Positions 1 to 64,000 of a stretch of 64,000 nt of DNA are shown piece by piece. The first letter of the stretch is position 1, and each line of letters begins with the position of its first letter. This DNA is from an uncultured bacterium (GTDB taxonomy: Bacteria; Patescibacteriota; Minisyncoccia; Phycocordibacterales; DATDWN01). Both the position numbers and the translations under genes were made by a program. The stretch covers positions 7,964 through 71,963 of the forward strand of contig CAIOTC010000003.1 of assembly GCA_903861205.1 (NCBI GenBank). Reading direction: 5' to 3'. The notes beneath the pieces are model-generated. The model was not told the origin of the DNA, did no database searches, and was given only the letters and a program-made list of their open reading frames with translations.

Positions 1-112
1 AGTTGAGGGTAAAAATAAAAAGGTGAAAGTTATCAAGGAGAAGATAAAAGAAGAACCGGTCAAAAAGTCCATAAAGTCAAAAGTCCATAAAGAAAAAACC
101 AAAAAAAATTAA
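1..112 (+). CDS. 3' end of upstream CDS (lysine-rich tail ...KKVKVIKEKIKEEPVKK...; position upstream of rpsC suggests rplV/L22), partial
   Basis: Open frame 2 from the window edge to TAA at 110-112; synteny of the S10 operon places L22 before S3. Confidence 0.35.
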   Translation, partial: VEGKNKKVKVIKEKIKEEPVKKSIKSKVHKEKTKKN

Positions 113-156
113 CTTTATAAACTTTAAGGACTTTATAGACTTTAGACTAAAAAAAC
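60..156. repeat. Family-E 'ataaagtc/gacttta' palindromic intergenic element
   Basis: Second copy at 1331-1425. Confidence 0.5.
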
Positions 157-816
157 ATGACCCACACCGTACATCCATATTCCCATAGACTTGGCATCAC
201 GAGAGACTGGAAGTCCCGCTGGTTTGGCGTCAAAGCAAAGTACAAAGATTTTTTGAAAAGCGATGTGTTACTGCGAGAATATCTGGAAAAGCGTTTTCGC
301 GGTTTTTATGTCAGCAATATTGAAATGGAACGCGGAGAAAAAGTTTTGCGCATTGTGATCGAATCGTCTCGCCCGGGTATGATCATTGGCCGAAGCGGGG
401 AAGGCGCGGTTAAACTGCGACAGGACATTTTGGCATTCTTGGCAAAGAACAAATTGTCAGCCGAAGGCGATGTCAAAATCGATATCAAAGAAATTAAATC
501 GCCGGAATCAAACGCGTCGATCGTGGCTCAAATGATCGCCGACGGTTTGGAAAAAAGATTACCTTTCCGACGCGTGACCAAGCAGACAGCCGAAAAAGTG
601 ATGGCCAACAGAGACGTGGAAGGTGTCAAAATCGAATTGTCCGGACGACTTGGCGGTGCATCGATGGCGCGTCAGGAGAAATTGAAACGTGGCCGAATTC
701 CTTTGCAGACTTTCCGAGCGGATGTCGATTTCACAAAATACGAGGCGCGATTGCCGTATGGCGGAATAGGAATAAAGGTTTGGATATATAGAGGAGAGAT
801 ATTTAGTAAAAAATAA
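157..816 (+). CDS. rpsC: 30S ribosomal protein S3
   Basis: 219 aa with the N-terminal KH-like S3 signature (HPYSHRLGITRDWKSRWF); position before L16. Confidence 0.95.
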   Translation: MTHTVHPYSHRLGITRDWKSRWFGVKAKYKDFLKSDVLLREYLEKRFRGFYVSNIEMERGEKVLRIVIESSRPGMIIGRSGEGAVKLRQDILAFLAKNKLSAEGDVKIDIKEIKSPESNASIVAQMIADGLEKRLPFRRVTKQTAEKVMANRDVEGVKIELSGRLGGASMARQEKLKRGRIPLQTFRADVDFTKYEARLPYGGIGIKVWIYRGEIFSKK

Positions 817-913
817 AAAGTTGAATAAGTTTAATAAGTTGAATAAGTCAGGAAATGCAGAAAAACTTATACAACTTATTAAACTAAAGCGAAGCGTAAC
901 TTATTAAACTACA

Positions 914-1330
914 ATGCTTGTCCCCAAAAAAGTAAAATTCAGAAAGTGGCAGACCATGCGAAAAAATCCGGCTAAAGTCGGCACGGCTTCGCGCGGAGCG
1001 ACAATTTCCTTTGGTTCATACGCGCTCAAGGCGTTGCAGGGAATGCGCATCAGATCAAACCAGGTTGAAGCTGCCAGAAAAGTTCTTTCGCGAGCATCAG
1101 GCAAGACTGGCAAGATTTGGATTCGCATTTTTCCCGATATGCCGTATACTCAGAAGCCGGCCGAGGTTAAGCTGGGCAAGGGTAAGGGTGATTTGGCGGG
1201 ATACGTGGCGGCGGTCAAACCCGGCACCATTCTGTTTGAAATCGACGGTGTGACCGAGGCTATCGCGCGCGAAGGTTTGCGAAAGGCCGGCACAAAATTA
1301 CCGCTGAAGACGAAAATCATAAGCAGATGA
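914..1330 (+). CDS. rplP: 50S ribosomal protein L16
   Basis: MLVPKKVKFRKWQ... 138 aa, canonical L16 N-terminus. Confidence 0.95.
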   Translation: MLVPKKVKFRKWQTMRKNPAKVGTASRGATISFGSYALKALQGMRIRSNQVEAARKVLSRASGKTGKIWIRIFPDMPYTQKPAEVKLGKGKGDLAGYVAAVKPGTILFEIDGVTEAIAREGLRKAGTKLPLKTKIISR

Positions 1331-1425
1331 AGTCATAAAGTCCATATAAAGTCAAAAGTCTATAAAGAAATTCAGAATTCACTTTACAGACTTTAAGGAC
1401 TTGATAGACTTTTAACTTAAATTCA

Positions 1426-1617
1426 ATGAAAATCGCAGAATTAAACAAAAAAACAGAAAAAGAGTTGCAGACGCTTCTTACCGAAAAGAGCTTGGCTTTG
1501 CGCGCTTTTCGATTCAGCATTGCCGGCAGCAAGACACGAAACGTCAAAGAGGGAGCTGCGCTGAAAAAAGATATTGCTCGCATCAAGACGATATTTAATT
1601 CAAAAAAACATGAATAA
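1426..1617 (+). CDS. rpmC: 50S ribosomal protein L29
   Basis: 63 aa MKIAELNKKTEKELQ..LL; position L16-L29-S17. Confidence 0.9.
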   Translation: MKIAELNKKTEKELQTLLTEKSLALRAFRFSIAGSKTRNVKEGAALKKDIARIKTIFNSKKHE

Positions 1618-1855
1618 AGAAATTAAAAATGCCGGCAAGATTCTTTCCGGAGTTGTCGTTTCAGACAAAATGAAAGACACCTCTACGGTCAAAGTTTCGC
1701 GATTCGTCAAACATCCGAAGTACGGCAAGTTTTTGAAAGTGGACAAAAAATACAAAGCACACGATCTCGGCAATACCAAAAAAATCGGTGACAAGGTGGA
1801 AATACAGGAATGCGCGCCAATTTCAAAGGATAAACATTTTAAAATAGTTGAATAA
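1610..1855 (+). CDS. rpsQ: 30S ribosomal protein S17
   Basis: Internal ATG of ORF 1574..1855; MNKEIKNAGKILSGVVVSDKM...VKHPKYGKF S17 signature. Confidence 0.9.
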   Translation: MNKEIKNAGKILSGVVVSDKMKDTSTVKVSRFVKHPKYGKFLKVDKKYKAHDLGNTKKIGDKVEIQECAPISKDKHFKIVE

Positions 1856-1935
1856 GTTTGAAAAGTTGAATAAGGAAATACAGAAAACTTATACAACTTA
1901 TTAAACTAAAGCGAAGCGTAACTTATAAAACTAAC

Positions 1936-2307
1936 ATGATACAACCGCGATCCATCGTTAAAATAGCAGACAACTCCGGAGGCCTGATCGGACGTATTTT
2001 CAAAGTGCTCGGAAGTTCAAAGAAAAGATATGCTTCGATAGGCGAGATGGTTGTTTTGTCCGTTCAGAAAGCCCAGCCGCGAAAAACGACCAAGAAAAAA
2101 GACGTTTTGTACGCCGTGGTTGTCCGCCAAAAAGCGCCTTTCCGCCGAAAAGACGGTTCATACATTCGCTTTGACGAAAATGCTGTGGTTATCGTCCTGA
2201 AAGACAAGAAGGAACCGGTAGCCGGACGAGTTTTCGGACCGATTCCGCGCGAGATTGGCGAAGTGGGATATCAGAAAATTATTTCTTTAGCTCCCGAAGT
2301 CGTCTAA
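1936..2307 (+). CDS. rplN: 50S ribosomal protein L14
   Basis: MIQPRSIVKIADNSGG... 123 aa. Confidence 0.95.
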   Translation: MIQPRSIVKIADNSGGLIGRIFKVLGSSKKRYASIGEMVVLSVQKAQPRKTTKKKDVLYAVVVRQKAPFRRKDGSYIRFDENAVVIVLKDKKEPVAGRVFGPIPREIGEVGYQKIISLAPEVV

Positions 2308-2413
2308 GAAACAATTTTATAATTTTTAATTTAGAATTTTTAATGAATGTTTAAATTTAAAAATTCAAAAATTGAAAATTCATTTTAAATTAAAAATTCT
2401 AAATTAAAAATTT
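2308..2413. repeat. Family-A AT-rich palindromic intergenic element (..aatttttaatgaatgtttaaatttaaaaattcaaaaattgaaaattcatt..aaaattctaaattaaaaatt)
   Basis: Copies at ~6808-6922, 7853-7966, 8552-8658, 9096-9205, 12069-12176, 19430-19530, 32095-32177, 33693-33754, 35908-36009, 43465-43500, 44790-44820. Confidence 0.6.
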
Positions 2414-2629
2414 ATGCATGTTAAGAAAGATGACAACGTAATAGTTCTGACCGGCAAAGACAAGGGCAAAAAAGGCGCTGTGGTCAAAGCGTTCCCGAAA
2501 GAAAACAGAGTCGTTGTTTCCGGAGTCAATATTTTGAAAAAACATCAGAGACCGACCAAGTCCGGACAAAAAGGCCAGATTATCGAAAAGACGATGCCGA
2601 TACATGCGAGCAATGTAAGGAAAGTTTAG
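2414..2629 (+). CDS. rplX: 50S ribosomal protein L24 (short form, KOW domain only)
   Basis: [21 protein letters not shown]... matches the L24 N-terminus but lacks ~30 C-terminal residues. Confidence 0.85.
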
Positions 2630-2722
2630 AAAGTTGAATAAGTTTAAAAAGTTGAATAAGGAAAATGCAAGAAACTTATACAACTTATTAAACTAAAGCG
2701 AAGCGTAACTTATTAAACTACA

Positions 2723-3256
2723 ATGCAAACCATCAAAGAAAAAACAAAAGAATCGTACGGCGCGCTCAAGGCTGATTTCGGCTATAAAAACATCATGCAA
2801 TCGCCGAAAATCGAAAAGGTTATTGTTTCGGCCGGTGTCGGATCTTTCAAGGACAAGAAAAAAATCGATCTGGCTTTTGATCGACTTTCCAAAATCACCG
2901 GCCAGCGTCCCGTCAAAAAAGGCGCCAAGCAATCGGTGGCTTCTTTCAAAGTTCGCGAAGGTGACGTTGTAGGTTTGCAGGTTACTTTGCGAGGTCAGCG
3001 AATGTACGATTTTCTTGATCGCTTGATAAACATCTCACTTCCACGAACAAAAGACTTCCGCGGTATTTCTCCAACAGGCATCGACGAAATGGGCAACTAC
3101 ACCCTCGGTATCAAAGAGAACACTATTTTCCCGGAATCGTCCGATGAGGAACTGAAAGACGTTTTTGGTCTGGCTGTCACTGTCGTCACCAGCATTCGCG
3201 ACAAAAAAGAAACAAGAGCGTTTTTGACACACCTCGGATTTCCGTTCAAGAAGTAA
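2723..3256 (+). CDS. rplE: 50S ribosomal protein L5
   Basis: 177 aa, L5 signature; follows L24. Confidence 0.95.
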   Translation: MQTIKEKTKESYGALKADFGYKNIMQSPKIEKVIVSAGVGSFKDKKKIDLAFDRLSKITGQRPVKKGAKQSVASFKVREGDVVGLQVTLRGQRMYDFLDRLINISLPRTKDFRGISPTGIDEMGNYTLGIKENTIFPESSDEELKDVFGLAVTVVTSIRDKKETRAFLTHLGFPFKK

Positions 3257-3297
3257 AAACTTCCAAATTTCACCAATCTCATCGTCTAAAATAATAT

Positions 3298-3348
3298 CCT
3301 GATCCGTCAATGTACCCACTGTACACCTCCGGCTCAGGATTTTATTTT
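3298..3348 (+). terminator. Candidate rho-independent terminator after rplE
   Basis: Inverted repeat cctgatccg...ccggctcagg followed by attttatttt. Confidence 0.4.
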
Positions 3349-3398
3349 ATACGCGACCTTGGCGAAATTATGAAAATTTTTAGTCCGTGGTGACTTAA

Positions 3399-3426
3399 AA
3401 AACCGCTAAACATGGCGGTTTTTGCG
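3399..3426 (+). terminator. Hairpin/terminator T2 (aaaaaccgctaaacatggcggttttt), copy 1
   Basis: Stem aaccgc/gcggtt plus T-run; a near-identical copy lies at 5078-5108. Confidence 0.5.
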
Positions 3427-3455
3427 TATAAGACTTTACTTTTGAACGATAGTTG

Positions 3456-3464
3456 TGGTATAAT
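3456..3464 (+). promoter_or_regulatory. Extended -10 promoter (TGgTATAAT) for gene 3506-4216
   Basis: Read directly: tgtggtataat ~40 nt upstream of the start. Confidence 0.4.
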
Positions 3465-3505
3465 ACATATAGATCCATACCTCGCTACAAACCATTAAAC
3501 CGGTT

Positions 3506-4216
3506 TTGGAAGACGAAGAGTATAGGATGTTGGAGTTTGAAATGCTCACAGATCCGTTGTTCAACGTTTTTGTCGGAGTCGTCGCCCTCGGCGCGTTCCT
3601 GGCTTCTCTCTGGATGATTCGAGAGGCTTACCGGACCTCTGTCCGCTATTACCGCGAATTTTTTGTTTGGCGCCCGGTACGACGCCGTGGAGAGGAGATG
3701 GTCCGTCGAGCCAAGTTTTATGTTCAAATTCATGGTCCGCTCGCGGTCCAAAACAAGGCCAAGAAAGGGGTCACGGCGGTTGCGCGTTACGACAAGTTCA
3801 ACGCGAGACTGCTTGAAGTTCTTCGCAGGGCCGCAGGCGCGCGTAATACGGAGCCGATGTGCCAACGGGTGTTTGTAGATGTGGTCCCCACATTCACATT
3901 CGCTGATAACGAAGCGGTTCATTTTCCAGCACACACAGGTCTGAAAAGAGACATTGACGATCTAATGAGCTGGATTGTCGCTAAAATAACGGATATCGGT
4001 AAGGCAGAGGTTGACAAGAGAAGCTATGAAGAGGCAGTTTTGATTCTCGCAGTTCGTGATCAGCGATTACTGATACCGTTTGAGTACGAAGAACCGTTGC
4101 ACACCGTTGAGGGCGAGTTCAAGAAGTTTGGTGGCACAACACTTCAGCAAGCGGAGGAGCAGTTTGTACCTCCTTTTCCCAACACTAGCACGTTTGACAC
4201 CTCCGCGGACGAATAG
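3506..4216 (+). CDS. Hypothetical protein with an N-terminal TM helix; GC-rich cargo gene inside the ribosomal operon
   Basis: 236 aa ORF; GC clearly above its surroundings; own promoter and terminator. Confidence 0.6.
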   Translation: MEDEEYRMLEFEMLTDPLFNVFVGVVALGAFLASLWMIREAYRTSVRYYREFFVWRPVRRRGEEMVRRAKFYVQIHGPLAVQNKAKKGVTAVARYDKFNARLLEVLRRAAGARNTEPMCQRVFVDVVPTFTFADNEAVHFPAHTGLKRDIDDLMSWIVAKITDIGKAEVDKRSYEEAVLILAVRDQRLLIPFEYEEPLHTVEGEFKKFGGTTLQQAEEQFVPPFPNTSTFDTSADE

Positions 4217-4222
4217 AGAACC

Positions 4223-4259
4223 AGCCGGTGGTCCCTCGCGGGGTCGCCGGCTTTTCATT
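4223..4259 (+). terminator. Rho-independent terminator T1 (agccggtggtccc-tcgc-ggggtcgccggct + T-run), copy 1
   Basis: 13-bp stem including G-U pairs, so strand-specific for +; identical copy at 5688-5726. Confidence 0.6.
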
Positions 4260-4352
4260 TGACTTTAGCTCACTTAAATATTAAGTTTATCCACACTTAC
4301 ACATTTCTAATCATTGAATTTTCATGGGTGTATGGGATAATTAAAACAACAA

Positions 4353-4847
4353 ATGGAGCAAAAACTCAATATAAATAAATATAAAAACGCTCTCGTGTAT
4401 TTGATAGATAAATGTGGAAATGAAAAATTGGGCATCATGAAGCTCAATAAAATTTTCTATTACATGGATTTTATTTCATATCGCGACCGCGGTTTGACTG
4501 TGACTGGCGAAACTTACGTTCATCTTCCAAAAGGACCATTTGCAGATTCTTTGCAAAGTGTGATTTTGCCTCTGGCGGAAAAAGAAAATCTGGTGGAACA
4601 AAAAGAGGATATCAGTGAAAAATTTGGCAAACGAAACAGATTTAAAGCTCTCAAAAAACCAGACATGTCGCTTTTTGATGACTACGAAAAGAAATTGCTG
4701 GAGTACTTGTGCGTGACATTCAAGGATTGGACAACAGATCAAATGGTTGCCCAAACTCACACAGAAGCGCCGTGGGTTTTTTCCAAACCGAGCAAATCTC
4801 TGGATTATAATAATGCTGATGATATAGAATTCTTTGCCAATAATTAA
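4353..4847 (+). CDS. Panacea-domain (DUF4065 / SocA-like antitoxin, phage-associated) protein
   Basis: N-terminal ...GIMKLNKIFYYMDFISYRDRG.TVTGETYVHLPKGPF pattern typical of DUF4065. Confidence 0.55.
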   Translation: MEQKLNINKYKNALVYLIDKCGNEKLGIMKLNKIFYYMDFISYRDRGLTVTGETYVHLPKGPFADSLQSVILPLAEKENLVEQKEDISEKFGKRNRFKALKKPDMSLFDDYEKKLLEYLCVTFKDWTTDQMVAQTHTEAPWVFSKPSKSLDYNNADDIEFFANN

Positions 4848-4859
4848 TTTATTTCCACT

Positions 4860-5081
4860 ATGTCTTGGTCTGTACAGAGAACGGAAAGTTTCGACAAGTG
4901 GTGGAAAAAAGAGGGAATAGAAGATAAAAACTATGAGTATCACGAGCGGGCGCTCACGGAATTTCAAAATATTCCGTTGCCTCATCAGATGCAGAGTTGC
5001 GTATTTAAGAATAGCAGTTTTGAATGCTGGGTTACTCGATTGCCTGACAAAGATCTCGCAAAAGAATTTATGGAAGCTTAA
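4860..5081 (+). CDS. Small hypothetical protein adjacent to the Panacea gene; possible toxin partner
   Basis: 73 aa ORF 12 nt downstream in the same transcription unit; no recognisable family. Confidence 0.35.
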   Translation: MSWSVQRTESFDKWWKKEGIEDKNYEYHERALTEFQNIPLPHQMQSCVFKNSSFECWVTRLPDKDLAKEFMEA

Positions 5082-5108
5082 AAACCGCTCAACATGGCGG
5101 TTTTTACG
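5078..5108 (+). terminator. Hairpin/terminator T2, copy 2 (aaaaaccgctcaacatggcggttttt)
   Basis: Near-identical to 3399-3426. Confidence 0.5.
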
Positions 5109-5116
5109 TGTTTTGA

Positions 5117-5145
5117 TTGACAAATAGATATAAAGGGAGTATAAT
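5117..5145 (+). promoter_or_regulatory. Consensus sigma70-type promoter TTGACA-17-TATAAT
   Basis: ttgaca(5117-5122), 17-nt spacer, tataat(5140-5145), ~80 nt upstream of ORF 5226. Confidence 0.55.
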
Positions 5146-5225
5146 ATAAGCGAAACATGAATTGGGGCATGTATGGACTCCAATCGCCGTCGGGCGTTAA
5201 ATAGATCATTGAAAGAGGTAGAGAA

Positions 5226-5657
5226 ATGATGGATTGTATTTTGGCAGTGATGATGGCGATTGTCGCTTTCATCACAGGTTGGATTCTGGCCGGCATAAAC
5301 ATCAGACGGCAGAAAAAGACAGACCGGGCGGAACATAGAATCGAAAATACCCAACGCAACATCGGCAACCGCGTTTGCAATGCCTTGAATGATGCGGCGG
5401 ACCAAAACCCAGAAGCTCACTTAAGAGCGAAGACCATCTTCTGTAATGGTGGTGAGGTCTACCGCGTCTACCTGTCTTTTGATTTTAGTGGTGCTGATCT
5501 TCTGCTGGTGGACATCGATCCTCGGCAGTCGGTACCCATCACGGTCTTTTTCAACAAAAGCAGGCTGGAAAAGTATTATGATATCACCGAAGGGGATCTT
5601 GTAAGACTCATCCAGATGCTTCAAGAGTTCGTGGTGAATTACTCGCCCGAACGCTAG
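5226..5657 (+). CDS. Hypothetical protein with an N-terminal TM helix; second GC-rich cargo gene
   Basis: 143 aa; hydrophobic N-terminus; perfect promoter upstream and T1 terminator downstream. Confidence 0.55.
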   Translation: MMDCILAVMMAIVAFITGWILAGINIRRQKKTDRAEHRIENTQRNIGNRVCNALNDAADQNPEAHLRAKTIFCNGGEVYRVYLSFDFSGADLLLVDIDPRQSVPITVFFNKSRLEKYYDITEGDLVRLIQMLQEFVVNYSPER

Positions 5658-5687
5658 AGCAACTGACTTACGCCAGCTCAGTTATTC

Positions 5688-5726
5688 AGCCGGTGGTCCC
5701 TCGCGGGGTCGCCGGCTTTTTTGTGG
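5688..5726 (+). terminator. Rho-independent terminator T1, copy 2
   Basis: Identical 30-nt hairpin to 4223-4252, followed by tttttt. Confidence 0.6.
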
Positions 5727-5758
5727 GTGAAAGTGGCACTAAACAAGAATAAATTCCA

Positions 5759-5994
5759 GAGGTTCGACCTTAATGCCCAATTTCCCAAGGTCGAACCTCG
5801 GATGCGGGTGCAAAGTCACCACTAAACAAAATCTCGTACTGACATCTTTTCGGCAACTCCGCAGTGTCGCGAGCCGGTCTTGTCAACGACCCAGCCTTCG
5901 GGGCTGGGCTCATTGACAAGTCGCGACCGAGGACGGTAACAAACTTTTCGCTGGAAAAGTTTGTGGTGACGAAAAGATGTCAGTACGAGATTTT
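5759..5994 (+). other. Highly structured ~240-nt element (nested long hairpins) at the right boundary of the insertion, upstream of the S14 gene
   Basis: 11-bp hairpin 5759-5769/5789-5799; 25-bp perfect stem 5828-5852/5970-5994 enclosing a 62-nt hairpin 5866-5927 (7+8+7 bp stems, ttcg loop). Confidence 0.5.
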
Positions 5995-6060
5995 GTGTTG
6001 ACTTTTCAAGTCACTTTTGGTAGTCTTACCACAGCTTGAAAAAGCTTCGTTTTTGTAAAT

Positions 6061-6246
6061 ATGGCTAAAACATCTGTAAAAGCACGAGCTCGCAAAACAC
6101 CGAAATTCTCAACTCGGGCTGTTAACCGATGTTTCCGATGCGGACGAAAGCACGCTTTCATGCGAGACTTCGGTCTTTGCAGAATCTGCTTCCGCGAGCT
6201 GGCCAATGAGGGGAAGATTCCGGGGGTTAAGAAATCAAGTTGGTAG
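6061..6246 (+). CDS. rpsN: 30S ribosomal protein S14 type Z (zinc-binding, 61 aa)
   Basis: [48 protein letters not shown]; four Cys. Confidence 0.9.
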
Positions 6247-6360
6247 ATACGAAATAACGAATAAATTACGAATGGCTACGAATAAGGAATACAAAGCATT
6301 TCATTCGTTGCAATTCGTAGACCCATTCGTTACTTCGTATATTAAACAAGTTCGTTCTAG
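6246..6360. repeat. Family-D 'tacgaat' palindromic intergenic element
   Basis: Related copies at 15486-15597, 15793-15904, 27480-27520, 44128-44172. Confidence 0.55.
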
Positions 6361-6418
6361 CAAGTCAGCGGTTAAAAACCAAAGATACTGCTAAAATATA
6401 ATACACACAACAAAAGAA

Positions 6419-6805
6419 ATGGATCCAATTTCAGACATGATTATCCGAATAAAAAACGCCTCAGATTCAAAGAAGGAGTCTGTGGTTTTTCCATATTCAA
6501 AAATGAAGCTCGCTATTCTCGACACTTTGATGAAAAGCGGTTTTGTGGTTTCGTTCGGCAAGAAAGGCAAAAAGGTGGTCAAATTCATCGAAGTTGTTTT
6601 GGCTTATGAAAACGGCGAACCGAAAATTCATGGCGTGCAGAGAATTTCCAAAACATCAAAGCGAGTTTATCAGAAAGCCAAGGACATCCGCTCGGTCAGA
6701 AATGGTTTCGGCGCTTTGATATTGTCAACACCGAAAGGAATCATTACGGACAAAATGGCCAGAACGGATAAGGTTGGAGGGGAAGCACTCTTTAAAATTT
6801 GGTAA
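6419..6805 (+). CDS. rpsH: 30S ribosomal protein S8
   Basis: MDPISDMIIRIKNA... 128 aa. Confidence 0.95.
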   Translation: MDPISDMIIRIKNASDSKKESVVFPYSKMKLAILDTLMKSGFVVSFGKKGKKVVKFIEVVLAYENGEPKIHGVQRISKTSKRVYQKAKDIRSVRNGFGALILSTPKGIITDKMARTDKVGGEALFKIW

Positions 6806-6922
6806 TTTTAAAGAAATTTTCAATTTTTAATTTAAAATTTTCAATGAATTTCCAATTTAAAAATTTAGAAATTTAAAATTCAATAAAAATTAAAAATTCT
6901 AAATTAAAAATTATTCAAAATC

Positions 6923-7456
6923 ATGAGCAGAATCGGAAAAAAAGTAATAGCCATACCGGAAAAAACAGAAGTAACTTTTGCTTCGGGTGTTTTGACTGTC
7001 AAAGGTCCGCTCGGAACTCTTTCTCGAAGTTTGAAATCGGACATTTCGGTCAACATCACTCCAAAGGAAATCACCTTGGAACCGGTCAAGAAAACACTGG
7101 ACACGAACGCTTTGTGGGGAACATACGCTTCGCTTATTATAAATATGGTAGAGGGGGTAGGCAAAGCTTTTGTCAAAAAGGTTATTTTGGAAGGCATCGG
7201 CTACAAATCGGAAGTCAAAGGAAGTGATTTGGTTTTGGCTCTCGGTTTTTCACATCCTGTTAAAGTTGCCATTCCTACAACGCTTAAGGTGACAGCGGAA
7301 AAGAATACAATCACCATTAGCGGAATCGACAAGGAAGCGGTGGGAGAATTTGCCGCTAGTCTGCGAGCACTGAAAAAACCGGAACCGTACAAAGGTAAGG
7401 GATTTAGATACGAAGGAGAAATCATAAAGAGAAAGCAGGGTAAGAAAACAGCGTAA
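6923..7456 (+). CDS. rplF: 50S ribosomal protein L6
   Basis: MSRIGKKVIAIPEKTEVTF...VKGPLG. Confidence 0.95.
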   Translation: MSRIGKKVIAIPEKTEVTFASGVLTVKGPLGTLSRSLKSDISVNITPKEITLEPVKKTLDTNALWGTYASLIINMVEGVGKAFVKKVILEGIGYKSEVKGSDLVLALGFSHPVKVAIPTTLKVTAEKNTITISGIDKEAVGEFAASLRALKKPEPYKGKGFRYEGEIIKRKQGKKTA

Positions 7457-7497
7457 AATAGAGGTTGGAGAGAAGAGACTAGAGATTAGAAAATACA

Positions 7498-7848
7498 ATG
7501 CAAAATTCAAAATCCAAAACAGAACAGAGAATACGACGCAAGGCGCGAATACGAGCCAAGATTTCGGGCACCAAGGAAATGCCACGACTTTCCGTTTTCA
7601 AATCAAACAGATACATTTCTGCTCAGATTATCGATGACGGATCTTCTGTTACGCTTGCTTCTTCACATTCCAAAACAGCAAAAGGCAAAACGCTTTTGGA
7701 GAAATCAGTTGGCGTGGGAAGCGACATTGCAGCCCAAGCCAAAGCCAAGAAAATTACCAAGGTAGTTTTCGATCGCGGAGGATTCAGATACACGGGGGCG
7801 GTCAAGGCAGTCGCAGAGGGAGCAAGGGAAGGAGGATTAATTTTTTGA
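7498..7848 (+). CDS. rplR: 50S ribosomal protein L18
   Basis: RIRRKARIRAKISGT...PRLSVFKSNRYISAQIIDD. Confidence 0.9.
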   Translation: MQNSKSKTEQRIRRKARIRAKISGTKEMPRLSVFKSNRYISAQIIDDGSSVTLASSHSKTAKGKTLLEKSVGVGSDIAAQAKAKKITKVVFDRGGFRYTGAVKAVAEGAREGGLIF

Positions 7849-7969
7849 TTACAAAAAATAATTTCTAATTTTTAATTTAAAATTTTTAATGAATGTCTAA
7901 ATTTAAAAATTGAATCAATTAAAATTCATTAAAAATTCAAAAATTAAAAATTAAAAATTTTTACAAACA

Positions 7970-8551
7970 ATGGAACCAGAAATACAAAAAGAAATAACAA
8001 CAGAAGCTCCGAAAGTGGACGCCAGTCGTCCTATGGATTTTCGTGGTGGGGAAAGAGGGGGATTTAGAAAAAATACTCGCAAGGGTCCACCTCGTCGCGA
8101 AGCTCGAGTCAAGCCGGAATTCGACCAGAAAATCATTAGCATTCGCCGAGTGACTCGCGTGGTTACCGGAGGACGACGATTCAGCTTTTCCGTCGGTATT
8201 GTTATCGGTGACAGAAAGGGACGCGTTGGTGTCGGCCAAGGCAAAGCGGGGGATACTCCTATCGCCATCGACAAAGCTGTGCGAAACGCCAGAAAAAATA
8301 TGATTACGGTCAAAATGACCAAGAACGGTTCCATTCCGCATGACGTGGAGGCAAAATACTCGGCATCGAGAGTGCATATCATGCGCGCTCCTGGCAAGGG
8401 AATTTTGGCCGGCTCAAGCGTTCGAACAGTTTTGGAATTTGCAGGACTGAAAGAAGTTAGCGCCAAAATATTTTCACGAAGCAAAAATAAAGTGAACAAC
8501 GCACAAGTGGCGATCAAGGCGCTGGGGATGCTGAAAACAGGAAACAAATAA
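7970..8551 (+). CDS. rpsE: 30S ribosomal protein S5
   Basis: RRVTRVVTGGRRFSFSVGIVIGDRKGRVGVGQGKA S5 signature. Confidence 0.95.
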   Translation: MEPEIQKEITTEAPKVDASRPMDFRGGERGGFRKNTRKGPPRREARVKPEFDQKIISIRRVTRVVTGGRRFSFSVGIVIGDRKGRVGVGQGKAGDTPIAIDKAVRNARKNMITVKMTKNGSIPHDVEAKYSASRVHIMRAPGKGILAGSSVRTVLEFAGLKEVSAKIFSRSKNKVNNAQVAIKALGMLKTGNK

Positions 8552-8659
8552 TTTAAAATTTATAATTTAGAATTTAAAATGAATTTAAAATTTCAAAATT
8601 GAATCAATGAAAATTCATTAAAAATTAAAAATTTTAAATTAAAAATTTCTTAAACTATC

Positions 8660-9094
8660 ATGCAACTGAACAATTTAAAAAGATTACATAAGAACAAAAA
8701 GACTCGGCAAATCGGCCGGGCTGGTCAGCGTGGAAAAACATCTGGACGCGGTACGAAAGGTCAGAACGCTCGCGCCGGACACAAAAAGCGACCGGAAATT
8801 CGCGATTTTATAAAGCGTTTGCCAAAAATGCGCGGACGAGGCAAAAATCTGAACACGAGTATAGAGACAAAACCGACGGTCATAAACTTGCGAGATCTTT
8901 CCGTTTTCAAAGCGGGCGAGGTTGTTTCTCCGGAGACGCTTGCTACAAAAAAAATAATTACAAAACTGGATGCCAGCCGTGGCGTCAAAATCCTTTCTGT
9001 CGGAGCAGTGACCGCCAAACTGACTATTTCAAAATGCTCTCTTTCGGCAGGAGCCAGAAAAGCGGTAGTGGATGCGGGAGGGGAAGTGAAGTAA
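8660..9094 (+). CDS. rplO: 50S ribosomal protein L15 (no L30 gene precedes it)
   Basis: MQLNNLKRLHKNKKTRQIGRAGQRGKTSGRGTKGQ. Confidence 0.9.
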   Translation: MQLNNLKRLHKNKKTRQIGRAGQRGKTSGRGTKGQNARAGHKKRPEIRDFIKRLPKMRGRGKNLNTSIETKPTVINLRDLSVFKAGEVVSPETLATKKIITKLDASRGVKILSVGAVTAKLTISKCSLSAGARKAVVDAGGEVK

Positions 9095-9205
9095 AAACAA
9101 TTTAAAATTTATAATTTAAAATTTTTAATGAATGTCTAAATTTAAAAATTGAATCAATGAAAATTCATTAAAAATTAAAAATTCTAAATTAAAAATTATA
9201 TTGTC

Positions 9206-10477
9206 ATGTCCAATTTTCTTAACAAACTATCTCTCATCTTCCAGGACAAAATTCTACGCAAAAGAATATTTTTCACTCTTTCTGCTTTGATTGTTTTTCG
9301 CGCGCTTGCTGCTATTCCGATTCCGGGTATTGACCACACTAAACTGGCATCATTTTTCTCCGGCAATGAATTCTTTGGATTACTGAACGTCTTTTCCGGA
9401 GGCGGACTTTCGCAATTCTCCATCATCATGCTCGGCGTGGCGCCTTACATTACCGGTTCGATTATCATGCAGCTCTTGACCATCATGTCGCCGAAGCTCA
9501 AGGCGATGTACCAGGAGGAAGGCGAAGCGGGCCGACGAAAATTTGCTCAGTGGGGACGACTTTTGACCGTTCCGCTGGCGCTTATCCAAGGTTTCAGCTT
9601 CATCAAAATTTTGCAAAGCCAAGGAGCTCTTTTGCCTCTTTCCACTTCAGCTTTGATTTCTGATTTGCTTATCATTACCGCCGGCTCGGTTCTGCTCATG
9701 TGGATTGGCGAGCTTATTTCCGAATACGGCATCGGCAACGGCGTTTCACTCATCATCTTTGCCGGTATCGTCTCCAGAATTCCGACAAGCGTCGGCCAAC
9801 TGCTTTACACGTTTGATCCGGCCCAGATTCCGTTTTACCTGGCGCTTTTGGTTGTCGGCGCGATTGTCATCATTGGTGTGGTTATCATTACCGAAGCCGA
9901 GCGCCCAATACCGGTGACGTACGCCCGCCAAGTTCGCGGCAACAAAGTTTACGGCGGCACATCGACCTATCTGCCGCTCCGCATCAACCAAGCCGGAGTT
10001 ATTCCGATTATTTTTGCTTCGTCCATACTTTTGTTTCCTCAAATGATTGTCCGATTTTTGCAAAACTCCAGCCACGCCATAATTCAATCGATTTCAAAAG
10101 TCGTATTGGCAGTTTTGGCGAACACCTGGTTTTACGGCATCGCTTACTTCCTTTTGGTTTTTGTCTTTACATATTTCTACACAGCCGTCACTTTTGATCC
10201 TGATCAGATTTCGACCAACTTGCAGAAAAACGGCGCCTTCATTCCCGGTGTTCGTCCTGGTAAATCCACTTCCGAACACATTGCCACCATTCTGACGCGA
10301 CTGACGCTTGTTGGCGCGCTCTTTCTCGGTGTTATCGCCGTCTTTCCGATCGTGGTCAAAAACATTACCGGCATCACAGCTATCTCCGTCGGAGGTACGG
10401 CGCTCCTGATTGTTGTCTCTGTCGTCATCGATCTTATTAAAAAGATTGACGCGCAAGTTTCTATTAGGGAGTATTAG
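9206..10477 (+). CDS. secY: Preprotein translocase subunit SecY
   Basis: 423 aa polytopic membrane protein after L15; conserved SecY N-terminus. Confidence 0.95.
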   Translation: MSNFLNKLSLIFQDKILRKRIFFTLSALIVFRALAAIPIPGIDHTKLASFFSGNEFFGLLNVFSGGGLSQFSIIMLGVAPYITGSIIMQLLTIMSPKLKAMYQEEGEAGRRKFAQWGRLLTVPLALIQGFSFIKILQSQGALLPLSTSALISDLLIITAGSVLLMWIGELISEYGIGNGVSLIIFAGIVSRIPTSVGQLLYTFDPAQIPFYLALLVVGAIVIIGVVIITEAERPIPVTYARQVRGNKVYGGTSTYLPLRINQAGVIPIIFASSILLFPQMIVRFLQNSSHAIIQSISKVVLAVLANTWFYGIAYFLLVFVFTYFYTAVTFDPDQISTNLQKNGAFIPGVRPGKSTSEHIATILTRLTLVGALFLGVIAVFPIVVKNITGITAISVGGTALLIVVSVVIDLIKKIDAQVSIREY

Positions 10478-10625
10478 AACAATTTCCAAATAACAATTTC
10501 CAATTTCCAATAAATTTTTCAATATTCCAATGAATCAAATACAATTCTTTGGAATTTTTTGGAAATTGATCCATTGATTAATTCATTGAAAATTGTAAAT
10601 TGGAAATTGAAAATTATTAGTGCTA
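10478..10625. repeat. Family-C palindromic intergenic element (ttccaatttccaatgaat...attcattggaaattgaaaatt)
   Basis: Copies at ~13075-13210, 30720-30835, 31948-32040, 37080-37195. Confidence 0.6.
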
Positions 10626-10635
10626 TTATTTTCTC

Positions 10636-11226
10636 ATGTCTCCACACACATTTATTTTCATGGGTCAGTCAGGAAGCGGGAAAGGTGAGCAAACCAGACT
10701 CATTCAAAAAGTTTTGAAAGAAAAAGATCCGAACGGAGAGATTTATTATTTGGAGACCGGAAATAATTTCAGAAAGTTTGTTTCTGGTGAAAGTTATTCA
10801 AGCAAGCTGTCAAAATCAGTTGCGGAAGAAGGTAAGCTTCAGCCGGCATTTCTAGCCGTGTATTTTTGGTCCGAAAATCTGATAAATAATTTGAAAAACA
10901 ATGAGCACTTGATATTTGATGGAATTTGCAGACGCATTGAGGAAACGCAAGTGTTTACCACAGCAATGGGATTTTACGACAGGAAACCCATTGTTATTTA
11001 CGTAAAAGTTTCCAGAAAATGGGCGACAGATAGGCTCCTTAGTCGCGGAAGAGCAGACGATGTGGATATGAAGCAACTCAATGGGCGTTTGGATTGGTTC
11101 GAGGAATTTACATTGCCAGTTATTGAATATTTCAAAACGAACGACAGATACACTGTGCTGGAAATAAATGGCGAACAGACCATAGAGGAGGTGCATGCCG
11201 AAATAATAAATAAATTAGATTGGTAG
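10636..11226 (+). CDS. adk: Adenylate kinase-like P-loop nucleoside monophosphate kinase (divergent)
   Basis: GQSGSGKGEQ P-loop; secY-adk-map synteny; sequence is diverged. Confidence 0.6.
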   Translation: MSPHTFIFMGQSGSGKGEQTRLIQKVLKEKDPNGEIYYLETGNNFRKFVSGESYSSKLSKSVAEEGKLQPAFLAVYFWSENLINNLKNNEHLIFDGICRRIEETQVFTTAMGFYDRKPIVIYVKVSRKWATDRLLSRGRADDVDMKQLNGRLDWFEEFTLPVIEYFKTNDRYTVLEINGEQTIEEVHAEIINKLDW

Positions 11227-11237
11227 TTTTCTGTCAT

Positions 11238-11300
11238 CCCCGCGAAGGCGGGGATCTAGATTACTCAATAATCATGGATTCCCGCCTTCGCGGGAATGAC
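11238..11300. repeat. GC-rich double-hairpin palindromic repeat (gtcatccccgcgaaggcggggat ... attcccgccttcgcgggaatgac)
   Basis: Two ~23-nt arms, each internally palindromic; related copy at 23550-23620. Confidence 0.45.
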
Positions 11301-11308
11301 AAAATAAA

Positions 11309-12076
11309 ATGATTACAACAAAAACTTCTGAGGAAATCGAAATTTTGAAGGAAGGTGGTCATCGCCACGCTTTTATTTTAGGCGAGTTGGCCAAAAAAGC
11401 GGCGGTGGGAGTTTCGACACAGGAGTTGGAAGATTTGGCGCGTGAGCTGATAAAAGAAGGCGGGGGCACACCGGCTTTTTTGAATTACACTCCGCGTGGA
11501 GCCAAGCGGCCGTATCCGGCGGCGCTTAACGTTTCCATTAACGACGAAATTGTTCACGGTATTCCGAACGAAGATCCGAAAATTTTGCAGGACGGCGATG
11601 TTGTTTCGCTTGATCTGGGGCTTGTTCACCAAGGCATGATTACCGATAGCGCTATCACGGTTGGCGTTGGTGACATTTCCGAGGAAGACAGGAAAATGAT
11701 TTTGCATTGCCAGGAAGCGCTCTCGATTGGCATCAAAGCGGCTAGAGGTGGCGGCAAAGTGGGGGACATTAGCAGTGCCATTGAAGTTTTTGTACGACCT
11801 CTCGGTTACGGTATTCCTGACGGCTTGGCAGGCCACGGTGTCGGCTACAAGGTTCACGAGGAGCCATTTGTGCCTAACGAGGGGGCAAAGGGCAAAGGCG
11901 AGCTATTGCGTCCCGGTATGGTTCTGGCGATTGAGCCAATGATCACGCTTGGTTCCTCACGCATTGTCCTGTCCGGCGACGGTTACACCTACAAAACAGC
12001 CGATGGTTCGCGCGCCGCTCATTTCGAGCATACGATAGTGATCACGGATGGAGAAGCGATAATACTTACAAAATAA
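11309..12076 (+). CDS. map: Type I methionine aminopeptidase
   Basis: 255 aa; conserved metal-binding regions (DLGLVHQGM, HGVGY..HE). Confidence 0.95.
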   Translation: MITTKTSEEIEILKEGGHRHAFILGELAKKAAVGVSTQELEDLARELIKEGGGTPAFLNYTPRGAKRPYPAALNVSINDEIVHGIPNEDPKILQDGDVVSLDLGLVHQGMITDSAITVGVGDISEEDRKMILHCQEALSIGIKAARGGGKVGDISSAIEVFVRPLGYGIPDGLAGHGVGYKVHEEPFVPNEGAKGKGELLRPGMVLAIEPMITLGSSRIVLSGDGYTYKTADGSRAAHFEHTIVITDGEAIILTK

Positions 12077-12176
12077 TTTTCAATTTTTAATTTAGAATTT
12101 TTAATGAATATCTAAATTTTAAAATTTAATAATTGAAAATTCATTAAAAATTAAAAATTTTAAATTAAAAATTTAT

Positions 12177-12779
12177 ATGCATCCAAAATTTGAACGTACA
12201 CTTGTTATTATAAAACCCGATGGAGTACAGAGAAGTTTGATCGGCGAAATCATTGGCAGGTTTGAAAAGCTTGGCTTGAAAATGGTGGCAGCCAAAATGT
12301 GCGTGCCAACAGCAGAACATGTTGAAAAACATTACACTCTTGATCCCGAATGGCGCAGAATTACAGGAGAAAAAAGAGTCAAAGCGGCCAAAGAAAAAGG
12401 AGAAAAACTTGCGACGGAAGACCCTTTTGAAATTACAGCAAAAATTTTGGAAGTTTTGATAAAATACATGACATCAGGGCCAGTGGTAGCAATGGTTTGG
12501 CAGGGCGCGCACGCCACTGAATTGGTCAGAAAAATTGTCGGAGGCACGGAACCGCGAAGTTCTGATGTTGGCACAATTCGCGGAGATTATGTTCTTGATT
12601 CGTATGTAATGGCAGACACGGACAGCAGAGCTATCAGAAATCTAGTCCATGCTTCCGGCACAGCCAAAGAATCCGAGGCGGAAATAAAACACTGGTTTAA
12701 AGATGACGAAGTTCTCGACTACAAACTTGTTCAGGAATCTATTCTCTACGATGTAAACCTTGACGGCATATTTGAATAA
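12177..12779 (+). CDS. ndk: Nucleoside diphosphate kinase (with a C-terminal extension)
   Basis: ERTLVIIKPDGVQRSLIGEIIGRFE; 200 aa versus the usual ~140. Confidence 0.9.
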   Translation: MHPKFERTLVIIKPDGVQRSLIGEIIGRFEKLGLKMVAAKMCVPTAEHVEKHYTLDPEWRRITGEKRVKAAKEKGEKLATEDPFEITAKILEVLIKYMTSGPVVAMVWQGAHATELVRKIVGGTEPRSSDVGTIRGDYVLDSYVMADTDSRAIRNLVHASGTAKESEAEIKHWFKDDEVLDYKLVQESILYDVNLDGIFE

Positions 12780-12787
12780 TTAGTAAA

Positions 12788-12867
12788 GGAAGCAGCAGCA
12801 TAATAATTTTCCTCGGCTCCGCAGGAGATGGAGGTCGGTCGAGGAAAATTATTATGCTGCTGCTTCC
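12788..12867 (+). terminator. Long perfect hairpin after ndk (28-bp stem)
   Basis: ggaagcagcagcataataattttcctcg and its exact reverse complement, separated by 24 nt. Confidence 0.4.
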
Positions 12868-13227
12868 TTCCTTGCATCTTCATTTCGGCGGAAGTATAAT
12901 CGAGGTAGGGTTACATGATTTTTCTTTCTAAACATTTTTAAGGGAGTCTCATATTTGTGTATTATGGCGAGCGCTTGTCGTTCCGATTGATACATTTGCG
13001 GACACCCACCTAGTATTTTTCTAGGGGAAACTCATGTAGCTCTACTAAAAAACTCCGCTTTGGCGGAATTTTTTAAATTTCCAATTTCCAATTATCAATT
13101 TCCAATGAATGATTCAATTAACCAATTTCCAAAAAATAAAATAGTCCTGTTTGATTTATTGTGGCATTGAAAAATTTATTGGAAATTGGAAATTGATAAT
13201 TGGAAATTGTTGGGGTATTATTACCCA

Positions 13228-13629
13228 ATGATGTCCCAGAGACTTTTCAAACGAGCTTTTTTGGTACTGCTAGTAACGGCTGTTTTGAATTGGTTTGTAA
13301 GCATGATGTATTTACACTGGACCATTTGGTGGATTGATATTATTTTGCATTTTTTGGGTGGTCTTTCTGTGGCATTATTCTTTTTGTGGTTTTGCGCGAC
13401 AAAGTTTGATTTGAAAAATTGGAGTTCGCGTAAAATTTTGTTTGCAGTTTTGGGTTGTGTGATTTTGGTCGGTGTCTTGTGGGAATTGTATGAATTATAT
13501 TTTGGTCTGACATTTCTCTCCGACGGTTTGAGCTATTTTGCCGACACATTTTCGGATTTGATAATGGATGTTGTAGGCGGGTTGACTGGATTTCTTTACA
13601 TTCAACTTCTTTTGAAAAATAATGAGTAA
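13228..13629 (+). CDS. Hypothetical polytopic membrane protein
   Basis: ~4 predicted TM helices; internal ATG of ORF 13186..13629. Confidence 0.45.
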   Translation: MMSQRLFKRAFLVLLVTAVLNWFVSMMYLHWTIWWIDIILHFLGGLSVALFFLWFCATKFDLKNWSSRKILFAVLGCVILVGVLWELYELYFGLTFLSDGLSYFADTFSDLIMDVVGGLTGFLYIQLLLKNNE

Positions 13630-15031
13630 TTTACAAATCACATTTTTCGGCGGAGTGGGAAGCGTCACTGGCGCTAATTTTATTTTGCAAAATAATTCCA
13701 CAAAAATAGCCGTTGATTGCGGATTATTGCAAGGGACAGCTGATGCCGATGCGGAAAATGCTAAAACTTTTCCGTACGATCCGTCCACTCTCGATTTTCT
13801 TTTCATCACCCACGCTCACATGGACCACATTGGCAAAGTGGCCAAGCTGGTCAAAGACGGTTTCAAAGGTCTCGTTTATTCCACGCCGGAAACGAAAGAA
13901 CTTTCCCAGCTCATGCTCTCGGATGCTTTGCAGGTTATGCAAATAAGGGAGCAAAGCGAACACTTATGCGTGAGTAATCTCACGCCAAATGGTTCGACTT
14001 TTTTGTACGACCAGTTTGATTTGTCGAAAACTTTTTCGCTTTGGCAGACCATTCCATATCATGCCGAGAAAAAACTGACGGATGAAATTTCCGTTTTTGT
14101 GATGGATGCCGGACACATTCTAGGCTCGGCCATGTATAAATTTACGTGCAACAATAAAAAAATTGTTTTCACCGGAGATTCTGGCAACTCGCCGGCGCCG
14201 CTTCTGCGAGATACCGACAAAATCACCGACGCTGATTATTTGATTATGGACAGCGTTTACGGCGACAGAAATCACGAACCAAAGGATGAGCGCGACGAAA
14301 AGTTTCGTCGGATTGTCACCGAAACAATTTCAGCCGGCGGAACCCTTCTTATTCCGGCTTTTTCTCTGGAGAGAACGCAGGTCATTTTGTACGAGCTAAA
14401 TAATTTGATTGAGGATAAAAAAATCCCGTCGGTGCCGGTTTTTCTGGACGCTCCGCTTGGTGAAAAAGTGACCGAAGTTTACAAAAAATATACAAAAGAT
14501 TTCAACGCGGAAGTCCAAAGTGAAATAAAATCCGGCGATGACATTTTCAATTTTCCAAAACTGAACATAACCCACGGACACACTGATTCAATGAAAATCG
14601 CGCATACACCAAATCCGAAAATAATTATCGCCGGTTCGGGCATGTCCTCCGGCGGGCGAGTGTTGGGGCACGAAATAAATGTTTTGCCTGATCCGAAATC
14701 AACGCTCCTGCTCATGGGCTACCAGGCTCTCGGCACACTTGGGCGAACTTTACAGAACAAACCAAAATCGGCAGAAATTCCCGTAGGCCGAAACAGCGAA
14801 ACACAAACAGTCAGAGTGAACGCCAGAATCGAAATGATATCCGGCTATTCGTCGCACAAAGATTTGGATCATTTGGTGGAAATGGTAGGAGACACGACCG
14901 AAACTGTAAAAAAAGTTTTCGTCGTCATGGGCGAACCATCCGCCTCGACATTCCTCGTCCAGCGTCTGCGCGAATTTCTGGACGTCGACGCGGTCTACCC
15001 TGAAAGAGGAAAGGTGTATGAATTAAACTAA
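13622..15031 (+). CDS. MBL-fold beta-CASP RNA-metabolising hydrolase (RNase J/CPSF-like)
   Basis: HAHMDHIG metallo-beta-lactamase motif; 469 aa; beta-CASP-length C-terminal region. Confidence 0.7.
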   Translation: MSNLQITFFGGVGSVTGANFILQNNSTKIAVDCGLLQGTADADAENAKTFPYDPSTLDFLFITHAHMDHIGKVAKLVKDGFKGLVYSTPETKELSQLMLSDALQVMQIREQSEHLCVSNLTPNGSTFLYDQFDLSKTFSLWQTIPYHAEKKLTDEISVFVMDAGHILGSAMYKFTCNNKKIVFTGDSGNSPAPLLRDTDKITDADYLIMDSVYGDRNHEPKDERDEKFRRIVTETISAGGTLLIPAFSLERTQVILYELNNLIEDKKIPSVPVFLDAPLGEKVTEVYKKYTKDFNAEVQSEIKSGDDIFNFPKLNITHGHTDSMKIAHTPNPKIIIAGSGMSSGGRVLGHEINVLPDPKSTLLLMGYQALGTLGRTLQNKPKSAEIPVGRNSETQTVRVNARIEMISGYSSHKDLDHLVEMVGDTTETVKKVFVVMGEPSASTFLVQRLREFLDVDAVYPERGKVYELN

Positions 15032-15057
15032 AAACCACCTCGCGGTGGTCTTTTATT

Positions 15058-15477
15058 TTATGCAGTTGCTGTTTCCAGTTTTGGAGCGGATTTGGCCGGC
15101 TTAGTTGCTTTGATTTCCGGAGCGGTGGAGAATTCAACCACTTTTTTGAAAGTTTCGGGCGATTCCTTGACCAGGGTGGCCAGGATTTTTCGGTCAATCA
15201 GAACATTTTTCTTTTTCATTGCGCCCATCAGTTTGCTGTACGAAAGCTTTTTATCACCTTGCATTTCCTTGACAGCATATGAGATGTTGACGTTCCACAT
15301 TCGTCTGGCCACGCCTTTTTTGTCGCGTCGGTGAGCAAAAGCGTACGCGCCGGCGTGCTCAATGGCTTCGATGGCTTGTCGTTCTTTGGTTGATCGGCCA
15401 AAGCGAAAACCCTTCACTCGTCGCAGGACGTTTCGTCTGGTCTTTAATGCGTTTACTCCTTTTTTTACTCTTGTCAT
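15058..15477 (-). CDS. rplT: 50S ribosomal protein L20
   Basis: MTRVKKGVNALKTRRNVLRRVKGFRFGR... Confidence 0.9.
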   Translation of the reverse strand: MTRVKKGVNALKTRRNVLRRVKGFRFGRSTKERQAIEAIEHAGAYAFAHRRDKKGVARRMWNVNISYAVKEMQGDKKLSYSKLMGAMKKKNVLIDRKILATLVKESPETFKKVVEFSTAPEIKATKPAKSAPKLETATA

Positions 15478-15485
15478 AAAATTAA

Positions 15486-15597
15486 TATACGAATATGCGA
15501 ATAAATACCAATCTACGAATGGCTACGAATGGGAACGTGATGTTTTGAATTATTCGCATTCATTCGCATCATTCGTCCATTCGCATATTCGTATGTT
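15486..15597. repeat. MITE-like 112-bp element with 16-bp terminal inverted repeats (atacgaatatgcgaat...attcgcatattcgtat), copy 1
   Basis: 100% identical to copy 2 at 15793-15904; tacgaat-family motifs. Confidence 0.6.
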
Positions 15598-15785
15598 TAA
15601 CTTTTAATATAAAACGCTCTATCCTTATTGCTAATCGGCCACTCGGCGCTGCGATTTTTGGCCATCTGATTTCTAGAACTTTCTTTCGTATTGAAATGAT
15701 TTTGACCGGTTCTGCGGGCAATGATTTTGCCGTTCTTGGTCACTTTCAATCGTTTGGTAAATGATTTGTTTGTTTTTGTTGACAT
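15597..15785 (-). CDS. rpmI: 50S ribosomal protein L35
   Basis: 62 aa lysine/arginine-rich, L35-like; infC-rpmI-rplT order. Confidence 0.9.
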   Translation of the reverse strand: MSTKTNKSFTKRLKVTKNGKIIARRTGQNHFNTKESSRNQMAKNRSAEWPISNKDRAFYIKS

Positions 15786-15792
15786 GATGATA

Positions 15793-15904
15793 CGAATATG
15801 CGAATAAATACCAATCTACGAATGGCTACGAATGGGAACGTGATGTTTTGAATTATTCGCATTCATTCGCATCATTCGTCCATTCGCATATTCGTATGTT
15901 TAAC
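15793..15904. repeat. MITE-like 112-bp element, copy 2
   Basis: Identical to 15486-15597; lies between infC and rpmI. Confidence 0.6.
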
Positions 15905-16412
15905 TTGCTTTTTCAATTATTATACTTAATCCCTTTGGGCTTTTGACAGCCGGTCCGGTCACTTTGTACTCCTCGGTAATAAGTTTCAAAACTCTCTCCA
16001 TTCTTTCCTTGAGAAAGTTTATGTCCATATATTTTGTCCTGCCGGGAAGAAATAAGTCTACTTTGATGCGATGACCTTCCTTGAGCCACTCGGACGCTTT
16101 CTTGGCCTTGAGAGCCAAATCGTTGTCTCCCGTGCCGACCTTGACCTGGATATTCTTTATCTCTACCGTGTGAACCTTTGTTTTGGCCACCTTTTGCTTC
16201 TTGTTTTCAGCATACTGAAATTTACCATAATCCATGATTTTTGCAACCGGCGGAACGGCTTTGGGCGAAATCTCGATGAGGTCAAGCCCTGCCTCGCGCG
16301 CTTTTTGGATCGCTTCTTTGAGCGGCAAAACGCCGAGATTTTCGCCGTCCTCCATGATGACACGGAGTTCTGACGCCTGGATTTGGTTGTTTATTTTTAT
16401 TCTTTCTATCAA
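15900..16412 (-). CDS. infC: Translation initiation factor IF-3
   Basis: 170 aa, IF3 N- and C-domains (KINNQIQASELRVI..., VKVGTGDNDLALKAKKASEWL). Confidence 0.9.
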   Translation of the reverse strand: MIERIKINNQIQASELRVIMEDGENLGVLPLKEAIQKAREAGLDLIEISPKAVPPVAKIMDYGKFQYAENKKQKVAKTKVHTVEIKNIQVKVGTGDNDLALKAKKASEWLKEGHRIKVDLFLPGRTKYMDINFLKERMERVLKLITEEYKVTGPAVKSPKGLSIIIEKAS

Positions 16413-16506
16413 GTTTTTGATTATTTAATTACCTGGCAAATATAGCACTATTTGATAAGAATTGCAAGATAAAAAAAGGCATGGATTTCTCCACGCCCGT
16501 GCTCTC

Positions 16507-16845
16507 TCAAAGAGTCTCTAGCATACCTTCAGTCCTGTGATTTTTTGGCCTTTCCTCGGGCGCCGGCCCGATGATCTGAAGCCATCCGGCAACGTCCGGG
16601 GTCCCAACCTTGTTTCCGCTTTGAAGTTCCCAGTCGTAATTTACTAAAATTTGGCCGAAAGGTGTGGGCTTAGCAATTTCCATTCTTCCATTTCGGAGGA
16701 TGATAAAACACGATTCCTGTTTATTTTCCGGAAATCCCTCATTGCATGGGTAAGGCGCAACGTGTGTGCAACTTTGTGTTTTTATTTTCGCATCAAGAAC
16801 TTTGTCCCAATTAGGACTTTTTTCTACCTCAATCAGTTGTGGCAT
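16507..16845 (-). CDS. Hypothetical protein
   Basis: 112 aa ORF, no recognisable family. Confidence 0.35.
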   Translation of the reverse strand: MPQLIEVEKSPNWDKVLDAKIKTQSCTHVAPYPCNEGFPENKQESCFIILRNGRMEIAKPTPFGQILVNYDWELQSGNKVGTPDVAGWLQIIGPAPEERPKNHRTEGMLETL

Positions 16846-16966
16846 CAGCGGAACCTCCGATTAAAAGGTTACGCCGATTTGTTGTTTTGTCAACTCGGTA
16901 GTGAATTTTGGCATCGGGCAAAGCCCGTGTCCTGCGGACAAAGCCAAAATCTACTACCGGGTCAAC

Positions 16967-17599
16967 TTAAATTTTCAACGATTTCATCACCGACTCGAAA
17001 ATTTGCTGATTTTTTTCGCGCGAGATTGCTCCGGGAACGATCAAAACCTCAGCCACTTTTTCCGGCAGTCTGGCGCCGGAGAGAGCTTGAATGGAAGCGT
17101 TTGTGACGACTAGCGTCTGGTCGCTCGCGACGGGGAAATAATACGTCGTTTGTCCACAGCCTTCCACGCCTTCGTAAATAGCAAAGCCGGAAAGCGCTCC
17201 GATGGTGTACGGATCGATGAACCCTGGCGAGGCGACAAGCTCGTCGTTTACAAAATTTTCCTGCGGAATGTACGGACTCAAACTTTTGACGGTGCCGGTC
17301 AAATTTTTATTTACGATCTGCACTGTCATTTCAAAATCGGTCAGTCTGTCATACGTTTTATTATCTCCCATCATGTCGCACGCGCCGGTGTTGGCGTAGG
17401 GAATATCGTGATGCAAAGTCACTTTTTCGCTGGTCGTGCTAGCCGTCAAAGTTTTTGAATATGTAAATGAAATCCCCAGACTCGAATTGTTGTATTGTTT
17501 GGTCAGAATTTCTTTTGGTGCTTTGTTCTTATTTTTCAGGAAAAAATACCCTCCGCCAGCGAGCAAAATGATCAAAATAAAAACAAAAACTCTTTTCAT
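16967..17599 (-). CDS. Hypothetical secreted/membrane-anchored protein
   Basis: Internal start MKRVFVFILIILLAGGGYFF (signal/anchor) within ORF 16967..17812. Confidence 0.45.
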   Translation of the reverse strand: MKRVFVFILIILLAGGGYFFLKNKNKAPKEILTKQYNNSSLGISFTYSKTLTASTTSEKVTLHHDIPYANTGACDMMGDNKTYDRLTDFEMTVQIVNKNLTGTVKSLSPYIPQENFVNDELVASPGFIDPYTIGALSGFAIYEGVEGCGQTTYYFPVASDQTLVVTNASIQALSGARLPEKVAEVLIVPGAISREKNQQIFESVMKSLKI

Positions 17600-17615
17600 A
17601 AAAACAGTATAACAT

Positions 17616-18998
17616 ATGTTGTTGTGGTATAATGCATTTATGAACAAAAAACAAAATAAATTTTTAACGTTAAAAACCAGACCAAAGCCGAAAGACAGGC
17701 TTTTTGTCAGCGAAATTTTGGACAGGAAAATCGAAGAAATATCGAAGTTAATAAAAGATAAAGACATAAAAAGGATGTTTGGCCAGTGCTTGCCGAACAC
17801 GCTGGACACCACGGTTCATCCGGATATGTTTATTTACACGGGTGACATACCGGCTATGTGGCTTCGGGACTCGACCAACCAGATTTGGCCTTATCTTGAA
17901 TTTATAAACGAAGATGAAAAAATAAAAAAATTATTTGTCGGACTGATAAAAAAACAATCGAAGTCCCTTTTAATTGATCCTTATGCCAACGCCTTTGTCA
18001 GGGACGGAGATAAAAAACGCAATCCTTGGTGGCCGAAAGGGGATGCTTGGAAAAAGGGAGTTTGGGAGAGAAAGTACGAACTGGACAGTCTGGCTTCTTT
18101 TCTGAGATTATCGTCGGGATATTTTAAAAAGACAAATGATATTTCCGTTTTTGATTCGCAATGGATGAAAGCTGTCAAAAAAATTGTTGAAGTGGTGGAA
18201 AAAGAACAGCATACTCTCTCAAAGGAAAACTCAAAATCAATGTACAAGTTCTACACTCCGGCTGGGAAAAGTTTCCCGTCGGTCAGAATGAGAGGTTACG
18301 GATATCCTGGAAAAGAATGCGGACTAGTGAGGGGTGTTTTCCGTCCTTCCGATGATGAATCTGTTTTTCCTTACCTCATACCGGCCAACGCGATGTTTGC
18401 GGTCGGACTGAAAGAAGTTTCTGAAATATTAAATAAATTAGATAAATCTGATTTAAAAATTAAATTGATTCAAATCGCGCAAAAAGTTGATACAGCGATA
18501 AGAAATTTCGGCATTGTAAAACACAAAGAGTTTGGCGACATTTTTGCCTATGAGATCGATGGTTTCGGTTCCGTGTGCCTGATGGACGATCCAAATATTC
18601 CGAGCTTGCTTTCTCTGCCGTACTTGGGCTATCTGGACAAAAGTGATCCGATTTACAAATCCACCAGAAAATTTATTTTGAGCAAATCAAATCCTTTTTA
18701 CGCCGAAGGTAAAGTTATCTCGGGTCTGACCAGTCCGCACACGGGAGTTTTGACGCATTTCTGGCCGATGGCTACGATAATGCAAGCCATTGTCTCAGAT
18801 GATGAATCGGAAATTATTTCTTGTCTGAATGTTTTGAGGAAAAGTCACGGAGGGACTTTTTTCATTCACGAAAGTGTTAACGTGGACAATCCAAAAGATT
18901 ACACCAGGCCGTGGTTTAGCTGGGCCAACTCTTTGTTTGGAGAACTTATTTTGAAAATTTACAAAGAAAATCCAAAAATTTTGGAGAAGGAATTTTAG
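17616..18998 (+). CDS. DUF1237 / glycoside hydrolase family 125-like protein (putative exo-alpha-1,6-mannosidase)
   Basis: [12 protein letters not shown] motif, recalled as characteristic of GH125; 460 aa. Confidence 0.45.
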
Positions 18999-19002
18999 AT
19001 AA

Positions 19003-19030
19003 ACAAAAACCACCGCTTGGTGGTTCTTGC
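19003..19030. terminator. Bidirectional terminator hairpin (aaaaaccaccgcttggtggtt) between the GH125 gene (+) and tmRNA (-)
   Basis: 7-bp stem; A-run on one side and T-run on the other. Confidence 0.5.
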
Positions 19031-19033
19031 AAA

Positions 19034-19422
19034 TGTGGAAGTGCCGACATTGAAGTCGGATGCAAAGAAAGAATTGAAATGGGTCTACAACGCTTAGTTT
19101 GTTTCAGGTTTTAGATCTTGCAGCTATAAAACAAACAAAACACTGCAAAATCGAGTCTCTATTTTTTAGAAAATTTTATGAGACAATAAAATTTTCGAAT
19201 CCGAATTTATTAGAACTACGTATCCCTATCGGATGTTGGGAAGGTAATCCTTTCTTACGCTCTCGCGTAGGAAAAAGCGAAATTGTTTGCCGTAAAATAC
19301 GGAGAAACAGTTGCTCGTTTAGTTAAGTTGTTTACACTTAGCTTTCCGGACTGTTTTAGAAGGATCCGGTACTTCGCGTCGCGCATGACAATGTGCAATC
19401 TATGTCAAAACCTGTCACCCCC
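19034..19422 (-). ncRNA. ssrA: tmRNA (SsrA), ~387 nt; proposed tag ANNFAFSYARA
   Basis: - strand 5' GGGGGUGACAGGUUUUGACAUAG...; 3' T-arm CCGACUUCAAUGUCGG; acceptor CACUUCC pairs with GGGGGUG including G3:U70; resume GCA at 19290, stop UAA at 19257-19255; immediately downstream of smpB. Confidence 0.7.
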
Positions 19423-19556
19423 ATACTAAAATACAATTTAAAATTTTTAATTTAGAATTTAAAATTAATTTAAAAATTGAATCATTGAAAATTCAATAAA
19501 AATTAAAAATTTTAAATTAAAAATTATTCTTGCATTCTCGCATCAGAGTGCCAAAT

Positions 19557-20000
19557 TTATTTGTCAACGAACTCGCGGCGGGTTTCTCGTTCAGTTTCGC
19601 GCTTTTTGGTCGTTTCGCGCTTGTCGAATTTTTTCTTGCCGCGGGCAATGACCACATCCACCTTGATTTTCTTCCCTTTATTATACACCGACACTGGCAC
19701 AATTGTCAAGCCTTTGGTTTTCTCGGCTTTTTCCAGGTCGTAAATCTCGTTTTTGTGAAGCAAAAGCTTGCGATTGCGGTACGGATCGTATTCTTTTGGC
19801 GTGTTGCCGACTTGGTACGGCGGAACAAACATGCCGACCACGAATGCTTCGGCTCCGCGGACTGTGACATACGCGCCTTCAAGGGAACCATGCGCGCCCC
19901 GCAGGGATTTGACCTCATAACCAAAAAGCTCTACTCCGGCCGAGTATTTTTCCAAAATTTCGTAAAGAAAGGCTGCTTTTCGATTTGATATTAAGGCCAT
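19557..20000 (-). CDS. smpB: SsrA-binding protein SmpB
   Basis: 147 aa with the SmpB signature (GYEVKSLR...L.LHKNEI). Confidence 0.9.
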   Translation of the reverse strand: MALISNRKAAFLYEILEKYSAGVELFGYEVKSLRGAHGSLEGAYVTVRGAEAFVVGMFVPPYQVGNTPKEYDPYRNRKLLLHKNEIYDLEKAEKTKGLTIVPVSVYNKGKKIKVDVVIARGKKKFDKRETTKKRETERETRREFVDK

Positions 20001-20029
20001 AAGGTGATTTTAACATAAATTTAGTCTGC

Positions 20030-20278
20030 TTGACAGATTTTGCGGTGGGTGTAGCGTAAACATTGGAGAACAGTTGGGAGGGGAGGCAATGGGTGTGAGT
20101 CGCAACCGCGCGTCCCTGTAGGACTCCTTTTCTCTAGTCGCAAGACCCTGTTCCCGTAAAATGACCGGTCCATACAGACGCGGTCTGGGTGGGTACTCCG
20201 GAACACCTCTGGAGACCTTGCTCACGAGCCCCTCCCTGCTTACAAAGCATAGGGGCTTTTCATTTACATAACTTCACT
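20030..20278 (+). promoter_or_regulatory. GC-rich structured 5' leader upstream of ftsH with mutually exclusive terminator/antiterminator (candidate riboswitch/attenuator; class unknown)
   Basis: TTGACA at 20029; terminator gcccct(20228-33)...aggggc(20251-56)+tttt; gggagggg (20078-85) is complementary to cccctccc (20229-36), which overlaps the terminator 5' arm. Confidence 0.4.
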
Positions 20279-20315
20279 TTCATTTTGTTAGTTTTAATGT
20301 ATACTATTGTCACTT

Positions 20316-22250
20316 ATGGCCCAGGAAAATCCCAAAAAACCGACCAAGCCAGGTCTCAAAAAAACGCCCAACAAAAAGCCGGAATCGGAGGGCGGTTCTT
20401 TGGTCAGCTATATTTTGACCATTCTCATCATTTTTATCCTGCTTTCGTCGGCTTATTCTTTCTTTTCAAACAGAGCCAAACCGGCACAAAATATTTCTCT
20501 TTCACAAGTTGCCGCCGATATTGGATCCGGTTCGATTACTTCCATTTCGGTTTCCGGCGATGATTTGAGTTTGACGTACAAAAACGGCGATGTGAAGAAT
20601 TCTAAAAAGGAGCCGGGCGAAGCGTTGTCGCAAACACTGGTCAACTACGGCGTCGGCATGGCCCAGATTGCCAAAATAAATATTGATATCAAAAATGAAA
20701 ATGGTCTTGGCTACTGGATTTTGAATTTGTCGCCGATTATTATTCCACTTTTGTTCATTTTGGTTTTCATCTGGTTCATCACGCGCCAAGTCAGGGGAGC
20801 GGGCATGCAGGCGCTGACATTTGGACAATCCAAAGCGCGCATGATCGATCCGAACGACAGCTCGCAACGTGTGACATTTAAAGACGTAGCCGGAGCCAAG
20901 GAGGCCAAGGAAGAACTTTCCGAGATTGTTGATTTTTTGCGCAATCCGAAAAAATTTCTGGACATTGGCGCGAGAATTCCAAAAGGCATCTTGCTCATGG
21001 GCGCTCCTGGCACGGGGAAAACTTTGCTGGCTCGGGCGGTTGCGGGCGAGGCTGGTGTAGCTTTCTTTTCTATTTCCGGATCGGAATTCGTGGAAATGTT
21101 TGTCGGTGTCGGTGCCTCGCGCGTGCGGGATTTGTTCCTGATGGCCAAAAAAACCGCTCCGGCTATTATTTTTGTTGATGAAATCGATGCGGTCGGGCGA
21201 GTGCGCGGTGTCGGTGCTGGCGGGGGAAACGACGAACGCGAGCAAACGCTCAACCAGATTTTGGTGGAGATGGACGGCTTCGAGCCGAATGAAAAAGTGA
21301 TCGTTATGGCGGCCACCAACCGGCCGGACGTGCTCGACCCCGCGCTCTTGCGTCCGGGCAGATTTGACAGGCGAGTGACTTTGGAACTTCCGGACAGGGC
21401 TGATCGCGAAGAAATTTTGAAAGTGCACTCGACCAAAAAACCGTTGGCCGAGGACGTTAATTTGACCGTCATTGCCGAGCGCACGCCTGGATTTTCCGGC
21501 GCCGATTTGTACTCGCTCATGAACGAGGGCGCTATTTTGGCCGCTCGCGAAAACCGCCAAAAAGTTTCGCAATACGACCTCATTCGTTCGATCGAAAAAG
21601 TGATGCTTGGTCCGGAACGCAAGAGTCACATCCTCTCCAAAAAAGAAAAAGAAATCACCGCTTTCCACGAGGCCGGGCATGCCGTGCTGGCCTCCATTTT
21701 GCCATATGCCGATCCGGTTCACAAAATTTCAATAATTTCACGCGGACATGCTGCCGGTTACGTTTTGAAGTTGCCCCTTGAGGATCGCAAGTTGCAATCC
21801 AAAAAAGAATTTCTGGACGATATTGCGGTTTCTCTCGGTGGTTATGTAACAGAGAAAATGCTTTTTGATGATTTGACCACTGGACCGTCGAATGACCTGC
21901 AAGTTTCAACCGCGTTGGCTCGCGATATGGTGACCAAATACGGCATGTCGGACAAACTCGGACCTGTGGCTCTCGAAGGGCAGGGTGGAAAAGTTTTGTT
22001 TGGCCGAGGTGTGGAAGAAAACGAATACTCGGAAAAAGTTGCCATGGATATTGACGGCGAAGTTTCGCGCATCATGAAGGAGGCGGAAACGAAGGCAATA
22101 AACACCATCACTGAAAATCGCAAACTGCTGGATGCCATCGCGCATCGCCTGACCGAAAAAGAAACCATCGAACGCGCCGAATTCGAAACCATTTTGGTGG
22201 CGCATGGCATCACGCCAAAGCAAAAACTCGACATTGAGCACAGCGGCTAG
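20316..22250 (+). CDS. ftsH: ATP-dependent zinc metalloprotease FtsH
   Basis: Two N-terminal TM segments, AAA+ Walker [15 protein letters not shown] zinc motif; ATG 20316 (TTG 20307 also possible). Confidence 0.95.
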
Positions 22251-22295
22251 TTGTTTTTGCGTGGGATTGTGGTATTGTAATTACCGGAGGTTCTT

Positions 22296-22517
22296 ATGAG
22301 GCGATGCAGAGAAGTCATTGGTCATTTTTTCGGTTTTCCTGTCCACTGTAACAGCAGAATATTGACACTCTTTAAGAGAGAAAATGGAAAAATTTATTGC
22401 GAAGATGTTTGTTCGGAAGGACACAAACAATCTCTCGTGCCGGATGAATTAGACTTGTCAAAACTGCCGCCGACCGTTTCGCAAAAAACTTGGGTTTTCG
22501 GCAAATCAATTTTCTAG
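22296..22517 (+). CDS. Hypothetical small protein
   Basis: 73 aa ORF followed by hairpin gaccggcttcggctggtc. Confidence 0.3.
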   Translation: MRRCREVIGHFFGFPVHCNSRILTLFKRENGKIYCEDVCSEGHKQSLVPDELDLSKLPPTVSQKTWVFGKSIF

Positions 22518-22565
22518 ACCGGCTTCGGCTGGTCTTTACTTTTTGTTGTGGTAAAATGCCTTCAT

Positions 22566-22638
22566 ACGCGCATAGCTCAGTTGGTAGAGCGGTCGACTTA
22601 TACTCGATTGGTCGGGGGTTCGAGTCCCTCTGCGCGTA
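22566..22638 (+). tRNA. tRNA with anticodon UAU (Ile, AUA-reading)
   Basis: Cloverleaf: acceptor ACGCGCA/TGCGCGT, D-arm GCTCAGTTGGTAGAGC, anticodon loop CTTATAC, T-arm GGGGGTTCGAGTCCCTC. Confidence 0.65.
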
Positions 22639-22645
22639 CAAAGAG

Positions 22646-22694
22646 AGTTTAAAAACACCAGGTGTTTGAATTCCAACACCTGGTGTTTAAAAAT
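22646..22694. terminator. Bidirectional hairpin (aaaaacaccaggtgtt-tgaattcc-aacacctggtgttt)
   Basis: 14-bp perfect inverted repeat between the tRNA (+) and a convergent - strand gene; contains the CACCNGGTG motif. Confidence 0.4.
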
Positions 22695-23542
22695 TATCTC
22701 GGAAATTCGTCCAACAGTTCGCTCGAATTGTAAAACTGGGCGGCGAGGGCGCCGAAGCTGTATGTTTTGTCGCCGAGCGTGATTGCTGCGCCGCCGGATT
22801 GCGGTGAGGCGTTTGGTTTGGAGCCGGCAAAGCCGATGTTGTAAAGTGTTGACAAAATTTCCGGTCGATTGGAAATGTCAAAACCGGCCGATTTCCACTG
22901 TGTTTCAATTTCTTTCAAATACAGACCAGCGTACAGATAGCTGTAATAGTGATCGTGTTGGTCGGTCATTCTAGTAAACCTTTCTTGCTTCACCAAGGTG
23001 TCACCTTGGTGGGAAAAATTCAGGAGATTTTCAAATTGCGGGCCGAGATAATATTGCGAGGTTACATCTTTCAAATTTTTTTCGATTTGAATTGCCGTGT
23101 CCTCCTTGGTGCCCATCACGCCCCAGGAAAATTGCGTTTGACTGCCGAGAATTTTAAGCGGTTCAAAAAACTTTTTGAACGATTCACGATCGGTGTAAAA
23201 AAATCGAAGTTGTTCTACGACCAGCTGGGCCACGATCAGGCGAGCGGGAACACCAGCCGTGATGGCCGCTCTGTTGATTGTCGGTTGATCTTTCAAAATG
23301 GCGTTTTTGAGCGTTTGCCATTCCGATCCGGAGTTCCAAAAATAATTTTCGTTTGCCCTAGGGGTTGCCTCGGGCGAACTTGTTGTTGATGAGTTTGCGT
23401 TTGCCAGAAAACTTTCTCGTTGCGTGTCGATTATCCCGCTCGTGTTTGTCCAACCGAATTTGATCGCAAAATATCCGGCCACCAGCACAAATCCGATGGC
23501 GGCAAAAATGTAAAGGAAAATGTTAAAAACTTTTTTGTACAT
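22694..23542 (-). CDS. Hypothetical membrane-anchored protein
   Basis: Start MYKKVFNIFLYIFAAIGFV (TM), internal to ORF 22694..23566. Confidence 0.45.
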   Translation of the reverse strand: MYKKVFNIFLYIFAAIGFVLVAGYFAIKFGWTNTSGIIDTQRESFLANANSSTTSSPEATPRANENYFWNSGSEWQTLKNAILKDQPTINRAAITAGVPARLIVAQLVVEQLRFFYTDRESFKKFFEPLKILGSQTQFSWGVMGTKEDTAIQIEKNLKDVTSQYYLGPQFENLLNFSHQGDTLVKQERFTRMTDQHDHYYSYLYAGLYLKEIETQWKSAGFDISNRPEILSTLYNIGFAGSKPNASPQSGGAAITLGDKTYSFGALAAQFYNSSELLDEFPR

Positions 23543-23549
23543 TTGGTTT

Positions 23550-23620
23550 TTGTCATTCCCGCGCATGCGGGAATCTAGGTCTGGATCCCCGCATACGCGA
23601 GGATGACAGAATTACTTTGA
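23550..23620. repeat. GC-rich double-hairpin palindromic repeat (gtcattcccgcgcatgcgggaat ... atccccgcatacgcgaggatgac)
   Basis: Same family as 11238-11300. Confidence 0.45.
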
Positions 23621-23702
23621 ATTTGTATATCATAAAAAAGATTTTAATGCGAATTTACTTGTTTTTTCTTTTGTTTGTGGTAATGTATTTTCGGAGGTCG
23701 TC

Positions 23703-23978
23703 ATGTCGTTTACACACCAAGATTTAAAAGATCACTATGTTTTAGGCGGTCGGTGCCACGATCCGGCCAAAAATGACACCCTTTTTGATAGGCATGTGAA
23801 CGGGTGTTTTACAATAATTTTGAACGATTCGGTAAAAGATGACGAATCCGCCATCAAAGATGCTGATGTTTGTGTTGAAGTGGATATCATGAGGGCAAAG
23901 CCAGGAGAGAGGATTACCGCCACACTCCATTTTAACAATAGGATAGTTAAAAACTATCCGGAAGTTGTAAAAGAATAG
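23703..23978 (+). CDS. Hypothetical protein
   Basis: 91 aa ORF. Confidence 0.3.
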   Translation: MSFTHQDLKDHYVLGGRCHDPAKNDTLFDRHVNGCFTIILNDSVKDDESAIKDADVCVEVDIMRAKPGERITATLHFNNRIVKNYPEVVKE

Positions 23979-23980
23979 TT

Positions 23981-26197
23981 CTATTCAAAATGTATCGCGT
24001 TTGTTTGGTCAGATATCCGCTCCGCAAGGCACGGGTATTTTTTTAGGTTTGGGTCGGACTCGATAATTTGCGTCGCTTCCAGACGCGCAGCCTCCACCAT
24101 TTTAATATTTTTGATGGCTTCCATGGCCAGGTCGGAGATGCCCCATTGTTTTCGTCCGTAAAGTTCGCCAGCGCCACGCTGGGCCAGGTCGAACTCGGCC
24201 AGCTCAAAACCGTTTTTGGCCGTGGTTAGAGCTTTCAGACGTGCGCGAGTTTTTTCACTTTTGCTTTCGGTGAAAACGAAACAATAGGCTTGATGATTCG
24301 AGCGGATGACGCGACCGCGAAGCTGATGCAGTTGCGACAAACCGAAACGCTCGGCGCCCTCGATGATAATCATGGTGGCGTTCGGCACATTGACACCAAC
24401 TTCCACCACCGATGTGGCCACTAGAATATCGATTTTCTTCTCGGCGAAATTTTGCATCGTTTTTTCTTTTTCGGCCGGAGTCATTTTGCTGTGCAGAATG
24501 GCGATGTTCCATTTTTGAAAAACATCTTTTTTGAGATGCTCGGCTTCGAGTTTGACCGATTTGGCGATGACAGCAAGCTCTTTTGTCGGATCCGGTTCGT
24601 CGATTCGCGGGCAGATGATATAAAGTTGTCGGCCGTTTTCGAGCTCTTGCGAAATTTCGTTGTAAGTTTTTTCACGCTCGGTCGGCAAAATAATTTTGGT
24701 GATAATCGGCTTGCGACCGACGGGCATTTGGTCGAGCAAAGTCAAATCCAAATCTCCGTAAATAGTGAGCGACAATGTACGGGGGATTGGCGTGGCAGTC
24801 ATGGTTAGTAAATGTGGAGCGACGCCGGATTTTGTGGTTAGCTTTTGACGTTGAGCTGTGCCGAAACGGTGTTGCTCGTCAATAACAACGAAAGCCAGAT
24901 GTTTGAAAGCGACGGATTTATAAATCAAAGCATGTGTGCCGATCAAAATTGGAACCTCGCCGTTGGCCACCCACTTCAAAAGCTGAGCGCGCGAAATGTG
25001 TGTCGGTTTGGTTTTGTCTGATTTTGACGGGAATATCTGGCAGCCACTGCCCGTAATCAGGCCGATTTTAATTGGCAGGTGTTTGAAATATCCGATGAAA
25101 TTTTCGTAATGTTGTTTGGCCAGAATTTCTGTCGGCGCCATGTAGGCCACTTGTAAATTGCCGAAATCTTGGCCGTTTGGTCGGCTTGTCGCTACAGCGA
25201 AAGCACAGGTCGCCGCCACTGCTGTTTTGCCGCTTCCGACGTCGCCTTCGAGAAGTCGTGACATAGGATGACCTTTTTTGAAATCGGTCAAAATGGTTTC
25301 GATTGATTTTTTCTGGGCTTCTGTCGGGGTGAATGGAAATCGTGAAATGAATTCATCGATAGATTTTTTGTCGGCGGTGACTGTAAAACTTTTTTCACTT
25401 TGCCATATTTTTTTGTCGCGTTGTTTTTGAAGCTGGATGAAAAAAATTTCCTCGAAAGCGAATCTTTTTCGCGCCGACTCGGCGTCTCGCGTATTTTTCG
25501 GCGTATGAATCCAAATAAGCGCTGTTTTCAAACACGGCAAATTGTATTTTTCCAAAATTTCGGCCGGAATTGGATCCTCCAAATTAGCAAGAACTGTTCT
25601 TGCTAAACTATCACCACGGAAGATTTTCTCGATGGCGTGATAAATCCAATTCGACGTGACGCCGGCCGACTCCGGATAGACTGGATACAAACTGTGTTCG
25701 TCGCCGCTCTCTCCAAACAAACTTTTGCCGACGCCGACGGGAATGGAGCGTGCAACCTCAACTTTTGGATTTGAAAAATATAGCTCTGATTTTCTCTCCG
25801 CCACTTTTCCTTGCACGCGCACCGTCGCGCCTTCGTGGAGCATTTTGGCAATATATGGCTGATGGAACCAAACAATTTTTATTTTTCCAGTTTCATCGGA
25901 CAGCGTGGCGTCAGCCATCGGAATTCTACTGCGGAAACCCTTACTTGTTTTCAGTCCCGTGACAGTACCGAAAACCGTCGCTTCCTCGCCGACGGCAAGC
26001 GAGTCAATGTATTTTATTTCCTTGGTATCGCCATATCGCACCGGAAAATGATACAGCAAATCCCGCACGGTTTTCAGCCCCAGCTTATCCAGTGCCTTCT
26101 TATGCGCCGGCAGTATTCGCAGGATGTCCGAAAGTGGCGAGTTCAAATTCATGGCTTCATTATGGGCTGTTTTGGGGAAAATAAAAAGTGCTTGCAA
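23981..26197 (-). CDS. recG: ATP-dependent DNA helicase RecG
   Basis: 738 aa; wedge domain plus SF2 helicase motifs (GDVGSGKT, DEQHRFG, TATPIPRTL); carries an in-frame REP palindrome at 25584-25606. Confidence 0.9.
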   Translation of the reverse strand: MQALFIFPKTAHNEAMNLNSPLSDILRILPAHKKALDKLGLKTVRDLLYHFPVRYGDTKEIKYIDSLAVGEEATVFGTVTGLKTSKGFRSRIPMADATLSDETGKIKIVWFHQPYIAKMLHEGATVRVQGKVAERKSELYFSNPKVEVARSIPVGVGKSLFGESGDEHSLYPVYPESAGVTSNWIYHAIEKIFRGDSLARTVLANLEDPIPAEILEKYNLPCLKTALIWIHTPKNTRDAESARKRFAFEEIFFIQLQKQRDKKIWQSEKSFTVTADKKSIDEFISRFPFTPTEAQKKSIETILTDFKKGHPMSRLLEGDVGSGKTAVAATCAFAVATSRPNGQDFGNLQVAYMAPTEILAKQHYENFIGYFKHLPIKIGLITGSGCQIFPSKSDKTKPTHISRAQLLKWVANGEVPILIGTHALIYKSVAFKHLAFVVIDEQHRFGTAQRQKLTTKSGVAPHLLTMTATPIPRTLSLTIYGDLDLTLLDQMPVGRKPIITKIILPTEREKTYNEISQELENGRQLYIICPRIDEPDPTKELAVIAKSVKLEAEHLKKDVFQKWNIAILHSKMTPAEKEKTMQNFAEKKIDILVATSVVEVGVNVPNATMIIIEGAERFGLSQLHQLRGRVIRSNHQAYCFVFTESKSEKTRARLKALTTAKNGFELAEFDLAQRGAGELYGRKQWGISDLAMEAIKNIKMVEAARLEATQIIESDPNLKKYPCLAERISDQTNAIHFE
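25584..25606. repeat. REP palindrome (ttagcaagaactgttcttgctaa), in-frame inside recG
   Basis: Perfect palindrome; encodes LARTVLA within the RecG reading frame. Confidence 0.6.
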
Positions 26198-26235
26198 AAT
26201 TAAAACAAATGTGATTTAATAAATGTGGAGGTTTT

Positions 26236-26529
26236 ATGAGCGATGTTCGTATTCCATTTCACGAGGCGGTGATAGGTGTACTCCATAACGCATCCGGTTT
26301 CGGTCTAGTGACGGTAGGTGAACTTTTGTGTAAAACGGTAATACCAAAAAATCACGACAAGATTATGTGGGCATGGGAGAGACGTTGTCAGGACACAAAT
26401 TTCAATCCGCTCACGAGACAACTCGTCATTGACTCAATCGTAAGAAACAAAAAGGAAATCGAGGAGAAAGAAGAGAAAAATAAAAATCCTCTCGATCGAT
26501 TTCGACTTGAAGATGAAAAACACGCCTGA
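26236..26529 (+). CDS. Hypothetical protein
   Basis: 97 aa ORF with a charged C-terminus. Confidence 0.3.
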   Translation: MSDVRIPFHEAVIGVLHNASGFGLVTVGELLCKTVIPKNHDKIMWAWERRCQDTNFNPLTRQLVIDSIVRNKKEIEEKEEKNKNPLDRFRLEDEKHA

Positions 26530-26743
26530 CCGAAGAACAGGGGCGGCACTATCCTATGGGACGTGTCGCTTTTTCTTTTGAAAAGCAAAATAAAAAATTA
26601 CCACTAAGCAAATTTTGTCGAGCCGACACTTTTACGGCGCATTGCGGAATGCGTGAAGACATGAGCAGGAAGAAAAATCGCAGCAGCGATTTATTCTGGC
26701 GACGGAAAAGTGTTGGGTCGTAAGAAATTTGTGATATCGGTTC

Positions 26744-26790
26744 GCTCACACCCGGTGATCACGTTGCTGCGCCGTGGACACCAGGTGAGA
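26744..26790 (-). repeat. Copy of the ~46-nt conserved element tcacctggtgtc(a/c)acggcg(a/c)agcaacgt(t/g)atcaccgggtgtg
   Basis: ~90% identical to 38423-38468 (+); two ACCnGGT half-palindromes. Confidence 0.45.
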
Positions 26791-26798
26791 GCTTCATA

Positions 26799-27494
26799 TT
26801 ACCCAATGAGAGCTCCACGCAAACTCGCCGGATTCTTTCCGTCCCAGGAGATTTCGCCGGTCAAAACTTTTTCGGTGATGATCGGCTGCCATTTGTGTTC
26901 TGTCTCGAGGACGCGCGCGGCAAGCGTGTCGGCTGTGTCGTCGGGAAGAATTGGCACAGATTGTGAAAAGAAAAGCGGACCTTCGTCGTATTTTTCGGTG
27001 ACGAAATGCATTGAAACGGCCGAGTGAGTTATTTTTTCGCAAGAACTGTTCTTGCGAAAGTTGTGATATGCTTCCATGACCGCTTCGTGGACGTGGTGGC
27101 CATACATGCCGGCGCCGCCGAAACGGGGGAGCGGTCCAGGGTGAATGTTGATCGTTTTTTGAGGATCCAAACCGGTGACCAGTTTGAGCCAGCCCGAAAG
27201 GCAAACCAAATCCGCGTCGGCGACAATTTTTCTGTAATTTTCCGCCGTGCCGAATTCCGGTCCAGTTTCTCCATCAACGGGTTTGCGCGCGGGGAAGTAA
27301 ATAAATTTCACACCCAATCTGTCGGCGCGCTGTCTCACCCCGCCGTTTTCGTGATTGGAGACCACGGCCAAAATTTCGGCATTCAAAATTCCATTTCGTG
27401 AAGCATTCACCAAATTTTCAAACCCGCTACCTCCGCCGTCTTTTGTGCCGGAAGCGAAAATGATGATTTTCTTTTTTGTATCATTCGTAGTCAT
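26799..27494 (-). CDS. purN: Phosphoribosylglycinamide formyltransferase-like (PurN family)
   Basis: IIIFASGTKDGGGSGFENL and NIHPGPLPRFGGAGMYGHHVHEAV formyltransferase motifs; in-frame REP palindrome at 27035-27059. Confidence 0.65.
   Translation of the reverse strand: MTTNDTKKKIIIFASGTKDGGGSGFENLVNASRNGILNAEILAVVSNHENGGVRQRADRLGVKFIYFPARKPVDGETGPEFGTAENYRKIVADADLVCLSGWLKLVTGLDPQKTINIHPGPLPRFGGAGMYGHHVHEAVMEAYHNFRKNSSCEKITHSAVSMHFVTEKYDEGPLFFSQSVPILPDDTADTLAARVLETEHKWQPIITEKVLTGEISWDGKNPASLRGALIG
27035..27059. repeat. REP palindrome variant (tttcgcaagaactgttcttgcgaaa), in-frame inside the purN-like gene
   Basis: Perfect palindrome; encodes FRKNSSCEK. Confidence 0.55.
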
Positions 27495-27581
27495 TCGTAA
27501 TTAATTCGTTATTTCGTATATGTGGATAAGTATAGCAAACATTTTATTTTTTGTGGCGTATACTCTACTCAGAGGTGTCAT

Positions 27582-27761
27582 ATGGGAACCAGTGCTGGCG
27601 TCTTTGGTCCGGGTCCTGTAAACATCGGATTTGTGATGGGGCAGACAATAGGAGAGTGCAGAACTCATGGCGAAACGAATTTTGTTTTTTTGGAAGATGG
27701 CAGAAAAGTGTGCCGGCTTTGCGAAGAAAGAAAAGTCTTGTTCAAAGAAATCAGCGAGTAA
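27582..27761 (+). CDS. Small Cys-containing hypothetical protein
   Basis: Internal start of ORF 27522..27761; CRTHGE..CRLCEE. Confidence 0.3.
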   Translation: MGTSAGVFGPGPVNIGFVMGQTIGECRTHGETNFVFLEDGRKVCRLCEERKVLFKEISE

Positions 27762-27849
27762 GGAGAGCCAGGCTCTCCTTTGTTTTGCAAAAAAACAGAA
27801 GGCCATGAACCCTCTGTTTTTTTCATACTATTAATAATTCTTCAATTTT

Positions 27850-28671
27850 TTAAAATCCGAAAAGTTTGGAAAAGAAGCTGCCGATTTTGCCGAAAAATCC
27901 GGTATGCGGAGCGAGCGTCGTTCCGGAAGTGCTTCCTGCGGGAGTCGGTCCTTGGTCGAGAATGGTGGAAGCGACGACTGCGTTGCCGGTAACGGTGCCT
28001 TGAACAACCAAATTATCGCCAGTAGCCAAATCCGTCAAAGCTCCAGCGACGCTGCCTTTCTGAATTTTGGCGTTCGTGGCGTCAACGGTGTAGGTCACGT
28101 TGCTTTTGTTCGTGATCGTCACTGCCTCGCCGCTAACGGCGGTGACAGCGCCCGCAACCACCGGAAGTCCATTTCCCGGATTAAGGACGACTGGTGCTGT
28201 CTTTTGGCCAGTTCCAGTAACTGCCGGTCTAGGAGTCACTCCATCGCGGATGGCTGTGGCTGTTACATTCGTGCCGCTAACCGTGCCCTGAACGGAAATA
28301 GTGTCTCCGACGATAATGCTGGCGACTGTTCCGGCCGCGCCGCTTTTGGTTACTGTGGCGTTGGCGGCGTCAACTGTGTAGGTGACTGTCGTCTGAGTTG
28401 GTGTGGCTGTCGTACCAGTTGTGCTGGTCGGTCTTTGCCACTGCTTACTGGTAACAGTGATTGTGTTGCCGCTCACCGCTGAAACTGTTCCGACAACGCC
28501 TTGTCGCATCATTCCCATTTTGTAACCTTGCGCGAAACCTCTGACGGTTTCGGGAGTGACTTGACTGGCACTCGCTGCCTCTGCAAAAGCCGAAGTGGCC
28601 AGGGTCAAACCTGCGATTGTCATGACGACAGCTGGTAAAATTGTAAACTTGTTTTTGATCATTTTGTTCAT
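27850..28671 (-). CDS. Secreted protein with ~3 internal repeats (TVTYTVDA.NA...G...VQGTV.G)
   Basis: N-terminal signal peptide MNKMIKNKFTILPAVVMTIAGLTLATSAFA; repeat units visible in the sequence. Confidence 0.5.
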   Translation of the reverse strand: MNKMIKNKFTILPAVVMTIAGLTLATSAFAEAASASQVTPETVRGFAQGYKMGMMRQGVVGTVSAVSGNTITVTSKQWQRPTSTTGTTATPTQTTVTYTVDAANATVTKSGAAGTVASIIVGDTISVQGTVSGTNVTATAIRDGVTPRPAVTGTGQKTAPVVLNPGNGLPVVAGAVTAVSGEAVTITNKSNVTYTVDATNAKIQKGSVAGALTDLATGDNLVVQGTVTGNAVVASTILDQGPTPAGSTSGTTLAPHTGFFGKIGSFFSKLFGF

Positions 28672-28798
28672 GAAAATTATCTAGTAATTTTGCGGAATTT
28701 CCCCCGCAATATGAGTACGGCGCTTCATGTAAAAATGGTGCAGATTTCAGTGGACTTTTTCCCAAGTTTGTTATATATTTTGTGAGGAGGAATTTGCG

Positions 28799-29050
28799 AT
28801 GAAAATTCTGTACTTTTTTCATAGGAATTTAGAATTGATTTTAGGAAGCATTTTGTTTGTGTCCTTGTGTTGGGCAATACACGAGGACTTGGAATTGTCC
28901 TGGCATTATTCTGTTTTGGTCTGCACAATAGCATTTGGCGCCGCAGTGATTATTATAGTTAAAGTTTTCACCCCGTTTTTTAAATGGGTTGATCGGGGTA
29001 ATGCTAAAATTGAATCCTGGATTAAAAAGAAGCTTGGTGTTTTGCAGTAA
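28799..29050 (+). CDS. Small hypothetical membrane protein
   Basis: 83 aa, two hydrophobic segments. Confidence 0.3.
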   Translation: MKILYFFHRNLELILGSILFVSLCWAIHEDLELSWHYSVLVCTIAFGAAVIIIVKVFTPFFKWVDRGNAKIESWIKKKLGVLQ

Positions 29051-29125
29051 AACATCAAATCCCGTCTCGGCGGGATTTTATTTTGCTATAACACGTCAAT
29101 ATGGTAATCTTAGTGTGAAATAAAC

Positions 29126-29212
29126 GGAGGGTTGCGCCGAATGGTAAGGCAGCGGTTTGCTAAACCGTGGGGACTTTAAAATCCCCTGTGGGTTCGACTC
29201 CCACACCTTCCG
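29126..29212 (+). tRNA. tRNA-Ser (anticodon GCU), class II with long variable arm
   Basis: Acceptor GGAGGGT/ACCTTCC, anticodon loop TTGCTAA, variable stem GGGGA...TCCCC, T-arm GTGGGTTCGACTCCCAC. Confidence 0.8.
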
Positions 29213-29359
29213 CAACGACATTTCAAAATAGCGTTTTAATAGCTATTTTGAAACGGCGTCTGTTTTGAAGTAGGCGTGGGAGTCGAAGCCCGATTGAGAT
29301 ATTTTATGAGCGAAGCGAAATAAAATATCCAATTGGGGTACTGACCATGTAATGGTCGA

Positions 29360-29390
29360 ATCTCCCACACCTTCTGCAATTTAAAAAATG
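29360..29390 (+). other. Degenerate duplicate of the tRNA-Ser 3' end (ggtcgaatctcccacaccttctgca); att-like direct repeat
   Basis: Matches tRNA-Ser 29193-29214 ~175 bp upstream; a third weaker copy lies at ~29268-29285. Confidence 0.4.
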
Positions 29391-30023
29391 AAACTATTTG
29401 TTTGGGATTTTCATGGGACACTTGAAAAAGGATTTGAATCTGCTGTCTTAGAGTTTACAAACAGATCTCTTGAAAAGCATAACTATTCTGAAAGAGTAGA
29501 CAAAAATATTGTTTCGGAATTGTATGGTAAAAAATGGACAGAATTCTTTAAAAGAGTTCTTCCAGACAAATCTGATGAAGTCCACCTCGGATTGCAAAAT
29601 TACGCCATTTTAGATCAAAGAAAAAATCCGCATATTGTTGCTGGTTGCGTAGAGCCGAATGATTACGCTGAAATTATTTTGAAAGAAATTTCCCAAAAAC
29701 ACGACCAGATTTTAATATCTCACACTGATCAAGATGACATCGAGAATTTTGCCAGGTCGGCAAAACTTGACAGTTATTTTCCAAAAGGAAAATGTTTCGG
29801 AATAAATGCTCATCAATTTGATAAAACAAAAAAAGATATTCTTGATGAATATTTAGCTGGGAAAAATTTTGAAAAAATTATCTTTATTGGCGATTCTCAT
29901 CATGACATGATTCCAAATGAAAGAGGCATTTACTATTTGTATACTCACCCCGGAAAACAATTCAGAGAATCGATGTCAGATTACAAAATAAATGATCTCA
30001 GGGAAATTTTAAGAGAGATTTAA
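29388..30023 (+). CDS. HAD-superfamily hydrolase-like protein
   Basis: N-terminal FVWDFHGTL (motif I variant) and IIFIGDSHHDM (motif IV-like). Confidence 0.45.
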   Translation: MKLFVWDFHGTLEKGFESAVLEFTNRSLEKHNYSERVDKNIVSELYGKKWTEFFKRVLPDKSDEVHLGLQNYAILDQRKNPHIVAGCVEPNDYAEIILKEISQKHDQILISHTDQDDIENFARSAKLDSYFPKGKCFGINAHQFDKTKKDILDEYLAGKNFEKIIFIGDSHHDMIPNERGIYYLYTHPGKQFRESMSDYKINDLREILREI

Positions 30024-30676
30024 TGGGCAATCGTAAACGCGAAAATGTCGCGGGCGCCGGCGGAGAGGAGGGTGGTGCGGGCTTCGGTGAGGGTGGAACC
30101 GGTGGTGACGACGTCGTCGATGAGAATGACGTAGTAGCCGTCGACGCGCGGGTCGGCCGAGAAACAGCCGATCAGATTTTTCATGCGTTCCTCGCGCGAC
30201 AGACTACGGCTTTGGCGAGGAGTTTCAACCGGCTTTTGCAAATATTGCGGAGCGTAAATCAAAAAGTGCTCGCCGTCGAAAGGTAAAATCGATTTGGCGA
30301 TGTGTTCACTCTGATTGTAACCGCGTTCGATGCGGCGTTCGGTCGAAATCGGCACGGGAATCAAGAGAAACTTGGCGTTGCCGTCGAAAAGGGCGATGTC
30401 GCAGGCCAAGGCGACGATCTCCTCGTATAAAAGTTCACCGATCACCGGAAGCGCGCAGGTATTTTCTTTGTATTTCAGCTCCCAAATGATGGCGCGGACG
30501 GAATTATTTTTGTAATGAAAAAGCGGGTGAATCCAGCGGCAACCGTAAACGTCCGGACCTTTCGGCAAATCCAAAATATCTTCTTTGCTCAAATTTTTGA
30601 CGACTAAGGCATCCAACCTCTCCGGCGCGATGAGATCGAGAAGTTGGAACATCCAATTTTTTGCGGTTTCTAACAT
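30020..30676 (-). CDS. comFC: ComF-family phosphoribosyltransferase-domain protein
   Basis: YYVILIDDVVTTGSTL PRTase motif; start taken at internal MLETAKN. Confidence 0.6.
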   Translation of the reverse strand: MLETAKNWMFQLLDLIAPERLDALVVKNLSKEDILDLPKGPDVYGCRWIHPLFHYKNNSVRAIIWELKYKENTCALPVIGELLYEEIVALACDIALFDGNAKFLLIPVPISTERRIERGYNQSEHIAKSILPFDGEHFLIYAPQYLQKPVETPRQSRSLSREERMKNLIGCFSADPRVDGYYVILIDDVVTTGSTLTEARTTLLSAGARDIFAFTIAH

Positions 30677-30835
30677 GAAGATATTATACAATGAGTGAAT
30701 ATGGTATACTATATTAATAATTTTCAAGTAACAATTTCCAATTTTCAATAAATGAATCAATTTTTCAATTGGACAATTGGTTCATTGAGAAATTCATTGG
30801 AAATTGAAAATTGCTAATTGGAAATTTTTTCAAAA

Positions 30836-31945
30836 ATGCCCCAATTTCTCTCAGACATCATCGAAAAATTTTTCGGCAAAAATGGCGGCAGCGTTCTCGG
30901 CGTTGACATTGGTTCGTCGTCCATCAAAGTGGTTCAGTTGCGCCGTCAAAAGGGAAGAGCGATCCTCGAAACGTATGGCGAATTGGCGCTCGGACCATAC
31001 GCCGGCAGCAATGTTGGCCAATCCACCAATTTGCCGGTTGAAAAAGTGGTCGAGGCTTTAAGAGACATTCTGGCTGAAAAAGAAGTCAATCTGACCACCA
31101 GAAATTGCGGTGTGGCCATTCCTTTCGCCTCATCTCTCATGTCGGTCATCGAAATGCCGGCGGTTCCATTCAAGGAGCTTTCCCAAATGGTGCCGATTGA
31201 AGCCAGAAAATACGTGCCTGTAGCCATTTCGGAAGTTTCGCTGGACTGGTCGGTCATCCCGCAGGACAGAGACGAAAGAGACGACAAAAACGCTCCGGCC
31301 AAAACGGAAGTCTTGCTGGTGGCCATTCACAACAACACCATCGAAAAATATTCGGAAATTGTCACCAAAAGCGGCCTCAGTAGCACATTTTTCGAGATTG
31401 AAATTTTCAGCACCATGCGATCCATTTTGGATCAGGAAGTTGTGCCGGTCATGATCCTCGACATGGGCGCCACTTCGACCAAACTCTACATCATCGAACG
31501 CGGAATTTTGCGCTCGTCGCACACCATCAATCGCGGAGGTCAGAGCGTGACAATGTCGCTGTCCAAATCTCTCGGCATTTCCATGCAGGAGGCCGAGGTG
31601 ATGAAGCGCGAAAAAGGTTTGCCCGGCGAAGCGAGCGGAATTGGGCTGAAAGATGTCATTGTGGTGACGCTTGATTTCATTTTCTCCGAAGCCAATCAAG
31701 TCGTTTTGGCTTACCAGAAAAAATACAACAAAAATATCAGCAAGGTCTTTCTGGTCGGCGGGGGAAGCGCACTGAAAGGCCTCGAGGAAGTGGCCAAGAA
31801 AAGTTTCCAGACCGAAGTGGTTTGCGGAAATCCGTTTGGCAAGGTGGTGGCGCCGGCTTTTTTGGAGGATGTGCTGAAAACGACCGGACCGGAATTTGCC
31901 GTGGCAGTGGGAGTGGCGCTGCGCAAAATGCAAGAGTCGGAATAA
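30836..31945 (+). CDS. pilM: Type IV pilus assembly protein PilM (actin-like ATPase)
   Basis: LGVDIGSSSIKVVQL N-terminal motif; heads the pilMNO cluster. Confidence 0.8.
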   Translation: MPQFLSDIIEKFFGKNGGSVLGVDIGSSSIKVVQLRRQKGRAILETYGELALGPYAGSNVGQSTNLPVEKVVEALRDILAEKEVNLTTRNCGVAIPFASSLMSVIEMPAVPFKELSQMVPIEARKYVPVAISEVSLDWSVIPQDRDERDDKNAPAKTEVLLVAIHNNTIEKYSEIVTKSGLSSTFFEIEIFSTMRSILDQEVVPVMILDMGATSTKLYIIERGILRSSHTINRGGQSVTMSLSKSLGISMQEAEVMKREKGLPGEASGIGLKDVIVVTLDFIFSEANQVVLAYQKKYNKNISKVFLVGGGSALKGLEEVAKKSFQTEVVCGNPFGKVVAPAFLEDVLKTTGPEFAVAVGVALRKMQESE

Positions 31946-32177
31946 TTTCCAATTTTCAATTTCCAATGAATTTTTCAATTGGACAATTGGCTCATTGAGA
32001 AATTCATTGGAAATTGAAAATTGCTACTTGAAATTTTTTGTGTATAACTTGCATAGTTTTTTGTTTTAACTTGCTGTATAATTTACATGAGTAAAAATAA
32101 TTTAAAATTTAAAAATTTGTCATTCAAAATTCATTTTAAATTTTAAATTCTAAATTTTAAATTAAAAATTTTTTTCC

Positions 32178-32813
32178 ATGGAACCCCAATTTCAATCATC
32201 GTTCATTCCGAAAAAACCGGCCGTCTCCATACCCAGCGCTCCGGCCGCTCCGACACATTCATTCAATATTTTTTCCATTGCCGCCACGGTTATTCTCGTC
32301 GCTACTATTCTGGCGGCGGGCGGACTTTTCGCTTACAAGCAGATTTTAAACGGCCAAATCGACAAAGCCAACGCCGACATCGTGGCCGCGCGCGACGCTT
32401 TTCAGCCTGACACTATCAAAGAGCTGATCGATGTTTCCGGCCGGCTGATGTCCGCCCAAAAACTGCTCAATTCGCACATCGCTCTTTCCTACATGCTCGA
32501 CAACTTGCAGTCCATGACCTTCAAAAAAATTCGCTTCAACAATTTTAATTTTTCCAGCAAAGAAGGCGTTCCGACAATCTCCATGGATGTTGAAGGCCAG
32601 AGTTACAATGTCTTGGTCCAACAGTATGATATTTTTTCACAGGACACTTCGATCCAAAATCCATCCTTTTCTGATTTCACTGTTACGGACAACGGCAATG
32701 TCACCACGAAATTCATCGGAACGATTGATCCAAGTTTGATTTCGTACAAAAAATCGATTGAGCCGATCGAATCGACACAATCGATCGAATCGGCAACCAG
32801 CACAAATCAATAA
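32178..32813 (+). CDS. pilN: PilN-like pilus assembly protein (TM plus coiled coil)
   Basis: Single TM then LNGQIDKANADIVAARDAF; position after pilM. Confidence 0.55.
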   Translation: MEPQFQSSFIPKKPAVSIPSAPAAPTHSFNIFSIAATVILVATILAAGGLFAYKQILNGQIDKANADIVAARDAFQPDTIKELIDVSGRLMSAQKLLNSHIALSYMLDNLQSMTFKKIRFNNFNFSSKEGVPTISMDVEGQSYNVLVQQYDIFSQDTSIQNPSFSDFTVTDNGNVTTKFIGTIDPSLISYKKSIEPIESTQSIESATSTNQ

Positions 32814-32814
32814 A

Positions 32815-33366
32815 ATGAAAGCCTTCACACCAATCATCATCATAGCTCTCTGTGCCGGCGCATATTACGTTTACCTTTCTCCGGCTTACACGGAGATTCA
32901 GGCTTTGACGGCCAAAAGAGACCAGTACACCGGTGTTTTGGAGAAAGCCAAGGAAATTGGCGCAAAACGCGACGCGATTTTGACCTCGTACAATTCCATT
33001 GCTCCGGACGACCTTGATCGCCTGAAAAAAGCTATTCCCGAAAAATTCAATCCGGTTGTTTTTGCCAAATATGTCAGCGGTTCGGCTGCGAAATATGGCA
33101 TGGCGGTCAAAGACGTCAAGATCACATATTTGGACATCGATACCGGCCAGGAAGTGGCCACTTCGGCCGAGTCGAGCTACAAAACAATGTCCGTCGGTTT
33201 TTCGGTCAAAGGCACCTACGACCAGTTCACCAAGATGCTCAAAGACTTGGAGTCCGGATTGTATCTAGTTGATGTCACGTCACTAACGCTCTCCAGCGAC
33301 GCCAAGACTTCCGGAGCGTCAACATACAATTACACCGTTGAGGTTCACACGTATTCATTGTATTAA
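32815..33366 (+). CDS. pilO: PilO-like pilus assembly protein
   Basis: Internal start MKAFTPIIIIALCAGAYYVYL; TM plus coiled coil. Confidence 0.5.
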   Translation: MKAFTPIIIIALCAGAYYVYLSPAYTEIQALTAKRDQYTGVLEKAKEIGAKRDAILTSYNSIAPDDLDRLKKAIPEKFNPVVFAKYVSGSAAKYGMAVKDVKITYLDIDTGQEVATSAESSYKTMSVGFSVKGTYDQFTKMLKDLESGLYLVDVTSLTLSSDAKTSGASTYNYTVEVHTYSLY

Positions 33367-33377
33367 TTTTCATAAAA

Positions 33378-33692
33378 ATGCTTTCAAAACTCACACAAAC
33401 GCAAAAATTGATACTGGCTCTGGTTATTTTTGCCCTGACCGGCTATGTCATTTACAGTTCGTTTTTTTCAACGCCGAGCGCGCCAAGCGTTTCTCCCGAC
33501 GAGACCGGTGCGGCGGTTCAGGCGGAAGGGCAGGATGTTATTGACCTGGCCGCCAAGCTTGATTCAATCTCGATTGATCCGGGGATTTTTACCTCGACGC
33601 TTTTCAAAAGTCTGAAAGACTTTGACGTGCCGATATCGCCGGAATTGCAGGGCCGACCGAATCCGTTCGAGATAATCGGCATCGATAAGTAA
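33378..33692 (+). CDS. Small membrane protein in the PilP position (hypothetical)
   Basis: 104 aa with a single TM. Confidence 0.35.
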   Translation: MLSKLTQTQKLILALVIFALTGYVIYSSFFSTPSAPSVSPDETGAAVQAEGQDVIDLAAKLDSISIDPGIFTSTLFKSLKDFDVPISPELQGRPNPFEIIGIDK

Positions 33693-33754
33693 TTTTTAAT
33701 TTTAAATTTACAAATTCATTAAAAATTTTAAATTAAAAATTTTAAATTTTTTTC

Positions 33755-35488
33755 ATGGACATTCTCGAAGCTGTTGAACAAAAAGGCTTACTTACAAAAG
33801 CCAAAATAGCTGATGTCAAAAAAGAAGCTGATCGCCTCGGTATTACCATCGAGCAAGCGCTTCTCAAAAATGGCGTTTCTCCGCAGCAGATTTTGGAGTT
33901 GCAGGGAGAATATTTCGACGTGCCGACTCGCGCCGTGGTTGTCGAAGATGTTTCCGACAAAATTCTGGAATATATTCCGCAGGAATCGGCCGAGCATTAT
34001 CATTTTGTGCCGATAGGACTTTCTGACAATGTTCTGGAAGTCGGTATGACTGTGCCGGGAGATATTGATGCCCGCGACGCTCTCAATTTTATTTCTTCCA
34101 AACTCGGCATTCCTTTTAAAATTTTTCTTATTTCCGATGAAGATTTTTCCAGAGTCATTACTTTGTACAAAGGTCTGACCGGTGAAGTTTCCAAAGCGTT
34201 AACCGAGCTTGAAACTGAGTTAAAAATCGAAACGCCGGACAAAAAAGGCGAACACGACAGACCAGAGAGTGAAAAAGAAGAAACCGGAACCAATCAGAAC
34301 GAAATTTCCGAAGACGCGCCGGTGACCAAAATCGTGGCCACCATTTTGCGCTATGCCACCGACGGCAATGCTTCCGACATTCACATCGAGCCGTGGCGTG
34401 AAAACGTCAAGGTTCGTTTCCGCGTCGACGGTGTCATGAACACCTCGCTCGTTTTGCCGTTCAAGGTGCACTCGGCCGTGGTTTCGCGCATCAAGATTCT
34501 TTCCAATATGCGCCTGGACGAAAAGCGCAAACCGCAAGACGGTCGTTTTACGGCGCGCATCGAGGGACGCAAAATCGATTTTCGTGTTTCCACATTTCCG
34601 ACATATTTTGGCGAAAAAGTGGTGATGCGACTTCTCGACCAGGAAAAAGGCGTCAAAAAACTGGACGACCTTGGATTTTCGGAGAAAAATCTCGGTCTGA
34701 TCAAAAAAGCGCTGGACAAACCGTACGGCCTGATCCTGATGTCCGGTCCGACCGGTTCTGGAAAAACTTCGACTTTGTATTCGATGCTCAACGAAGTCGA
34801 TCGCGATCATCAGAACGTGCTCTCGCTCGAAGACCCGATCGAATACAATATCGAAGGCATGTCCCAATCGCAAGTTCGGCCGGAAATCGATTACACCTTT
34901 GCTTCCGGTTTGCGCACGACATTGCGCCAGGACCCGGATGTGATCATGGTTGGTGAGATTCGCGACAAGGAAACGGCTCAGCTGGCCATCCAGGCCGCTT
35001 TGACCGGTCACCTCGTTCTTTCGACCATTCACACCAACTCGGCTGTCGGCGTTATTCCGCGCCTGATCGACATGGGCGTTGATCCGTACCTAATTGCTCC
35101 GACCTTGATTTTGGCCATTGCCCAGCGACTTGTCCGCGCCCTTTGCCCGAATTCCGGCAAACCGATGCCACTTAGCGACAGTATCAAACTGATGATCGAT
35201 ACCCAGTTCAAAGACTTGCCGAAAAAATATCTTGACGAGCTTCCTTTGACGAACGAAATCTACGAACTTTCTCCCGGTCCGGATTGTCCAAATGGCACGC
35301 GCGGCCGTCTGGCCGTTTTGGAAGTGATGGAAATGGACAAAGATATCGAGGAAGTTATTTTGAAAAATCCGACGGAACTGGAAATTTCCAAAGTCGTCCG
35401 CGGCAAAGGCATGATGACCATGAAAGAGGACGCCATTTTGAAAGCGATGCACCGAGAAATTCCTTTTGAGGAAATCGCAACATTGTAG
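33755..35488 (+). CDS. pilB: Type IV pilus assembly ATPase PilB (GspE family)
   Basis: Walker A GPTGSGKTST, GspE N-domain, 577 aa. Confidence 0.9.
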   Translation: MDILEAVEQKGLLTKAKIADVKKEADRLGITIEQALLKNGVSPQQILELQGEYFDVPTRAVVVEDVSDKILEYIPQESAEHYHFVPIGLSDNVLEVGMTVPGDIDARDALNFISSKLGIPFKIFLISDEDFSRVITLYKGLTGEVSKALTELETELKIETPDKKGEHDRPESEKEETGTNQNEISEDAPVTKIVATILRYATDGNASDIHIEPWRENVKVRFRVDGVMNTSLVLPFKVHSAVVSRIKILSNMRLDEKRKPQDGRFTARIEGRKIDFRVSTFPTYFGEKVVMRLLDQEKGVKKLDDLGFSEKNLGLIKKALDKPYGLILMSGPTGSGKTSTLYSMLNEVDRDHQNVLSLEDPIEYNIEGMSQSQVRPEIDYTFASGLRTTLRQDPDVIMVGEIRDKETAQLAIQAALTGHLVLSTIHTNSAVGVIPRLIDMGVDPYLIAPTLILAIAQRLVRALCPNSGKPMPLSDSIKLMIDTQFKDLPKKYLDELPLTNEIYELSPGPDCPNGTRGRLAVLEVMEMDKDIEEVILKNPTELEISKVVRGKGMMTMKEDAILKAMHREIPFEEIATL

Positions 35489-35501
35489 TATAATAAAAAC
35501 A

Positions 35502-35906
35502 ATGACCGAAGAAAAAATTTTAGACAAAAAAATAACAATCATGCTTGTTGACGATGATCGTTTCCTTCTAGACATGTATTCGATCAAGTTCAAGTCCAGT
35601 GGTTTTGATATCGAGACTATTTCCGGAAGCGCCGATGCTTTGACCAAACTGCGCGCCGGAGCCAAACCGGATGTTATTCTGCTCGATATTATTATGCCGA
35701 ATATGGACGGTTTGGAACTTCTCAAGACTATCAGGGATGAAAAATTGGCCGAAACTTCGGTTGTTATCATGCTGACCAACCAACCGGACGAAATGGAAAA
35801 AGCTCAGGCTCTCGGTGCCGACGGTTACATCGTCAAGGCGGTTAATATTCCGTCGGAAGTGGTGAATAAGGTGATAGAAATATATAAAAGCAAAAAAGCA
35901 AAATAA
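35502..35906 (+). CDS. CheY-like response-regulator receiver domain protein
   Basis: IMLVDDD...DVILLDIIMPNMDG...GADGYIVKA. Confidence 0.8.
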   Translation: MTEEKILDKKITIMLVDDDRFLLDMYSIKFKSSGFDIETISGSADALTKLRAGAKPDVILLDIIMPNMDGLELLKTIRDEKLAETSVVIMLTNQPDEMEKAQALGADGYIVKAVNIPSEVVNKVIEIYKSKKAK

Positions 35907-36009
35907 ATTTTCAATTTAAAATTTAGAATTTTTAATGAATGTCTAAATTTAAAAATTTAATCATTGAAAATTCAATAAAAATTAAAAATTAAAAATTTTA
36001 AATTATATT

Positions 36010-37077
36010 ATGTCTTCTGATTACAAAAAAACCCTAGATAATTTTATTGCCACCGTTATCAAAGAAGAGGCGTCGGATTTGCACCTGTCCGAAGGCCGCC
36101 AGCCGGTTATTCGTGTGGGCGGTTTTTTAGTGCCGTTGGTCAAAGAGCCGGTTATGTCGCGGGCGGACGTCAAGGGTATTTTGGACGAAATTTTGAATGC
36201 CAAGAAAAAAGAGGATTTTCTGGAAAAAATGGAAGTTGACTTTGCTTACGATCACAACGGCGAAGCGCGTTTCCGCGGCAATGTTTTCTTTCAGCTCGGC
36301 AAAATCAGCGTGGCCCTTCGTCTCATTCCGAAAAAAGTCAAAACGCTGGAGGAACTCAAACTGCCGTCCATTTTGGAATCATTCGTCAACAAACAGCAGG
36401 GATTTTTCCTGGTTGTTGGTCCGACCGGGCAGGGCAAGTCGACCACCTTGGCCGCGCTTATCGATATGATCAACGAACGCCGGCTTGAGCACATCATCAC
36501 CATTGAAGATCCGATCGAATACATTTTCGAATCCAAGAAATCTCTGATCGACCAGCGCGAAGTATACGAAGACACGCCGGATTTCCAGTCGGCTCTCAAG
36601 GGCATGTTCCGCCAGGATGTCGATGTGGTTATGATAGGCGAGATGCGCACGCCGGATACTATCGCCACGGCGGTGACGGCGGCCGAGACGGGACACCTCG
36701 TTTTTTCCACGCTTCACACCAATACCGCTTCTCAAACAATTGCCCGAATTCTCGACTCGTTCAGCGCCGAACAGCAAAGTCAGATCAGAATTCAACTGTC
36801 GGCCAGCCTTCTCGGTATTTTTAGCCAGCGCCTCATTCCGCGAATTGCCGGCGGGCTCATCCCGGCCTGCGAACTTTTGATCAACAACACCGCTGTGGCC
36901 AACCTCATCCGCGAGAATCGCGCCCACGAAATCGACACTGTCATCGAAACCGGCTCGGACCAGGGCATGATCGATCTCAACAGATACCTAGTGGAGCTGG
37001 TGCGGTCAGGAGAAATCACGCCGGAGAACGCCTATCTGAACTCGCACAATTTGAAAGGATTGGAGAGATTGATGTAA
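36010..37077 (+). CDS. pilT: Twitching motility ATPase PilT
   Basis: VVGPTGQGKSTTL Walker A, 355 aa, PilT-type C-terminus. Confidence 0.9.
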   Translation: MSSDYKKTLDNFIATVIKEEASDLHLSEGRQPVIRVGGFLVPLVKEPVMSRADVKGILDEILNAKKKEDFLEKMEVDFAYDHNGEARFRGNVFFQLGKISVALRLIPKKVKTLEELKLPSILESFVNKQQGFFLVVGPTGQGKSTTLAALIDMINERRLEHIITIEDPIEYIFESKKSLIDQREVYEDTPDFQSALKGMFRQDVDVVMIGEMRTPDTIATAVTAAETGHLVFSTLHTNTASQTIARILDSFSAEQQSQIRIQLSASLLGIFSQRLIPRIAGGLIPACELLINNTAVANLIRENRAHEIDTVIETGSDQGMIDLNRYLVELVRSGEITPENAYLNSHNLKGLERLM

Positions 37078-37197
37078 GGACAAATTTTCAAGTAACAATT
37101 TCCAATTTCCAATGAATTTCTCAATGAACCAATTGTCCAATTGAAGAATTGATTCATTTATTGGAAATTGGAAATTGATAATTATTTTTTATTCATG

Positions 37198-38400
37198 TTA
37201 TATTCTTACACTGCCATCACTCAAACGGGACAGAAAACTCAAGGCACCATTGAGGCGGTTTCGACCGATGTCGGCATCAGCGTTTTGCAAAAAAGGGGAT
37301 TGGTTATTCTGCAGATTCAGGCGCCGCAGGCCGAAAAAGATTTTTCGATAAACCTGCCGTTTTTCAATAAAATTTCCAACAAGGAAGTGGTCGTTTTGTC
37401 CCGTCAAATGGCCACGCTTTTCCAGGCCCAAGTTTCGGCCTTGCGTGTTTTTCGTCTCCTCGGCGAGCAAGTGGAAAATAAAACCCTCCAGAAATACATG
37501 TTCGACATTGCCGACGATTTGCAGGGCGGCAGTTCCATTTCCAATGCTCTGTCGCGTCACCCGGACGTTTTTTCCGATTTTTACGTCAACATGGTCAAGG
37601 CCGGCGAGGAATCCGGCAAGCTCGACGAGACTTTCAACTATCTGGCTGATTATCTGGATCGGACTTACGCCATTGTTTCCAAAACCAAAAACGCCTTAGT
37701 CTATCCGGCTTTCGTCGTCGTCACTTTCGTCGGCGTGATGATTCTCATGTTCACGGTTATTATTCCGAAAATCAGCTTGATGTTGACCGATTCCGGCCAG
37801 GAAATTCCGATTTACACCAAAATCGTTTTGGCTATCAGCAGTCTTTTGATCAATCACGGCATACTTTTGGCCATTGCAGTCATTATCATCGGATATTTCT
37901 TGGTCAGATATGGCCGGACAGAGGAAGGCGCGCTATATTATGACGATTTGAAAATAAAAACGCCGTACATCGGCAATTTGTACCGCAAACTGTACCTGTC
38001 GCGCATTGCCGACAACCTCAACACCATGATTACCTCCGGCATTCCCATTTTGCGAGCGCTGGAAATCACCTCGGCCGTCGTCGACAATCGCGTTTACAAA
38101 AATATTTTAAACGACGCCATAAATGGGGTTAAAGGGGGAGATGCGCTGTCAACCGTGCTTTCCAAATATCCGGAAATGCCCGGCATCATGGTCCAAATGA
38201 CCAAAGTCGGCGAGGAAACAGGCGAGCTGGGCAGTATTCTCAAAACCTTGGCCAAGTTCTACGAGCGTGAAGTGATCGATGCTGTTGACACGCTGGTTGG
38301 CCTCATCGAGCCGGTCATGATTGTGGCTCTGGGTTTGGGGGTGGGCATACTTTTGGCATCAGTTCTTATGCCAATCTATAACATCGCCGGCGGAATGTAG
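37198..38400 (+). CDS. pilC: Type IV pilus platform protein PilC (GspF family)
   Basis: ~400 aa with duplicated GspF domains and TM segments. Confidence 0.85.
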   Translation, partial: LYSYTAITQTGQKTQGTIEAVSTDVGISVLQKRGLVILQIQAPQAEKDFSINLPFFNKISNKEVVVLSRQMATLFQAQVSALRVFRLLGEQVENKTLQKYMFDIADDLQGGSSISNALSRHPDVFSDFYVNMVKAGEESGKLDETFNYLADYLDRTYAIVSKTKNALVYPAFVVVTFVGVMILMFTVIIPKISLMLTDSGQEIPIYTKIVLAISSLLINHGILLAIAVIIIGYFLVRYGRTEEGALYYDDLKIKTPYIGNLYRKLYLSRIADNLNTMITSGIPILRALEITSAVVDNRVYKNILNDAINGVKGGDALSTVLSKYPEMPGIMVQMTKVGEETGELGSILKTLAKFYEREVIDAVDTLVGLIEPVMIVALGLGVGILLASVLMPIYNIAGGM

Positions 38401-38409
38401 AAAAATCTT

Positions 38410-38468
38410 TTCAAGAACTCACCTGGTGTCAACGGCGAAGCAACGTTATCACCGGGTGTGTTCTTGAA
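38410..38468 (+). repeat. REP-core-flanked element: ttcaagaac + 41-nt conserved insert + gttcttgaa
   Basis: Outer arms equal the REP half-sites caagaac/gttcttg; the insert matches 26744-26790 (-). Confidence 0.45.
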
Positions 38469-38570
38469 TTTCTAATCGGTCACCGGGTGTGAGTTCGTTT
38501 TTCGAAAAATTAAAAGTTCTGCACCTTTTTCGTTGTAGTCTGATTTTTTTTGTTATAAAATGAAGACAAT

Positions 38571-39059
38571 ATGAAAAAATCTGTCAGCGGTTTTACCCTC
38601 ATCGAGTTACTTGTTGTCATTGCGATCATCTCGCTCATCTCCTCTGTCATTTTGGCAGCTCTTAATTCGGCAAGAACTAAAGGTATAGATTCTTTAATAA
38701 AAGCAAACCTAAATACCATCATCAAACAAACCGAAATAGTTTTTGACGCAAATAATGGTAGTTATCTTAGTCCAAATTCTATTTGTTATAACACAACAAT
38801 TAGAAATGCCATGCAATCCAGTTCTCAGGCGTCTGCCGGGTATGATCTTATAACGAATGATTATAAAAGAGATTTTAATTGTGGAAATTTTGGTAAGTAT
38901 TGGGCAGTGGTAATAAAAATGAAAGGTTTAAACGGTTGCCCCGCTGCTTCATGGATATGCGCTGATAATAGCGTTGATCCTGCCGCTCCCGCCAAAGTCC
39001 CAGGAACTTACGAGATCATATGTAATCAACCCGGAGTGAGTATTTCCGTATGCCCATAG
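38571..39059 (+). CDS. Type IV pilin (class III signal GFTLIELLVVIAII)
   Basis: Prepilin leader plus hydrophobic N-helix; C-terminal Cys pair. Confidence 0.8.
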   Translation: MKKSVSGFTLIELLVVIAIISLISSVILAALNSARTKGIDSLIKANLNTIIKQTEIVFDANNGSYLSPNSICYNTTIRNAMQSSSQASAGYDLITNDYKRDFNCGNFGKYWAVVIKMKGLNGCPAASWICADNSVDPAAPAKVPGTYEIICNQPGVSISVCP

Positions 39060-39203
39060 AATTATCCACAGTGCCCCTTTTCACCGCTTGCATATAACCG
39101 TATAATAGATGTACTAGTTTAATAGATGAATTCTCTGAAAAAGAGGCGGTCGAGCTAGAAAATTTATTTACAAGAATTTATTAATAAAATTATCAATTAA
39201 TAT

Positions 39204-39695
39204 ATGAAATATATGAAAAGAGGTTTTACGCTTATTGAATTGCTCGTGGTTATCGCCATCATCGGTATTCTTTCATCAGTTGTTTTGGCTAGTTTGAACA
39301 CTGCTCGAAACAAGGGTGCTGATGCCGCTATCAAGTCAAACTTGGCAAATGCTCGCGCACAAGCAGAGATTTTCTATGATACTAACGGTCAGACTTACGA
39401 TGCTGGTACAGCTGCCACTGATGTTTGTAACACAGCAGCATCAGTCGGTAACCCGGCTGTAAAAGGTGTATTTGCAAATGTTCAGGCTGCAGCTACAACC
39501 GCAGGGGCGGGTACTGCGCTTACAGACACGGCAGAAACAACAACAAACGCAGTGTGTAATAGTTCTGCTACTGGATGGGCCGCAGCAGTTCCCCTAAAGG
39601 GAGGTGGACAGTGGTGTGTTGACAGCACAGGAAAGTCAGTACCGGAGGTAGCTGCAAACCTGTTGGCACCAGCTGCAACAGTGGCTTGCCCATAG
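39204..39695 (+). CDS. pilA: Type IV major pilin-like (PilA paralog 1)
   Basis: MKYMKRGFTLIELLVVIAIIGILSSVVLASLNTARNKGADAAIKSNLANARAQAEIFYD; C-terminal WCVDSTG...C. Confidence 0.8.
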   Translation: MKYMKRGFTLIELLVVIAIIGILSSVVLASLNTARNKGADAAIKSNLANARAQAEIFYDTNGQTYDAGTAATDVCNTAASVGNPAVKGVFANVQAAATTAGAGTALTDTAETTTNAVCNSSATGWAAAVPLKGGGQWCVDSTGKSVPEVAANLLAPAATVACP

Positions 39696-39725
39696 TACTT
39701 GATTATGTTTTAGTTTTAGATTCAG

Positions 39726-39752
39726 AAAAACCGGCCTTGGCCGGTTTTTCGT
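39726..39752 (+). terminator. Rho-independent terminator (aaaaaccggccttggccggttttt)
   Basis: Perfect 8-bp stem plus T-run. Confidence 0.55.
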
Positions 39753-39850
39753 TTATTTGAGTTATCAACACCTCACGTTTGTATTGTCTTTTTATGTTGT
39801 ATAATATATCCATAACTTTATAAGTTTTAAATTATTAGTTTATTAAACAT

Positions 39851-40339
39851 ATGAATAAGACAAATCGAGGTTTTACGCTTATTGAATTACTCGTGGTTAT
39901 CGCCATCATCGCACTTCTGTCGTCGGTTGTTCTGGCATCACTTAACTCAGCCAGGAATAAGGGTGCTGATGCAGCTATCAAATCAAACTTGGCAAATGCT
40001 CGCGCACAAGCGGAGATTTTCTATGATGCAAATGGAAGTTCTTATATGGGTACTATTAACACAGCTACCGATGTATGTAACACAGCCGCTTCAGTTAATG
40101 GAGTAAAGGGTATTTATCCAAATGTTCTTGCGGCGATACAAGTAAGTCAGGGTTCTGGTGGTGCTCTAGTCGCTGAAAATGCGGTAGAAACTGGCACAAC
40201 TGCCTCGTGCAACCCCGCTTCAGGTACTTGGGTCGCTCAGGCCCCTTTAAAAAGTGCGGGTTTTTGGTGTGTTGACAGTACGGGCGCTTCTGTTCCTGAA
40301 GCAGCTGTATTACCTATCAACGCGACCAAGTGTCAGTAA
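39851..40339 (+). CDS. Type IV pilin (PilA paralog 2)
   Basis: N-terminal ~60 aa near-identical to 39204 gene. Confidence 0.8.
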   Translation: MNKTNRGFTLIELLVVIAIIALLSSVVLASLNSARNKGADAAIKSNLANARAQAEIFYDANGSSYMGTINTATDVCNTAASVNGVKGIYPNVLAAIQVSQGSGGALVAENAVETGTTASCNPASGTWVAQAPLKSAGFWCVDSTGASVPEAAVLPINATKCQ

Positions 40340-40492
40340 AATACTTGGATAGTTTTAAAAACCGCTCTCCTCAAGGGGGTGGTTTTTGTATGTAAAGTTA
40401 TCAACAAGCTCTAATTTTGTTTATTTTTTTAAGTTGTATAATGAAATCACAAGGTCCAAATTGTCACTTAATTCTTATTAGGTTTTAATTTT

Positions 40493-40918
40493 ATGAAAAA
40501 CATTAAAAGAGGTTTTACGCTTATTGAATTACTCGTGGTTATCGCCATTATCGGTATTCTTTCCGCGGTTGTTTTAGCGAGTTTAAATACAGCTCGAGAT
40601 AAAGGTGCTGACGCAGCTATAAAAGGAGATTTGGATGGTATCCGTGCTCAAGCGCAAATAGTTTACGAGGATAATTCAAATGATTATACCAATGTTTGTA
40701 TAGATCAGACTGTTATTGCTGCTGTAACTGGCGCACTTACAGCCGGAACAGATCTAGGGGCATTAGCTGACAGATGCCACTCCGACACCGACCATTGGAA
40801 CGCTTGGGCCACGCTCAAAACCGACACTGCCCAAATGTGGTGCGTGGACAACACCGGCACATCGCGCCAAGGCCCCGTCGCCTCCGCCCCCACCGACCCC
40901 CTCACCCCTTGCCCATAA
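40493..40918 (+). CDS. Type IV pilin (PilA paralog 3)
   Basis: Same leader and N-helix; WCVDNTG motif. Confidence 0.8.
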   Translation: MKNIKRGFTLIELLVVIAIIGILSAVVLASLNTARDKGADAAIKGDLDGIRAQAQIVYEDNSNDYTNVCIDQTVIAAVTGALTAGTDLGALADRCHSDTDHWNAWATLKTDTAQMWCVDNTGTSRQGPVASAPTDPLTPCP

Positions 40919-40938
40919 ATTAAAGTTATCACCTTCAA

Positions 40939-40965
40939 CCCTAGCAAGAACAGTTCTTGCTAGGG
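40939..40965. repeat. REP palindrome (ccctagcaagaacagttcttgctaggg), 27-nt perfect
   Basis: Immediately upstream of the RAYT gene. Confidence 0.65.
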
Positions 40966-40985
40966 TTTGTATATGTTGATATAAT

Positions 40986-41687
40986 TTGCGTATGTTACGA
41001 AAAGACCCATTTGTTACTGGTGAATACTACCATTTATATAATCGTGGTATCGATAAGAGGATTATATTTAAATTAAAAAGAGATTACGAGAGGTTTATGG
41101 TTCTTTTGTACCTTGCAAATTCGGACGAATCTTTCCGCCTCGATAATTTAATAAGCATACAGCATAAAACATTTGATGAAATTTTGGTTTTAGATAAAGG
41201 TGAGCCCCTAGTTTCCATTGGAGTGTGGTGCATAATGGAGAATCACTTTCATTTGGTGGTAAGACAAGAAGTGGATGGGGGAATCACTCAGTTTATGAGA
41301 AAGCTTGGTGTTGGATATTCAATGTTTTTTAATATTAAGTATCAAAGAAAAGGTGCCCTATTCGGGGGACCTTTTAAATCAAAATTTATTGGGGATGATG
41401 ATTACATGCGGCAACTTTTTGGATATATTCATCTGAATCCTTTAGAAATAAAATTTCCAGATTGGAAAAACACCCTAGCAAGAACAGTTCTTGCTAGATC
41501 TGATGATATGAAAAAATTTCTGGAAGAGTATGGGTATTCGAGCTATTTGGATTATCTTGGAAGAGATAGAGCAGAAAAAAACATTCTCAGCACCAAAAAC
41601 TTTCCGGATTATTTTGGCGAGCAACAATCCTTCAGGAATTTTGTGGACGATTATCTAGCCGAGGGTCTATTTGAAGATGATAAATAA
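40986..41687 (+). CDS. REP-associated tyrosine transposase (RAYT; IS200/IS605-like HuH Y1 transposase)
   Basis: HuH motif NHFHLVV and catalytic-Tyr motif YIHLNPLE; flanked by REP palindromes and contains one. Confidence 0.7.
   Translation: MRMLRKDPFVTGEYYHLYNRGIDKRIIFKLKRDYERFMVLLYLANSDESFRLDNLISIQHKTFDEILVLDKGEPLVSIGVWCIMENHFHLVVRQEVDGGITQFMRKLGVGYSMFFNIKYQRKGALFGGPFKSKFIGDDDYMRQLFGYIHLNPLEIKFPDWKNTLARTVLARSDDMKKFLEEYGYSSYLDYLGRDRAEKNILSTKNFPDYFGEQQSFRNFVDDYLAEGLFEDDK
41473..41497. repeat. REP palindrome inside the RAYT gene (encodes LARTVLA)
   Basis: ccctagcaagaacagttcttgctag. Confidence 0.6.
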
Positions 41688-41699
41688 TTTTAGCAAGTT

Positions 41700-41722
41700 T
41701 TAGCAAGAACTGTTCTTGCTAA
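41700..41722. repeat. REP palindrome downstream of RAYT (ttagcaagaactgttcttgctaa), with a partial tandem half-copy
   Basis: Perfect palindrome, preceded by tagcaagtt. Confidence 0.6.
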
Positions 41723-41805
41723 ATTCTTGGTGTTATTACCAGATTTGTTTTAATTCAGATGCCTTCGCAGTATAATTAGCGTATGGACTTTCATAATGCA
41801 CTGAC

Positions 41806-42549
41806 ATGGCAAATTCAAAAGTAATCATCGTTATGCCGGCTTACAACGCCGAAGCCACCTTGCAAAAAACAGTGGCTGACATTCCTTTTGAATATGTTGA
41901 TGAAATCATTCTGGTCGACGATGCTTCGCAGGACAAAACTGTCGAGCGAGCGCAAAATCTGAAAGACACCTATTTGAAATCAAAAAATATTTTTTTTACC
42001 ATTGAAAAAATGTCCCGCAATACCGGCTACGGTGGCAATCAGAAAAAATGCTATCGTTTGGCTCTGGACCACGGAGCGGATATTATTGTCATGCTTCATC
42101 CTGATTACCAATATGATCCAAAACTGGTAAAGTATTTCGTGGAATTTATCCGTGATGGATATTTTGACGTCATGCTTGGCTCGCGCGTCAGGACCAGAAA
42201 GGAGGCTTTGGACGGAGGCATGCCGGCGTACAAATATTATGCTAATAGATTTCTCACTTTTATCCAAAATGTTGTTGCCGGGCAATCATTGTCGGAATGG
42301 CACACCGGTATGAGAGCCTACAAGAGGGAGGTTTTGGAATCTTTACCACTGGAGAAATTCTCTGACGATTTTGTTTTTGACACACAGGTTTTGTTTGCAA
42401 TTGCCGGTCGGGGATACAAAATTGGTGATATTCCTGTTCCTGTCAGATATTTTAAAGAAGCTTCATCGATAAATTTTAGGCGTAGCGTTAAGTATGGTTT
42501 ACAAACTCTTTTTGAAACAGCGAAATTCTTAGTTGGGAAACTTGTTTAA
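41806..42549 (+). CDS. Family 2 glycosyltransferase (DPM1-like)
   Basis: IIVMPAYNAEATL...ILVDDASQDKT GT2 N-terminal motifs. Confidence 0.75.
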   Translation: MANSKVIIVMPAYNAEATLQKTVADIPFEYVDEIILVDDASQDKTVERAQNLKDTYLKSKNIFFTIEKMSRNTGYGGNQKKCYRLALDHGADIIVMLHPDYQYDPKLVKYFVEFIRDGYFDVMLGSRVRTRKEALDGGMPAYKYYANRFLTFIQNVVAGQSLSEWHTGMRAYKREVLESLPLEKFSDDFVFDTQVLFAIAGRGYKIGDIPVPVRYFKEASSINFRRSVKYGLQTLFETAKFLVGKLV

Positions 42550-42602
42550 AGTTATCACCACTCTCGTTTTCAAATATTTTCCATACGCTGTATAATTAGC
42601 GT

Positions 42603-43463
42603 ATGGATTTTATTTTTGTCGCGTTCATGTTTATTCTGCTTGTTTTTATTGTTGGCGCGCTGCTGGGCAGTTTTCTGAATGTTGTTTCCATGCGCTACAA
42701 CACCGGACTCTCGCCGCTAAAGGGGAGATCGATGTGTTTTCATTGCGGAACACAGCTTAAATGGTACGAAAACATCCCGCTGGTCAGTTTTCTTTTTCTT
42801 CTCGGAAAATGCCGGACGTGCGGGGCCAAAATTTCCTGGCAATATCCACTTATCGAACTTTCAACCGGATTAATTTTTGTCGGAGTCGCTCTGCGTCAAT
42901 ATTTCTTGTGGCCTTTGTACGGCGGATTTGCTCACGGACTCACATATTCCATTTTATTTTTCTTATATTACGCTGTCGTTTTTTGCCTTCTGGAAGTTAT
43001 CGTTCTTTATGATATCCGCCACACCATCATTCCAAACAGTTTTGTTTACGCTTTCATCACTTTGGCTTTCGGGAAATTGTTGCTTTTTCTTTTCATCAAA
43101 GGATTTAATCTTGGCACAATCGACATCTTTGACATATCGGCCGCCTTTGCTCTTTTTGTGCCTTTCGCTTTGCTCTGGCTTGTTTCTGCCGGTAGGTGGA
43201 TTGGCTTCGGCGATGCCAAATTGGCTCTGGGAATCGGCGCCATGCTCGGTTTTGTCTCCGGATTTTCCGCCGTTGTCCTGGCTTTTTGGATTGGAGCGCT
43301 TTGGAGTATTTATTTTATTTTGCACAATCGTTTTTTGAAAAATACGCGGGTCGGTTTGAAAACGGAAGTTCCTTTTGCGCCGTTTCTGATTTTGGCCACG
43401 GCGATAGTTTTTTTCACTCACGCGGATGTGCTGGGATTGGGGAAACTTATAAGTTTTCTTTAA
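42603..43463 (+). CDS. pilD: Prepilin peptidase PilD (A24 family)
   Basis: CFHCGTQL...CRTCGAKI zinc-binding tetracysteine plus polytopic membrane domain. Confidence 0.85.
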
Positions 43464-43496
43464 AAACAATTTAAAATTTAGAATTTATAATTTAAA

Positions 43497-44129
43497 ATGA
43501 ATTTAAAATTTAAAATTTCAAATTTAAAATCCAACGCGGGCTTCACACTCGTTGAAATGATGATTACGGTGAGCATTGTGGTCATTATTATGTTGGTCGT
43601 AATGTTTAACTACCGAACATTCAGCGACAACTTGGCTTTGTCATCGGCAGGGCAGGAAATAGCCATTGAACTCCGCCAAGCGCAGATTTACGGTTTGTCT
43701 GTCAAGGAAGGCGCCGTGGGAGGAAATATTTTTAGCTATGGTTATGGAATTTACGTTGAAAAAAGCGATCCGCTGAATTACATATTGTTCGTCGATAAAA
43801 ATAATGACAACAAATATGACACATCCAGCGTTTGTCCCGGTGGCACCGAATGTGTCGAAAAAGTTCCGATTCGCAACGGCGTGAAAATATCAGATATTTG
43901 TTGGGCGCCATTTGGTGGAGGTTTTGTTTGTCCGTCTGCGGCTAATGTTCAGTCAATGGATGTTTTGTTTCTTCGTCCAAATCCGGATGTCGGCATTCGT
44001 TTTCTAGTCAATGTTCCGCCAGTTACTCTTTTGGGTACATACCAAACTGGTCGAATTGTTCTAACATCACCCCTGGGCAAAACAATGACCGTCAGTATCC
44101 AAAACACTGGACAGATAAGTGTACAATAA
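43497..44129 (+). CDS. Minor pilin / pseudopilin (GFTLVEMMITV N-terminus)
   Basis: Class III signal peptide and hydrophobic helix. Confidence 0.7.
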   Translation: MNLKFKISNLKSNAGFTLVEMMITVSIVVIIMLVVMFNYRTFSDNLALSSAGQEIAIELRQAQIYGLSVKEGAVGGNIFSYGYGIYVEKSDPLNYILFVDKNNDNKYDTSSVCPGGTECVEKVPIRNGVKISDICWAPFGGGFVCPSAANVQSMDVLFLRPNPDVGIRFLVNVPPVTLLGTYQTGRIVLTSPLGKTMTVSIQNTGQISVQ

Positions 44130-44177
44130 TGTACGAAATAACGAATGGGTCTACGAATGTCTACGAATAAATACAAA

Positions 44178-44789
44178 ATGCAAATACGAAAATTTAAAAA
44201 TAATAAAGGCTTCACATTAGTCGAACTCATGGTCTCCGTTTCCATTTTTGCCGTGGTCATGATTCTGTGCATGGGAGCTATTTTGACTGTGCTGGATTCC
44301 AATCGCAAGTCCCAGTCTGTCCGTGCTGTCATGGACAACTTGAGTTATAGTTTGGAGGGCATGACGAGAGCCATAAGATTTGGATCGGTTTATCATTGTG
44401 GTGCCGGTTCCGTTATGACCACTCAAAATTGTGCTTATCCAAACGGAAGTAACACCTTATCGGTTTTGGATTCGACCAAGGCACAACATATAAAATTTTG
44501 GTTTGATGCTGGTAATAAGAAAATTGTTAAAACGGTTTCTGATTCGCTCGGTTCAGGCGCAGTCGATTACGACTTGACATCTCCGGACGTTACAATTCAA
44601 TCACTGACTTTTTATACATCCGGTACGGATTCCTATCCTTTTGCTTCGAATAACTGCGCAAGCGGGGGTTTTGATTGTTTTCAACCAAAAGTGATTGTCG
44701 TCATCAAAGGTTTTGCTGGCACGAAACCTTCGACCCAGACGGCATTTAGTTTGGAAACAACGTTGTCGCAGAGAGCGTTTGATTTTTAA
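44178..44789 (+). CDS. Minor pilin / pseudopilin
   Basis: Internal start MQIRKFKNNKGFTLVELMVSVSIFAVV. Confidence 0.65.
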   Translation: MQIRKFKNNKGFTLVELMVSVSIFAVVMILCMGAILTVLDSNRKSQSVRAVMDNLSYSLEGMTRAIRFGSVYHCGAGSVMTTQNCAYPNGSNTLSVLDSTKAQHIKFWFDAGNKKIVKTVSDSLGSGAVDYDLTSPDVTIQSLTFYTSGTDSYPFASNNCASGGFDCFQPKVIVVIKGFAGTKPSTQTAFSLETTLSQRAFDF

Positions 44790-44797
44790 TTAAAAAC

Positions 44798-45367
44798 ATG
44801 ATTTTAAAATTTAAAATTAAAAATTTAAAATTCAATTCAGGCTTTACAATAGTGGAAACACTCGTGGCTATTTCTATCTTAACCTTATCGATTCTCGGTG
44901 CGTTCACGGCCGTGCAGGGAAGTTTGCAGAAGTCATATTACGCCAAGGACCAAGCCACTGCTTTTTATTTGATTCAGGAAGCTGTCGAATACATCCGAAA
45001 CATTCGCGACAACAATGGAATGGCGAACATTGCGGCTATCACTACTGGTGGTTCAGTAAACTGGCTTAAAGGTATTGCAACTGCGGGCGACGCGTGTATA
45101 TTTGGAAATTGGTGTTATATTGATTCTCCTTTGGATTCAAAAACGGCTTGTTCGCCGAATACTTTTGCAAATTGTCCCTTTATTAAACAGGATTCTACAA
45201 CCGGGTTGTTTGGGTATACAAATGGAACTGCCACAAAATTCAAAAGAGCGGTCCAACTGACACCAATAAATGCCAACGAAATTGTCATAACAGTTCAGGT
45301 GGATTGGACAAGCGGAGTTTTTTCAAAGTCGATACAGGTCAAGCAGTCGCTGTTTAATGTTCGATAA
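44798..45367 (+). CDS. Minor pilin / pseudopilin
   Basis: SGFTIVETLVAISILTL. Confidence 0.65.
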   Translation: MILKFKIKNLKFNSGFTIVETLVAISILTLSILGAFTAVQGSLQKSYYAKDQATAFYLIQEAVEYIRNIRDNNGMANIAAITTGGSVNWLKGIATAGDACIFGNWCYIDSPLDSKTACSPNTFANCPFIKQDSTTGLFGYTNGTATKFKRAVQLTPINANEIVITVQVDWTSGVFSKSIQVKQSLFNVR

Positions 45368-45376
45368 ATATACGAA

Positions 45377-45841
45377 ATGCAAATAAAAAAATTAAAAAAT
45401 AACAAAGGATTTACACTTCTCATTGCTATTATTACTACAGGCATACTTCTTCTGGTCAGTTTTGTTGTGGCCAATTTGGCGCTCAAGGAAGTGTTAATTA
45501 CTCAAACCAGCCAGCAGTCGCAGTTTGCTTTTTATAACGCTGATAGCGGAGTGGAATGCGCCATGTTTTGGGATTTAAAAAATGGTGCAAAAAGCGCTTT
45601 CGATCAATCTACTGCCGGGTCAATAACTTGCAACGGACAAACATTTACAACAGGTAATCCCGTGGGGAGTATTATTGGCGGAGCAGCTATCAGTAATTTT
45701 ACTGTCAACTTTTCAAATGCCTGTGCTGTGGTTAAGGTGACAAAATCTGGAGTTAACACAATAATCGATTCAAAAGGCTACAATACTTGCGCTGCCGGAG
45801 CATTGCGCAAGTTCGAAAGAGGTATTACTATTACGTACTAA
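45377..45841 (+). CDS. Minor pilin / pseudopilin (PilX-like position)
   Basis: KGFTLLIAIITTGILLL. Confidence 0.6.
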   Translation: MQIKKLKNNKGFTLLIAIITTGILLLVSFVVANLALKEVLITQTSQQSQFAFYNADSGVECAMFWDLKNGAKSAFDQSTAGSITCNGQTFTTGNPVGSIIGGAAISNFTVNFSNACAVVKVTKSGVNTIIDSKGYNTCAAGALRKFERGITITY

Positions 45842-47865
45842 TGACGGACAAAATCTCAAAGGAAACAATCGACAGATACAGTAAATTGGTTGATATTGTT
45901 AAGCATCACCAGCATCTGTACCACACTCTGGACAAGCCGGAAATAACGGATGAGGCTTATGACTCGCTTGTTCGCGAGCTATTAGATTTGGAAGAAAAAT
46001 ATCCGGAGTTGAAATTGGAGGCGAGTCCTGCTGAGCGCGTAGGTGGAGAACCGCTGAAAGAATTTGTCAAAGTCAGACACGCGGTCAGGCAGTGGTCTTT
46101 CGACGACGTTTTCAGTTTTGAAGGATTGCAAAAGTGGGATGAAAAAGTTCGCAGAATGATCACGAAAGAACCGACTCTGAAAGACGACAGGGTAGAATAT
46201 TGTTGCGAGTTGAAAATCGACGGTCTCAAAATTATTTTGACATATAAAAATGGCAAGCTGATTACCGGAGCGACACGCGGCGACGGGGAAGTGGGCGAGG
46301 AAGTCACTTCTAATTTAAAAACGATAAAAAGTATTCCGCTTGAAATTTCGCAAAAAGAAAATATAACAGTTGTCGGCGAGTGCTGGTTGCCGAAAAAGGA
46401 GTTGGAGAGAATAAACGTCGAGCGGAAAAAAGAAGATTTGCCTGTTTTTGCCAACACTCGCAACGCCGCCGCCGGTTCGATCCGCCAACTTGATCCGAAA
46501 ATTGTGGCCAAAAGAAATTTGAGCTCTTTCATTTATGACATTGATTCATTTTCCAAAATGCCGGAAACGCAATTGGGCGAATTGGAATTGCTCTCCAGTC
46601 TCGGTTTTCAAACAAATTCACACTTTCGAGTTTTTGATTCGCTTGCCGGCGTGGAAAATTTTTATAAAAAATGGTCAAAGGACAAAAATAGTTTGGATTA
46701 CGGTCTCGACGGCATTGTCATCAAAATTAATTCGCGCAAAATCCAGGAGACGCTTGGTTACACGGGCAAGTCTCCGCGTTGGGGTGTGGCCTACAAATTC
46801 CCAGCCGAGCAAGTGACAACCGTGGTGGAAGATGTCGCTTTCCAAGTTGGCAGGACCGGCGTCATCACGCCAGTGGCCCATTTGCGACCGGTGGTGGTGG
46901 CCGGTTCAACTGTTTCGCGGGCGACTCTGCACAACGAGGACGAAATTCGCCGGCTCGACGTGCGCATCGGTGACACGGTCATTTTGCAAAAAGCCGGCGA
47001 CGTCATTCCGGACATCGTTTCGGTGCTGAAAGATTTGCGCACCGGAAAAGAAAAGCCGTTCGTTTGGCCGACAGCTATTCCGGCTTGTGGAGGCGATGGA
47101 TCGATCGAGCGCATTTCCGGACAAGCGGCCTGGCGATGCGTCAACAAAAATTCTTTCGCCCAGCAAAAAAGAAAATTTTATCATTTAGTTTCCAAGGGCG
47201 CGCTGAACATTGTCGATCTCGGTCCGAAAATCATCGACGTACTGCTTTCCGAAAATTTGGTCGCGGAATATGCCGACATCTTCACGCTGAAAAAGGGCGA
47301 TCTAATTTCGCTTCCGCGCTTTGCGGAAAAGTCGGTGGAAAATTTGCTGAAGTCGATCGAGTCGGCCAAAAAAACGACACTTCCTCGGCTTCTCATCGGA
47401 CTTTCCATACCGCAAGTGGGCGAGGAAACGGCCTACGATTTATCCGAGCATTTTGAGACTTTGAAAAATTTGCAGGTGGCGAAATTTGAAGATTTGGAAA
47501 AAATAGAAGGCGTCGGACCGATTGTCGGACAGTCGGTTGTCGACTTTTTCAAATCAAAAGAAAATAAAAAAATAATTTCGAATTTACTGAAACATATAAC
47601 AATTGAAATTAAAGAGGATGCCCCTCTGGGGAAAGAGGGGCATCCTCTTGCTGGTTTAACTTTCGTTTTGACCGGCACGCTTTCCACGATGTCCCGCGAT
47701 GAAGCCAAACAAAAAATCCGTGCTCTTGGCGGAAATGTCTCCTCGTCCGTATCAAAAGAAACCGATTTTGTTGTCGTCGGAGAAAATCCCGGCAGTAAAA
47801 AAGAAAACGCCCAGAAACTGGGCGTGCCGATTTTAAGCGAGGATGAGTTCATCTCTTTCTTCTGA
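45841..47865 (+). CDS. ligA: NAD-dependent DNA ligase LigA
   Basis: Adenylation motif KIDGLKI, OB fold, Zn finger (C..C...C..C), HhH and BRCT regions; ATG at 45841. Confidence 0.95.
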   Translation: MTDKISKETIDRYSKLVDIVKHHQHLYHTLDKPEITDEAYDSLVRELLDLEEKYPELKLEASPAERVGGEPLKEFVKVRHAVRQWSFDDVFSFEGLQKWDEKVRRMITKEPTLKDDRVEYCCELKIDGLKIILTYKNGKLITGATRGDGEVGEEVTSNLKTIKSIPLEISQKENITVVGECWLPKKELERINVERKKEDLPVFANTRNAAAGSIRQLDPKIVAKRNLSSFIYDIDSFSKMPETQLGELELLSSLGFQTNSHFRVFDSLAGVENFYKKWSKDKNSLDYGLDGIVIKINSRKIQETLGYTGKSPRWGVAYKFPAEQVTTVVEDVAFQVGRTGVITPVAHLRPVVVAGSTVSRATLHNEDEIRRLDVRIGDTVILQKAGDVIPDIVSVLKDLRTGKEKPFVWPTAIPACGGDGSIERISGQAAWRCVNKNSFAQQKRKFYHLVSKGALNIVDLGPKIIDVLLSENLVAEYADIFTLKKGDLISLPRFAEKSVENLLKSIESAKKTTLPRLLIGLSIPQVGEETAYDLSEHFETLKNLQVAKFEDLEKIEGVGPIVGQSVVDFFKSKENKKIISNLLKHITIEIKEDAPLGKEGHPLAGLTFVLTGTLSTMSRDEAKQKIRALGGNVSSSVSKETDFVVVGENPGSKKENAQKLGVPILSEDEFISFF

Positions 47866-48145
47866 CACTTCTTATTGCATCTTTAAATTTCTCATTCTGA
47901 TCCCGTGCCAAATTGTATCTGGCGAAGAATTCCTCGAAATTTGTTTGGTATGCATTTACGACTGAACGCGTCCTCTCTTTTGAGGGAAGTGTTGTTCCTG
48001 TTTCCCAGGAACAAATTAATCTCGTATGGATCCCTATTATACTAGCAACATCGGCTTGGCTCAATGATGCCTGCAATCTTGATCGTCTCAGAAAAAAACT
48101 GAAATCGCGCATGTAATCCGGGTTGGTTTCCATATTGTCTCCCAC
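47849..48145 (-). CDS. XRE-family helix-turn-helix transcriptional regulator
   Basis: LRRSRLQASLSQADVASIIGIHTRLICSWETG HTH_3 pattern. Confidence 0.7.
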   Translation of the reverse strand: MGDNMETNPDYMRDFSFFLRRSRLQASLSQADVASIIGIHTRLICSWETGTTLPSKERTRSVVNAYQTNFEEFFARYNLARDQNEKFKDAIRSVRRKR

Positions 48146-48213
48146 CAGATTAAACTACATTTTAATTTATTTTGCAAACTGAAAATTTTTCAAGACTATG
48201 TTATTATGAAAGC

Positions 48214-48516
48214 ATGATCACTACCGAAGACATCAAACACCTAGCCGAACTTTCACGCATGGAAATTCCGGAAGGGGAAATGGAACATTTGGCCAAGGAA
48301 GTTGACTCTATTTTGGGTTATGTCAGCCAGATTACCGGCGCTACGGGCGACATGTCGCGCGAAGTGCCGGCTCTGCACAATGTTATGCGCGAGGATACGC
48401 CGGAAAACACACCGCGCGAATTTACCGAAAAACTGATTGCTAACGCTCCGTCACACCAGGGTGATTATTTGAAAGTGAAAAAAATTTTGGGAGGAAATAG
48501 TGATGATATAATCTAA
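48214..48516 (+). CDS. gatC: Asp/Glu-tRNA amidotransferase subunit C
   Basis: MITTEDIKHLAELSRMEIPEGE...; precedes gatA. Confidence 0.85.
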   Translation: MITTEDIKHLAELSRMEIPEGEMEHLAKEVDSILGYVSQITGATGDMSREVPALHNVMREDTPENTPREFTEKLIANAPSHQGDYLKVKKILGGNSDDII

Positions 48517-48616
48517 AAGTTAAGAAGTTGAAAAAGTTTAATAAGTTGAATAAGGAAATGCAAGAAACTTATACAACTTATTTAACTAAAGCGAAGCGTA
48601 ACTTATTAAACTTGTA
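48516..48616 (+). repeat. Family-B intergenic element (aagttgaataag...ctaaagcgaagcgtaacttattaaac) abutting the gatA start codon
   Basis: Copies also at ~819-913, 1844-1935 and 2630-2722, each ending at the ATG of rplP, rplN and rplE. Confidence 0.6.
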
Positions 48617-50035
48617 ATGATCGATTTAAAAAATCTGACAATTAAAAAAGCCCACGAACACTTTTCAAAGAAGGATTTTTCGGCGCGAGAATTGGCGGAA
48701 AGTTATTTGAAAAATATCGAGAGCAAAAATCCGGAAATAAACGCATATTTGGAAGTGTACGACGACGTTTTGGCGCAAGCCGGCGAAGCAGACAAAAAAA
48801 TTGCTTCCGGAAATTTTGATGTATTGACTGGGATTCCGCTAGGTATCAAAGACAACATTTTGATCGATGGCAAAAAAGCGACATCGGCTTCAAAAATTTT
48901 AGCCGGATACGTTGCGCCGTACGATGCCACTGTTATAAAAAAGTTGAAAGCGCAATCTGCTGTTTTTCTGGGCCGGACGAACATGGACGAATTTGCCATG
49001 GGTGGCTCAACCGAAAACTCGGCCTTTGGCGTGGTCAAAAATCCGCTCGACATCTCGCGTGTGGCCGGTGGTTCTTCCGGCGGTTCGGTGGCGGCGGTGG
49101 CCATGGGAGGCAGCCTCGGCGCGCTTGGCTCGGACACCGGTGGCTCGGTGCGCGAACCGGCGGCTTTTTGCGGTGTGGTTGGGCTCAAGCCGACATACGG
49201 CGGAGTTTCGCGTTACGGACTGATGGCCATGGGTTCGTCGCTTGACGTCATCGGACCGGTGACGAAAACCGTGACCGACTCGGAGATTTTGTTTGATGCC
49301 ATAAAAGGTGCGGACAAAATGGACAGCACAACACATTCTCTAAACTCTAATCTCAAATCTCTAAACTCTAAAACTATCGGAGTGCCGTATCACATTTTGG
49401 AACAAGAGGGAATCGATCCGGAAGTCAAAAAAAATTTTAATGATTCGATAAAAAAATTGCAGGATTTGGGTTACGAAATAAAAGACATAAAATTGCCGAA
49501 CATCGAATATTCTCTGGCTGTTTATTACATTATTATGCCGGCCGAGGTGTCTTCAAATATGGCGCGCTTTGACGGCGTTAAGTACGGCTTGCACGTTGAA
49601 GGTGGAAAAAATTTGCTCGAAGATTATCTCAAAACTCGCGGCGCAGGTTTCGGTCCGGAAGTTCGTCGCCGAATTTTGATCGGCACATACGTTCTCTCGG
49701 CCGGTTATGCTGATGCTTATTACAACAAAGCATTGATGCTCCGCCAAAAAATTTCCGACGATTTCAAAAAAGCTTTTGCCGAAGTTGACGTCATCGCCAC
49801 ACCGACTGCTCCATGCCCAGCTTTCAAAATCGGCGAAAAAAGCGACCCACTTTCCATGTATCTGGCCGATATTTTCACTGTCACAGCCAACATTGTCGGC
49901 ATTCCGGCCATTTCCATTCCATCCGGCACCGTCCCTGCCGGTGACAAAAATTTGCCCGTCGGCTTGCAAATCATGGCGCCCCACGACCACGAGCCATTTC
50001 TCTTTGACCTCGGCAAAAAATTCCTCGGGGAGTGA
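48617..50035 (+). CDS. gatA: Glutamyl-tRNA(Gln) amidotransferase subunit A
   Basis: Amidase signature GGSSGGSVAAVA; 472 aa. Confidence 0.95.
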   Translation: MIDLKNLTIKKAHEHFSKKDFSARELAESYLKNIESKNPEINAYLEVYDDVLAQAGEADKKIASGNFDVLTGIPLGIKDNILIDGKKATSASKILAGYVAPYDATVIKKLKAQSAVFLGRTNMDEFAMGGSTENSAFGVVKNPLDISRVAGGSSGGSVAAVAMGGSLGALGSDTGGSVREPAAFCGVVGLKPTYGGVSRYGLMAMGSSLDVIGPVTKTVTDSEILFDAIKGADKMDSTTHSLNSNLKSLNSKTIGVPYHILEQEGIDPEVKKNFNDSIKKLQDLGYEIKDIKLPNIEYSLAVYYIIMPAEVSSNMARFDGVKYGLHVEGGKNLLEDYLKTRGAGFGPEVRRRILIGTYVLSAGYADAYYNKALMLRQKISDDFKKAFAEVDVIATPTAPCPAFKIGEKSDPLSMYLADIFTVTANIVGIPAISIPSGTVPAGDKNLPVGLQIMAPHDHEPFLFDLGKKFLGE

Positions 50036-50064
50036 TTTTGATTATAAATATGGTATACTAGCGA

Positions 50065-50325
50065 GTGGAAAAGGAGGGAACAATGAGTGAGCTGAATGTT
50101 GAGATAACGAAAGATGCAAGGGCATGTCTAAATTATGACGACCCTGATAGCTTAATTGTGCTCGACTTGTTGCGTGGTGCCGGCTACGGTGTTCGTAGCG
50201 TTTTCGTTGAGGGGTTATCGAAGCCTCGCGTTATCGTCAAGTCCGGAACATACTCTGGTTTGAAGCAGATTAGACAGATGATAGAAGCTGACAGTCAGAG
50301 AAATCAGACAAAAGAAGCTGGTTGA
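50065..50325 (+). CDS. Hypothetical small protein (GC-rich)
   Basis: 86 aa ORF. Confidence 0.3.
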   Translation: MEKEGTMSELNVEITKDARACLNYDDPDSLIVLDLLRGAGYGVRSVFVEGLSKPRVIVKSGTYSGLKQIRQMIEADSQRNQTKEAG

Positions 50326-50423
50326 TTTGAGCGGGGGTGTTGGTGTAGGAACCGACGCCCTTTTCTTTTGGCCGAGAAAGTTTGTGGTATAATAAAACGA
50401 AGAATTAAAACTAATTTCAAAAT

Positions 50424-51491
50424 ATGGAAAATAATATTGTTCCACCAATTGAATCTTCTCAAAATCTACCGATTACTGATCCAAATCCAATAGAACAAAA
50501 ACCTCGCGGAAACGCTTTTCTGCTTACTCTGACATTTCTCCTCATTCTCTCTGGAATTTTCGGCGTTTGGTATTTCTCGCATCCATTGCTGGATGATGAT
50601 TTTGGAACTGCGACAACTGATCAATTCGCTGGTTGGAAAACGTACAGAAGTGACCAGTATGGGTTTGAATTTAAATATCCAGAAAATCTGGTGTCTAAAG
50701 GAAAAAGTATAAATTCTAATAATGTTATACAGGTCGGTTATGCCTCAATGGAACTTGCGAGTAGTTCACCAGAAAATGGTTTAACTGCTGATTTAGTGTT
50801 TAATATTTTTGAAAATCCAAAACACCTTGCAATGAAGGATTATTTTACCAACAAAAATAATTATTTTTGGCCTGATGTTTTTACATCTAGCACTACTATG
50901 CAAACAACTGTTGTGGATGGCAGAAATGCAGTTTATTATAATGTTGAAAGCGAGTATGATTTCAAAGAAATTATATTGAATGATAATTACAGATTTATCA
51001 GAGTTCAGGATTTTGGGGATGGCAAATTTGTCAATCAAATTCTCTCCACATTCAAATTCATTTCAACTTCGACTTCGGCGGTTGACATGAGTGGGTGGGA
51101 GACATATACAAACAGTCAGTATGGGTTTGAATTTAAATATCCACAAAACTTCAGTGTAACGTTAGATTCTTACGGAAATGTTAGTGTTATGGATCTAAGG
51201 GAAAATTATTTTGATTTAAATTTTGGTGTTTTAACAAAATGGGTATCCCCGGCTGATAGCCAGTATATTGAGCAAAAAACTGATGGATATAATTCTAATA
51301 ATATTTTATATCACAAGTATTTTCAGATACTTGGTTCCAGCAACGAATATCATTATTTTCTAATGAAAGACAAAAGTCTTGGTGTTGATGCAAGCTATAC
51401 GCACGAAAGATCAAATGATATTGGGCTGAGTTTAAATCCTAACGAAAAAGAATTTAATCAAATCCTCTCCACTTTCAAATTCACGAAATAG
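50424..51491 (+). CDS. Membrane-anchored hypothetical protein with two repeated domains (GW.TY...QYGFEFKYP...ILSTFKF)
   Basis: TM near the N-terminus; internal duplication visible; TGnTATAAT promoter at ~50384. Confidence 0.45.
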   Translation: MENNIVPPIESSQNLPITDPNPIEQKPRGNAFLLTLTFLLILSGIFGVWYFSHPLLDDDFGTATTDQFAGWKTYRSDQYGFEFKYPENLVSKGKSINSNNVIQVGYASMELASSSPENGLTADLVFNIFENPKHLAMKDYFTNKNNYFWPDVFTSSTTMQTTVVDGRNAVYYNVESEYDFKEIILNDNYRFIRVQDFGDGKFVNQILSTFKFISTSTSAVDMSGWETYTNSQYGFEFKYPQNFSVTLDSYGNVSVMDLRENYFDLNFGVLTKWVSPADSQYIEQKTDGYNSNNILYHKYFQILGSSNEYHYFLMKDKSLGVDASYTHERSNDIGLSLNPNEKEFNQILSTFKFTK

Positions 51492-51517
51492 ATTTTGTAT
51501 AATTTATAACTATTCCC

Positions 51518-52468
51518 ATGGCCGACGCAAAAAAACCAGACAAAAAAGATGCCAAGCCGGCGACGGCGAAAAGCGATCCGTTTGCGGAAATTGTGACGTG
51601 GATTTTTTTGGCTTTTCTGGCCATGTATATGATCAACGGTTTTGCGCAAATGTTTTCAAACGGGACGTTTTCTCACGGTTGGCAGGGACTCACTCCGCAT
51701 GGCATTATCGCGGCGCATACCCAACCGGTTTCTTTTCTAGAAAATCCCATTGGTACGCGGGTTGTTTCGATGAGCGACGACACTTCGGTTTACGATTCTC
51801 CAGGCGGAAAAGAAATCGGCACGCAACCGTTTAACTCTCGCGGCAAAATTTTGCAGGGTTATGTCGAAGTGAACGGCCAGAAATATTGGTACGTCGATTT
51901 CGACAATGGCAGTGACGGCTGGGTCAGGGAAAGCGACATCGCCAACTTGCAAAGTGAGCCGACGATGTTTGAAAAAATTTTGCTGTGGGGTTGGTCCGTC
52001 ATTCCGTCCGTCAAAATATTTTCCGTGCTTTTTTCTCTGGCGCTCATGTTGTTTGCGGCGTACGTCGTCGTGAAATTGACTGAGATCAGAAAAAATCAGC
52101 ACGCCCTTTTGTATCCCGCTTCCGCCGAATCGGCCGGAGAAAACATCGGGATTGTCAATCCGAAATGGGAAAAAATTCTGGCGCAGATCGAATCGCTGAA
52201 CGAAAACGACTGGAAGCTGGCTGTGATCGAAGCGGATACGATGCTCGCCGATATTTTGGACAAACTTCATTTGCCCGGCGAGACGATGGGGGACAAAATG
52301 AAAGCGGTGGAGAAAAGCGATTTTACGACCATCGACATGGCGTGGGAAGCGCACAAAATCCGCAACCAAATCGCCCACGAAGGCAGCGATTTCGTCCTAG
52401 TTCAGCGCGAAGCCCGCCGCGTCATCGCTCTCTACCAAGCCGTTTTCGAGGAGTTTCAGATAATTTGA
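51518..52468 (+). CDS. Two-TM protein with an extracytoplasmic SH3-like segment and a C-terminal HEPN-like (HepT/DUF86-type RNxxAHEx) domain
   Basis: TM1 ~res 25-45, TM2 ~165-190; C-terminal AWEAHKIRNQIAHEG resembles the HepT Rx4HxY motif. Confidence 0.4.
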   Translation: MADAKKPDKKDAKPATAKSDPFAEIVTWIFLAFLAMYMINGFAQMFSNGTFSHGWQGLTPHGIIAAHTQPVSFLENPIGTRVVSMSDDTSVYDSPGGKEIGTQPFNSRGKILQGYVEVNGQKYWYVDFDNGSDGWVRESDIANLQSEPTMFEKILLWGWSVIPSVKIFSVLFSLALMLFAAYVVVKLTEIRKNQHALLYPASAESAGENIGIVNPKWEKILAQIESLNENDWKLAVIEADTMLADILDKLHLPGETMGDKMKAVEKSDFTTIDMAWEAHKIRNQIAHEGSDFVLVQREARRVIALYQAVFEEFQII

Positions 52469-52604
52469 ACACGTAATTTGAACACGAAAAGTGGATAATT
52501 CGAGTTGATTTTGACGTTAAAGTATGATAGCATTCGTCCACAGCGGGATAGAGTAGCAGTAACTCGCGGGGCCCATAACCCTGAAACTCACGTGCAAGTC
52601 GTGA

Positions 52605-52661
52605 TCCCGCAACAAGTATGAAAAAACACCCATAATGGGTGTTTTTTCATACTTGTTGCGG
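52605..52661. other. Perfect 26-bp-stem hairpin (cccgcaacaagtatgaaaaaacaccc-ataat-gggtgttttttcatacttgttgcggg)
   Basis: Read directly; lies between the HEPN-like gene and tRNA-Met. Confidence 0.4.
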
Positions 52662-52707
52662 GATAGCGCTTGTTTTTATTCACTTGTTATATTATATTGT
52701 TTGTGCA

Positions 52708-52778
52708 GCCGGCGTAGTTCAATGGTAGAACGGGGGACTCATAAGCCTCAAAAAATGGTTCAATTCCATTCGCCGGCA
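52708..52778 (+). tRNA. tRNA-Met/Ile2 (anticodon CAU)
   Basis: Acceptor GCCGGCG/CGCCGGC, D-arm GTTCAATGGTAGAAC, anticodon loop CTCATAA, T-arm AATGGTTCAATTCCATT. Confidence 0.7.
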
Positions 52779-52809
52779 CAAATTTATTTTCTAGTTTAGT
52801 GTGTGAATT

Positions 52810-53529
52810 GTGGATAACCAGTTAGTCAAATACCCTGTCACTATGTATAATATTATCGTGTATTCATATAAAAAAGTAAATAAAAATTTTTTCAAAAAAT
52901 GGTCATTTGAAATGGCATACGTTTTGGGATTTTTTGCTGCAGACGGATATATTACTGTAAATAGACGTGGAGGGCAGTTTTGGTGCTTTGATATTGGAGA
53001 CGAAAAATTAATAAAACAAATCAGAAAAACTATTAAATCTACCCACAAAATTAGCACAAGAAAAAGAAGTGATGGAAAGTATACAACTTATCGTTTGCAG
53101 ATTGGTAGCTCGGAAATGTGCGATGATTTACGTAGATTGGGTTTCAGCGAATGTAAAACAAACAACTTAGCTATACCGTACATTCCAAAAAAATATTTTT
53201 CTGATTTTGTAAGAGGGTATTTTGATGGTGATGGGCATGTGTGGGTTGCATATATAAACAAAAATAGAAAAAAACAAACTTTAGTAATTAATACTGGTTT
53301 TACATCGTGTTCCCTTAAGTTTCTTGAAGCACTTAATGATAGACTTGAAGTTTTTAATTCAGGTAAAGGTACAATAAGACAGGGAAATGGAAATTCTTAC
53401 CGTTTGAATTTTAATATAACTGGCTCTTTGAATTTGTACAAATTTATGTATAATGGTATGGACGAGTCTGATTTGTTTTTAAGCAGAAAAAAAGTAGTTT
53501 TCGAAAAGTTTATAAAAATGCGGTTGTAG
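52810..53529 (+). CDS. Free-standing double-motif LAGLIDADG homing endonuclease
   Basis: Two LAGLIDADG motifs, LGFFAADGYI and RGYFDGDGHV; low GC; stop codon lies inside the first nucleotides of tRNA-Asp. Confidence 0.75.
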   Translation: MDNQLVKYPVTMYNIIVYSYKKVNKNFFKKWSFEMAYVLGFFAADGYITVNRRGGQFWCFDIGDEKLIKQIRKTIKSTHKISTRKRSDGKYTTYRLQIGSSEMCDDLRRLGFSECKTNNLAIPYIPKKYFSDFVRGYFDGDGHVWVAYINKNRKKQTLVINTGFTSCSLKFLEALNDRLEVFNSGKGTIRQGNGNSYRLNFNITGSLNLYKFMYNGMDESDLFLSRKKVVFEKFIKMRL

Positions 53530-53593
53530 CTCAACGGTAGAGCACCCGCCTGTCACGCGGGAGGCCGTGGGGTCAGCACCCATCAGCCGCGCA
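53520..53593 (+). tRNA. tRNA-Asp (anticodon GUC); atypical T-loop; 3' end overlapped by the integrase gene
   Basis: Acceptor GCGGTTG/CAGCCGC, D-arm GCTCAACGGTAGAGC, anticodon loop CTGTCAC; T-loop GTCAGCA is non-canonical. Confidence 0.6.
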
Positions 53594-55190
53594 ATATAAG
53601 ATTAATCTTGTCAAGGGACGCTTCAACGGCGTCTCCTTTGGCTTTTTTCAGTTCCCACTCTGATATAGCGGCCTCTACGACTTTTTTCTTTTTTGTAATC
53701 GGAATAAACCATTTCATGGTGTCAATACTGAGTTTTCCGTCGGTTAGCTTGCAGTTCCCACCCATACCTAAAAATACTTCTTTTTTAGTTTGAAGATCAC
53801 CTTTATCAAATTTTTCTTTCGCCTTGCAAGCAAAATTAAATGTCTTTTCTGCCAGTTCCTGCCAGCTATCTGTTCTGTGTTCTGTTTGTTTTACACTTTG
53901 TCGCAGTGAAATAATTTCACTTTTCAGTCTTCTTTTTTCTTTCAAAAATTCTTCGTCGTCAATTAGTCTTCTGTATCGCATTTGAGTCAATTGATCCATG
54001 TCACTTTGTGTGGCATCGAGTGTCTTCTGTTGAGATGTAGCAACTATTTTTCTGTCGTTGATTTCAACATCATTACTTTTTTTGATAATATCAATTGCCC
54101 AATCTTTGAACTGAGGAATAATAGTAATTTCCTCAAGTTTCGCTTTTATTTGTTTTTCAAGCGATCTTCCAGTAGTGTAATGATTTTGTCCGCACTTACT
54201 ACCTTTATTTCTTCGCATACAGTAGTAGTACTCAAAAGTGGCAATTTTACCTGTACTTTTTATTATCTTTTTCTTCTCGATGGCAGTTACACTACCCCCG
54301 CACTCGCCGCATTTAATAATGCCAGTAAAAGCATGTTCGTGTTTTTTAGGACGAGGTTTACCTTTCTTTCCAAGAATTATCTGAGCTTTATCGAATTCTT
54401 CTTTAGTTATCATTGGTTCATGACGACCCTCATACCACTCACCGCCATACTTGAACATTCCAGTGTAAAAAGCGTTTGAAAATAATTCAAATATACTGCT
54501 ACGGCCAATAGGGCCACCACCACTTCTTTTTGTCTTTCGTGTTCTTATTCCCCACGCATTATTCATGATTTCCAATATCTGTGTGGGGTTATACGCATCA
54601 GAAAGAAGCAAGTCCCAAGCTTTTCTCACTAAATCAAATCTCTCAGGATCTTTCTTTATGGAATTCTCTCCACGACTTTCAAATTTTGTGTTGAGGTAAC
54701 CTATGGGGGCAACGATAGGGGCCATGCCTTTTGCAAGTTTGCTATCAATTCCTCTTTTAACATTTCGCTTCATGTCTCTGATAAACTGATTTGAAGAAGC
54801 ATTTTCAACGCTAATAACCACAGCATTATCGTCTGGCAAATATTCTCGGTTCATCGTTTGAATTGATTTGATAACTTCTTTCTGTAGTAGCCACTGAATT
54901 GTGGCACTGTCTATTGGATTTCGTGAAAGGCGATTCATCTCCCAGCACAAAATTCCATTTGCCTCACCTCTATTGATTCTTTTTATCAGTTCGTCAAAAA
55001 CTTTTCGGACATACGGTTCTTTTGCTGATTTTGATTCAAATAAAATATCCACGATTTCTAAATCCTTCGCTTTGGCAAGAATTTTCAAGCGGTCTATTTG
55101 ATCGTCGATTGACTGTATCTGCCTGTCCGACGACTCGGAACTTTTGCGAGCATAAAGCAGATATTTAATTTTCTCAGTTGAATTTAACAT
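53583..55190 (-). CDS. Large serine recombinase (phage-type integrase)
   Basis: N-terminal resolvase catalytic domain YARKSSESSDRQIQSIDDQ, recombinase domain, zinc-ribbon/coiled-coil C-terminus; 535 aa. Confidence 0.9.
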   Translation of the reverse strand: MLNSTEKIKYLLYARKSSESSDRQIQSIDDQIDRLKILAKAKDLEIVDILFESKSAKEPYVRKVFDELIKRINRGEANGILCWEMNRLSRNPIDSATIQWLLQKEVIKSIQTMNREYLPDDNAVVISVENASSNQFIRDMKRNVKRGIDSKLAKGMAPIVAPIGYLNTKFESRGENSIKKDPERFDLVRKAWDLLLSDAYNPTQILEIMNNAWGIRTRKTKRSGGGPIGRSSIFELFSNAFYTGMFKYGGEWYEGRHEPMITKEEFDKAQIILGKKGKPRPKKHEHAFTGIIKCGECGGSVTAIEKKKIIKSTGKIATFEYYYCMRRNKGSKCGQNHYTTGRSLEKQIKAKLEEITIIPQFKDWAIDIIKKSNDVEINDRKIVATSQQKTLDATQSDMDQLTQMRYRRLIDDEEFLKEKRRLKSEIISLRQSVKQTEHRTDSWQELAEKTFNFACKAKEKFDKGDLQTKKEVFLGMGGNCKLTDGKLSIDTMKWFIPITKKKKVVEAAISEWELKKAKGDAVEASLDKINLILRG

Positions 55191-55264
55191 TTTGTTTTGT
55201 GGTTAATTATAGTTCCAATAAATGAATTTTGGTAGCTGTTAGGATGTTAATAAGAAGTTGATAA

Positions 55265-57703
55265 CTACCATGGCAAATCAATCTCTTCATCTCCAGACGA
55301 ATCTTCTACCGATGCGACGATGGTTTCGGCAGGGCTATTTTCTTTAAGTATATTTTCTTGTTCCTCTGATTCTGTCGGTGCATCGGTGCTAGGCATTTCA
55401 GCTTTAACTTCCATAGTTACACTTTCACCAGTCAAAGGGTTGTAAATATTTTCAATATTTTCTTCAGGATTATCTAGGATAAGATCTTCGATAGAAGGCA
55501 AGAAGGTATCGCCAGGTAGTTCCTTTGCTTCAAGCTTGAATTCGGCACCTTTTGGCCCTTTGCTGTCAGTCACAACAGTCGTATAGCCCTTCTTGCTGGC
55601 AGGCTTCATCCACTTTGCCACTGTGTCTCTGTCCCATCCCAACTTTTTTGCCAATTGAGTTATAGTGAAAGTCTCATCACTACTAGGTGGAAATCCATCA
55701 ACATCGTCTTCTGTGACAATTATGTGAGCCATTTCAATCAGCTCTATGGTTTTCTCAGGCAATTCATAAATTGACTTGGACAAAGAATCCTCAACTATTA
55801 TTTTTGCGATATAAGCATCAGCTAAAGTAGCTTTAATATATTTTTTGCCATACAACTCAATTTTCTCTCGTTGTTTCTGGTGCAAAAACGCCACTGATTC
55901 CACTATTGCAAGGAAGTGTCCATAATCTCGTCTCGTGCGAACAATATGGTTAGGAAAATATTTTCTGAAACTTTTAACAAATGGAATATAGACAGGCATT
56001 TCTTCCAAAACTAGCTGGGCATTTTGCCATGGCTTGATTTCCTCATCACTTATCGGCTGTCTGCCTGTGTAACGGGCATCGACAGATTCATAGACACGAC
56101 TAGTCTGTTCAGAGCTTTGATCTGGAAACATAGATATATTTCGTGTGTCATTTTCAGCGTGGATATATGAAGCTGTGGTAGTGGTAACGAAGCCTGTAGG
56201 GCCTTCCTTTTCTATTGTTTGTGCTTCAAACTGTCCAGTATCAGGATTTTTTATTGTAACCTGAATTTTCAGTTTGCCTTCAGATTGAAGTGTTCGAATG
56301 GCATAGTCTGCTCGTTCACCGCCATGTTTTTCAAATATAACAATTATTTTGTGCTTGAAATGATCTTCTTCGCAGTAGAAAAAACTCTGAGGTGTGGCAT
56401 CAGTCAAATCAATGTAAGCGGATTTTGGAAACAACTTTATCGTAGTGAGCAATGTATATGACTTGCCAGAAGAACTATCACCTTTGACTGTTGCCGAAAG
56501 TGGATTTTTCAATTTTCGTGAAGTGAAAATAATATAGTGAAGCAAAACATTTTTTTCTTCACCAACAACACCTAACTTTTTAACCATTTGAAGAATGTCA
56601 AAAAGTAGGGTGGGGGATTTCAGTATTTTTTCTGCAGTTTGTTTTTCTTCCTCTGTCATTTCAGGTTCTGTTTCAAGTTGCTCCGCTTTTTTCTTTGCTT
56701 CTGTAACTTTTAAAATAAAATTGTATTTCATTTTTCTGAAATGTTTGATAATCAAATTCACATCTTTCGGTTTAATATCCAATTCAGTTTTTACTTTGTT
56801 ACGAATATATATTTCCGCTTCTTCTAAACTATCGCCTGAAACTAGTATTTCAAACAGTGGTGTTAGCACATTCAAGATAGATTCTTTAGGTGTATCTTTT
56901 GGTATTCTGCTCAACACAAGATTACATTGTTCCATAACAGATTCACTTTTTACGGCTTCAGTGGGGTATTTTCTGACACTCTCAAAAATACTGCGAAGTT
57001 CTTTTTCTTCCAGAGGTTCAGGTAGTCTATTATTACGAGCCACGACTGAATCCCAACCCGCAGTGTTCCACAACTCAATAGGAAGCTCATGCAGTATCTT
57101 TCCTGTGTAGGAAGTCATAGCGTTGCTTCTTGAACCCTCGACTATTTCATCAGGTTCTTTTTGCCAAAGCTTTACATCTTTTTTATCATCTTGCTGTTTA
57201 TCAAATTCAGCTTTTAGCCATACTGGAATATCAGCAACTTCTGCATCATCTGGGCTAACCGTCCATTCATATCTATTGCCACTCAAATGTAATGATGGGG
57301 CGACTACTACATATCCACCGTCTGCCTTTACATCAATTCCTACACCAAAAAGTTGTCCATTTGTGCTTTTGATAAACTTGCCAGGATATTTGAAAAAGAA
57401 ATGTTCACCACCACCGCCTGTTCTAGAACAAACGGTAGGTGGAATTTGGAATTCTTTTGAACTTCTATTGTGTTTGGCATCAATGTCAAAAACAACTAAG
57501 CTGGAAACTTTGCCTGTTGCTATACCTATGTTGGCATCAGGATTGTTTTTCCATAATAATGCCAGTTCTTCATCAGAAGCAATTTCAGTCTGATATTTTT
57601 TCCAGTCACAGAGAGGGATTTTATTTTTGCCAACTGGAAAAGGACTCCAACCTATACTGCGGTAATAAAGTGCCCACTCAAGATTTGTTTTTGTATTATC
57701 CAT
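55265..57703 (-). CDS. Bifunctional primase-polymerase (AEP PrimPol N-domain) fused to a P-loop NTPase (D5/SF3-like) replication protein
   Basis: N-terminal ...VVFDIDAKH... (DxD) and LHLSGNRYEW; central Walker A GDSSSGKSYTL; 812 aa. Confidence 0.75.
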   Translation of the reverse strand: MDNTKTNLEWALYYRSIGWSPFPVGKNKIPLCDWKKYQTEIASDEELALLWKNNPDANIGIATGKVSSLVVFDIDAKHNRSSKEFQIPPTVCSRTGGGGEHFFFKYPGKFIKSTNGQLFGVGIDVKADGGYVVVAPSLHLSGNRYEWTVSPDDAEVADIPVWLKAEFDKQQDDKKDVKLWQKEPDEIVEGSRSNAMTSYTGKILHELPIELWNTAGWDSVVARNNRLPEPLEEKELRSIFESVRKYPTEAVKSESVMEQCNLVLSRIPKDTPKESILNVLTPLFEILVSGDSLEEAEIYIRNKVKTELDIKPKDVNLIIKHFRKMKYNFILKVTEAKKKAEQLETEPEMTEEEKQTAEKILKSPTLLFDILQMVKKLGVVGEEKNVLLHYIIFTSRKLKNPLSATVKGDSSSGKSYTLLTTIKLFPKSAYIDLTDATPQSFFYCEEDHFKHKIIVIFEKHGGERADYAIRTLQSEGKLKIQVTIKNPDTGQFEAQTIEKEGPTGFVTTTTASYIHAENDTRNISMFPDQSSEQTSRVYESVDARYTGRQPISDEEIKPWQNAQLVLEEMPVYIPFVKSFRKYFPNHIVRTRRDYGHFLAIVESVAFLHQKQREKIELYGKKYIKATLADAYIAKIIVEDSLSKSIYELPEKTIELIEMAHIIVTEDDVDGFPPSSDETFTITQLAKKLGWDRDTVAKWMKPASKKGYTTVVTDSKGPKGAEFKLEAKELPGDTFLPSIEDLILDNPEENIENIYNPLTGESVTMEVKAEMPSTDAPTESEEQENILKENSPAETIVASVEDSSGDEEIDLPW

Positions 57704-57859
57704 TGTTGTTTCGGTTATATTTTTTAATGTTGGTATTGCACATCTTTATTATTTTGTTAGGAATAAAGTTATTTTCTCGTGCAATGCGATTAAATTTTTT
57801 TAGTGACATCCAACTTGGGCCACTGTTTTCTACTCTTCTATAAAACTTCCTTAGGTTTG

Positions 57860-58156
57860 TCATATAATTTTGTTATTATGATTAACTATTAATTTTGGTT
57901 CTAAAACTTTTTCGTCACATGGTTTATCACACAAAAGCAACATAAAGCGGACGAGCTTCATGCCTTCTTGGCGAGCGTCTTCTACGCTTAGATCAATTCC
58001 AAAATGATCCTTGTAAAGGGCTTGGAATTTTGCTATGTCGCTGTCTGTGAGTTGAACCATGTTTTTGTTGATAATGTTTATAATTCGACTTTCATGGTTA
58101 GCTGGCATTTGCCAAATATGGAAGTCAAGTGGAAACAAATAGATTGTGGAAAGCAA
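57860..58156 (-). CDS. Hypothetical protein (element-encoded)
   Basis: 98 aa ORF in the same - strand operon as the primase. Confidence 0.3.
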   Translation of the reverse strand: MLSTIYLFPLDFHIWQMPANHESRIINIINKNMVQLTDSDIAKFQALYKDHFGIDLSVEDARQEGMKLVRFMLLLCDKPCDEKVLEPKLIVNHNNKII

Positions 58157-58305
58157 AAATACCGCTATGTTAAGCGGTATCCCTACTCTTCACTTTTTTG
58201 GTTTATTTTTTTTACTATTTCAATTCTGGAAAAATTTTTGAAATATTGTTGTATTAAGCCACAGAAAAAATCCAGAATTCAAAAACACTGGATTTTTTGA
58301 CTTTA

Positions 58306-58986
58306 TTAAATAATCATTTTGTAACCTATTCCTCTAACACTCTCAATTATTTCTGGAAATTCTGTGTAGCCAGTTGCCATTTTCAATTTTTCCTTCACTT
58401 CGTTCACAGCAGATTGCACAGCAGTTATCTGCCTTTTTGTTACTCCCTCTCTTTGATTTGGTCGTCCTTGTCCAAAGTCTCTCACATTTCTTATAGCTTC
58501 GTATAGTTCTTCGAAAGAAGTATCCTTTCCAAATTTCCTTTTCAAACACCGAAACACTGCGAGTTCATTTCCCCTGAAAGAAATTTCAGTAGGCAATCCT
58601 AAGTAAGTCAAAACTGTACTACCTTCATGATTTTGTTCTTCACCAAACAAGCATGACGATTCGTCAAAAGTTTTTTCAAAATACATTTTAAGTAGTTCCG
58701 TAGTGTATCCAGATATTTCAACATGTCCATTTTCAGATAGTGTCCATGAGGGTTCTGGGTTTGTTTCCGGTCTTATTTTTAGTACAACACCTTTTATTTC
58801 TGTCAGCATATGTATAACAAGCCATTGTGGTGTTTTTCTTGCAGTGTCAAAGTCAGTAGGGGAATTTGTTATAAGTGCAGGATCAAAATCAATAGATGTG
58901 TGAAATCCGTCGACTTCATGTACTCTCATTTCGATTAATTGTCGTGTGAACCATTTTAGCTGCTCACTAAAAATTTCAGTTACCAT
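58306..58986 (-). CDS. Putative regulator with a C-terminal OmpR/PhoB-type winged-helix (..ESVRGIGYKMI)
   Basis: C-terminal motif resembles the trans_reg_C terminus; N-domain unknown. Confidence 0.4.
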   Translation of the reverse strand: MVTEIFSEQLKWFTRQLIEMRVHEVDGFHTSIDFDPALITNSPTDFDTARKTPQWLVIHMLTEIKGVVLKIRPETNPEPSWTLSENGHVEISGYTTELLKMYFEKTFDESSCLFGEEQNHEGSTVLTYLGLPTEISFRGNELAVFRCLKRKFGKDTSFEELYEAIRNVRDFGQGRPNQREGVTKRQITAVQSAVNEVKEKLKMATGYTEFPEIIESVRGIGYKMII

Positions 58987-59013
58987 ATGAGGTTATTATA
59001 AAACAAACTTAAC

Positions 59014-59292
59014 TCAAATCATCATTGTGGCCATTAATAATAATATAGAAAGTAGAGGTGATACTAATAATATCAAAAAAATGGACGGGGTTTGTTTGCC
59101 ATTTTTTATAAAAATAGTTACTGAGTGAACGAAACTTGAAACTAGCACAACAACATAAACAAAAATAGTAAATGTCAAAATATTTCCAGAATCTCCAAAC
59201 ATAGTTAAAAATGTATGTATTAATGCAAAAGGTAGAATAAATTCTAAAACCAACAATACAATAGCAAGATTGTTGTCACTTCGTTTGATCAT
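59014..59292 (-). CDS. Small membrane protein (3 TM), holin-like by size only
   Basis: 92 aa, strongly hydrophobic. Confidence 0.35.
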   Translation of the reverse strand: MIKRSDNNLAIVLLVLEFILPFALIHTFLTMFGDSGNILTFTIFVYVVVLVSSFVHSVTIFIKNGKQTPSIFLILLVSPLLSILLLMATMMI

Positions 59293-59446
59293 AATTTGTT
59301 ATTTTTTTAAAGTTAAAGTTCGGATTTTTAATAACTCAATTATACAGCAGTTAACATCTTTTTTGTAATCCACAGTCGTATAACAGGTTTACACCCAAAT
59401 GAACTCATTGTGATATAATATATTTATTAAAAATTTCTAAAATAAT

Positions 59447-60607
59447 ATGGAACAAAACTATCAAAATGGTGAATCTCCTTTGCAACCCTTACAAACCACT
59501 CAACAAAACGATTTTTCAAATCAAACTTCACCACAATCTGATATTAAAATTCCAACGCACCCTACTGGTAAAAAGTACAGTAAATTTTTTGTAGTTATTC
59601 TAGCAGTTTTGTTGGTTGTAACCATAATAACTGCGGGAATTTTTGCTATGCAAAATAAAACTGTAAGTGAAAAATCTGTGACAAACATTTCTGACTGTCA
59701 AAAAACATCAGATGCAGGATCTTGTATTTTATCGTTTGCATTAAAACAAGCTGATCCATCAATATGCGGTGAATATTTTGTTGGTGAGAAAAAGGATATG
59801 TGTTTATCACAGGTTTCTGTTTTAAAAAAGGATTTGGCTACATGTCAGTTAGTTGACACATTACAATATAGACAGATTTGCTATCAACAAATTACTGGAA
59901 AAAATTTGACTGCCACTACATCTGTAACTCAAAATCCAAGTGATTGCACAAGCCTTACCAATCCAGCTGAACAATATTATTGTGTTGCAAAACAAGCTGA
60001 ATCAAAAAATAATCCAGCTCTATGCGACACAGTAACAACACAAAACTTTAAAGACAGATGTTACATGCAGGTTGCGGAAGATACAAAAAATTCACAATTA
60101 TGTGCCAAAGTTAGAACACCTGATAATAAAGATATTTGCTATAACGCCTTAGCCCAATTAACTAACGATTCTAAGTTATGTAATCAAATAAAAAATAATA
60201 CTGGAATGAAAGAAGGCTGTTTACAAATTTTTGAATTGAAGAAACCACAAGTTCCTTCGCTTGCTGTAACTATGGATTTGTCTATGGCAACTTTAACGGG
60301 TAAGGCGGGACAAACTGTTGATGTAACAGGAACTATAGAAAATTATTCTGGACAAACCGTATACCTTAATACCATGGGTGGATCATTAGGTTCGCCTGAT
60401 ATGGAATTGGACACTGCATACTTCTTTCAAGTTGTTCCTCGTATTTTCAAACAAGGGGATATATATAAAGGTACATTATTTTCAGTAAGTATTGGCAGTA
60501 ATGTTCAGCCTGGTAACTATCGGGTTAGTTTCTATTTCATGGGGGGAAAGGATATTTCTGGTTTTGATCAGTTAACAAAACAAAATCTCTCAATAACAGT
60601 ACAATAA
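59447..60607 (+). CDS. Membrane-anchored Cys-rich repeat surface protein with a C-terminal beta-rich domain
   Basis: N-terminus MEQNYQNGESPLQPLQTTQQNDF..., TM, ~8 Cys-pair repeats (C...D..CY). Confidence 0.5.
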   Translation: MEQNYQNGESPLQPLQTTQQNDFSNQTSPQSDIKIPTHPTGKKYSKFFVVILAVLLVVTIITAGIFAMQNKTVSEKSVTNISDCQKTSDAGSCILSFALKQADPSICGEYFVGEKKDMCLSQVSVLKKDLATCQLVDTLQYRQICYQQITGKNLTATTSVTQNPSDCTSLTNPAEQYYCVAKQAESKNNPALCDTVTTQNFKDRCYMQVAEDTKNSQLCAKVRTPDNKDICYNALAQLTNDSKLCNQIKNNTGMKEGCLQIFELKKPQVPSLAVTMDLSMATLTGKAGQTVDVTGTIENYSGQTVYLNTMGGSLGSPDMELDTAYFFQVVPRIFKQGDIYKGTLFSVSIGSNVQPGNYRVSFYFMGGKDISGFDQLTKQNLSITVQ

Positions 60608-60658
60608 ACAACTGTGATAAATAATACAATATTATCTTTAATTTAAAGTAAAAATACC

Positions 60659-62125
60659 ATGGAACCAAATAATACAAATAGCGAGTTTCCTTCACAACCT
60701 TTACAAACTACACCTCAGCCAGATTTTTTAAACCAAACTCAACCTTCTAAAAAATTATCAACAATATTTTTGTTGTTTATTATCATAATGGTTGTTGTGC
60801 TTGGTGGTGCTAGTGTTTTTGCATATCAAATATATCAAAAAAATAAAATTATTCCTGCTGTTCCTGTTAAAAATACAGTTGTTAATAATGTAGCGATTGC
60901 TTCAACAACTGGCATAACAATAAAATACATTGATGTTAAAGGTAAAATTTTAGAAGCTAAAAATGGACATTACTTATCTGGTGAAAATATTTACTCTTCA
61001 AATATAAATTTATTTTATGATGGAAATCCTATTTTGAATAAAACAATACTTGGTAAAGATAGTTATTTTGACAGTCAATCATTAAGTAGTAACGGTATGC
61101 ATTATGCTTTTGTTATGGCACATTATCCACATTATCCTATGATGCCACTGACAAATACCCACGATTTGTATATTGATGGCAAGAAAATAAAAGCTTTGCA
61201 TAGTCCTATAATTCCACTTGTTTCTGATACTGGTGAATTTGTAGAGGCAAACCTCAAGACTGCAAAGCAGTCTACTTTCCCATATTCTATGTCTAGTCCA
61301 AATGGACAACATAATGCGGATATAAAAAATGGGAATCTATTTATAGATGGTAAACCAATGTTATCGAGTACAACCACTATTATTAATATTAATCAATTGC
61401 AGATCACCGATTCTGGACATTATTTGCTATTTTTCTCTTACATTTACACATCAGACAAATACGGTAAAACATCTAAAACATCAGTTTATATTGATGGAAA
61501 AGAATATTCCTCAACAGGTTTCGTCTATGGCTACATAAATAATGATGCAACCCATCATCTTTTCTATAGTTCTAATAATGTGTGGGCATTGGATGACAAA
61601 CCTATAGATTTCCAAGGTGTTGCAATTCCTTATAATAAAATTAGTGACGCTCCTTTTGGAACAAGTCTAGTGGAAATGATAGACAATACAATTTATGTTT
61701 ACAAAGCAGATAAGACATACAATGTAGTTGATAAAATTCCTGAAATGCCTGCCAATACCGTTAATAGCTTAGATCAAAACATCAGTGTTATTCTGGATAA
61801 GGTTGATGGCATTGGAAGCAGAAATACAGCAATTCAGTTCAAAGGAAAAGTTGTAAATAATTCTGACTGGAAAGAAATTTATCTCAATGGTGCTGGTGGA
61901 AACACATCTAGTGGGGAACTAACCATGGACAACTCTCAGTTTTTTGTGTTGCCCCCAAAACTTGATCCTGGTCAAGTTATAACAGGGGAACTTTTTTCAA
62001 TTGCAGTTTCTCAAGTTGCTTTACCTGGTGACTATTCTGCAACTATGACTATTCAAGGTGGTACAAATCAAACGACCTATGACACGATGACTACTTCAGA
62101 TGTAACAATTAATATAAAACCATAG
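60659..62125 (+). CDS. Paralogous membrane-anchored surface protein (same cytoplasmic N-terminus and C-terminal domain, different ectodomain)
   Basis: MEPNNTNSEFPSQPLQTTPQPDF... parallels the 59447 gene; C-terminal ...GELFSIAVSQVALPGDYSATMTIQGG resembles ...GTLFSVSIGSNVQPGNYRVSFYFMGG. Confidence 0.5.
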   Translation: MEPNNTNSEFPSQPLQTTPQPDFLNQTQPSKKLSTIFLLFIIIMVVVLGGASVFAYQIYQKNKIIPAVPVKNTVVNNVAIASTTGITIKYIDVKGKILEAKNGHYLSGENIYSSNINLFYDGNPILNKTILGKDSYFDSQSLSSNGMHYAFVMAHYPHYPMMPLTNTHDLYIDGKKIKALHSPIIPLVSDTGEFVEANLKTAKQSTFPYSMSSPNGQHNADIKNGNLFIDGKPMLSSTTTIININQLQITDSGHYLLFFSYIYTSDKYGKTSKTSVYIDGKEYSSTGFVYGYINNDATHHLFYSSNNVWALDDKPIDFQGVAIPYNKISDAPFGTSLVEMIDNTIYVYKADKTYNVVDKIPEMPANTVNSLDQNISVILDKVDGIGSRNTAIQFKGKVVNNSDWKEIYLNGAGGNTSSGELTMDNSQFFVLPPKLDPGQVITGELFSIAVSQVALPGDYSATMTIQGGTNQTTYDTMTTSDVTINIKP

Positions 62126-62140
62126 TCATAAAATAAAAAT

Positions 62141-62398
62141 ATGTACAATTTTTTTGTTAATTTAGTAAAAGAGTTTTTTGCTCACCCATTCATTCTGATT
62201 TTATTTGTTCTTTTGATAGTAGGTATGTTTCTGTACACAAAGAATAAAAAACAAAAAACTAGTACCACCGTACGAGAATCATTAACAATGGTTGCCATAG
62301 GAGTATTGGTGTTTGTAGTCATTATTATATTGTTTATAAATTTTATTGGCGGAAGTTTTGAATGTAATGGTGGTAGTGGTTTTATATTTGCGTGTTAA
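62141..62398 (+). CDS. Small membrane protein
   Basis: 85 aa, 2 TM. Confidence 0.3.
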   Translation: MYNFFVNLVKEFFAHPFILILFVLLIVGMFLYTKNKKQKTSTTVRESLTMVAIGVLVFVVIIILFINFIGGSFECNGGSGFIFAC

Positions 62399-62409
62399 AC
62401 TTAAAAATA

Positions 62410-62717
62410 TGAAAAAAATTATCTTTTTCTTGGTGGGTTTGTTTTTACCAGTTGCTATTGAGGTGTATTTTTATTTTAATTTTCTTTCACCGAGTGTTTC
62501 TTCTATAGCATCACCACTAGTATTTACTTTTCTCGGAGTTCCACTAGCCGTTTTGTTTGTAGTACCCATTATTGTCGGTGCAATCATTATGAATTTATAC
62601 GGTTTTGCAAATAAACCAGTCGTTTATAGTTATTGGATTGGTGTAATTTTAGGAATATTATCCGTATATTTTGTATCTATACCAAATTTTATTTCTTTTC
62701 TGAAAATATACTTTTAA
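62410..62717 (+). CDS. Small membrane protein
   Basis: Start MKKIIFFLVGLFLPVAI; 3 TM. Confidence 0.35.
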
Positions 62718-62723
62718 TTATCC

Positions 62724-63269
62724 ATGACTAGTATTCAACAAAAAATAGTAGATGAAATTCTGGACGAATACAAAAACAAGGAACACATAATCGGTGTCCG
62801 TGTTTTTGGAAGTGTTGCTGTGGGTAAAGAAAGAAGTAATTCAGATGTTGATATCACCATCATTTTTGATGACGATAGAGAATGGGAATTATTCAAAGAA
62901 AATAAATATGGAATCGCTGTTGATTTTGAGATTGTTACAAAAAATATTTGGGAGATGATGTTGAAAGAGTATCCATATCTTTTTTACATAGAAAATAGCA
63001 AGATTGTTTTGGATAAGACAGGATTTGTAAAAGATGCGTTAAACAAAAGTAAAAAATATTTTGACGACAATCCTGAGGTTTATGATTTTTGGAAAAAGAA
63101 CTATGATCTGATGAGGGAATTAAAAGCGTCTGGAGAAAAACCTAAAAATTATATTGTAATTTGTGATGAAGCGGAAACCAGATTTTCAGATTATCACTCT
63201 GTTAAAAGGGACATCTTGACACCAGAATTTTTTCATAAACATACAAAAAAAATCAACCTAATGAATTGA
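62724..63269 (+). CDS. Minimal nucleotidyltransferase (Pol-beta superfamily; MNT/KNTase-like)
   Basis: GSVAVGKERSNSDVDITII = GS-x9-13-DxD NTase motif; 181 aa with a helical C-terminus. Confidence 0.6.
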   Translation: MTSIQQKIVDEILDEYKNKEHIIGVRVFGSVAVGKERSNSDVDITIIFDDDREWELFKENKYGIAVDFEIVTKNIWEMMLKEYPYLFYIENSKIVLDKTGFVKDALNKSKKYFDDNPEVYDFWKKNYDLMRELKASGEKPKNYIVICDEAETRFSDYHSVKRDILTPEFFHKHTKKINLMN

Positions 63270-63353
63270 TAGGGAGTTTGGAAGAGCTTCCATTTGTAAA
63301 TAAAGAAAAAAGGGCTGGCGGAATAATCACGCACAGCCCATTGAAATTCTTTT

Positions 63354-63554
63354 TTACTCCCAAACCAAACCATATTTCTTTCTGGCCTCGTCCACTTTCG
63401 CTAACTGGATTCGGATAGTGGCTCGCTTAATACACTCCATTAGCTCCTCCCAGTCCTGCCACGGAAATGTTTTGACTTTCACCATAGCAGACAGCACTTG
63501 CTCGTCGGTAGTGAGTGTCTGAATTTCAGATATGAATTTTTCTTTCACTCTCAT
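63354..63554 (-). CDS. Hypothetical small protein
   Basis: 66 aa ORF. Confidence 0.25.
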   Translation of the reverse strand: MRVKEKFISEIQTLTTDEQVLSAMVKVKTFPWQDWEELMECIKRATIRIQLAKVDEARKKYGLVWE

Positions 63555-63706
63555 TCCTTTCTACAGTCTATATTATCATACAAGATATAATAAAGTCAAT
63601 AGTGGGGTGTAGGGTGTTGTATTAGATTTGGTATATGAAGTTTATATCGAATGGAAGTGTATTGTTTGACATACCATTTCACATTTGATATGATATCGTC
63701 ATAAAT

Positions 63707-64000
63707 ATGAAATACAGAGAAATATTGTTAGAACAGCTCAAATCACAGCCATATTTCACTAAAAAGGTGGTATATCAGCTCAGTGAGCAGTATAAGCTTA
63801 AAAATACCACAGTTGACTCATATATCAGCCAGTCTTTGAAGCACAAGGATATTATTTCGCTCAGAAATGGACTATATATTTCTAACGATTTTTATAACAA
63901 AAACAAAGGCGATATTTCCTATTCTTTTTACCTTGCAAACATACTTCGTAAACCTTCGTACATAAGTTCGTGGACGGCTTTGCAGTATTACAACCTGGCG
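63707..64000 (+). CDS. AbiEi-like (type IV TA antitoxin / transcriptional regulator N-domain) protein, 5' partial
   Basis: Open frame from ATG 63707 to the window end (98 codons); ...SLRNGLYIS..., ...PSYISSWTALQYYNL resembles the AbiEi pattern. Confidence 0.4.
   Translation, partial: MKYREILLEQLKSQPYFTKKVVYQLSEQYKLKNTTVDSYISQSLKHKDIISLRNGLYISNDFYNKNKGDISYSFYLANILRKPSYISSWTALQYYNLA

Follow-up and report, generated by a model that had tools for sequence, protein, structure and literature searches.

What is a stem of more than 25 perfectly paired bases doing in the middle of a ribosomal protein operon? The question arises from a stretch of 64,000 nucleotides, hereafter the window (by which we mean the whole of the DNA analyzed), in which a preliminary description had noted a nested "super-hairpin" upstream of the S14 gene and had proposed several meanings for it: a structured non-coding RNA, an RNase III processing site, a mobile-element end or attachment structure, or a transcriptional insulator. 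The super-hairpin is real, and all of the stems described are present, each at least as long as claimed. To understand it, we must begin with its surroundings.

The window derives from a Parcubacteria genome (Paceibacteria / Zambryskibacteria-like), and the region belongs to the S10-spc operon, with genes for ribosomal proteins S3, L16, S17, L14, L24, and L5 (2723-3256); the L5 protein is 80-82% identical to its best GTDB representatives, all of which are Patescibacteria metagenome-assembled genomes (MAGs). There follow, in the rplE-rpsN interval, approximately 2.8 kb of foreign-looking genes, past which the operon resumes with S14 (6061-6246), S8, L6, L18, S5, and L15. This island encodes an unknown protein of 236 aa (3506-4216), a SocA/Panacea antitoxin (4353-4847) with a 73-aa partner (4860-5081), and a 143-aa protein, here called protein X (5226-5657). 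The gene units each carry a promoter-like site of their own, and their terminators are reused: the one that serves gene X (5687-5720, plus strand), an intrinsic terminator lying between that gene and the element, is identical over its 34 nt to 4222-4255, and 3398-3427 is 93% identical to 5080-5109. On the other side of the element, a sigma-70-type rpsN promoter (TTGACT-17-TAGTCT; 5998-6026, plus strand) starts 2 nt past the closing helix and is conserved in the related loci L039, L085, L088, and L090. The element is therefore located between the terminator of gene X and the promoter of rpsN. An inverted repeat (3378-3396/5813-5831) was considered as a possible pair of island ends and rejected; it matches at 15 of 19 positions, approximately five such pairs are expected in 2.9 kb, and it is also missing in L090.

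All of the features of the element given here are on the plus strand. The full-length structure (5826-5996) consists of a closing helix, P1, and a three-way-junction core made up of the P2-P3-P4 arm and hairpin P5. P1 (5826-5855/5967-5996) has 30 bp with one G-A mismatch; the 25-bp perfect stem first described (5828-5852/5970-5994) lies inside a longer perfect stem of 27 bp (5826-5852/5970-5996). The 5' arm, ACAAAATCTCGTACTGACATCTTTTCGGCA (5826-5855), has a distal ACAAAATCTCG and a proximal TTTTCGG that are common to other members, with a variable block in the middle, and the 3' arm (5967-5996) reads TGACGAAAAGATGTCAGTACGAGATTTTGT. Outside P1 there are seven more base pairs (5812-5818/5999-6005), in which AAAGTCA of the 5' leader AAAGTCACCACTAA (5812-5825) pairs with 5999-6005.

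Within P1, junction strand J1, ACTCCGCAGT (5856-5865), contains a CCGCAG that is near-invariant in the columns of our alignment A2 and is also found in the shorter variants introduced below. The inner hairpin (5866-5927) has the 7+8+7 bp first described, with a TTCGG loop: P2 has 7 bp (5866-5872/5921-5927), P3 has 8 bp (5879-5886/5913-5920, strands CTTGTCAA/TTGACAAG), and P4, which carries the loop, has 7 bp (5890-5896/5902-5908). This P2-P3-P4 arm includes a conserved bulge, GCCGGT (5873-5878), and an internal loop, CGA/CTCA, between P3 and P4. Junction strand J2/5, CGAGGACGGTA (5928-5938), contains an invariant CGAGGA and leads into P5 (5939-5964), a hairpin of 11 perfect base pairs whose GCTG tetraloop has a C-G closing pair, and which the preliminary description had overlooked. 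Because P5 stands beside the P2-P4 arm, the interior of the element is a three-way junction. The predicted folding energy of the plus strand (MFE -128.2 kcal/mol) compares with -72.3 +/- 5.3 in dinucleotide shuffles (z = -10.6), and the minus strand gives z = -11.7 against shuffles of the same kind. Our covariance model R1 scores 5826-5996 at 136.8 bits (E 1e-30) on the plus strand and 17.4 bits on the minus strand.

Two features originally grouped with the super-hairpin need to be separated from it. The hairpin at 5759-5799 exists, with 13 perfect base pairs (5759-5771/5787-5799) and a 15-nt loop rather than the 11 bp first reported, and it is not part of the conserved family. It sits in an 83-bp segment that is flanked by a 10-bp direct repeat, CACTAAACAA (5737-5746 and 5820-5829), and that interrupts the conserved leader; a relative of it was found in L094 only. 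Similarly, the suggested pseudoknot between gtcaccac and gtggtgac can be drawn in this sequence (5815-5822/5963-5970), but the pairing is not kept in other members, since CACCAC leaders coexist there with unrelated 3' junction sequences. What does recur immediately 5' of P1, in one subfamily, is the motif (C)ACCACTrA.

Is this structure peculiar to the locus, or does it have relatives? Within the window the 25-nt arm is present solely as this one pair, with zero chance matches expected. Exact 20-nt arm searches of genome and metagenome contigs returned zero matches, and a BLASTN comparison of the element with collections of phages and plasmids yielded chance matches of 21-26 nt or none. Contigs with an identical protein X proved to be a single strain at 100% identity and were therefore useless for covariation. 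Homologues of protein X, in contrast to these identical copies, fall in three clusters, all in the same rplE-rpsN gap of other Parcubacteria, and in two of these loci (L090 and L094) the terminator of X is followed by the architecture of the window element with different stem sequences. BLASTN matches to the core then came from L039, in the same gap, and from L018 and L021, elsewhere and on the opposite strand; each of these three cores is enclosed by an unrelated, perfect P1 of 29-33 bp. These five loci were the first homologues with the same architecture and different stems.

A degenerate core pattern (TGTCAAYGAC-N10-40-TTGACA-N9-CGAGG) was matched at 120 or more metagenome loci, with approximately 90 true members among the matches listed. 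Eight pattern matches in viral contigs were rejected as chance; all are one 68-nt sequence inside an apparent coding sequence. Alignment A2 comprises 59 sequences, and model R1 retrieved 100 matches; a second covariance model, R2, was prepared for truncated forms from a five-sequence seed. Rfam 15 recognized tmRNA and tRNAs alone when the whole window was searched at gathering thresholds, gave spurious miRNA and sRNA matches far below threshold for region 5600-6100 at E<=10, and gave no match at the elements of 20 member loci at E<=5. Literature searches on the conserved motifs, including the sequence strings themselves, found nothing relevant in the searchable literature. The family is thus previously undescribed, being outside both Rfam 15 and that literature.

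Several loci carry more than one copy, and approximately 12 copies were counted in 755 kb of GTDB loci. Locus L168 has five (within approximately 6.3 kb of a 13.8-kb locus), L157 has three, and L207 and L119 have two each. The window contains at least three: besides the full-length copy, there is a mini-class copy at 26607-26732 and a degenerate micro-class copy at 12782-12873, both on the plus strand. The former scores 100.3 bits with R2 (its sequence being one of the five in the R2 seed) and has the leader ACCACTAA just upstream (26600-26607), a distal module AAATTTTGTCGAG/TCGTAAGAAATTTGT, an arm that is truncated, and a P5 hairpin whose loop reads AGCA. The latter is a 28-bp perfect stem whose central region opens with CTCCGCAGG and whose 3' arm begins with CGAGGA. 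Across the family, mini forms have the arm reduced to GC-GGGUA-GC, and micro forms have a long stem, a central region opening with CCGCAGG, and a 3' arm starting with CGAGGA; composite forms also exist.

Copies at the same locus have a common architecture and unrelated P1 and P5 helices, as seen for the five in L168 and the three in L157. Two of those in L168 have an identical P2-P4 arm with different P1 and P5, and two others are adjacent and inverted (7732-7878, minus strand; 7934-8069, plus strand). Between L109 and L188 an 11-bp block is replaced in both arms, and the elements are otherwise identical. Orthologous copies are found at the same loci in L095 and L202, and in L114 and L190.

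One further copy deserves separate mention. A mini-class element (L168:2204-2330) lies in frame within an intact ORF for an AlkD-like DNA glycosylase (PF08713, E 3e-60). The protein with the element has 270 aa, and the 119 others listed have 227-264 aa, mostly approximately 230-240 aa. The element adds approximately 38 aa in a loop between conserved blocks, and this loop is short in the eight aligned homologues (alignment A8). It is the one intragenic copy seen in the family.

The remaining copies do not point to any one gene. Their neighbors include RelA/SpoT, L25, aminoacyl-tRNA synthetases, RecA, DnaB, GreA, L31, RNase Y, and similar genes. Clustering of the ORFs within +/-2.5 kb yielded no conserved neighboring protein, the top clusters being spurious ORFs across the element itself, and a Pfam scan of 114 neighbors gave no enrichment. 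Orientation relative to the neighbors is random, with 26 copies sense, 30 antisense, 10 both, and 27 none. The implied tie to the S14 gene or to the cassette finds no support, as the element is rare in the rplE-rpsN gap and most copies lie beside unrelated housekeeping genes. It is found in that gap in approximately five lineages only, in one of them (L085) inverted, and in the approximately 70 relatives that do not have it the gap is empty or holds other insertions with ordinary terminators.

These observations bear directly on the idea that the element is a cis-regulatory leader of rpsN and the distal spc operon, such as a mimic of an r-protein autoregulatory site. That it immediately precedes rpsN-rpsH in the window, L090, and L039 speaks for such a role, but it is missing in approximately 70 of 80 related spc operons, and most of the family has no linkage to ribosomal genes. 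In addition, the conserved rpsN promoter begins downstream of the element, which is therefore not part of the rpsN mRNA. With so few lineages having it in the gap, and one of these in the inverted orientation, an rpsN leader is ruled out; the distribution effectively refutes this reading, to which we would assign next to no probability. The super-hairpin is one full-length copy of the family, and not an rpsN leader or an S14-specific regulator.

Position could also suggest a large, factor-independent bidirectional terminator or insulator that keeps transcription of the cassette island from running on into the rpsN promoter. The element stands between the terminator at 5687-5720 and an rpsN -35 box only 2 nt away, many copies abut the stop codon of the gene that reads into them, and the inverted copy in L085 directly follows rplE and has a GC-rich base between A and T runs. 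Of 47 intergenic regions, convergent ones are over-represented (14) and divergent ones are rare (5), with tandem contexts split equally between co-oriented (14) and anti-oriented (14) copies. Against this, T-richness at the ends of P1 in 69 members is 23% in the sense and 29% in the antisense direction, compared with 21% for background, and because the P1 ends have no U-tract enrichment a general terminator role is not supported. Ordinary short terminators occur throughout the genome, often directly upstream of an element, and other rplE-rpsN insertions make use of them; nor would a terminator need a conserved three-way junction or the strand-specific tolerance of G-U pairs described below. 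An intrinsic terminator is a short GC-rich stem-loop with a U-tract right behind it, and that class was rejected for the window element, an AU-rich stem of 30 bp with a 111-nt structured insert, for which the terminator scan made no call. We consider this explanation quite improbable.

A third possibility is that the element acts as DNA: a single strand of it would fold into a site for recombination or attachment, comparable to integron attC or CTX attP, through which cassettes would be captured between rplE and rpsN. The gap is indeed a cassette hotspot, with insertions of 0.6-4.7 kb in approximately 25 of 80 relatives, and in the window, L039, L090, and L094 the inserted genes have the element on their right-hand edge; the strand asymmetry reported below would also fit a single-stranded DNA substrate. 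However, three cassettes share a single element, and SocA_Panacea is the sole domain found in the island ORFs, with no integrase, recombinase, or reverse transcriptase domain among them. Most gaps with cassettes have no element, most elements are elsewhere beside housekeeping genes, and the cassettes are bounded by reused terminators instead. An attC site has R''/R' core sites (RYYYAAC/GTTRRRY) and extrahelical bases, occurs once per cassette, and has an intI gene nearby. The window element was rejected as one of these: its ends read ACAAAAT/ATTTTGT|GTTGAC with no core sites of the GTTRRRY type, its stems are perfect with no extrahelical bases, it is single, and no integrase domain accompanies it. 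We therefore regard capture of cassettes at such a site as very improbable. The broader suggestion of a mobile-element end or attachment structure is not supported in that form, as the element is itself a dispersed repeat and not the end of the cassette island, with no integrase, target-site duplication, or one-per-cassette pattern.

If the locus does not explain the element, does its fold? The pairing is kept, with abundant compensatory changes, in approximately 90 homologues, and the alternative of a chance palindrome with no conservation and no copies anywhere can be dismissed, since both homologues and copies were found. The RNAalifold consensus of the 59 sequences in A2 has 48 pairs, of which 37 have compensatory double changes; in the homologue set, double changes are found in 39 of the 48. 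Over 93 distinct sequences, on which the covariation statistics were computed, standard pairing occupies 94.2% of cells, compared with 68.5% in shuffled alignments and 34-52% when partners are slid by 1-3 columns, and the covariation score is 0.604 against 0.168 shuffled and <=0.10 slid. The covarying helices are all of P1, P2, P4, and P5 (including all seven modelled P5 pairs), together with the outer two pairs of P3. A DNA-level process, in the form of template-switch "palindrome correction," could be the source of part of the apparent covariation in the perfect stems.

The invariant positions are the junction strands CCGCAG and CGAGGAC, the bulge AGCnUGG, and CUUGUCAA/UUGACAAG of P3, the invariance of P3 being in part imposed by the search pattern. 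The junction nucleotides are invariant or strongly conserved across distant genomes, and in the RNAalifold consensus the CC of CCGCAG pairs with the GG of CGAGG, such that the junction is predicted to be paired. In P1 the ends (ACAAAAUCUCG... / ...CGAGAUUUUGU) and the base (UUUUCGGAG / CUCCGAAAA) are conserved, and the middle block varies freely; a distal module, AAAUCUCGUCGAG ... GAGAAAGAGAUUU, is conserved in many members. Conservation of the junction is stronger than in known REP, ERIC, or RPE repeats and hints at a specific molecular partner or activity.

On the element's own strand, G-U pairs are tolerated and A-C mismatches are not. Transitions should create G-T and A-C mismatches equally, so an excess of G-U over A-C indicates selection on one strand. 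Counted on that strand, G-U pairs stand to A-C mismatches as 121:34 in total and as 66:15 within P1, in an alignment that, being fitted to a model, leans slightly toward G-U. Where a gene reads into the element the ratio is 32:6 for sense and 46:13 for antisense copies; as the excess holds whatever the orientation of the neighboring gene, it is one strand of the element that is selected. Most simply, this strand would be the element's transcript in its own orientation, with single-stranded DNA as the alternative. We infer transcription from the G-U asymmetry only, because no consistent upstream promoter was found. That the element is a structured family member under strand-specific selection is near certain, and covarying pairs together with the G-U excess lend support to the structured RNA option of the preliminary description.

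Could the copies then be independent genes for trans-acting small RNAs? Here, the three-way junction would bind a conserved protein, in an RNP like those of 6S, Y, or CsrB-type RNAs, with P1 either clamping and protecting the ends or serving as a processing stem removed by RNase III, and the variable P1 and P5 helices may give specificity. Strand-specific selection that is independent of neighboring genes agrees with this, as do junction nucleotides that are invariant between distant genomes, the persistence of orthologous copies (L095/L202 and L114/L190), and the L168 pair in which identical P2-P4 arms are combined with different P1 and P5. In 10 of 67 members a canonical terminator lies in the sense direction no more than 80 nt upstream, compared with 0 of 67 in the antisense direction on the 3' side, and terminators confined to the 5' side suit an independent, insulated RNA gene better than they suit a passive repeat. 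On the other hand, there is no positional promoter motif, nor a consistent -35/-10 pair at a fixed distance upstream; up to five copies crowd into approximately 6.3 kb in both orientations, and the mini and micro variants are degenerate; one copy forms part of a translated reading frame; no protein gene adjoins the element or covaries with it; and Rfam matches none of its models to the family, 6S, SRP, and Y RNA included. In the balance, we find independent small RNA genes unlikely, albeit of appreciable probability.

Comparison with known RNAs is instructive in this context. The stems of rRNA that RNase III cuts, 6S RNA, and Y RNA likewise have a long helix that closes the ends and drifts in sequence with its pairing kept, and a conserved structured core of approximately 110 nt; the Parcubacteria family differs in being multi-copy and degenerate, with no Rfam match and no open central bubble. 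6S RNA is present in one or two copies per genome and forms a rod with a large open central bubble; we rejected it given up to five copies in approximately 6.3 kb, a junction predicted to be paired, and no RF00013 match. SRP RNA, 5S rRNA, RNase P, hammerhead, twister, and K-turn, compared through their consensus features, were rejected on the grounds of conserved nucleotides and a copy number that do not agree, and of the negative Rfam search. A retron msr/msd RNA is adjoined by a reverse transcriptase gene; there is none among the island ORFs, and no neighboring protein is conserved across members.

A related reading goes further, and makes the family a new functional RNA class specific to the CPR rather than a mere repeat. 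We think this rather unlikely. Among its forms, one possibility is a self-processing or self-propagating, ribozyme-like three-way junction built on the invariant CCGCAG/CGAGGAC strands; another is a hairpin precursor whose hypervariable P1 block RNase III dices into small RNAs that bear specificity. Under such a reading, the block swap between L109 and L188 and the identical arms in L168 would represent programmed diversification. The notion of guides and targets was tried in the window and rejected, the variable P1 blocks having no match elsewhere in it.

The explanation that we prefer, with moderate confidence such as one would have in an even bet, is that these are dispersed, multi-copy, structured palindromic elements of Parcubacteria (Paceibacteria, or Zambryskibacteria-like CPR) of the same general kind as RPE, ERIC, or Correia elements. 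The family behaves as such repeats do: there are many diverged copies, they lie in intergenic regions beside housekeeping genes in either orientation, they come in variants, and one copy is in frame. The flanks of 71 members contain no direct repeats that would represent a target-site duplication, and the conserved flanks differ by side, (C)ACCACTrA standing 5' and GTC/GTT 3' of the element; recurrence of the outermost 8-11 nt (AAAATCTCG/CGAGATTTT) is confined to a subfamily. Near-identical copies within a genome were not found, nor was a transposase. The case for mobility therefore rests on the distribution, the variants, and the one intragenic copy.

The closest parallel is with the palindromic elements of Rickettsia (RPEs), whose properties were reportedly set out by Ogata and colleagues in 2000. 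Both consist of dispersed, diverged repeats of approximately 100-150 nt that form hairpins and inhabit a reduced bacterial genome; no transposase has been identified for either, and both combine intergenic copies with a non-disruptive, in-frame insertion in a protein gene. By this analogy, the copy in the AlkD-like gene would be an instance of the hallmark behavior of RPEs. There is, however, no sequence relationship, the phylum is another one, and the Parcubacteria family has a three-way-junction core with invariant motifs, a closing helix of 25-45 bp, and strand-specific G-U tolerance.

ERIC, Correia (NEMIS), and BOX elements and MITEs are similar in being imperfect palindromes of 100-250 nt with many copies, in intergenic regions near gene ends and in either orientation, with size variants and with transcripts that fold into long hairpins, which in the Correia case are substrates of RNase III. 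The Parcubacteria copies differ in that they are not near-identical within a genome and have no target-site duplication, their terminal repeats are only partly conserved, and inside them several covarying helices make up an RNA-like fold in place of a simple foldback. REP and BIME sequences share the extragenic palindromes at the 3' ends of genes and adjacent copies that may be inverted, and both they and the present family are thought to be selected as single-strand hairpins. REPs differ in being simple hairpins of 20-40 nt that have a conserved tetranucleotide at the 5' end and are associated with a RAYT transposase, and the Parcubacteria element is 5-8 times larger and branched.

If the family is indeed of this dispersed, palindromic kind, the element would have spread as DNA, and its fold would now be the reason why it is retained, or at least a constraint on it. 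At the rplE-rpsN locus, a transcript that crosses it would form a 30-bp duplex, which may serve as an RNase III-type substrate and as a barrier to exonucleases. The RNase III site and the insulator of the preliminary description are in this sense plausible as local consequences of that duplex.

Parcubacteria have highly streamlined genomes of roughly 1 Mb, and to our knowledge almost none of their non-coding RNA biology has been described. In such genomes we find an element of 150-250 nt whose branched fold is kept by strand-specific compensatory evolution in at least 90 distinct sequences. As it is present in many copies, covaries, and falls outside Rfam and the literature, it represents either a new type of selfish element or a new functional RNA class; in the former case, it survives in minimal genomes as RPEs do in Rickettsia. 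Either way, the covariance models R1 and R2 can be used to annotate CPR genomes, and the element explains contig breaks and odd "ORFs" in such MAGs. The in-frame copy, together with the cassette hotspot in the ribosomal operon, provides a tractable system for the study of how such elements spread and are tolerated.

The junction between rplE and rpsN, the L5 and S14 genes of the spc ribosomal operon, is a hotspot of variable gene cassettes in this lineage, as seen in the window (3257-6060) and at loci L008-L094. Among the 80 relatives compared, the gap between the two genes measures 72-200 bp in approximately half and 0.6-4.7 kb in ~25. Here the operon is broken, with a terminator placed 3′ of rplE and a new promoter 5′ of rpsN. 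The cargo differs from locus to locus, including a SocA/Panacea pair in the window and AbiEii at locus L088, and the 236-aa protein of the window (3506-4216) has homologues within the same gap at L012, L036, and L042.

The SocA/Panacea-domain antitoxin (Pfam E 4e-15) and the ORF of 73 aa that follows it occupy 4353-5081. PADLOC gives a weak DarG-like match for the antitoxin and no family match was obtained for the 73-aa ORF; together, the two genes are probably a toxin-antitoxin pair embedded in a ribosomal operon.

The cassettes in the window have reused terminators at their edges. Those at 4222-4255 and 5687-5720 are 100% identical over 34 nt, and those at 3398-3427 and 5080-5109 are 93% identical over 30 nt. 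At loci L088, L090, and L094, the gene for protein X is flanked by the same two terminator types as in the window. Because reused terminators bound the cassettes, and the same types accompany gene X elsewhere, the sequences suggest that cassettes are gained by recombination between shared terminators.

Protein X itself (143 aa, gene at 5226-5657) returned no match in Pfam or PADLOC, and every homologue recovered for it maps to the rplE-rpsN gap. Its gene is preceded by a conserved 5′ UTR (5146-5225) with two small hairpins: in ATTGGGG/CTCCAAT the loop varies among lineages, and in CGCC-nnnn-GGCG the stem is invariant. Since the stem sequences are unchanged between the lineages compared, no covariation is shown in these hairpins. 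The 5′ UTR is a possible cis-regulatory RNA.

Downstream of gene X, an 83-bp segment (window 5737-5829) that holds a 13-bp hairpin (5759-5799) is flanked by the 10-bp direct repeat CACTAAACAA. The arrangement resembles a small insertion, with target duplication, into the conserved leader of the structured hairpin element. A related hairpin is present at L094, where the arms resemble those of the window copy swapped, with the orientation of the loop kept.

The window also contains a separate AT-rich repeat of ~97 nt (consensus AGTTGAATAAGTTTAAnAAGTTGAATAAGGAAATGCA...CTTATACAACTTATTAAACTAAAGCGAAGCGTAACTTATTAAACTAC), distinct from the hairpin family. Its copies, at 814-917, 1838-1933, 2625-2720, and 48516-48612, share ~90-94% pairwise blastn identity and are found directly 5′ of the L16, L14, and L5 start codons, plus one further site. 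Additional long AT-rich perfect hairpins are intergenic (37096-37177, 31950-32023, and 52593-52675); these were rejected as family members, their weak scores against the covariance models coming from the stems alone.

Family copies at other loci include a mini-class element (2204-2330) inserted in frame in the AlkD-like DNA glycosylase gene of L168 (1954-2766), which leaves the ORF intact and contributes ~38 extra aa, located in a loop of the protein. Two neighboring copies at L168 (5588-5734 and 7732-7878) have an identical P2-P4 arm with unrelated closing helix P1 and small hairpin P5. The near-identical elements at L109 (2054-2198) and L188 (2584-2732) differ by single-base changes, at the P4 tip, and in a mid-P1 block of 11 bp that affects both arms. 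Both pairs thus differ in blocks, a pattern that resembles modular replacement or gene conversion and not gradual drift.

Follow-up and report, generated by a model that had tools for sequence, protein, structure and literature searches.

Operon structure and repeat pair

In the 64,000-nt stretch of patescibacterial DNA analysed here (the window), the genes infC, rpmI and rplT are located one after another on the minus strand, and each of the two spacers between them is occupied by one copy of a non-coding repeat (Table 1). One copy thus lies upstream of rplT and the other upstream of rpmI, as given in a preliminary description of this DNA. The protein collection queried held no called product for the rpmI locus.

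A repeat search identified an exact direct repeat of 117 nt in two copies, which are 100% identical and spaced 303 nt from start to start. The 16-nt inverted termini, ATACGAATATGCGAAT and ATTCGCATATTCGTAT, are perfect (100% complementary). The arms are separated by 76 nt, and the span from one terminal inverted repeat (TIR) to the other is 108 nt in each copy. Two identical MITE-like copies with 16-bp TIRs had been described before; identity and TIRs were verified, but the boundaries had to be corrected, with copy 2 starting at 15790 instead of 15793 and a repeat length of 117 instead of 112 nt. The terminal 16-mer, searched with up to three mismatches, occurred six times across the window, every time within the two copies; 0.70 matches were expected from shuffled windows, and 0 of 100 shuffles attained six. 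All ORFs spanning the element were spurious, and a short non-coding element with TIRs is what is expected of a MITE.

The repeat is asymmetric and runs 9 nt past one terminus only (GTTTAACTT, plus strand). The coding strand of this extension reads A-AGT-TAA-AC, and both IF3 and L35 end with its Ser codon and stop. The C-termini are ...EKAS-stop for IF3 and ...YIKS-stop for L35; IF3 of relatives without the element ends ...EKA-stop and lacks the extra Ser. At the other terminus, copy 2 has CATC where copy 1 carries the extension ATTAATTTT. The resulting end, ATATTAATTT, was recognised in the family alignment as the conserved gene-proximal end common to copy 1, L125 and L127; it is complete in copy 1 and not in copy 2.

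The repeat pair is genuine and no assembly artefact, as it is found alike in other assemblies of the strain. Throughout both copies, the independent ENA assembly L001 has the identical sequence, and a fourth contig likewise has a distance of 422 nt from infC to rplT. Identical contigs from two more samples break within copy 1, as is usual for assemblers at repeats. The population is sampled in ERZ27313102, ERZ27313080 and ERZ18625277. Scanning for terminators gave terminator-like sites behind rplT and at 16477-16498, and none was reported for the elements.

Table 1. Features of the infC-rpmI-rplT operon and of related repeats in the window
Feature	Position	Strand	Remarks
infC (IF3)	15900-16412	-	Pfam IF3_N and IF3_C
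rpmI (L35)	15597-15785	-	tblastn against relatives, 46-84% identity
rplT (L20)	15058-15477	-	Pfam PF00453 recorded on identical product
Copy 1	15487-15603	-	Occupies rpmI-rplT spacer; minus strand AAGTTAAAC + ATACGAAT...ATTCGTAT
Copy 2	15790-15906	-	Occupies infC-rpmI spacer; right junction CGTATCATCATGTCAAC common to L021 half-element
TIR of copy 1, ATACGAATATGCGAAT	15487-15502		Partner 15579-15594
TIR of copy 2	15790-15805		Partner 15882-15897; 16 nt
Extension of copy 1 only	15478-15486	-	ATTAATTTT; with TIR end ATATTAATTT, leads straight into rplT ATG
Element end AAGTTAAAC, copy 1	15595-15603	-	Gives rpmI its last codon (AGT) and TAA stop
Element end AAGTTAAAC, copy 2	15898-15906	-	Adds Ser codon and stop to infC
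Sigma-70-like site, right arm of copy 1	15484-15511	-	TTGGTA-N16-TATATT; consensus match only, 9/12
Same sigma-70-like site, copy 2	15787-15814	-	TTGGTA-N16-TATCAT
Likely infC operon promoter, upstream of infC	16439-16467	-	TTGCAA-N17-TATATT, TG motif
GC-rich terminator-like hairpin with T-run after rplT	15030-15053	-	Example of an ordinary terminator in this genome
Third full-length member, diverged	6247-6342		Between rpsN (S14) and rpsH (S8); -32.8 (plus) and -42.9 (minus) kcal/mol
One-arm array ATATACGAAATAACGAATTAATTACGAATGACTACGAAT	27483-27521	-	Adjoins start of purN-like gene
One-arm array TACGAAATAACGAATGGGTCTACGAATGTCTACGAAT	44132-44168	+	Upstream of pilin-like gene

Corresponding spacers in related genomes

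Most of about 80 related loci have spacers of 10-40 nt at both positions. In the closest relative, L202 (IF3 89%), the infC-rpmI spacer is empty and measures 21 nt. Filled and empty sites are therefore both present among relatives, as is expected of a MITE. Judged from these sequences, the elements are insertions relative to an ancestral infC-rpmI-rplT operon with spacers of 10-40 nt. The impression of a mobile-looking insertion was thus borne out. The alternative, a longer leader conserved in relatives, was abandoned because the spacers of relatives are short, the site in L202 is empty, and the repeat is dispersed over other operons and at least 120 contigs.

The infC-rpmI junction of L021 consists of AGTTAG and, of the element, the right arm alone; it is a deletion derivative with the same junction to rpmI. 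By manual count on the alignment, this arm is about 80% identical to the window copy. Since L021 shares the infC-rpmI junction, the site is old, and the position upstream of rpmI would already have been filled in the ancestor common to L021.

Repeat family

Both copies are a hairpin-forming, non-coding palindromic repeat of about 116-125 bp composed of RCGAAT/ATTCGY words and belong to a large intergenic family of Patescibacteria. Family members are about 100-125 bp long, and one arm reads RCGAAT and the other ATTCGY, with a word spacing of 8-11 nt. Throughout the family the words do not vary, and the 2-5-nt spacers between them vary freely; in an alignment of 16 members, the invariant columns were the CGAAT/ATTCG letters at a mean column identity of 64%. 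A 20-base pattern matched at least 120 metagenomic contigs with GC contents of 29-62%, nearly all of which bear additional words, and about 10-20 chance matches were estimated for an assumed collection size of about 0.5-1 Tb. A phage origin was rejected, with 0 matches among 2.9 million viral contigs. Keyword and exact-sequence searches found no description of the family in the literature searched, and it is apparently undescribed.

The window copy was matched best in L146 (86% identity over 123 nt), between pcrA and ksgA, and in L175 (84%). Other members are located between adk and map and between rpsN and rpsH. The same word family also recurs in the present operon in other lineages, namely in L188 and L095 (rpmI-rplT), L196 (after infC) and L056 (both spacers). 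The window contains the two identical adjacent copies, one diverged copy and two half arrays. Further copies and target-site duplications had been proposed as a check on mobility; diverged family members were found, there is no identical third copy in the window, and no target-site duplication was detected. The window has at least 24 long palindromic elements, many of them filling spacers between essential translation genes; the palindrome finder applied to the window overlooks elements whose arms differ by indels, the copies flanking rpmI included. Copies sharing one contig are no more alike than copies from different contigs, with the exception of the window pair.

Family elements typically fit exactly from the upstream stop codon to the downstream start codon. 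At co-directional sites, the medians are 8.5 nt from the stop to the first word and 13.5 nt from the last word to the start. The stop-proximal family end is ..AG[AGT]T[AT]AACAT. The adenylate kinase C-terminus ...EKLNIRINE-stop of L022 and L027 is formed by the same end, AAGTTAAAC|ATACGAAT, in a different frame. Arrays were found in 16 divergent and 6 convergent spacers against a baseline of 140 and 151 (p = 0.025), a comparison that depends on crude gene calls. One-arm arrays are located upstream of genes in both orientations, and one in L112 precedes a tRNA-like sequence.

Predicted folding

Folding of the minus-strand RNA of copy 1 (15478-15610) gave -44.9 kcal/mol (z = -6.9), and the opposite strand gave -40.0 kcal/mol (z = -5.7), i.e., both strands are predicted to fold into a strong hairpin. 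For copy 2, -42.0 kcal/mol was obtained. A hairpin of about 45 bp is expected in the mRNA.

A folding advantage of the sense strand was absent across the family. In a tally of per-element folding energies, about 15 of 28 co-directional elements folded better in the sense orientation (about 15 vs. 13), and elements oriented by their end motif showed no strand bias (mean difference 0.14 kcal/mol). RNAalifold found 0 compensatory pairs among 16 members, in an alignment that had slipped register among the repeated words; a role at the RNA level is therefore without evolutionary support. The words themselves are uninformative on covariation in either direction because they are invariant.

Origin of the identical copies

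The explanation that we regard as probable, taken as a whole, is that a palindromic element of the word family was inserted at a site that is now old, that the two copies were homogenised locally, and that the hairpin is tolerated within the operon without being an L20 operator. The element fills both spacers entirely and gives IF3 and L35 their last codon and stop. It would be co-transcribed with the operon and fold into the above hairpin of about 45 bp; at the foot of the stem, the upstream stop (4 nt before the stem) would come near the downstream start (4-9 nt after it). Such a juxtaposition of stop and start would allow an operon with translational coupling to tolerate an insertion of 116 nt. 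In addition, the hairpin may serve as a processing or stability site.

The 100% identity would be due to one copy having recently overwritten its neighbour at a distance of 303 nt. Recent copying or conversion at this locus is most likely, rather than two fresh transpositions, because no target-site duplication and, in about 2 Mb of sequence, no partner transposase was found, copies within one contig are normally diverged, and L021 carries a derivative at the same site. We infer both the direction of copying and its mechanism, which would be gene conversion or template switching.

According to the competing explanation, a trans-acting transposase of an active MITE has recently inserted the same miniature transposon twice, upstream of rpmI and of rplT. 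The perfect 16-bp TIRs, the small non-coding element in 100% identical copies, the filled and empty sites among relatives and the dispersal of the word family across many loci agree with this. In addition, a 5-bp direct repeat, TTAAT, brackets the 117-nt unit of copy 1 and could be a real duplication; it was discounted because one of its two occurrences belongs to the conserved family end. Copy 2, however, has no flanking duplication, and none was consistent in 45 family members. The identity of the copies passes one TIR only, by 9 nt, and the remnant in L021, about 80% identical and at the same rpmI junction, marks the site as old. In about 2 Mb of sequence (the window and 200 loci), no pair of termini 250-6000 nt apart enclosed a transposase gene, and the diverged copies elsewhere within single contigs argue against bursts. 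The recent MITE transposition suggested in the preliminary description is thus regarded as unlikely. Insertion targeted to sites after GTTAAA was suspected from three junctions sharing AAGTTAAAC; the idea was dropped because, in the metagenomic copies, the stop-proximal motif given above proved to belong to the family itself.

A precise transposition that duplicates no target, as with IS200/IS605 or REP/RAYT elements, would leave a similar picture at this locus.

Possible functions of the word arrays

The strict conservation of the words in otherwise diverged copies suggests, as far as sequence comparison can indicate, recognition by some factor; a passive element leaves this conservation unexplained. 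As a tentative and rather doubtful extension, both the RCGAAT arrays and the arrays of other words by which most intercistronic spacers of this genome are filled could be iterons for a conserved trans-acting factor of Patescibacteria. The palindromes might then be portable gene punctuation, combining a stop codon, a cistron-joining or processing hairpin and a start-proximal promoter or initiation region, and would form a selected operon layer in SD-poor reduced genomes instead of selfish DNA.

A portable expression module acting at the DNA level was also considered. In this case the gene-proximal arm would be an outward promoter firing at or next to the downstream ATG, with leaderless rplT, and the RCGAAT words would be binding sites of a conserved factor. 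The -10 box of copy 1 (TTGGTA-N16-TATATT) stops exactly 6 nt ahead of the rplT ATG (15477), which is a leaderless geometry, and in L125, L127, L187 and L183 ends of the type ...TATATTAA(A/T)TT-ATG precede the start by 6-10 nt. The excess of divergent over convergent spacers, the one-arm arrays upstream of genes and of the tRNA-like sequence, and the invariance of the words with drifting spacers point in the same direction. Against this, the promoter is a consensus match only (9/12) in AT-rich sequence, the usual family spacer between the hexamers is 15 nt by manual count and suboptimal, and the gene calls underlying the context comparison are crude. In copy 2, the distance from the end of the -10 box to the rpmI ATG is 1 nt, too short for the box to serve the start of rpmI. 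In L107, a canonical promoter is located upstream of a one-way array, and the array there is therefore a transcribed leader and not a promoter. A promoter module is accordingly considered improbable.

Patescibacteria have very small genomes, which are thought to be poor in repetitive DNA. Its exact words make the present family recognisable across at least 120 contigs, which differ widely in base composition. Should the elements be no more than tolerated, they illustrate how about 116 nt can be concealed by a hairpin within an operon whose genes are tightly coupled; in practice they also cause contigs to break and small genes to be missed. If a factor does read the words, the family would provide a way into transcription, RNA processing or recombination in organisms not yet culturable alone.

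L20 operator and other rejected identities

In E. coli, the L20 operator is located upstream of rpmI; none is known directly upstream of rplT. The preliminary description had considered a co-opted L20-binding structure, i.e., an autoregulatory operator in which L20 binds the transcribed hairpin and controls translation of rpmI-rplT. The element resembles the L20 leader (RF00558) and the E. coli operator in lying in the same operon upstream of rpmI, and the word family recurs in this operon in the other lineages named above. It differs from them as follows: the RF00558 covariance model gave no match at the gathering score, nor at E<=10 over 15000-16500; Rfam as a whole, at the gathering score and at E<=10, returned only chance-level matches to miRNA precursors; and conservation at the orthologous position fails, the element being missing from most relatives, the closest included. 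The family is not specific to this operon but also precedes unrelated genes or lies in unrelated operons (pcrA-ksgA, adk-map, rpsN-rpsH), and the second copy is located upstream of rplT itself. The L20 operator is therefore judged highly improbable. As the operon in this clade has no recognisable L20 operator, L20 feedback may be absent or differently built.

An intrinsic terminator was rejected, as there is no short GC-rich stem with a T-run, and composition and the bias towards divergent over convergent spacers are against it. The attC sites of integrons, including the Vibrio cholerae repeats, are similar in forming an imperfect palindrome of about 120 bp after each ORF, and the element end GTTAAAC fits the core GTTRRRY. 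The core fits one end only, whereas the other end has no inverse core (RYYYAAC), and many members read GATAAAC or GTTTAAC. The genes between the copies are housekeeping genes in conserved synteny (infC, rpmI, rplT) and not cassettes, and no integrase was seen. TIGR arrays are local dual-spacer units with box C/D motifs beside a tas gene (bioRxiv 10.64898/2026.09.09.750476); the present 6-nt words at 8-11-nt spacing are dispersed over many spacers, and a TIGR guide-RNA array was excluded on architecture, by comparison with this description.

Comparison with known intergenic repeats

The REP/BIME elements mobilised by RAYT are likewise intergenic palindromes with persisting diverged copies and no target duplication, and they have been linked to roles in mRNA stability. 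REPs measure 20-40 nt, with GTAG or CGTC as the head, and lie on the flanks of a RAYT gene. A REP/BIME identity was rejected since the present element is 108-125 nt in size, 3-5x longer than REPs, and has the termini ATACGAAT instead of GTAG; no RAYT gene was seen in the sequence examined, which is a partial genome.

The ERIC/IRU elements of enterobacteria resemble the present one as imperfect palindromes of about 125 bp, transcribed in intergenic regions including operon spacers, whose presence varies between related genomes. There is no sequence similarity between the two, and ERIC has neither iterated words nor a regular fit from stop to start.

The Correia elements (CREE/NEMIS) of Neisseria likewise lie between genes, are palindromic and non-coding, measure about 100-155 bp and have TIRs; as proposed here, they are often co-transcribed. 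They carry promoter-like hexamers at their ends, and their hairpins are processed by RNase III. By analogy, end promoters and RNase III-processed hairpins are possible for the present element as well. Unlike it, the Correia elements have TIRs of 26 bp, duplicate a TA target and contain an IHF site, and they are restricted to one genus, with hundreds of near-identical copies. The present element has no duplication, arms of 6-nt words and diverged copies in contigs of 29-62% GC.

In the RPEs of Rickettsia, as in the present element, a palindromic repeat can contribute coding sequence to a host gene. RPEs insert in frame within genes and encode about 30-50 aa, whereas the present element supplies the last 1-5 codons only: a terminal Ser plus stop in IF3 and L35, and IRINE-stop in the Adk of L022 and L027.

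The repeat pair in the infC-rpmI-rplT operon

A repeat search of the window returned an exact direct repeat of 117 nt at 15487-15603 (copy 1) and 15790-15906 (copy 2), with a spacing of 303 nt. The 16-nt inverted termini (TIRs) ATACGAATATGCGAAT and ATTCGCATATTCGTAT are perfect in each copy and enclose 76 nt. When the terminal 16-mer was searched with up to 3 mismatches, six matches were found in the window, all within the two copies (0.7 expected from shuffles). The two identical copies with TIRs in the preliminary description were confirmed; its second copy was displaced by 3 nt, and its length of 112 nt was corrected to 117 nt (108 nt from TIR to TIR). By the gene coordinates (see table), each intercistronic spacer is filled by one copy. 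An independent ENA assembly (L001) matches the window identically through both copies, two more samples hold identical contigs, each breaking off within copy 1, and a fourth contig has the same infC-rplT distance of 422 nt. The L35 product at 15597-15785 has no gene record in the protein collection; gene callers seem to have overlooked this small gene, rpmI, enclosed by the repeats.

On the coding strand, each copy consists of AAGTTAAAC, the array ATACGAAT-ATGCGAAT-GGACGAAT-GATGCGAAT-GAATGCGAAT, a 21-nt loop and the mirror array CCCATTCGTAG-CCATTCGTAG-ATTGGTATTT-ATTCGCAT-ATTCGTAT. Given this mirrored order, the arms are arrays of hexamer words, RCGAAT on the left and ATTCGY on the right. With its leading A-AGT-TAA-AC the element supplies IF3 (...EKAS*) and L35 (...YIKS*) alike with their final Ser codon and their stop. 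The last TIR base is followed by ATTAATTTT-ATG (rplT) in copy 1 and by CATC-ATG (rpmI) in copy 2. The RNA hairpin was predicted at -44.9 kcal/mol (z = -6.9) for the coding strand and -40.0 kcal/mol (z = -5.7) for the opposite strand, with the outer 20 bp paired perfectly and small internal loops between the inner words.

Coordinates of the operon genes and of palindromic elements (window positions unless a locus is named)
Feature	Position	Strand	Context
infC	16412..15900	minus	
rpmI	15785..15597	minus	
rplT	15477..15058	minus	
Diverged full hairpin, same words	6247-6342		between rpsN and rpsH
One-arm array, same words	27483-27521		adjoins start of purN-like gene
One-arm array, same words	44132-44168		adjoins start of pilin-like gene
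~100-nt palindromes (AATTTxA, CAATTTC, AAGTTGAAT)	817-913, 2308-2398, 6806-6922, 7849-7965, 8535-8659, 9085-9205, 10470-10635, 12060-12180, 13060-13220, 30719-30826, 31950-32023, 35913-36004, 37096-37177		stop-to-start; most ribosomal-protein operon spacers and several others
AAGTTGAAT-word hairpin family	817-913, 1846-1932, 2633-2719, 48526-48612; L013 10495-10610		
Complex ~150-nt hairpin	L202 1775-1945; L024 10660-10885; L026 7855-8002; L003 7170-7325		

Ancestral state of the operon

An IF3 scan with one genome per species yielded 80 loci, all from Patescibacteria (Paceibacteria, Zambryskibacteria, Taylorbacteria, "Parcubacteria"; best match 85% identical). Most of these loci have an infC-rpmI spacer of ~10-30 nt, an rpmI-rplT spacer of ~15-40 nt and an IF3 that ends in ...EKA* or ...ERA* without the additional Ser. 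In the closest relative found (L202, IF3 89%), infC-rpmI reads GCATAG, 21 nt and ATG. The element is therefore an insertion and not part of a conserved leader. The longer conserved leader against which the preliminary description had set its mobile element was not seen in the relatives, whose spacers are mostly ~10-40 nt. An L20 operator as the co-opted regulatory structure that it suggested was rejected, since the element is an insertion and Rfam detected no L20 leader at the gathering score, nor at E<=10 over 15000-16500.

A dispersed family of word-built elements

Metagenome contigs were scanned with the pattern TACGAATATGCGAATN{1,14}CGAAT. At least 120 contigs matched, with a GC content of 29 to 62% among the matches listed; 10-20 chance matches were estimated, assuming on our part a collection of 0.5-1 Tb. 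Nearly all matches listed carry further words, and word clustering distinguished at least 53 hairpins and at least 64 one-arm arrays among them. None of 2.9 million viral contigs matched the same pattern. Nearest to the window copy among the matches listed were L146 (86% over 123 nt), where the element lies between a UvrD/PcrA-type helicase gene and ksgA and its TIR overlaps the ksgA ATG, and L175 (84%). Ribosomal genes, where present on matched contigs, are distant from those of the window: L188 has an element in the rpmI-rplT spacer (L20 56% identical), and L196 has one after infC (IF3 44% identical).

The consensus of 16 members reads TTAAACATACGAATATRCGAATGAnACGAATGATGCGAATGGCTACGAATAA-loop-TTATTCGTAGCCATTCGTAGATTnGnATTATTCGCATATTCGTATATTAATTT. 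Apart from the CGAAT/ATTCG letters, essentially no column is invariant, and column identity averages 64%. The alignment identifies the 9 nt AAGTTAAAC, seemingly flank, as the element's own end; ATATTAATTT after copy 1 is the other end of the family. One arm regularly carries an imperfect third word (ATTnG; RCHAAT when read on the opposite strand), and a conserved mismatch in the stem results. Elements between co-directional genes occupy the whole spacer (median 8.5 nt from stop to first word, 13.5 nt from last word to start). A short RCGAAT member lies in the adk-map spacer of the relatives L022 and L027, where its end AAGTTAAAC|ATACGAAT, in another frame, codes for the Adk C-terminus ...EKLNIRINE*.

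By crude gene calls, 56 arrays lie between co-directional, 16 between divergent and 6 between convergent genes (baseline 608, 140 and 151; convergent vs divergent arrays, Fisher's test, p = 0.025). A function as terminators was rejected, since terminators would show the reverse of this divergent excess. One-arm arrays occur in both orientations to the downstream gene. Folding energies showed no sense-strand preference, and RNAalifold found no compensatory pairs.

Among known elements, the intergenic palindromic repeats of bacteria (Correia/NEMIS, ERIC, REP/BIME, RPE) come nearest. The present family differs from all of these: its arms repeat a word that is kept unchanged where the sequence between the words varies, the element exactly bridges the distance between stop and start, and its members occur in very different genomes. 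No description was found in the paper library by keyword or exact sequence.

Origin of the identical pair

In the relative L021, infC is followed by AGTTAG and then directly by ATTATTCGTAGCCATTCGTACATTCG...ATTCGTATCATTATG-TCAACAAAAAC. What stands there is a remnant of one end and a right arm ~80% identical to that of the window by our count, upstream of rpmI and with the same rpmI junction; the left arm is missing. Deletion of the left arm from a full element is the simplest reading of this sequence. The shared junction suggests that the infC-rpmI site was occupied before the lineages split (IF3 82% identical). Given an old site, a 100% identical second copy at a spacing of 303 nt calls for a recent event. 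Within-contig copies are usually no more similar than between-contig copies, the window pair being the exception. Copy 1 keeps the complete gene-proximal family end, which is absent from copy 2, so both sites were probably already occupied. The tract from AAGTTAAAC to ...CGTAT was probably copied between them.

Precise transposition without target duplication is another possible route to the identical pair. The MITE reading of the preliminary description agrees with the size, TIRs, non-coding nature and insertion polymorphism; no convincing target duplication and no partner transposase were found. Copy 2 has no target-site duplication. TTAAT flanks the 117-nt unit of copy 1 on both sides and is not convincing as one, because one TTAAT is the family's conserved end. 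In a search of the window and 200 loci for termini paired at distances of 250-6000 nt, none of the pairs had a transposase-like gene between them.

Possible roles

A promoter-like site lies upstream of infC (16467-16439) and conventional GC-rich terminators at 16498-16477 and 15053-15030, which places both elements within the likely transcript. There the hairpin may be tolerated: at its modelled base, the stop (4 nt ahead of the stem) and the next start (4-9 nt past the stem) would come to lie side by side. A ribosome terminating upstream would melt the stem foot and free the start region. Coupling could be kept in this way, which may explain the survival of such insertions in ribosomal operons. 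The perfect 20-bp stem would also be a plausible RNase III substrate.

Alternatively, an internal promoter in the right arm might give a leaderless rplT transcript. TTGGTA-N16-TATATT in copy 1 ends 6 nt before the rplT ATG, a leaderless geometry, and TATATTAA(A/T)TT stands 6-10 nt before ATG in several members. However, the equivalent in copy 2 (TATCAT) leaves just 1 nt to the rpmI ATG, too little for it to serve that start, and in the unrelated contig L107 a canonical TTGACA-N17-TATGAT promoter precedes a one-way array, which is thus a leader.

Other word families and neighbouring features

Similar elements of other words (AATTTxA, CAATTTC, AAGTTGAAT, AAAGTC) crowd the window and fill ribosomal-protein operon spacers. 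A simple palindrome finder gave 0.38 elements per kb (24 in 64 kb), 0.05 to 0.43 per kb in close relatives and none in most of the more distant relatives sampled. AAGTTGAAT-word hairpins have a non-palindromic conserved tail CTAAAGCGAAGCGTAACTTAT; one occupies the infC-rpmI spacer of another species (L013). In L018 (Zambryskibacteria), mutually diverged AAAGTT-word hairpins (1545-1647 and 1822-1938) occupy the infC-rpmI and rpmI-rplT spacers, the two-site pattern of the window with a different word family. The more complex ~150-nt hairpin lies in infC-rpmI/rpmI-rplT spacers of several relatives, including L202; a core near GAGGCGTACTA is common to L202 and L024, and L026 and L003 are alike only in size and overall shape.

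The clpB leader of L107 (6150-6440, minus strand), downstream of the promoter, holds three tandem one-way arrays (RCGAAT, TGTGTAAA, AATTTTT), the first repeated identically 1.7 kb away. The window's adk-map spacer (11232-11301) has a different, GC-rich inverted pair TCATCCCCGCGAAGGCGGGGAT ... TCCCGCCTTCGCGGGAATGA; the similar GTCATTCCCGCGTAGGCGGGA comes after RCGAAT arrays in the unrelated L093, L107 and L137.

The tmRNA gene (19033-19422, minus strand) has an AATTT-word palindrome (19435-19518) ending 13 nt upstream of its mature 5' end, in a spacer whose flanking genes look divergent; the palindrome must share sequence with the tmRNA promoter or leader. Convergent to rplT, and sharing with it the bidirectional terminator-like hairpin 15030-15053, is a gene (13622-15031, plus strand) for a beta-CASP metallo-beta-lactamase-fold protein (Pfam Lactamase_B, Beta-Casp, RMMBL), putatively RNase J/CPSF-like by our reading of its domain set. 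At 39199-40677 a row of ~160-aa ORFs contains a 190-nt segment in three tandem copies (75-82% identical, spacing ~645 nt), a pattern that tandem paralogues would give. Near-perfect long palindromes without repeated words lie at 12786-12869 (arms 30 nt) and, between two tRNA-Met genes, at 52604-52664 (arms 29 nt).

Follow-up and report, generated by a model that had tools for sequence, protein, structure and literature searches.

A candidate small RNA gene in the spacer between divergent smpB and ftsH of an uncultivated Patescibacteria genome

The smpB and ftsH spacer and its GC-rich element

The smpB and ftsH genes are divergent in the window, that is the whole analyzed stretch of 64,000 nt, and a GC-rich element oriented as ftsH lies in the spacer between them (Table 1). 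The GC content is 0.55–0.58 across 20050–20249 in 100-nt windows and 0.35 in the flanks. The window has a mean of 0.419, and its remaining intergenic gaps have 0.19–0.37. By its closest SmpB and FtsH loci, the genome belongs to the Patescibacteria (Paceibacterota/Zambryskibacteria-like). The initial annotation had noticed such a high-GC island of about 250 nt between the divergent genes, and this held with both genes confirmed by Pfam. As the ftsH coding DNA is also GC-rich (0.5–0.64), the island stands out only among the intergenic DNA.

Table 1. Genes, predicted promoter boxes and RNA features in and around the spacer (window positions)
Feature	Position	Strand	Basis or remark
tmRNA	19033–19422	minus	Rfam at gathering score
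SmpB gene	19557–20000	minus	Pfam
Predicted smpB −10 box TAAAAT, TG-preceded	20007–20012	minus	Promoter scan; 6 nt before ATG at 20000
Predicted −35 box TTGACA of the element	20030–20035	plus	Perfect hexamer
Predicted −10 box TAGCGT of the element	20052–20057	plus	Fits TAnnnT; 16 nt after −35
Conserved 5′ domain P1–P3	20064–20136	plus	RNAalifold consensus of window and L108; includes G-tract 20076–83
Helix P1	20064–70 with 20130–36	plus	RNAalifold consensus
Helix P2	20076–80 with 20124–28	plus	RNAalifold consensus
Helix P3	20081–84 with 20113–16, plus 20086–87 with 20110–11	plus	RNAalifold consensus
Hairpin H4, GNRA tetraloop (GTC-GCAA-GAC)	20137–20146	plus	Stem kept in L108
Single-stranded linker CCCTGTTCCCGTAAAAT	20147–20162	plus	Largely conserved between window and L108; unpaired in consensus
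Hairpin H5 (GACC.GTC...GAC..GGTC)	20163–20185	plus	7/7 pairs kept in both sequences
Variable region	20186–20219	plus	Hairpin 20196–20214; T-box-like string 20185–20201; GACCTT 20214–20219
Intrinsic-terminator-like hairpin, then TTTTCATTT	20227–20265	plus	Includes C-tract 20229–36
Predicted ftsH promoter box TG-TATACT	20298–20305	plus	10 nt before ATG 20316, downstream of the terminator
FtsH gene	20316 (ATG) to 22250	plus	Pfam
tRNA-Ile(TAT)	22566–22639		

The element is headed by a promoter-like pair of boxes. The reverse complement of its TTGACA overlaps CTGTCA, the −35-like sequence of the predicted smpB promoter. The same hexamer is equally placed in the homolog of the element, named L108 here, and in the ORF-less units found in this spacer of other relatives (L107, L115, L117, L001, L003, L012, L093 and L085). 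TAGCGT aligns with TAACGT in L108, and TA(A/G)nnT lies 16–17 nt from TTGACA in eight spacer elements. The pair with its 16-nt spacing is kept in L108, but the −10 box is weak, with a 3/6 match to TATAAT and no call by a consensus scan. From the position of these boxes, transcription of the element would start at about 20062–20064.

The other end carries a GC-rich hairpin with an adjoining U-run, the sequence form of an intrinsic terminator. The hairpin plus T-run on the ftsH strand that had been annotated was indeed found there. Its arms AGCCCCT (20227–20233) and AGGGGCT (20251–20257) form 7 bp around an inner stem TGCTT/AAGCA, and the terminal run follows directly 3′. The U-run is short, with 4 U in the window and 3 U in L108. 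The consensus terminator scan did not list this hairpin because its 17-nt interior is beyond the loop limit of the tool.

Both flanking genes have predicted promoter boxes close to their starts. The smpB box implies a leaderless smpB, if the prediction is right. A TAnnnT box lies 4–14 nt before an in-frame ftsH ATG in 83 of 94 distinct related loci and is preceded by TG in 61 of these, GTGTATACT and ATGTATAAT being the commonest forms. It is present with or without an insert in the spacer, including in relatives lacking any element. The TATAAT-near-ATG layout is common also for other genes of the window, and most genes in this genome have no Shine-Dalgarno sequence. The compact boxes on both sides leave the element sandwiched between two compact divergent promoters.

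A single candidate for a junction trace was seen around the element. It is a CTTTTCATTT / CTTTCATTTT duplication at 20256–65 and 20277–86.

Homologs and the common fold

Homologs of the element were found only in L108–L111, which are four identical copies (SmpB 83% identical; nhmmer E = 7e-19) and surfaced via the contigs of the closest SmpB proteins. The contigs L104–L106 come from the same organism as the window and have an identical spacer. In L108, the element lies likewise between smpB and ftsH, and that ftsH has a TATTAT box of its own.

Over the 5′ domain of about 125 nt, the window and L108 have an identity of 75% (95/126 columns). Both have the same terminator arm segments AGCCCCTCCCTGCTT and GCATAGGGGCTTT, and the hairpin loop is ACAA in the window and of a UUCG type in L108. 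In contrast, the two lineages agree at only 51–52% of the fourfold-degenerate sites in the adjacent smpB and ftsH, and the spacer outside the element is unalignable. This difference argues for purifying selection on the element.

The distribution is narrow. The divergent smpB and ftsH layout is widespread, and about 36 of 58 such genomes have an AT-rich spacer of 50–130 nt without any insert. The element is missing even from close relatives such as L112 and L113 (SmpB 79% and 76%) and L121 and L120 (FtsH 89% and 86%). By nhmmer and blastn, it had no match in 80 SmpB-anchored genome loci or 23 FtsH-anchored metagenome loci, and nothing beyond L108–L111 appeared among the loci of the relatives, which numbered 119 at the last search. 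A covariance model of the 5′ domain (R1) found only the window and L108 among 36 sources. A protein search with the FtsH N-terminus for further homologs was uninformative.

As to conservation upstream of ftsH, the absence of which the initial annotation had counted against its reading, most relatives lack the element and one homolog retains the common fold. An origin from a mobile element was considered and rejected, since the element has no match in viral contigs (three patterns), phage records or plasmid records.

The consensus model including H4 and H5 has 28/28 pairs standard in both the window and L108. Three pairs are changed on both sides, including G20082–C20115 to A–U, and three on one side. 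In H5, U20169–A20178 of the window is compensated to C–G in L108. The counterpart of H4 is GGTC-GAAA-GACC there, so the loop goes from GCAA to GAAA within the GNRA form. As two distinct sequences were compared, the evidence from covariation is thin, and the three compensatory pairs taken alone are not beyond expectation (p = 0.18).

The consensus energy is −30.8 kcal/mol, versus −17.3 ± 3.5 kcal/mol when the same 31 substitutions are placed randomly, and 0.4% of the simulations reach −30.8. The consensus fold was re-derived in each simulation, and this test superseded a partly circular permutation on a fixed structure (0/20000). The comparison of these two distinct sequences indicates that the element is under constraint with its common fold retained (p about 0.004).

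Folding energy of the single sequences speaks mainly for the terminator. Over 241 nt, only the plus strand is more stable than its shuffles, with z = −3.13 versus −0.10 for the minus strand. Once the terminator is removed, the body has z = −0.7 in the window and +0.16 in L108, so the thermodynamic signal comes mostly from the terminator. In the variable region, the hairpin CUCCGGA/UCUGGAG is present in the minimum-energy fold of the window. L108 has about 50 additional unalignable bases there, and GACCTT alone is common to both. The largely conserved linker before H5 is a possible interaction site.

Possible functions of the element

The element is of a familiar kind, although no family described so far matches it. 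None of the 4227 Rfam models, among them all curated riboswitches, T-box, 6S, SRP and RNase P, matched it at the gathering score in the window or at E ≤ 10 in 19950–20350, and its counterparts in 8 relatives had no match at E ≤ 5. This bears out the initial annotation, which could assign no known riboswitch class. The reading that fits the evidence best is the one that it had named as a fallback, an independent small RNA. We give about an even chance to an autonomous sRNA gene of about 200 nt (roughly 20062–20261, plus strand) that is restricted to a narrow lineage and whose terminator insulates ftsH.

Several features support the sRNA gene. A promoter-like signal of its own precedes the element and a terminator-like one ends it, and both are kept in the homolog, which supports a separate gene. 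So do the absence of a conserved ORF, the patchy distribution and the ftsH box placed after the terminator. As expected of an independent sRNA, the two distinct sequences compared share no ORF and are conserved above the neutral level. We infer the promoter, the transcript ends and a trans action of this sRNA from such features.

In the proposed course of events, RNAP would start at the −35-dependent promoter made of TTGACA, 16 nt and TAGCGT. The nascent RNA would fold into the local P1–P3 domain, and the G-tract would be tied up once its partners 30–50 nt downstream are made. Two small hairpins, one with a GNRA loop, and then the variable region would follow, and transcription would stop at the conserved GC-rich hairpin and U-run. 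For ftsH, transcription would be driven by the separate TG-TATACT box 10 nt ahead of the ATG, as in the relatives without the element. A partner of the sRNA might bind at the conserved unpaired segments, which are CUGUAGGA, the GGGUGU.AGUC loop and the CCCUGUUCC linker, or at the invariant C-rich CCCCUCCC. Through read-through, the element might also act on ftsH in cis.

The alternatives other than a leader fare less well. A protein-coding gene on either strand is hardly credible, even though the element has ORFs of 71 and 61 aa on the minus strand and of 36 and 10 aa on the plus strand. None of them is conserved between the window and L108, where ATG 20089 of the 10-codon ORF is ACG, ATG 20161 is AAG and the antisense ORFs differ; the sequences are also separated by the insertion of about 50 nt and small indels, and the substitutions keep the RNA pairs. 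The 71-aa ORF has one library match, P0249 (E = 7.5e-11), but it spans 24 residues at about 50% identity, found five times in a tandem-repeat protein, and a single repeat copy is far from significant. Coding potential was rejected on the ORF non-conservation, with the P0249 match an artifact inflated by the tandem repeats. Very improbable, too, is a highly divergent 6S, SRP or reduced RNase P RNA that Rfam fails to recognize in Patescibacteria. The GC-rich, RNA-like island in an AT-rich spacer beside tmRNA and smpB would suit a housekeeping RNA, and such RNAs may score low in Patescibacteria, the tmRNA having 74 bits in the window and 77–118 bits in relatives. Against it, 0/4227 families matched even at E ≤ 10, and a confinement to two lineages with unrelated sequences in the same place elsewhere is not expected of such an RNA. 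The 6S RNA (RF00013) is similar in size and also poorly conserved, GC-rich and structured, but it is a rod closed at its 5′ and 3′ ends with a central bubble, whereas here P1 closes the 5′ domain locally and separate hairpins follow; 6S RNA was rejected on this ground and for lack of an RF00013 match. The SRP domain IV and RNase P P4 motifs were sought by eye and are absent, so both RNAs were dismissed, and the length is only about 200 nt. Improbable, though less so, is a remnant of inserted cargo that has no function or is decaying in a neutral spacer; it might, for instance, be what is left of a small gene that had this leader and terminator. Many unrelated insertions lie there among relatives, the body folds no better than shuffles, and an SD-like GGGAGGGGAGG followed by the 10-codon ORF (ATG 20089) resembles the 5′ ends of ORF-bearing cargo, e.g. 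in L018. A neutral remnant is at odds with the excess of identity in the 5′ domain and the terminator arms over the synonymous sites and the adjacent spacer, and with substitutions that avoid or preserve base pairs.

The initial annotation had favored a new cis-regulatory RNA of ftsH with the classic architecture of a riboswitch or an attenuator, which is poorly supported but which we keep as a serious, less probable alternative. The 5′ domain would sense a signal, and on its unfolding the G-tract GGGAGGGG would pair with the C-tract CCCCTCCC of the terminator 5′ arm, so that the terminator is blocked and read-through into ftsH adds to the output of a constitutive proximal promoter. The tract exactly complementary to the 5′ arm is real, 100% over 8 nt at 20076–20083 and 20229–20236, with the G-tract 2 nt upstream of its annotated place (20078–85). 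The element is also directly upstream of ftsH in the same orientation in both lineages, 55 nt away, and its mosaic is riboswitch-like, as the 5′ domain and the terminator are conserved, with CCCCUCCC invariant, and the linker varies. The energy cost of a forced antiterminator is small, at 9.6 kcal/mol for the window and 5.5 kcal/mol for L108, and a transcript that ends right behind the C-tract has this fold as its minimum-energy structure. The short U-run of both sequences would suit a leader, and a long-leader ftsH mRNA might be translatable. Since most genes here have no Shine-Dalgarno sequence, read-through mRNA could express ftsH, and we dropped the argument that a leaderless ftsH is untranslatable from it. 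The complementarity itself is marginal, however, as 52 of 1000 dinucleotide shuffles of the body contain an 8-nt complement to the arm (p about 0.05); it shrinks to 6 nt in L108, at chance level (p = 0.67), and is not significant overall in ten ORF-less spacer elements. The proposed pairing is neither conserved nor covarying. In L108, G20082 is changed to A and matched by C20115 to U in P3 with CCCCUCCC unchanged, which leaves an A–C mismatch in the antiterminator; a C-to-U change in the C-tract would have suited both the antiterminator and the terminator, yet P3 is compensated instead. Moreover, the G-tract is about 145 nt upstream of the C-tract with stable hairpins between, and RNAP reaches the local partners of the G-tract about 100 nt earlier than the C-tract. 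No known riboswitch or leader family matched, the putative sensor domain does not recur across taxa (R1 in 36 sources, nhmmer and blastn in 119 loci), and most relatives lack the element, while the conserved ftsH box, a prediction from sequence, sits between the terminator and the gene. The invariant C-tract could reflect another sequence-specific role.

Known RNA classes and the cargo of the spacer

The sRNA gene preferred here resembles known intergenic trans-acting sRNA genes. These have their own sigma-70-type promoter and an intrinsic terminator, and are 100–300 nt long. The element is like them in its promoter-like and terminator-like ends, lack of a conserved ORF and narrow range, and in that its middle varies while the 5′ part and the terminator are conserved. 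It is unlike them in being placed head-to-tail just upstream of an essential gene, in having no Rfam match and in being known from its sequence alone. An excess of GGA motifs, as in CsrB, was looked for by eye and rejected.

Riboswitch and attenuator leaders share with the element the structured domain followed by a terminator, the same orientation as the gene and the tract complementary to the terminator 5′ arm. The element differs in that this tract is enclosed in the 5′ domain at a distance of 145 nt, its variation is compensated locally, a promoter box comes after the terminator, most relatives are without the domain and no known class applies.

For a T-box leader (RF00230), the initial annotation had noted a string loosely resembling the T-box sequence, but also that ftsH is not a typical T-box target. 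T-box leaders have a conserved 14-nt T-box sequence in the antiterminator, and a Stem I specifier. The string is there, as ctgGGTGGGTACtCCGg at 20185–20201, and its GGGUGGGUACUCCG, some 25 nt ahead of the terminator, is loosely similar to the T-box sequence AGGGUGGNACCGCG. However, it lies in the segment unalignable with L108 and is absent in the homolog, no Stem I or specifier was recognized, RF00230 gave no match and ftsH is not amino-acid-related. Hence, a T-box was rejected as a loose match in a non-conserved segment.

We know of no sRNA characterized in this uncultivated Patescibacteria lineage, and our search of the literature on Patescibacteria ncRNAs found nothing relevant. To our knowledge, the small regulatory and structural RNAs of the Patescibacteria, or candidate phyla radiation, are essentially uncharted. 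As a concrete candidate with a predicted promoter, fold and terminator, the element could be looked for in metatranscriptomes. The analysis also clears away an attractive claim that lacks support, a new riboswitch on the gene of an essential protease, and it draws attention to the smpB and ftsH spacer as a place of variable cargo in these genomes. In practical terms, the importance stays modest unless both expression and a partner are demonstrated.

Among relatives, the shortest of these spacers have about 50 nt and the longest exceed 2 kb. In the intergenic regions examined, a promoter-like −35/−10 pair beside smpB, with TTGACA or a near variant, is directed toward ftsH and a terminator comes before the ftsH box, with the exception of L076, which has a minus-strand ORF. 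The cargo between them includes small proteins with a TM segment plus a zinc-ribbon-like part, an HTH protein, a PemK toxin module and a PaaX-like protein. It also includes at least eight further ORF-less GC-rich units, and the ORF-less units are mutually unalignable, except for that of the window with L108. Five of the ORF-less units fold on the sense strand with z = −3.6 to −5.0 versus shuffles.

Such varied, self-contained cargo is consistent with a site that tolerates insertions and is flanked by two compact divergent promoters. It recalls the variable islets between conserved core genes, known as hot spots of integration or recombination, which likewise hold unrelated cargo, each with its own promoter and terminator. 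Here, however, the cargo is ORF-less RNA, and no integrase, repeats or att-like sites were identified.

A broader reading is rather unlikely in our estimate. In it, the spacer of Paceibacteria-type Patescibacteria would be a dedicated expression slot, defined by a promoter of TTGACA, 16–17 nt and TA(A/G)nnT by smpB and a terminator before the ftsH promoter. The cargo would be interchangeable, with at least six unalignable ORF-less RNAs, several of them folding far better than shuffles, and the RNA of the window would belong to a fast-evolving class of functionally analogous members that is specific to these bacteria with reduced genomes. Alternatively within the same estimate, the element would be a new attenuator that responds to a signal and so gives the essential FtsH protease a further, conditional input.

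Among the ORF-less units, the elements of L012 and L093 look related by eye.

Inserts between smpB and ftsH

Across the loci from relatives and related contigs compared with the window (L001–L123), the spacer separating the divergent smpB and ftsH is hypervariable, being from about 50 nt to >2 kb long, and its cargo differs by lineage. The encoded proteins include small TM-plus-Cys-rich proteins (L031, L032, L099, L100, L102 and L103), an HTH protein (L094), a PaaX-like protein (L089) and a PemK toxin module (L116). For the spacer ORF of L018, no Pfam match was found. Strong GGAGG sites are present in the ORF-bearing cargo of the relatives. In the examined spacers a promoter-like −35/−10 pair (TTGACA or near variant) adjoins smpB and a terminator lies upstream of the ftsH promoter box; L076, whose spacer ORF is on the minus strand, is exceptional.

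Eight further ORF-less promoter-to-terminator units occupy this spacer in L001, L003, L012 (the same as L091), L093, L085, L115, L117 and L005. They are 110–330 nt long with GC of 0.47–0.55 (n = 8), and none of them aligns with the window RNA, the predicted sRNA gene of ~200 nt, or with one another. On the sense strand, five of the eight fold much more stably than shuffles (z = −3.6 to −5.0). L012 and L093 both have UGGAURAGUU as a 5′ motif and resemble each other in the order of their hairpins, and the units of L001 and L003 have a 3′ part in common.

A likeness was also seen between the window RNA region and P0249, a predicted 251-aa library protein with a tandem 52-aa repeat. Translating 20136–20207 in antisense gives 24 residues to which every repeat is similar. 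In our judgment the likeness arose by chance and was multiplied by the repeats.

The ftsH side and neighboring genes

Two near-duplicates, CTTTTCATTT and CTTTCATTTT, lie 3′ of the terminator, and the similar TTTCATTT precedes the ftsH promoter box in relatives both with and without cargo. The near-duplicate may represent an insertion or recombination junction, or else may be part of the ftsH promoter.

The tmRNA gene scores only 74 bits with the Rfam model, compared with 77–118 bits in the relatives, and an ARAGORN scan did not report it. Directly downstream of ftsH is a tRNA gene, and many relatives hold a tRNA at the same relative position. At L113, with SmpB 76% identical, FtsH has 1078 aa and carries an intein bearing a LAGLIDADG domain; P0139 resembles this intein-bearing FtsH.

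Positions of the features in the window
Feature	Position	Remark
AAATTAAAAATTYTAAATTAAAAATT sites (examples)	2321–2412, 6822–6912, 9106–9197, 12082–12173, 19500–19525	26 nt, AT-only
ACTTATTAAACTAAAGCGAAGCGTAACTTATTAAACT	874–910, 1896–1932, 2683–2719, 48576–48612	37 nt, nearly identical copies
Inverted repeat	5826–5855 and 5967–5996	30 nt, 97% complementary, arms 111 nt apart
Zinc-ribbon S14-like gene	6061–6246	
tmRNA	19033–19422	
CTTTTCATTT / CTTTCATTTT	20256–20265 and 20277–20286	near-duplicates
tRNA-Ile	22566–22639	anticodon TAT

Gene starts and repeated motifs in the window

Most genes of the window are without a Shine-Dalgarno sequence, an SD-like match being present at 12 of the 58 gene starts. 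Many have a TATAAT-type box 6–10 nt 5′ of the ATG, and this sequence arrangement suggests that leaderless or very short-leader mRNAs are widespread in the window. Just 5′ of the ATG in four ORFs are the copies of ACTTATTAAACTAAAGCGAAGCGTAACTTATTAAACT. These ORFs may have a promoter or leader in common, or they may form a paralogous gene family.

AAATTAAAAATTYTAAATTAAAAATT occurs in 15 copies, with none expected by chance. They often make up intergenic inverted pairs ~40 nt apart, and one is located between the tmRNA and the 3′ end of smpB. The 30-nt inverted repeat lies within an ORF-poor stretch of ~400 nt with GC of 0.46, upstream of the zinc-ribbon S14-like gene.
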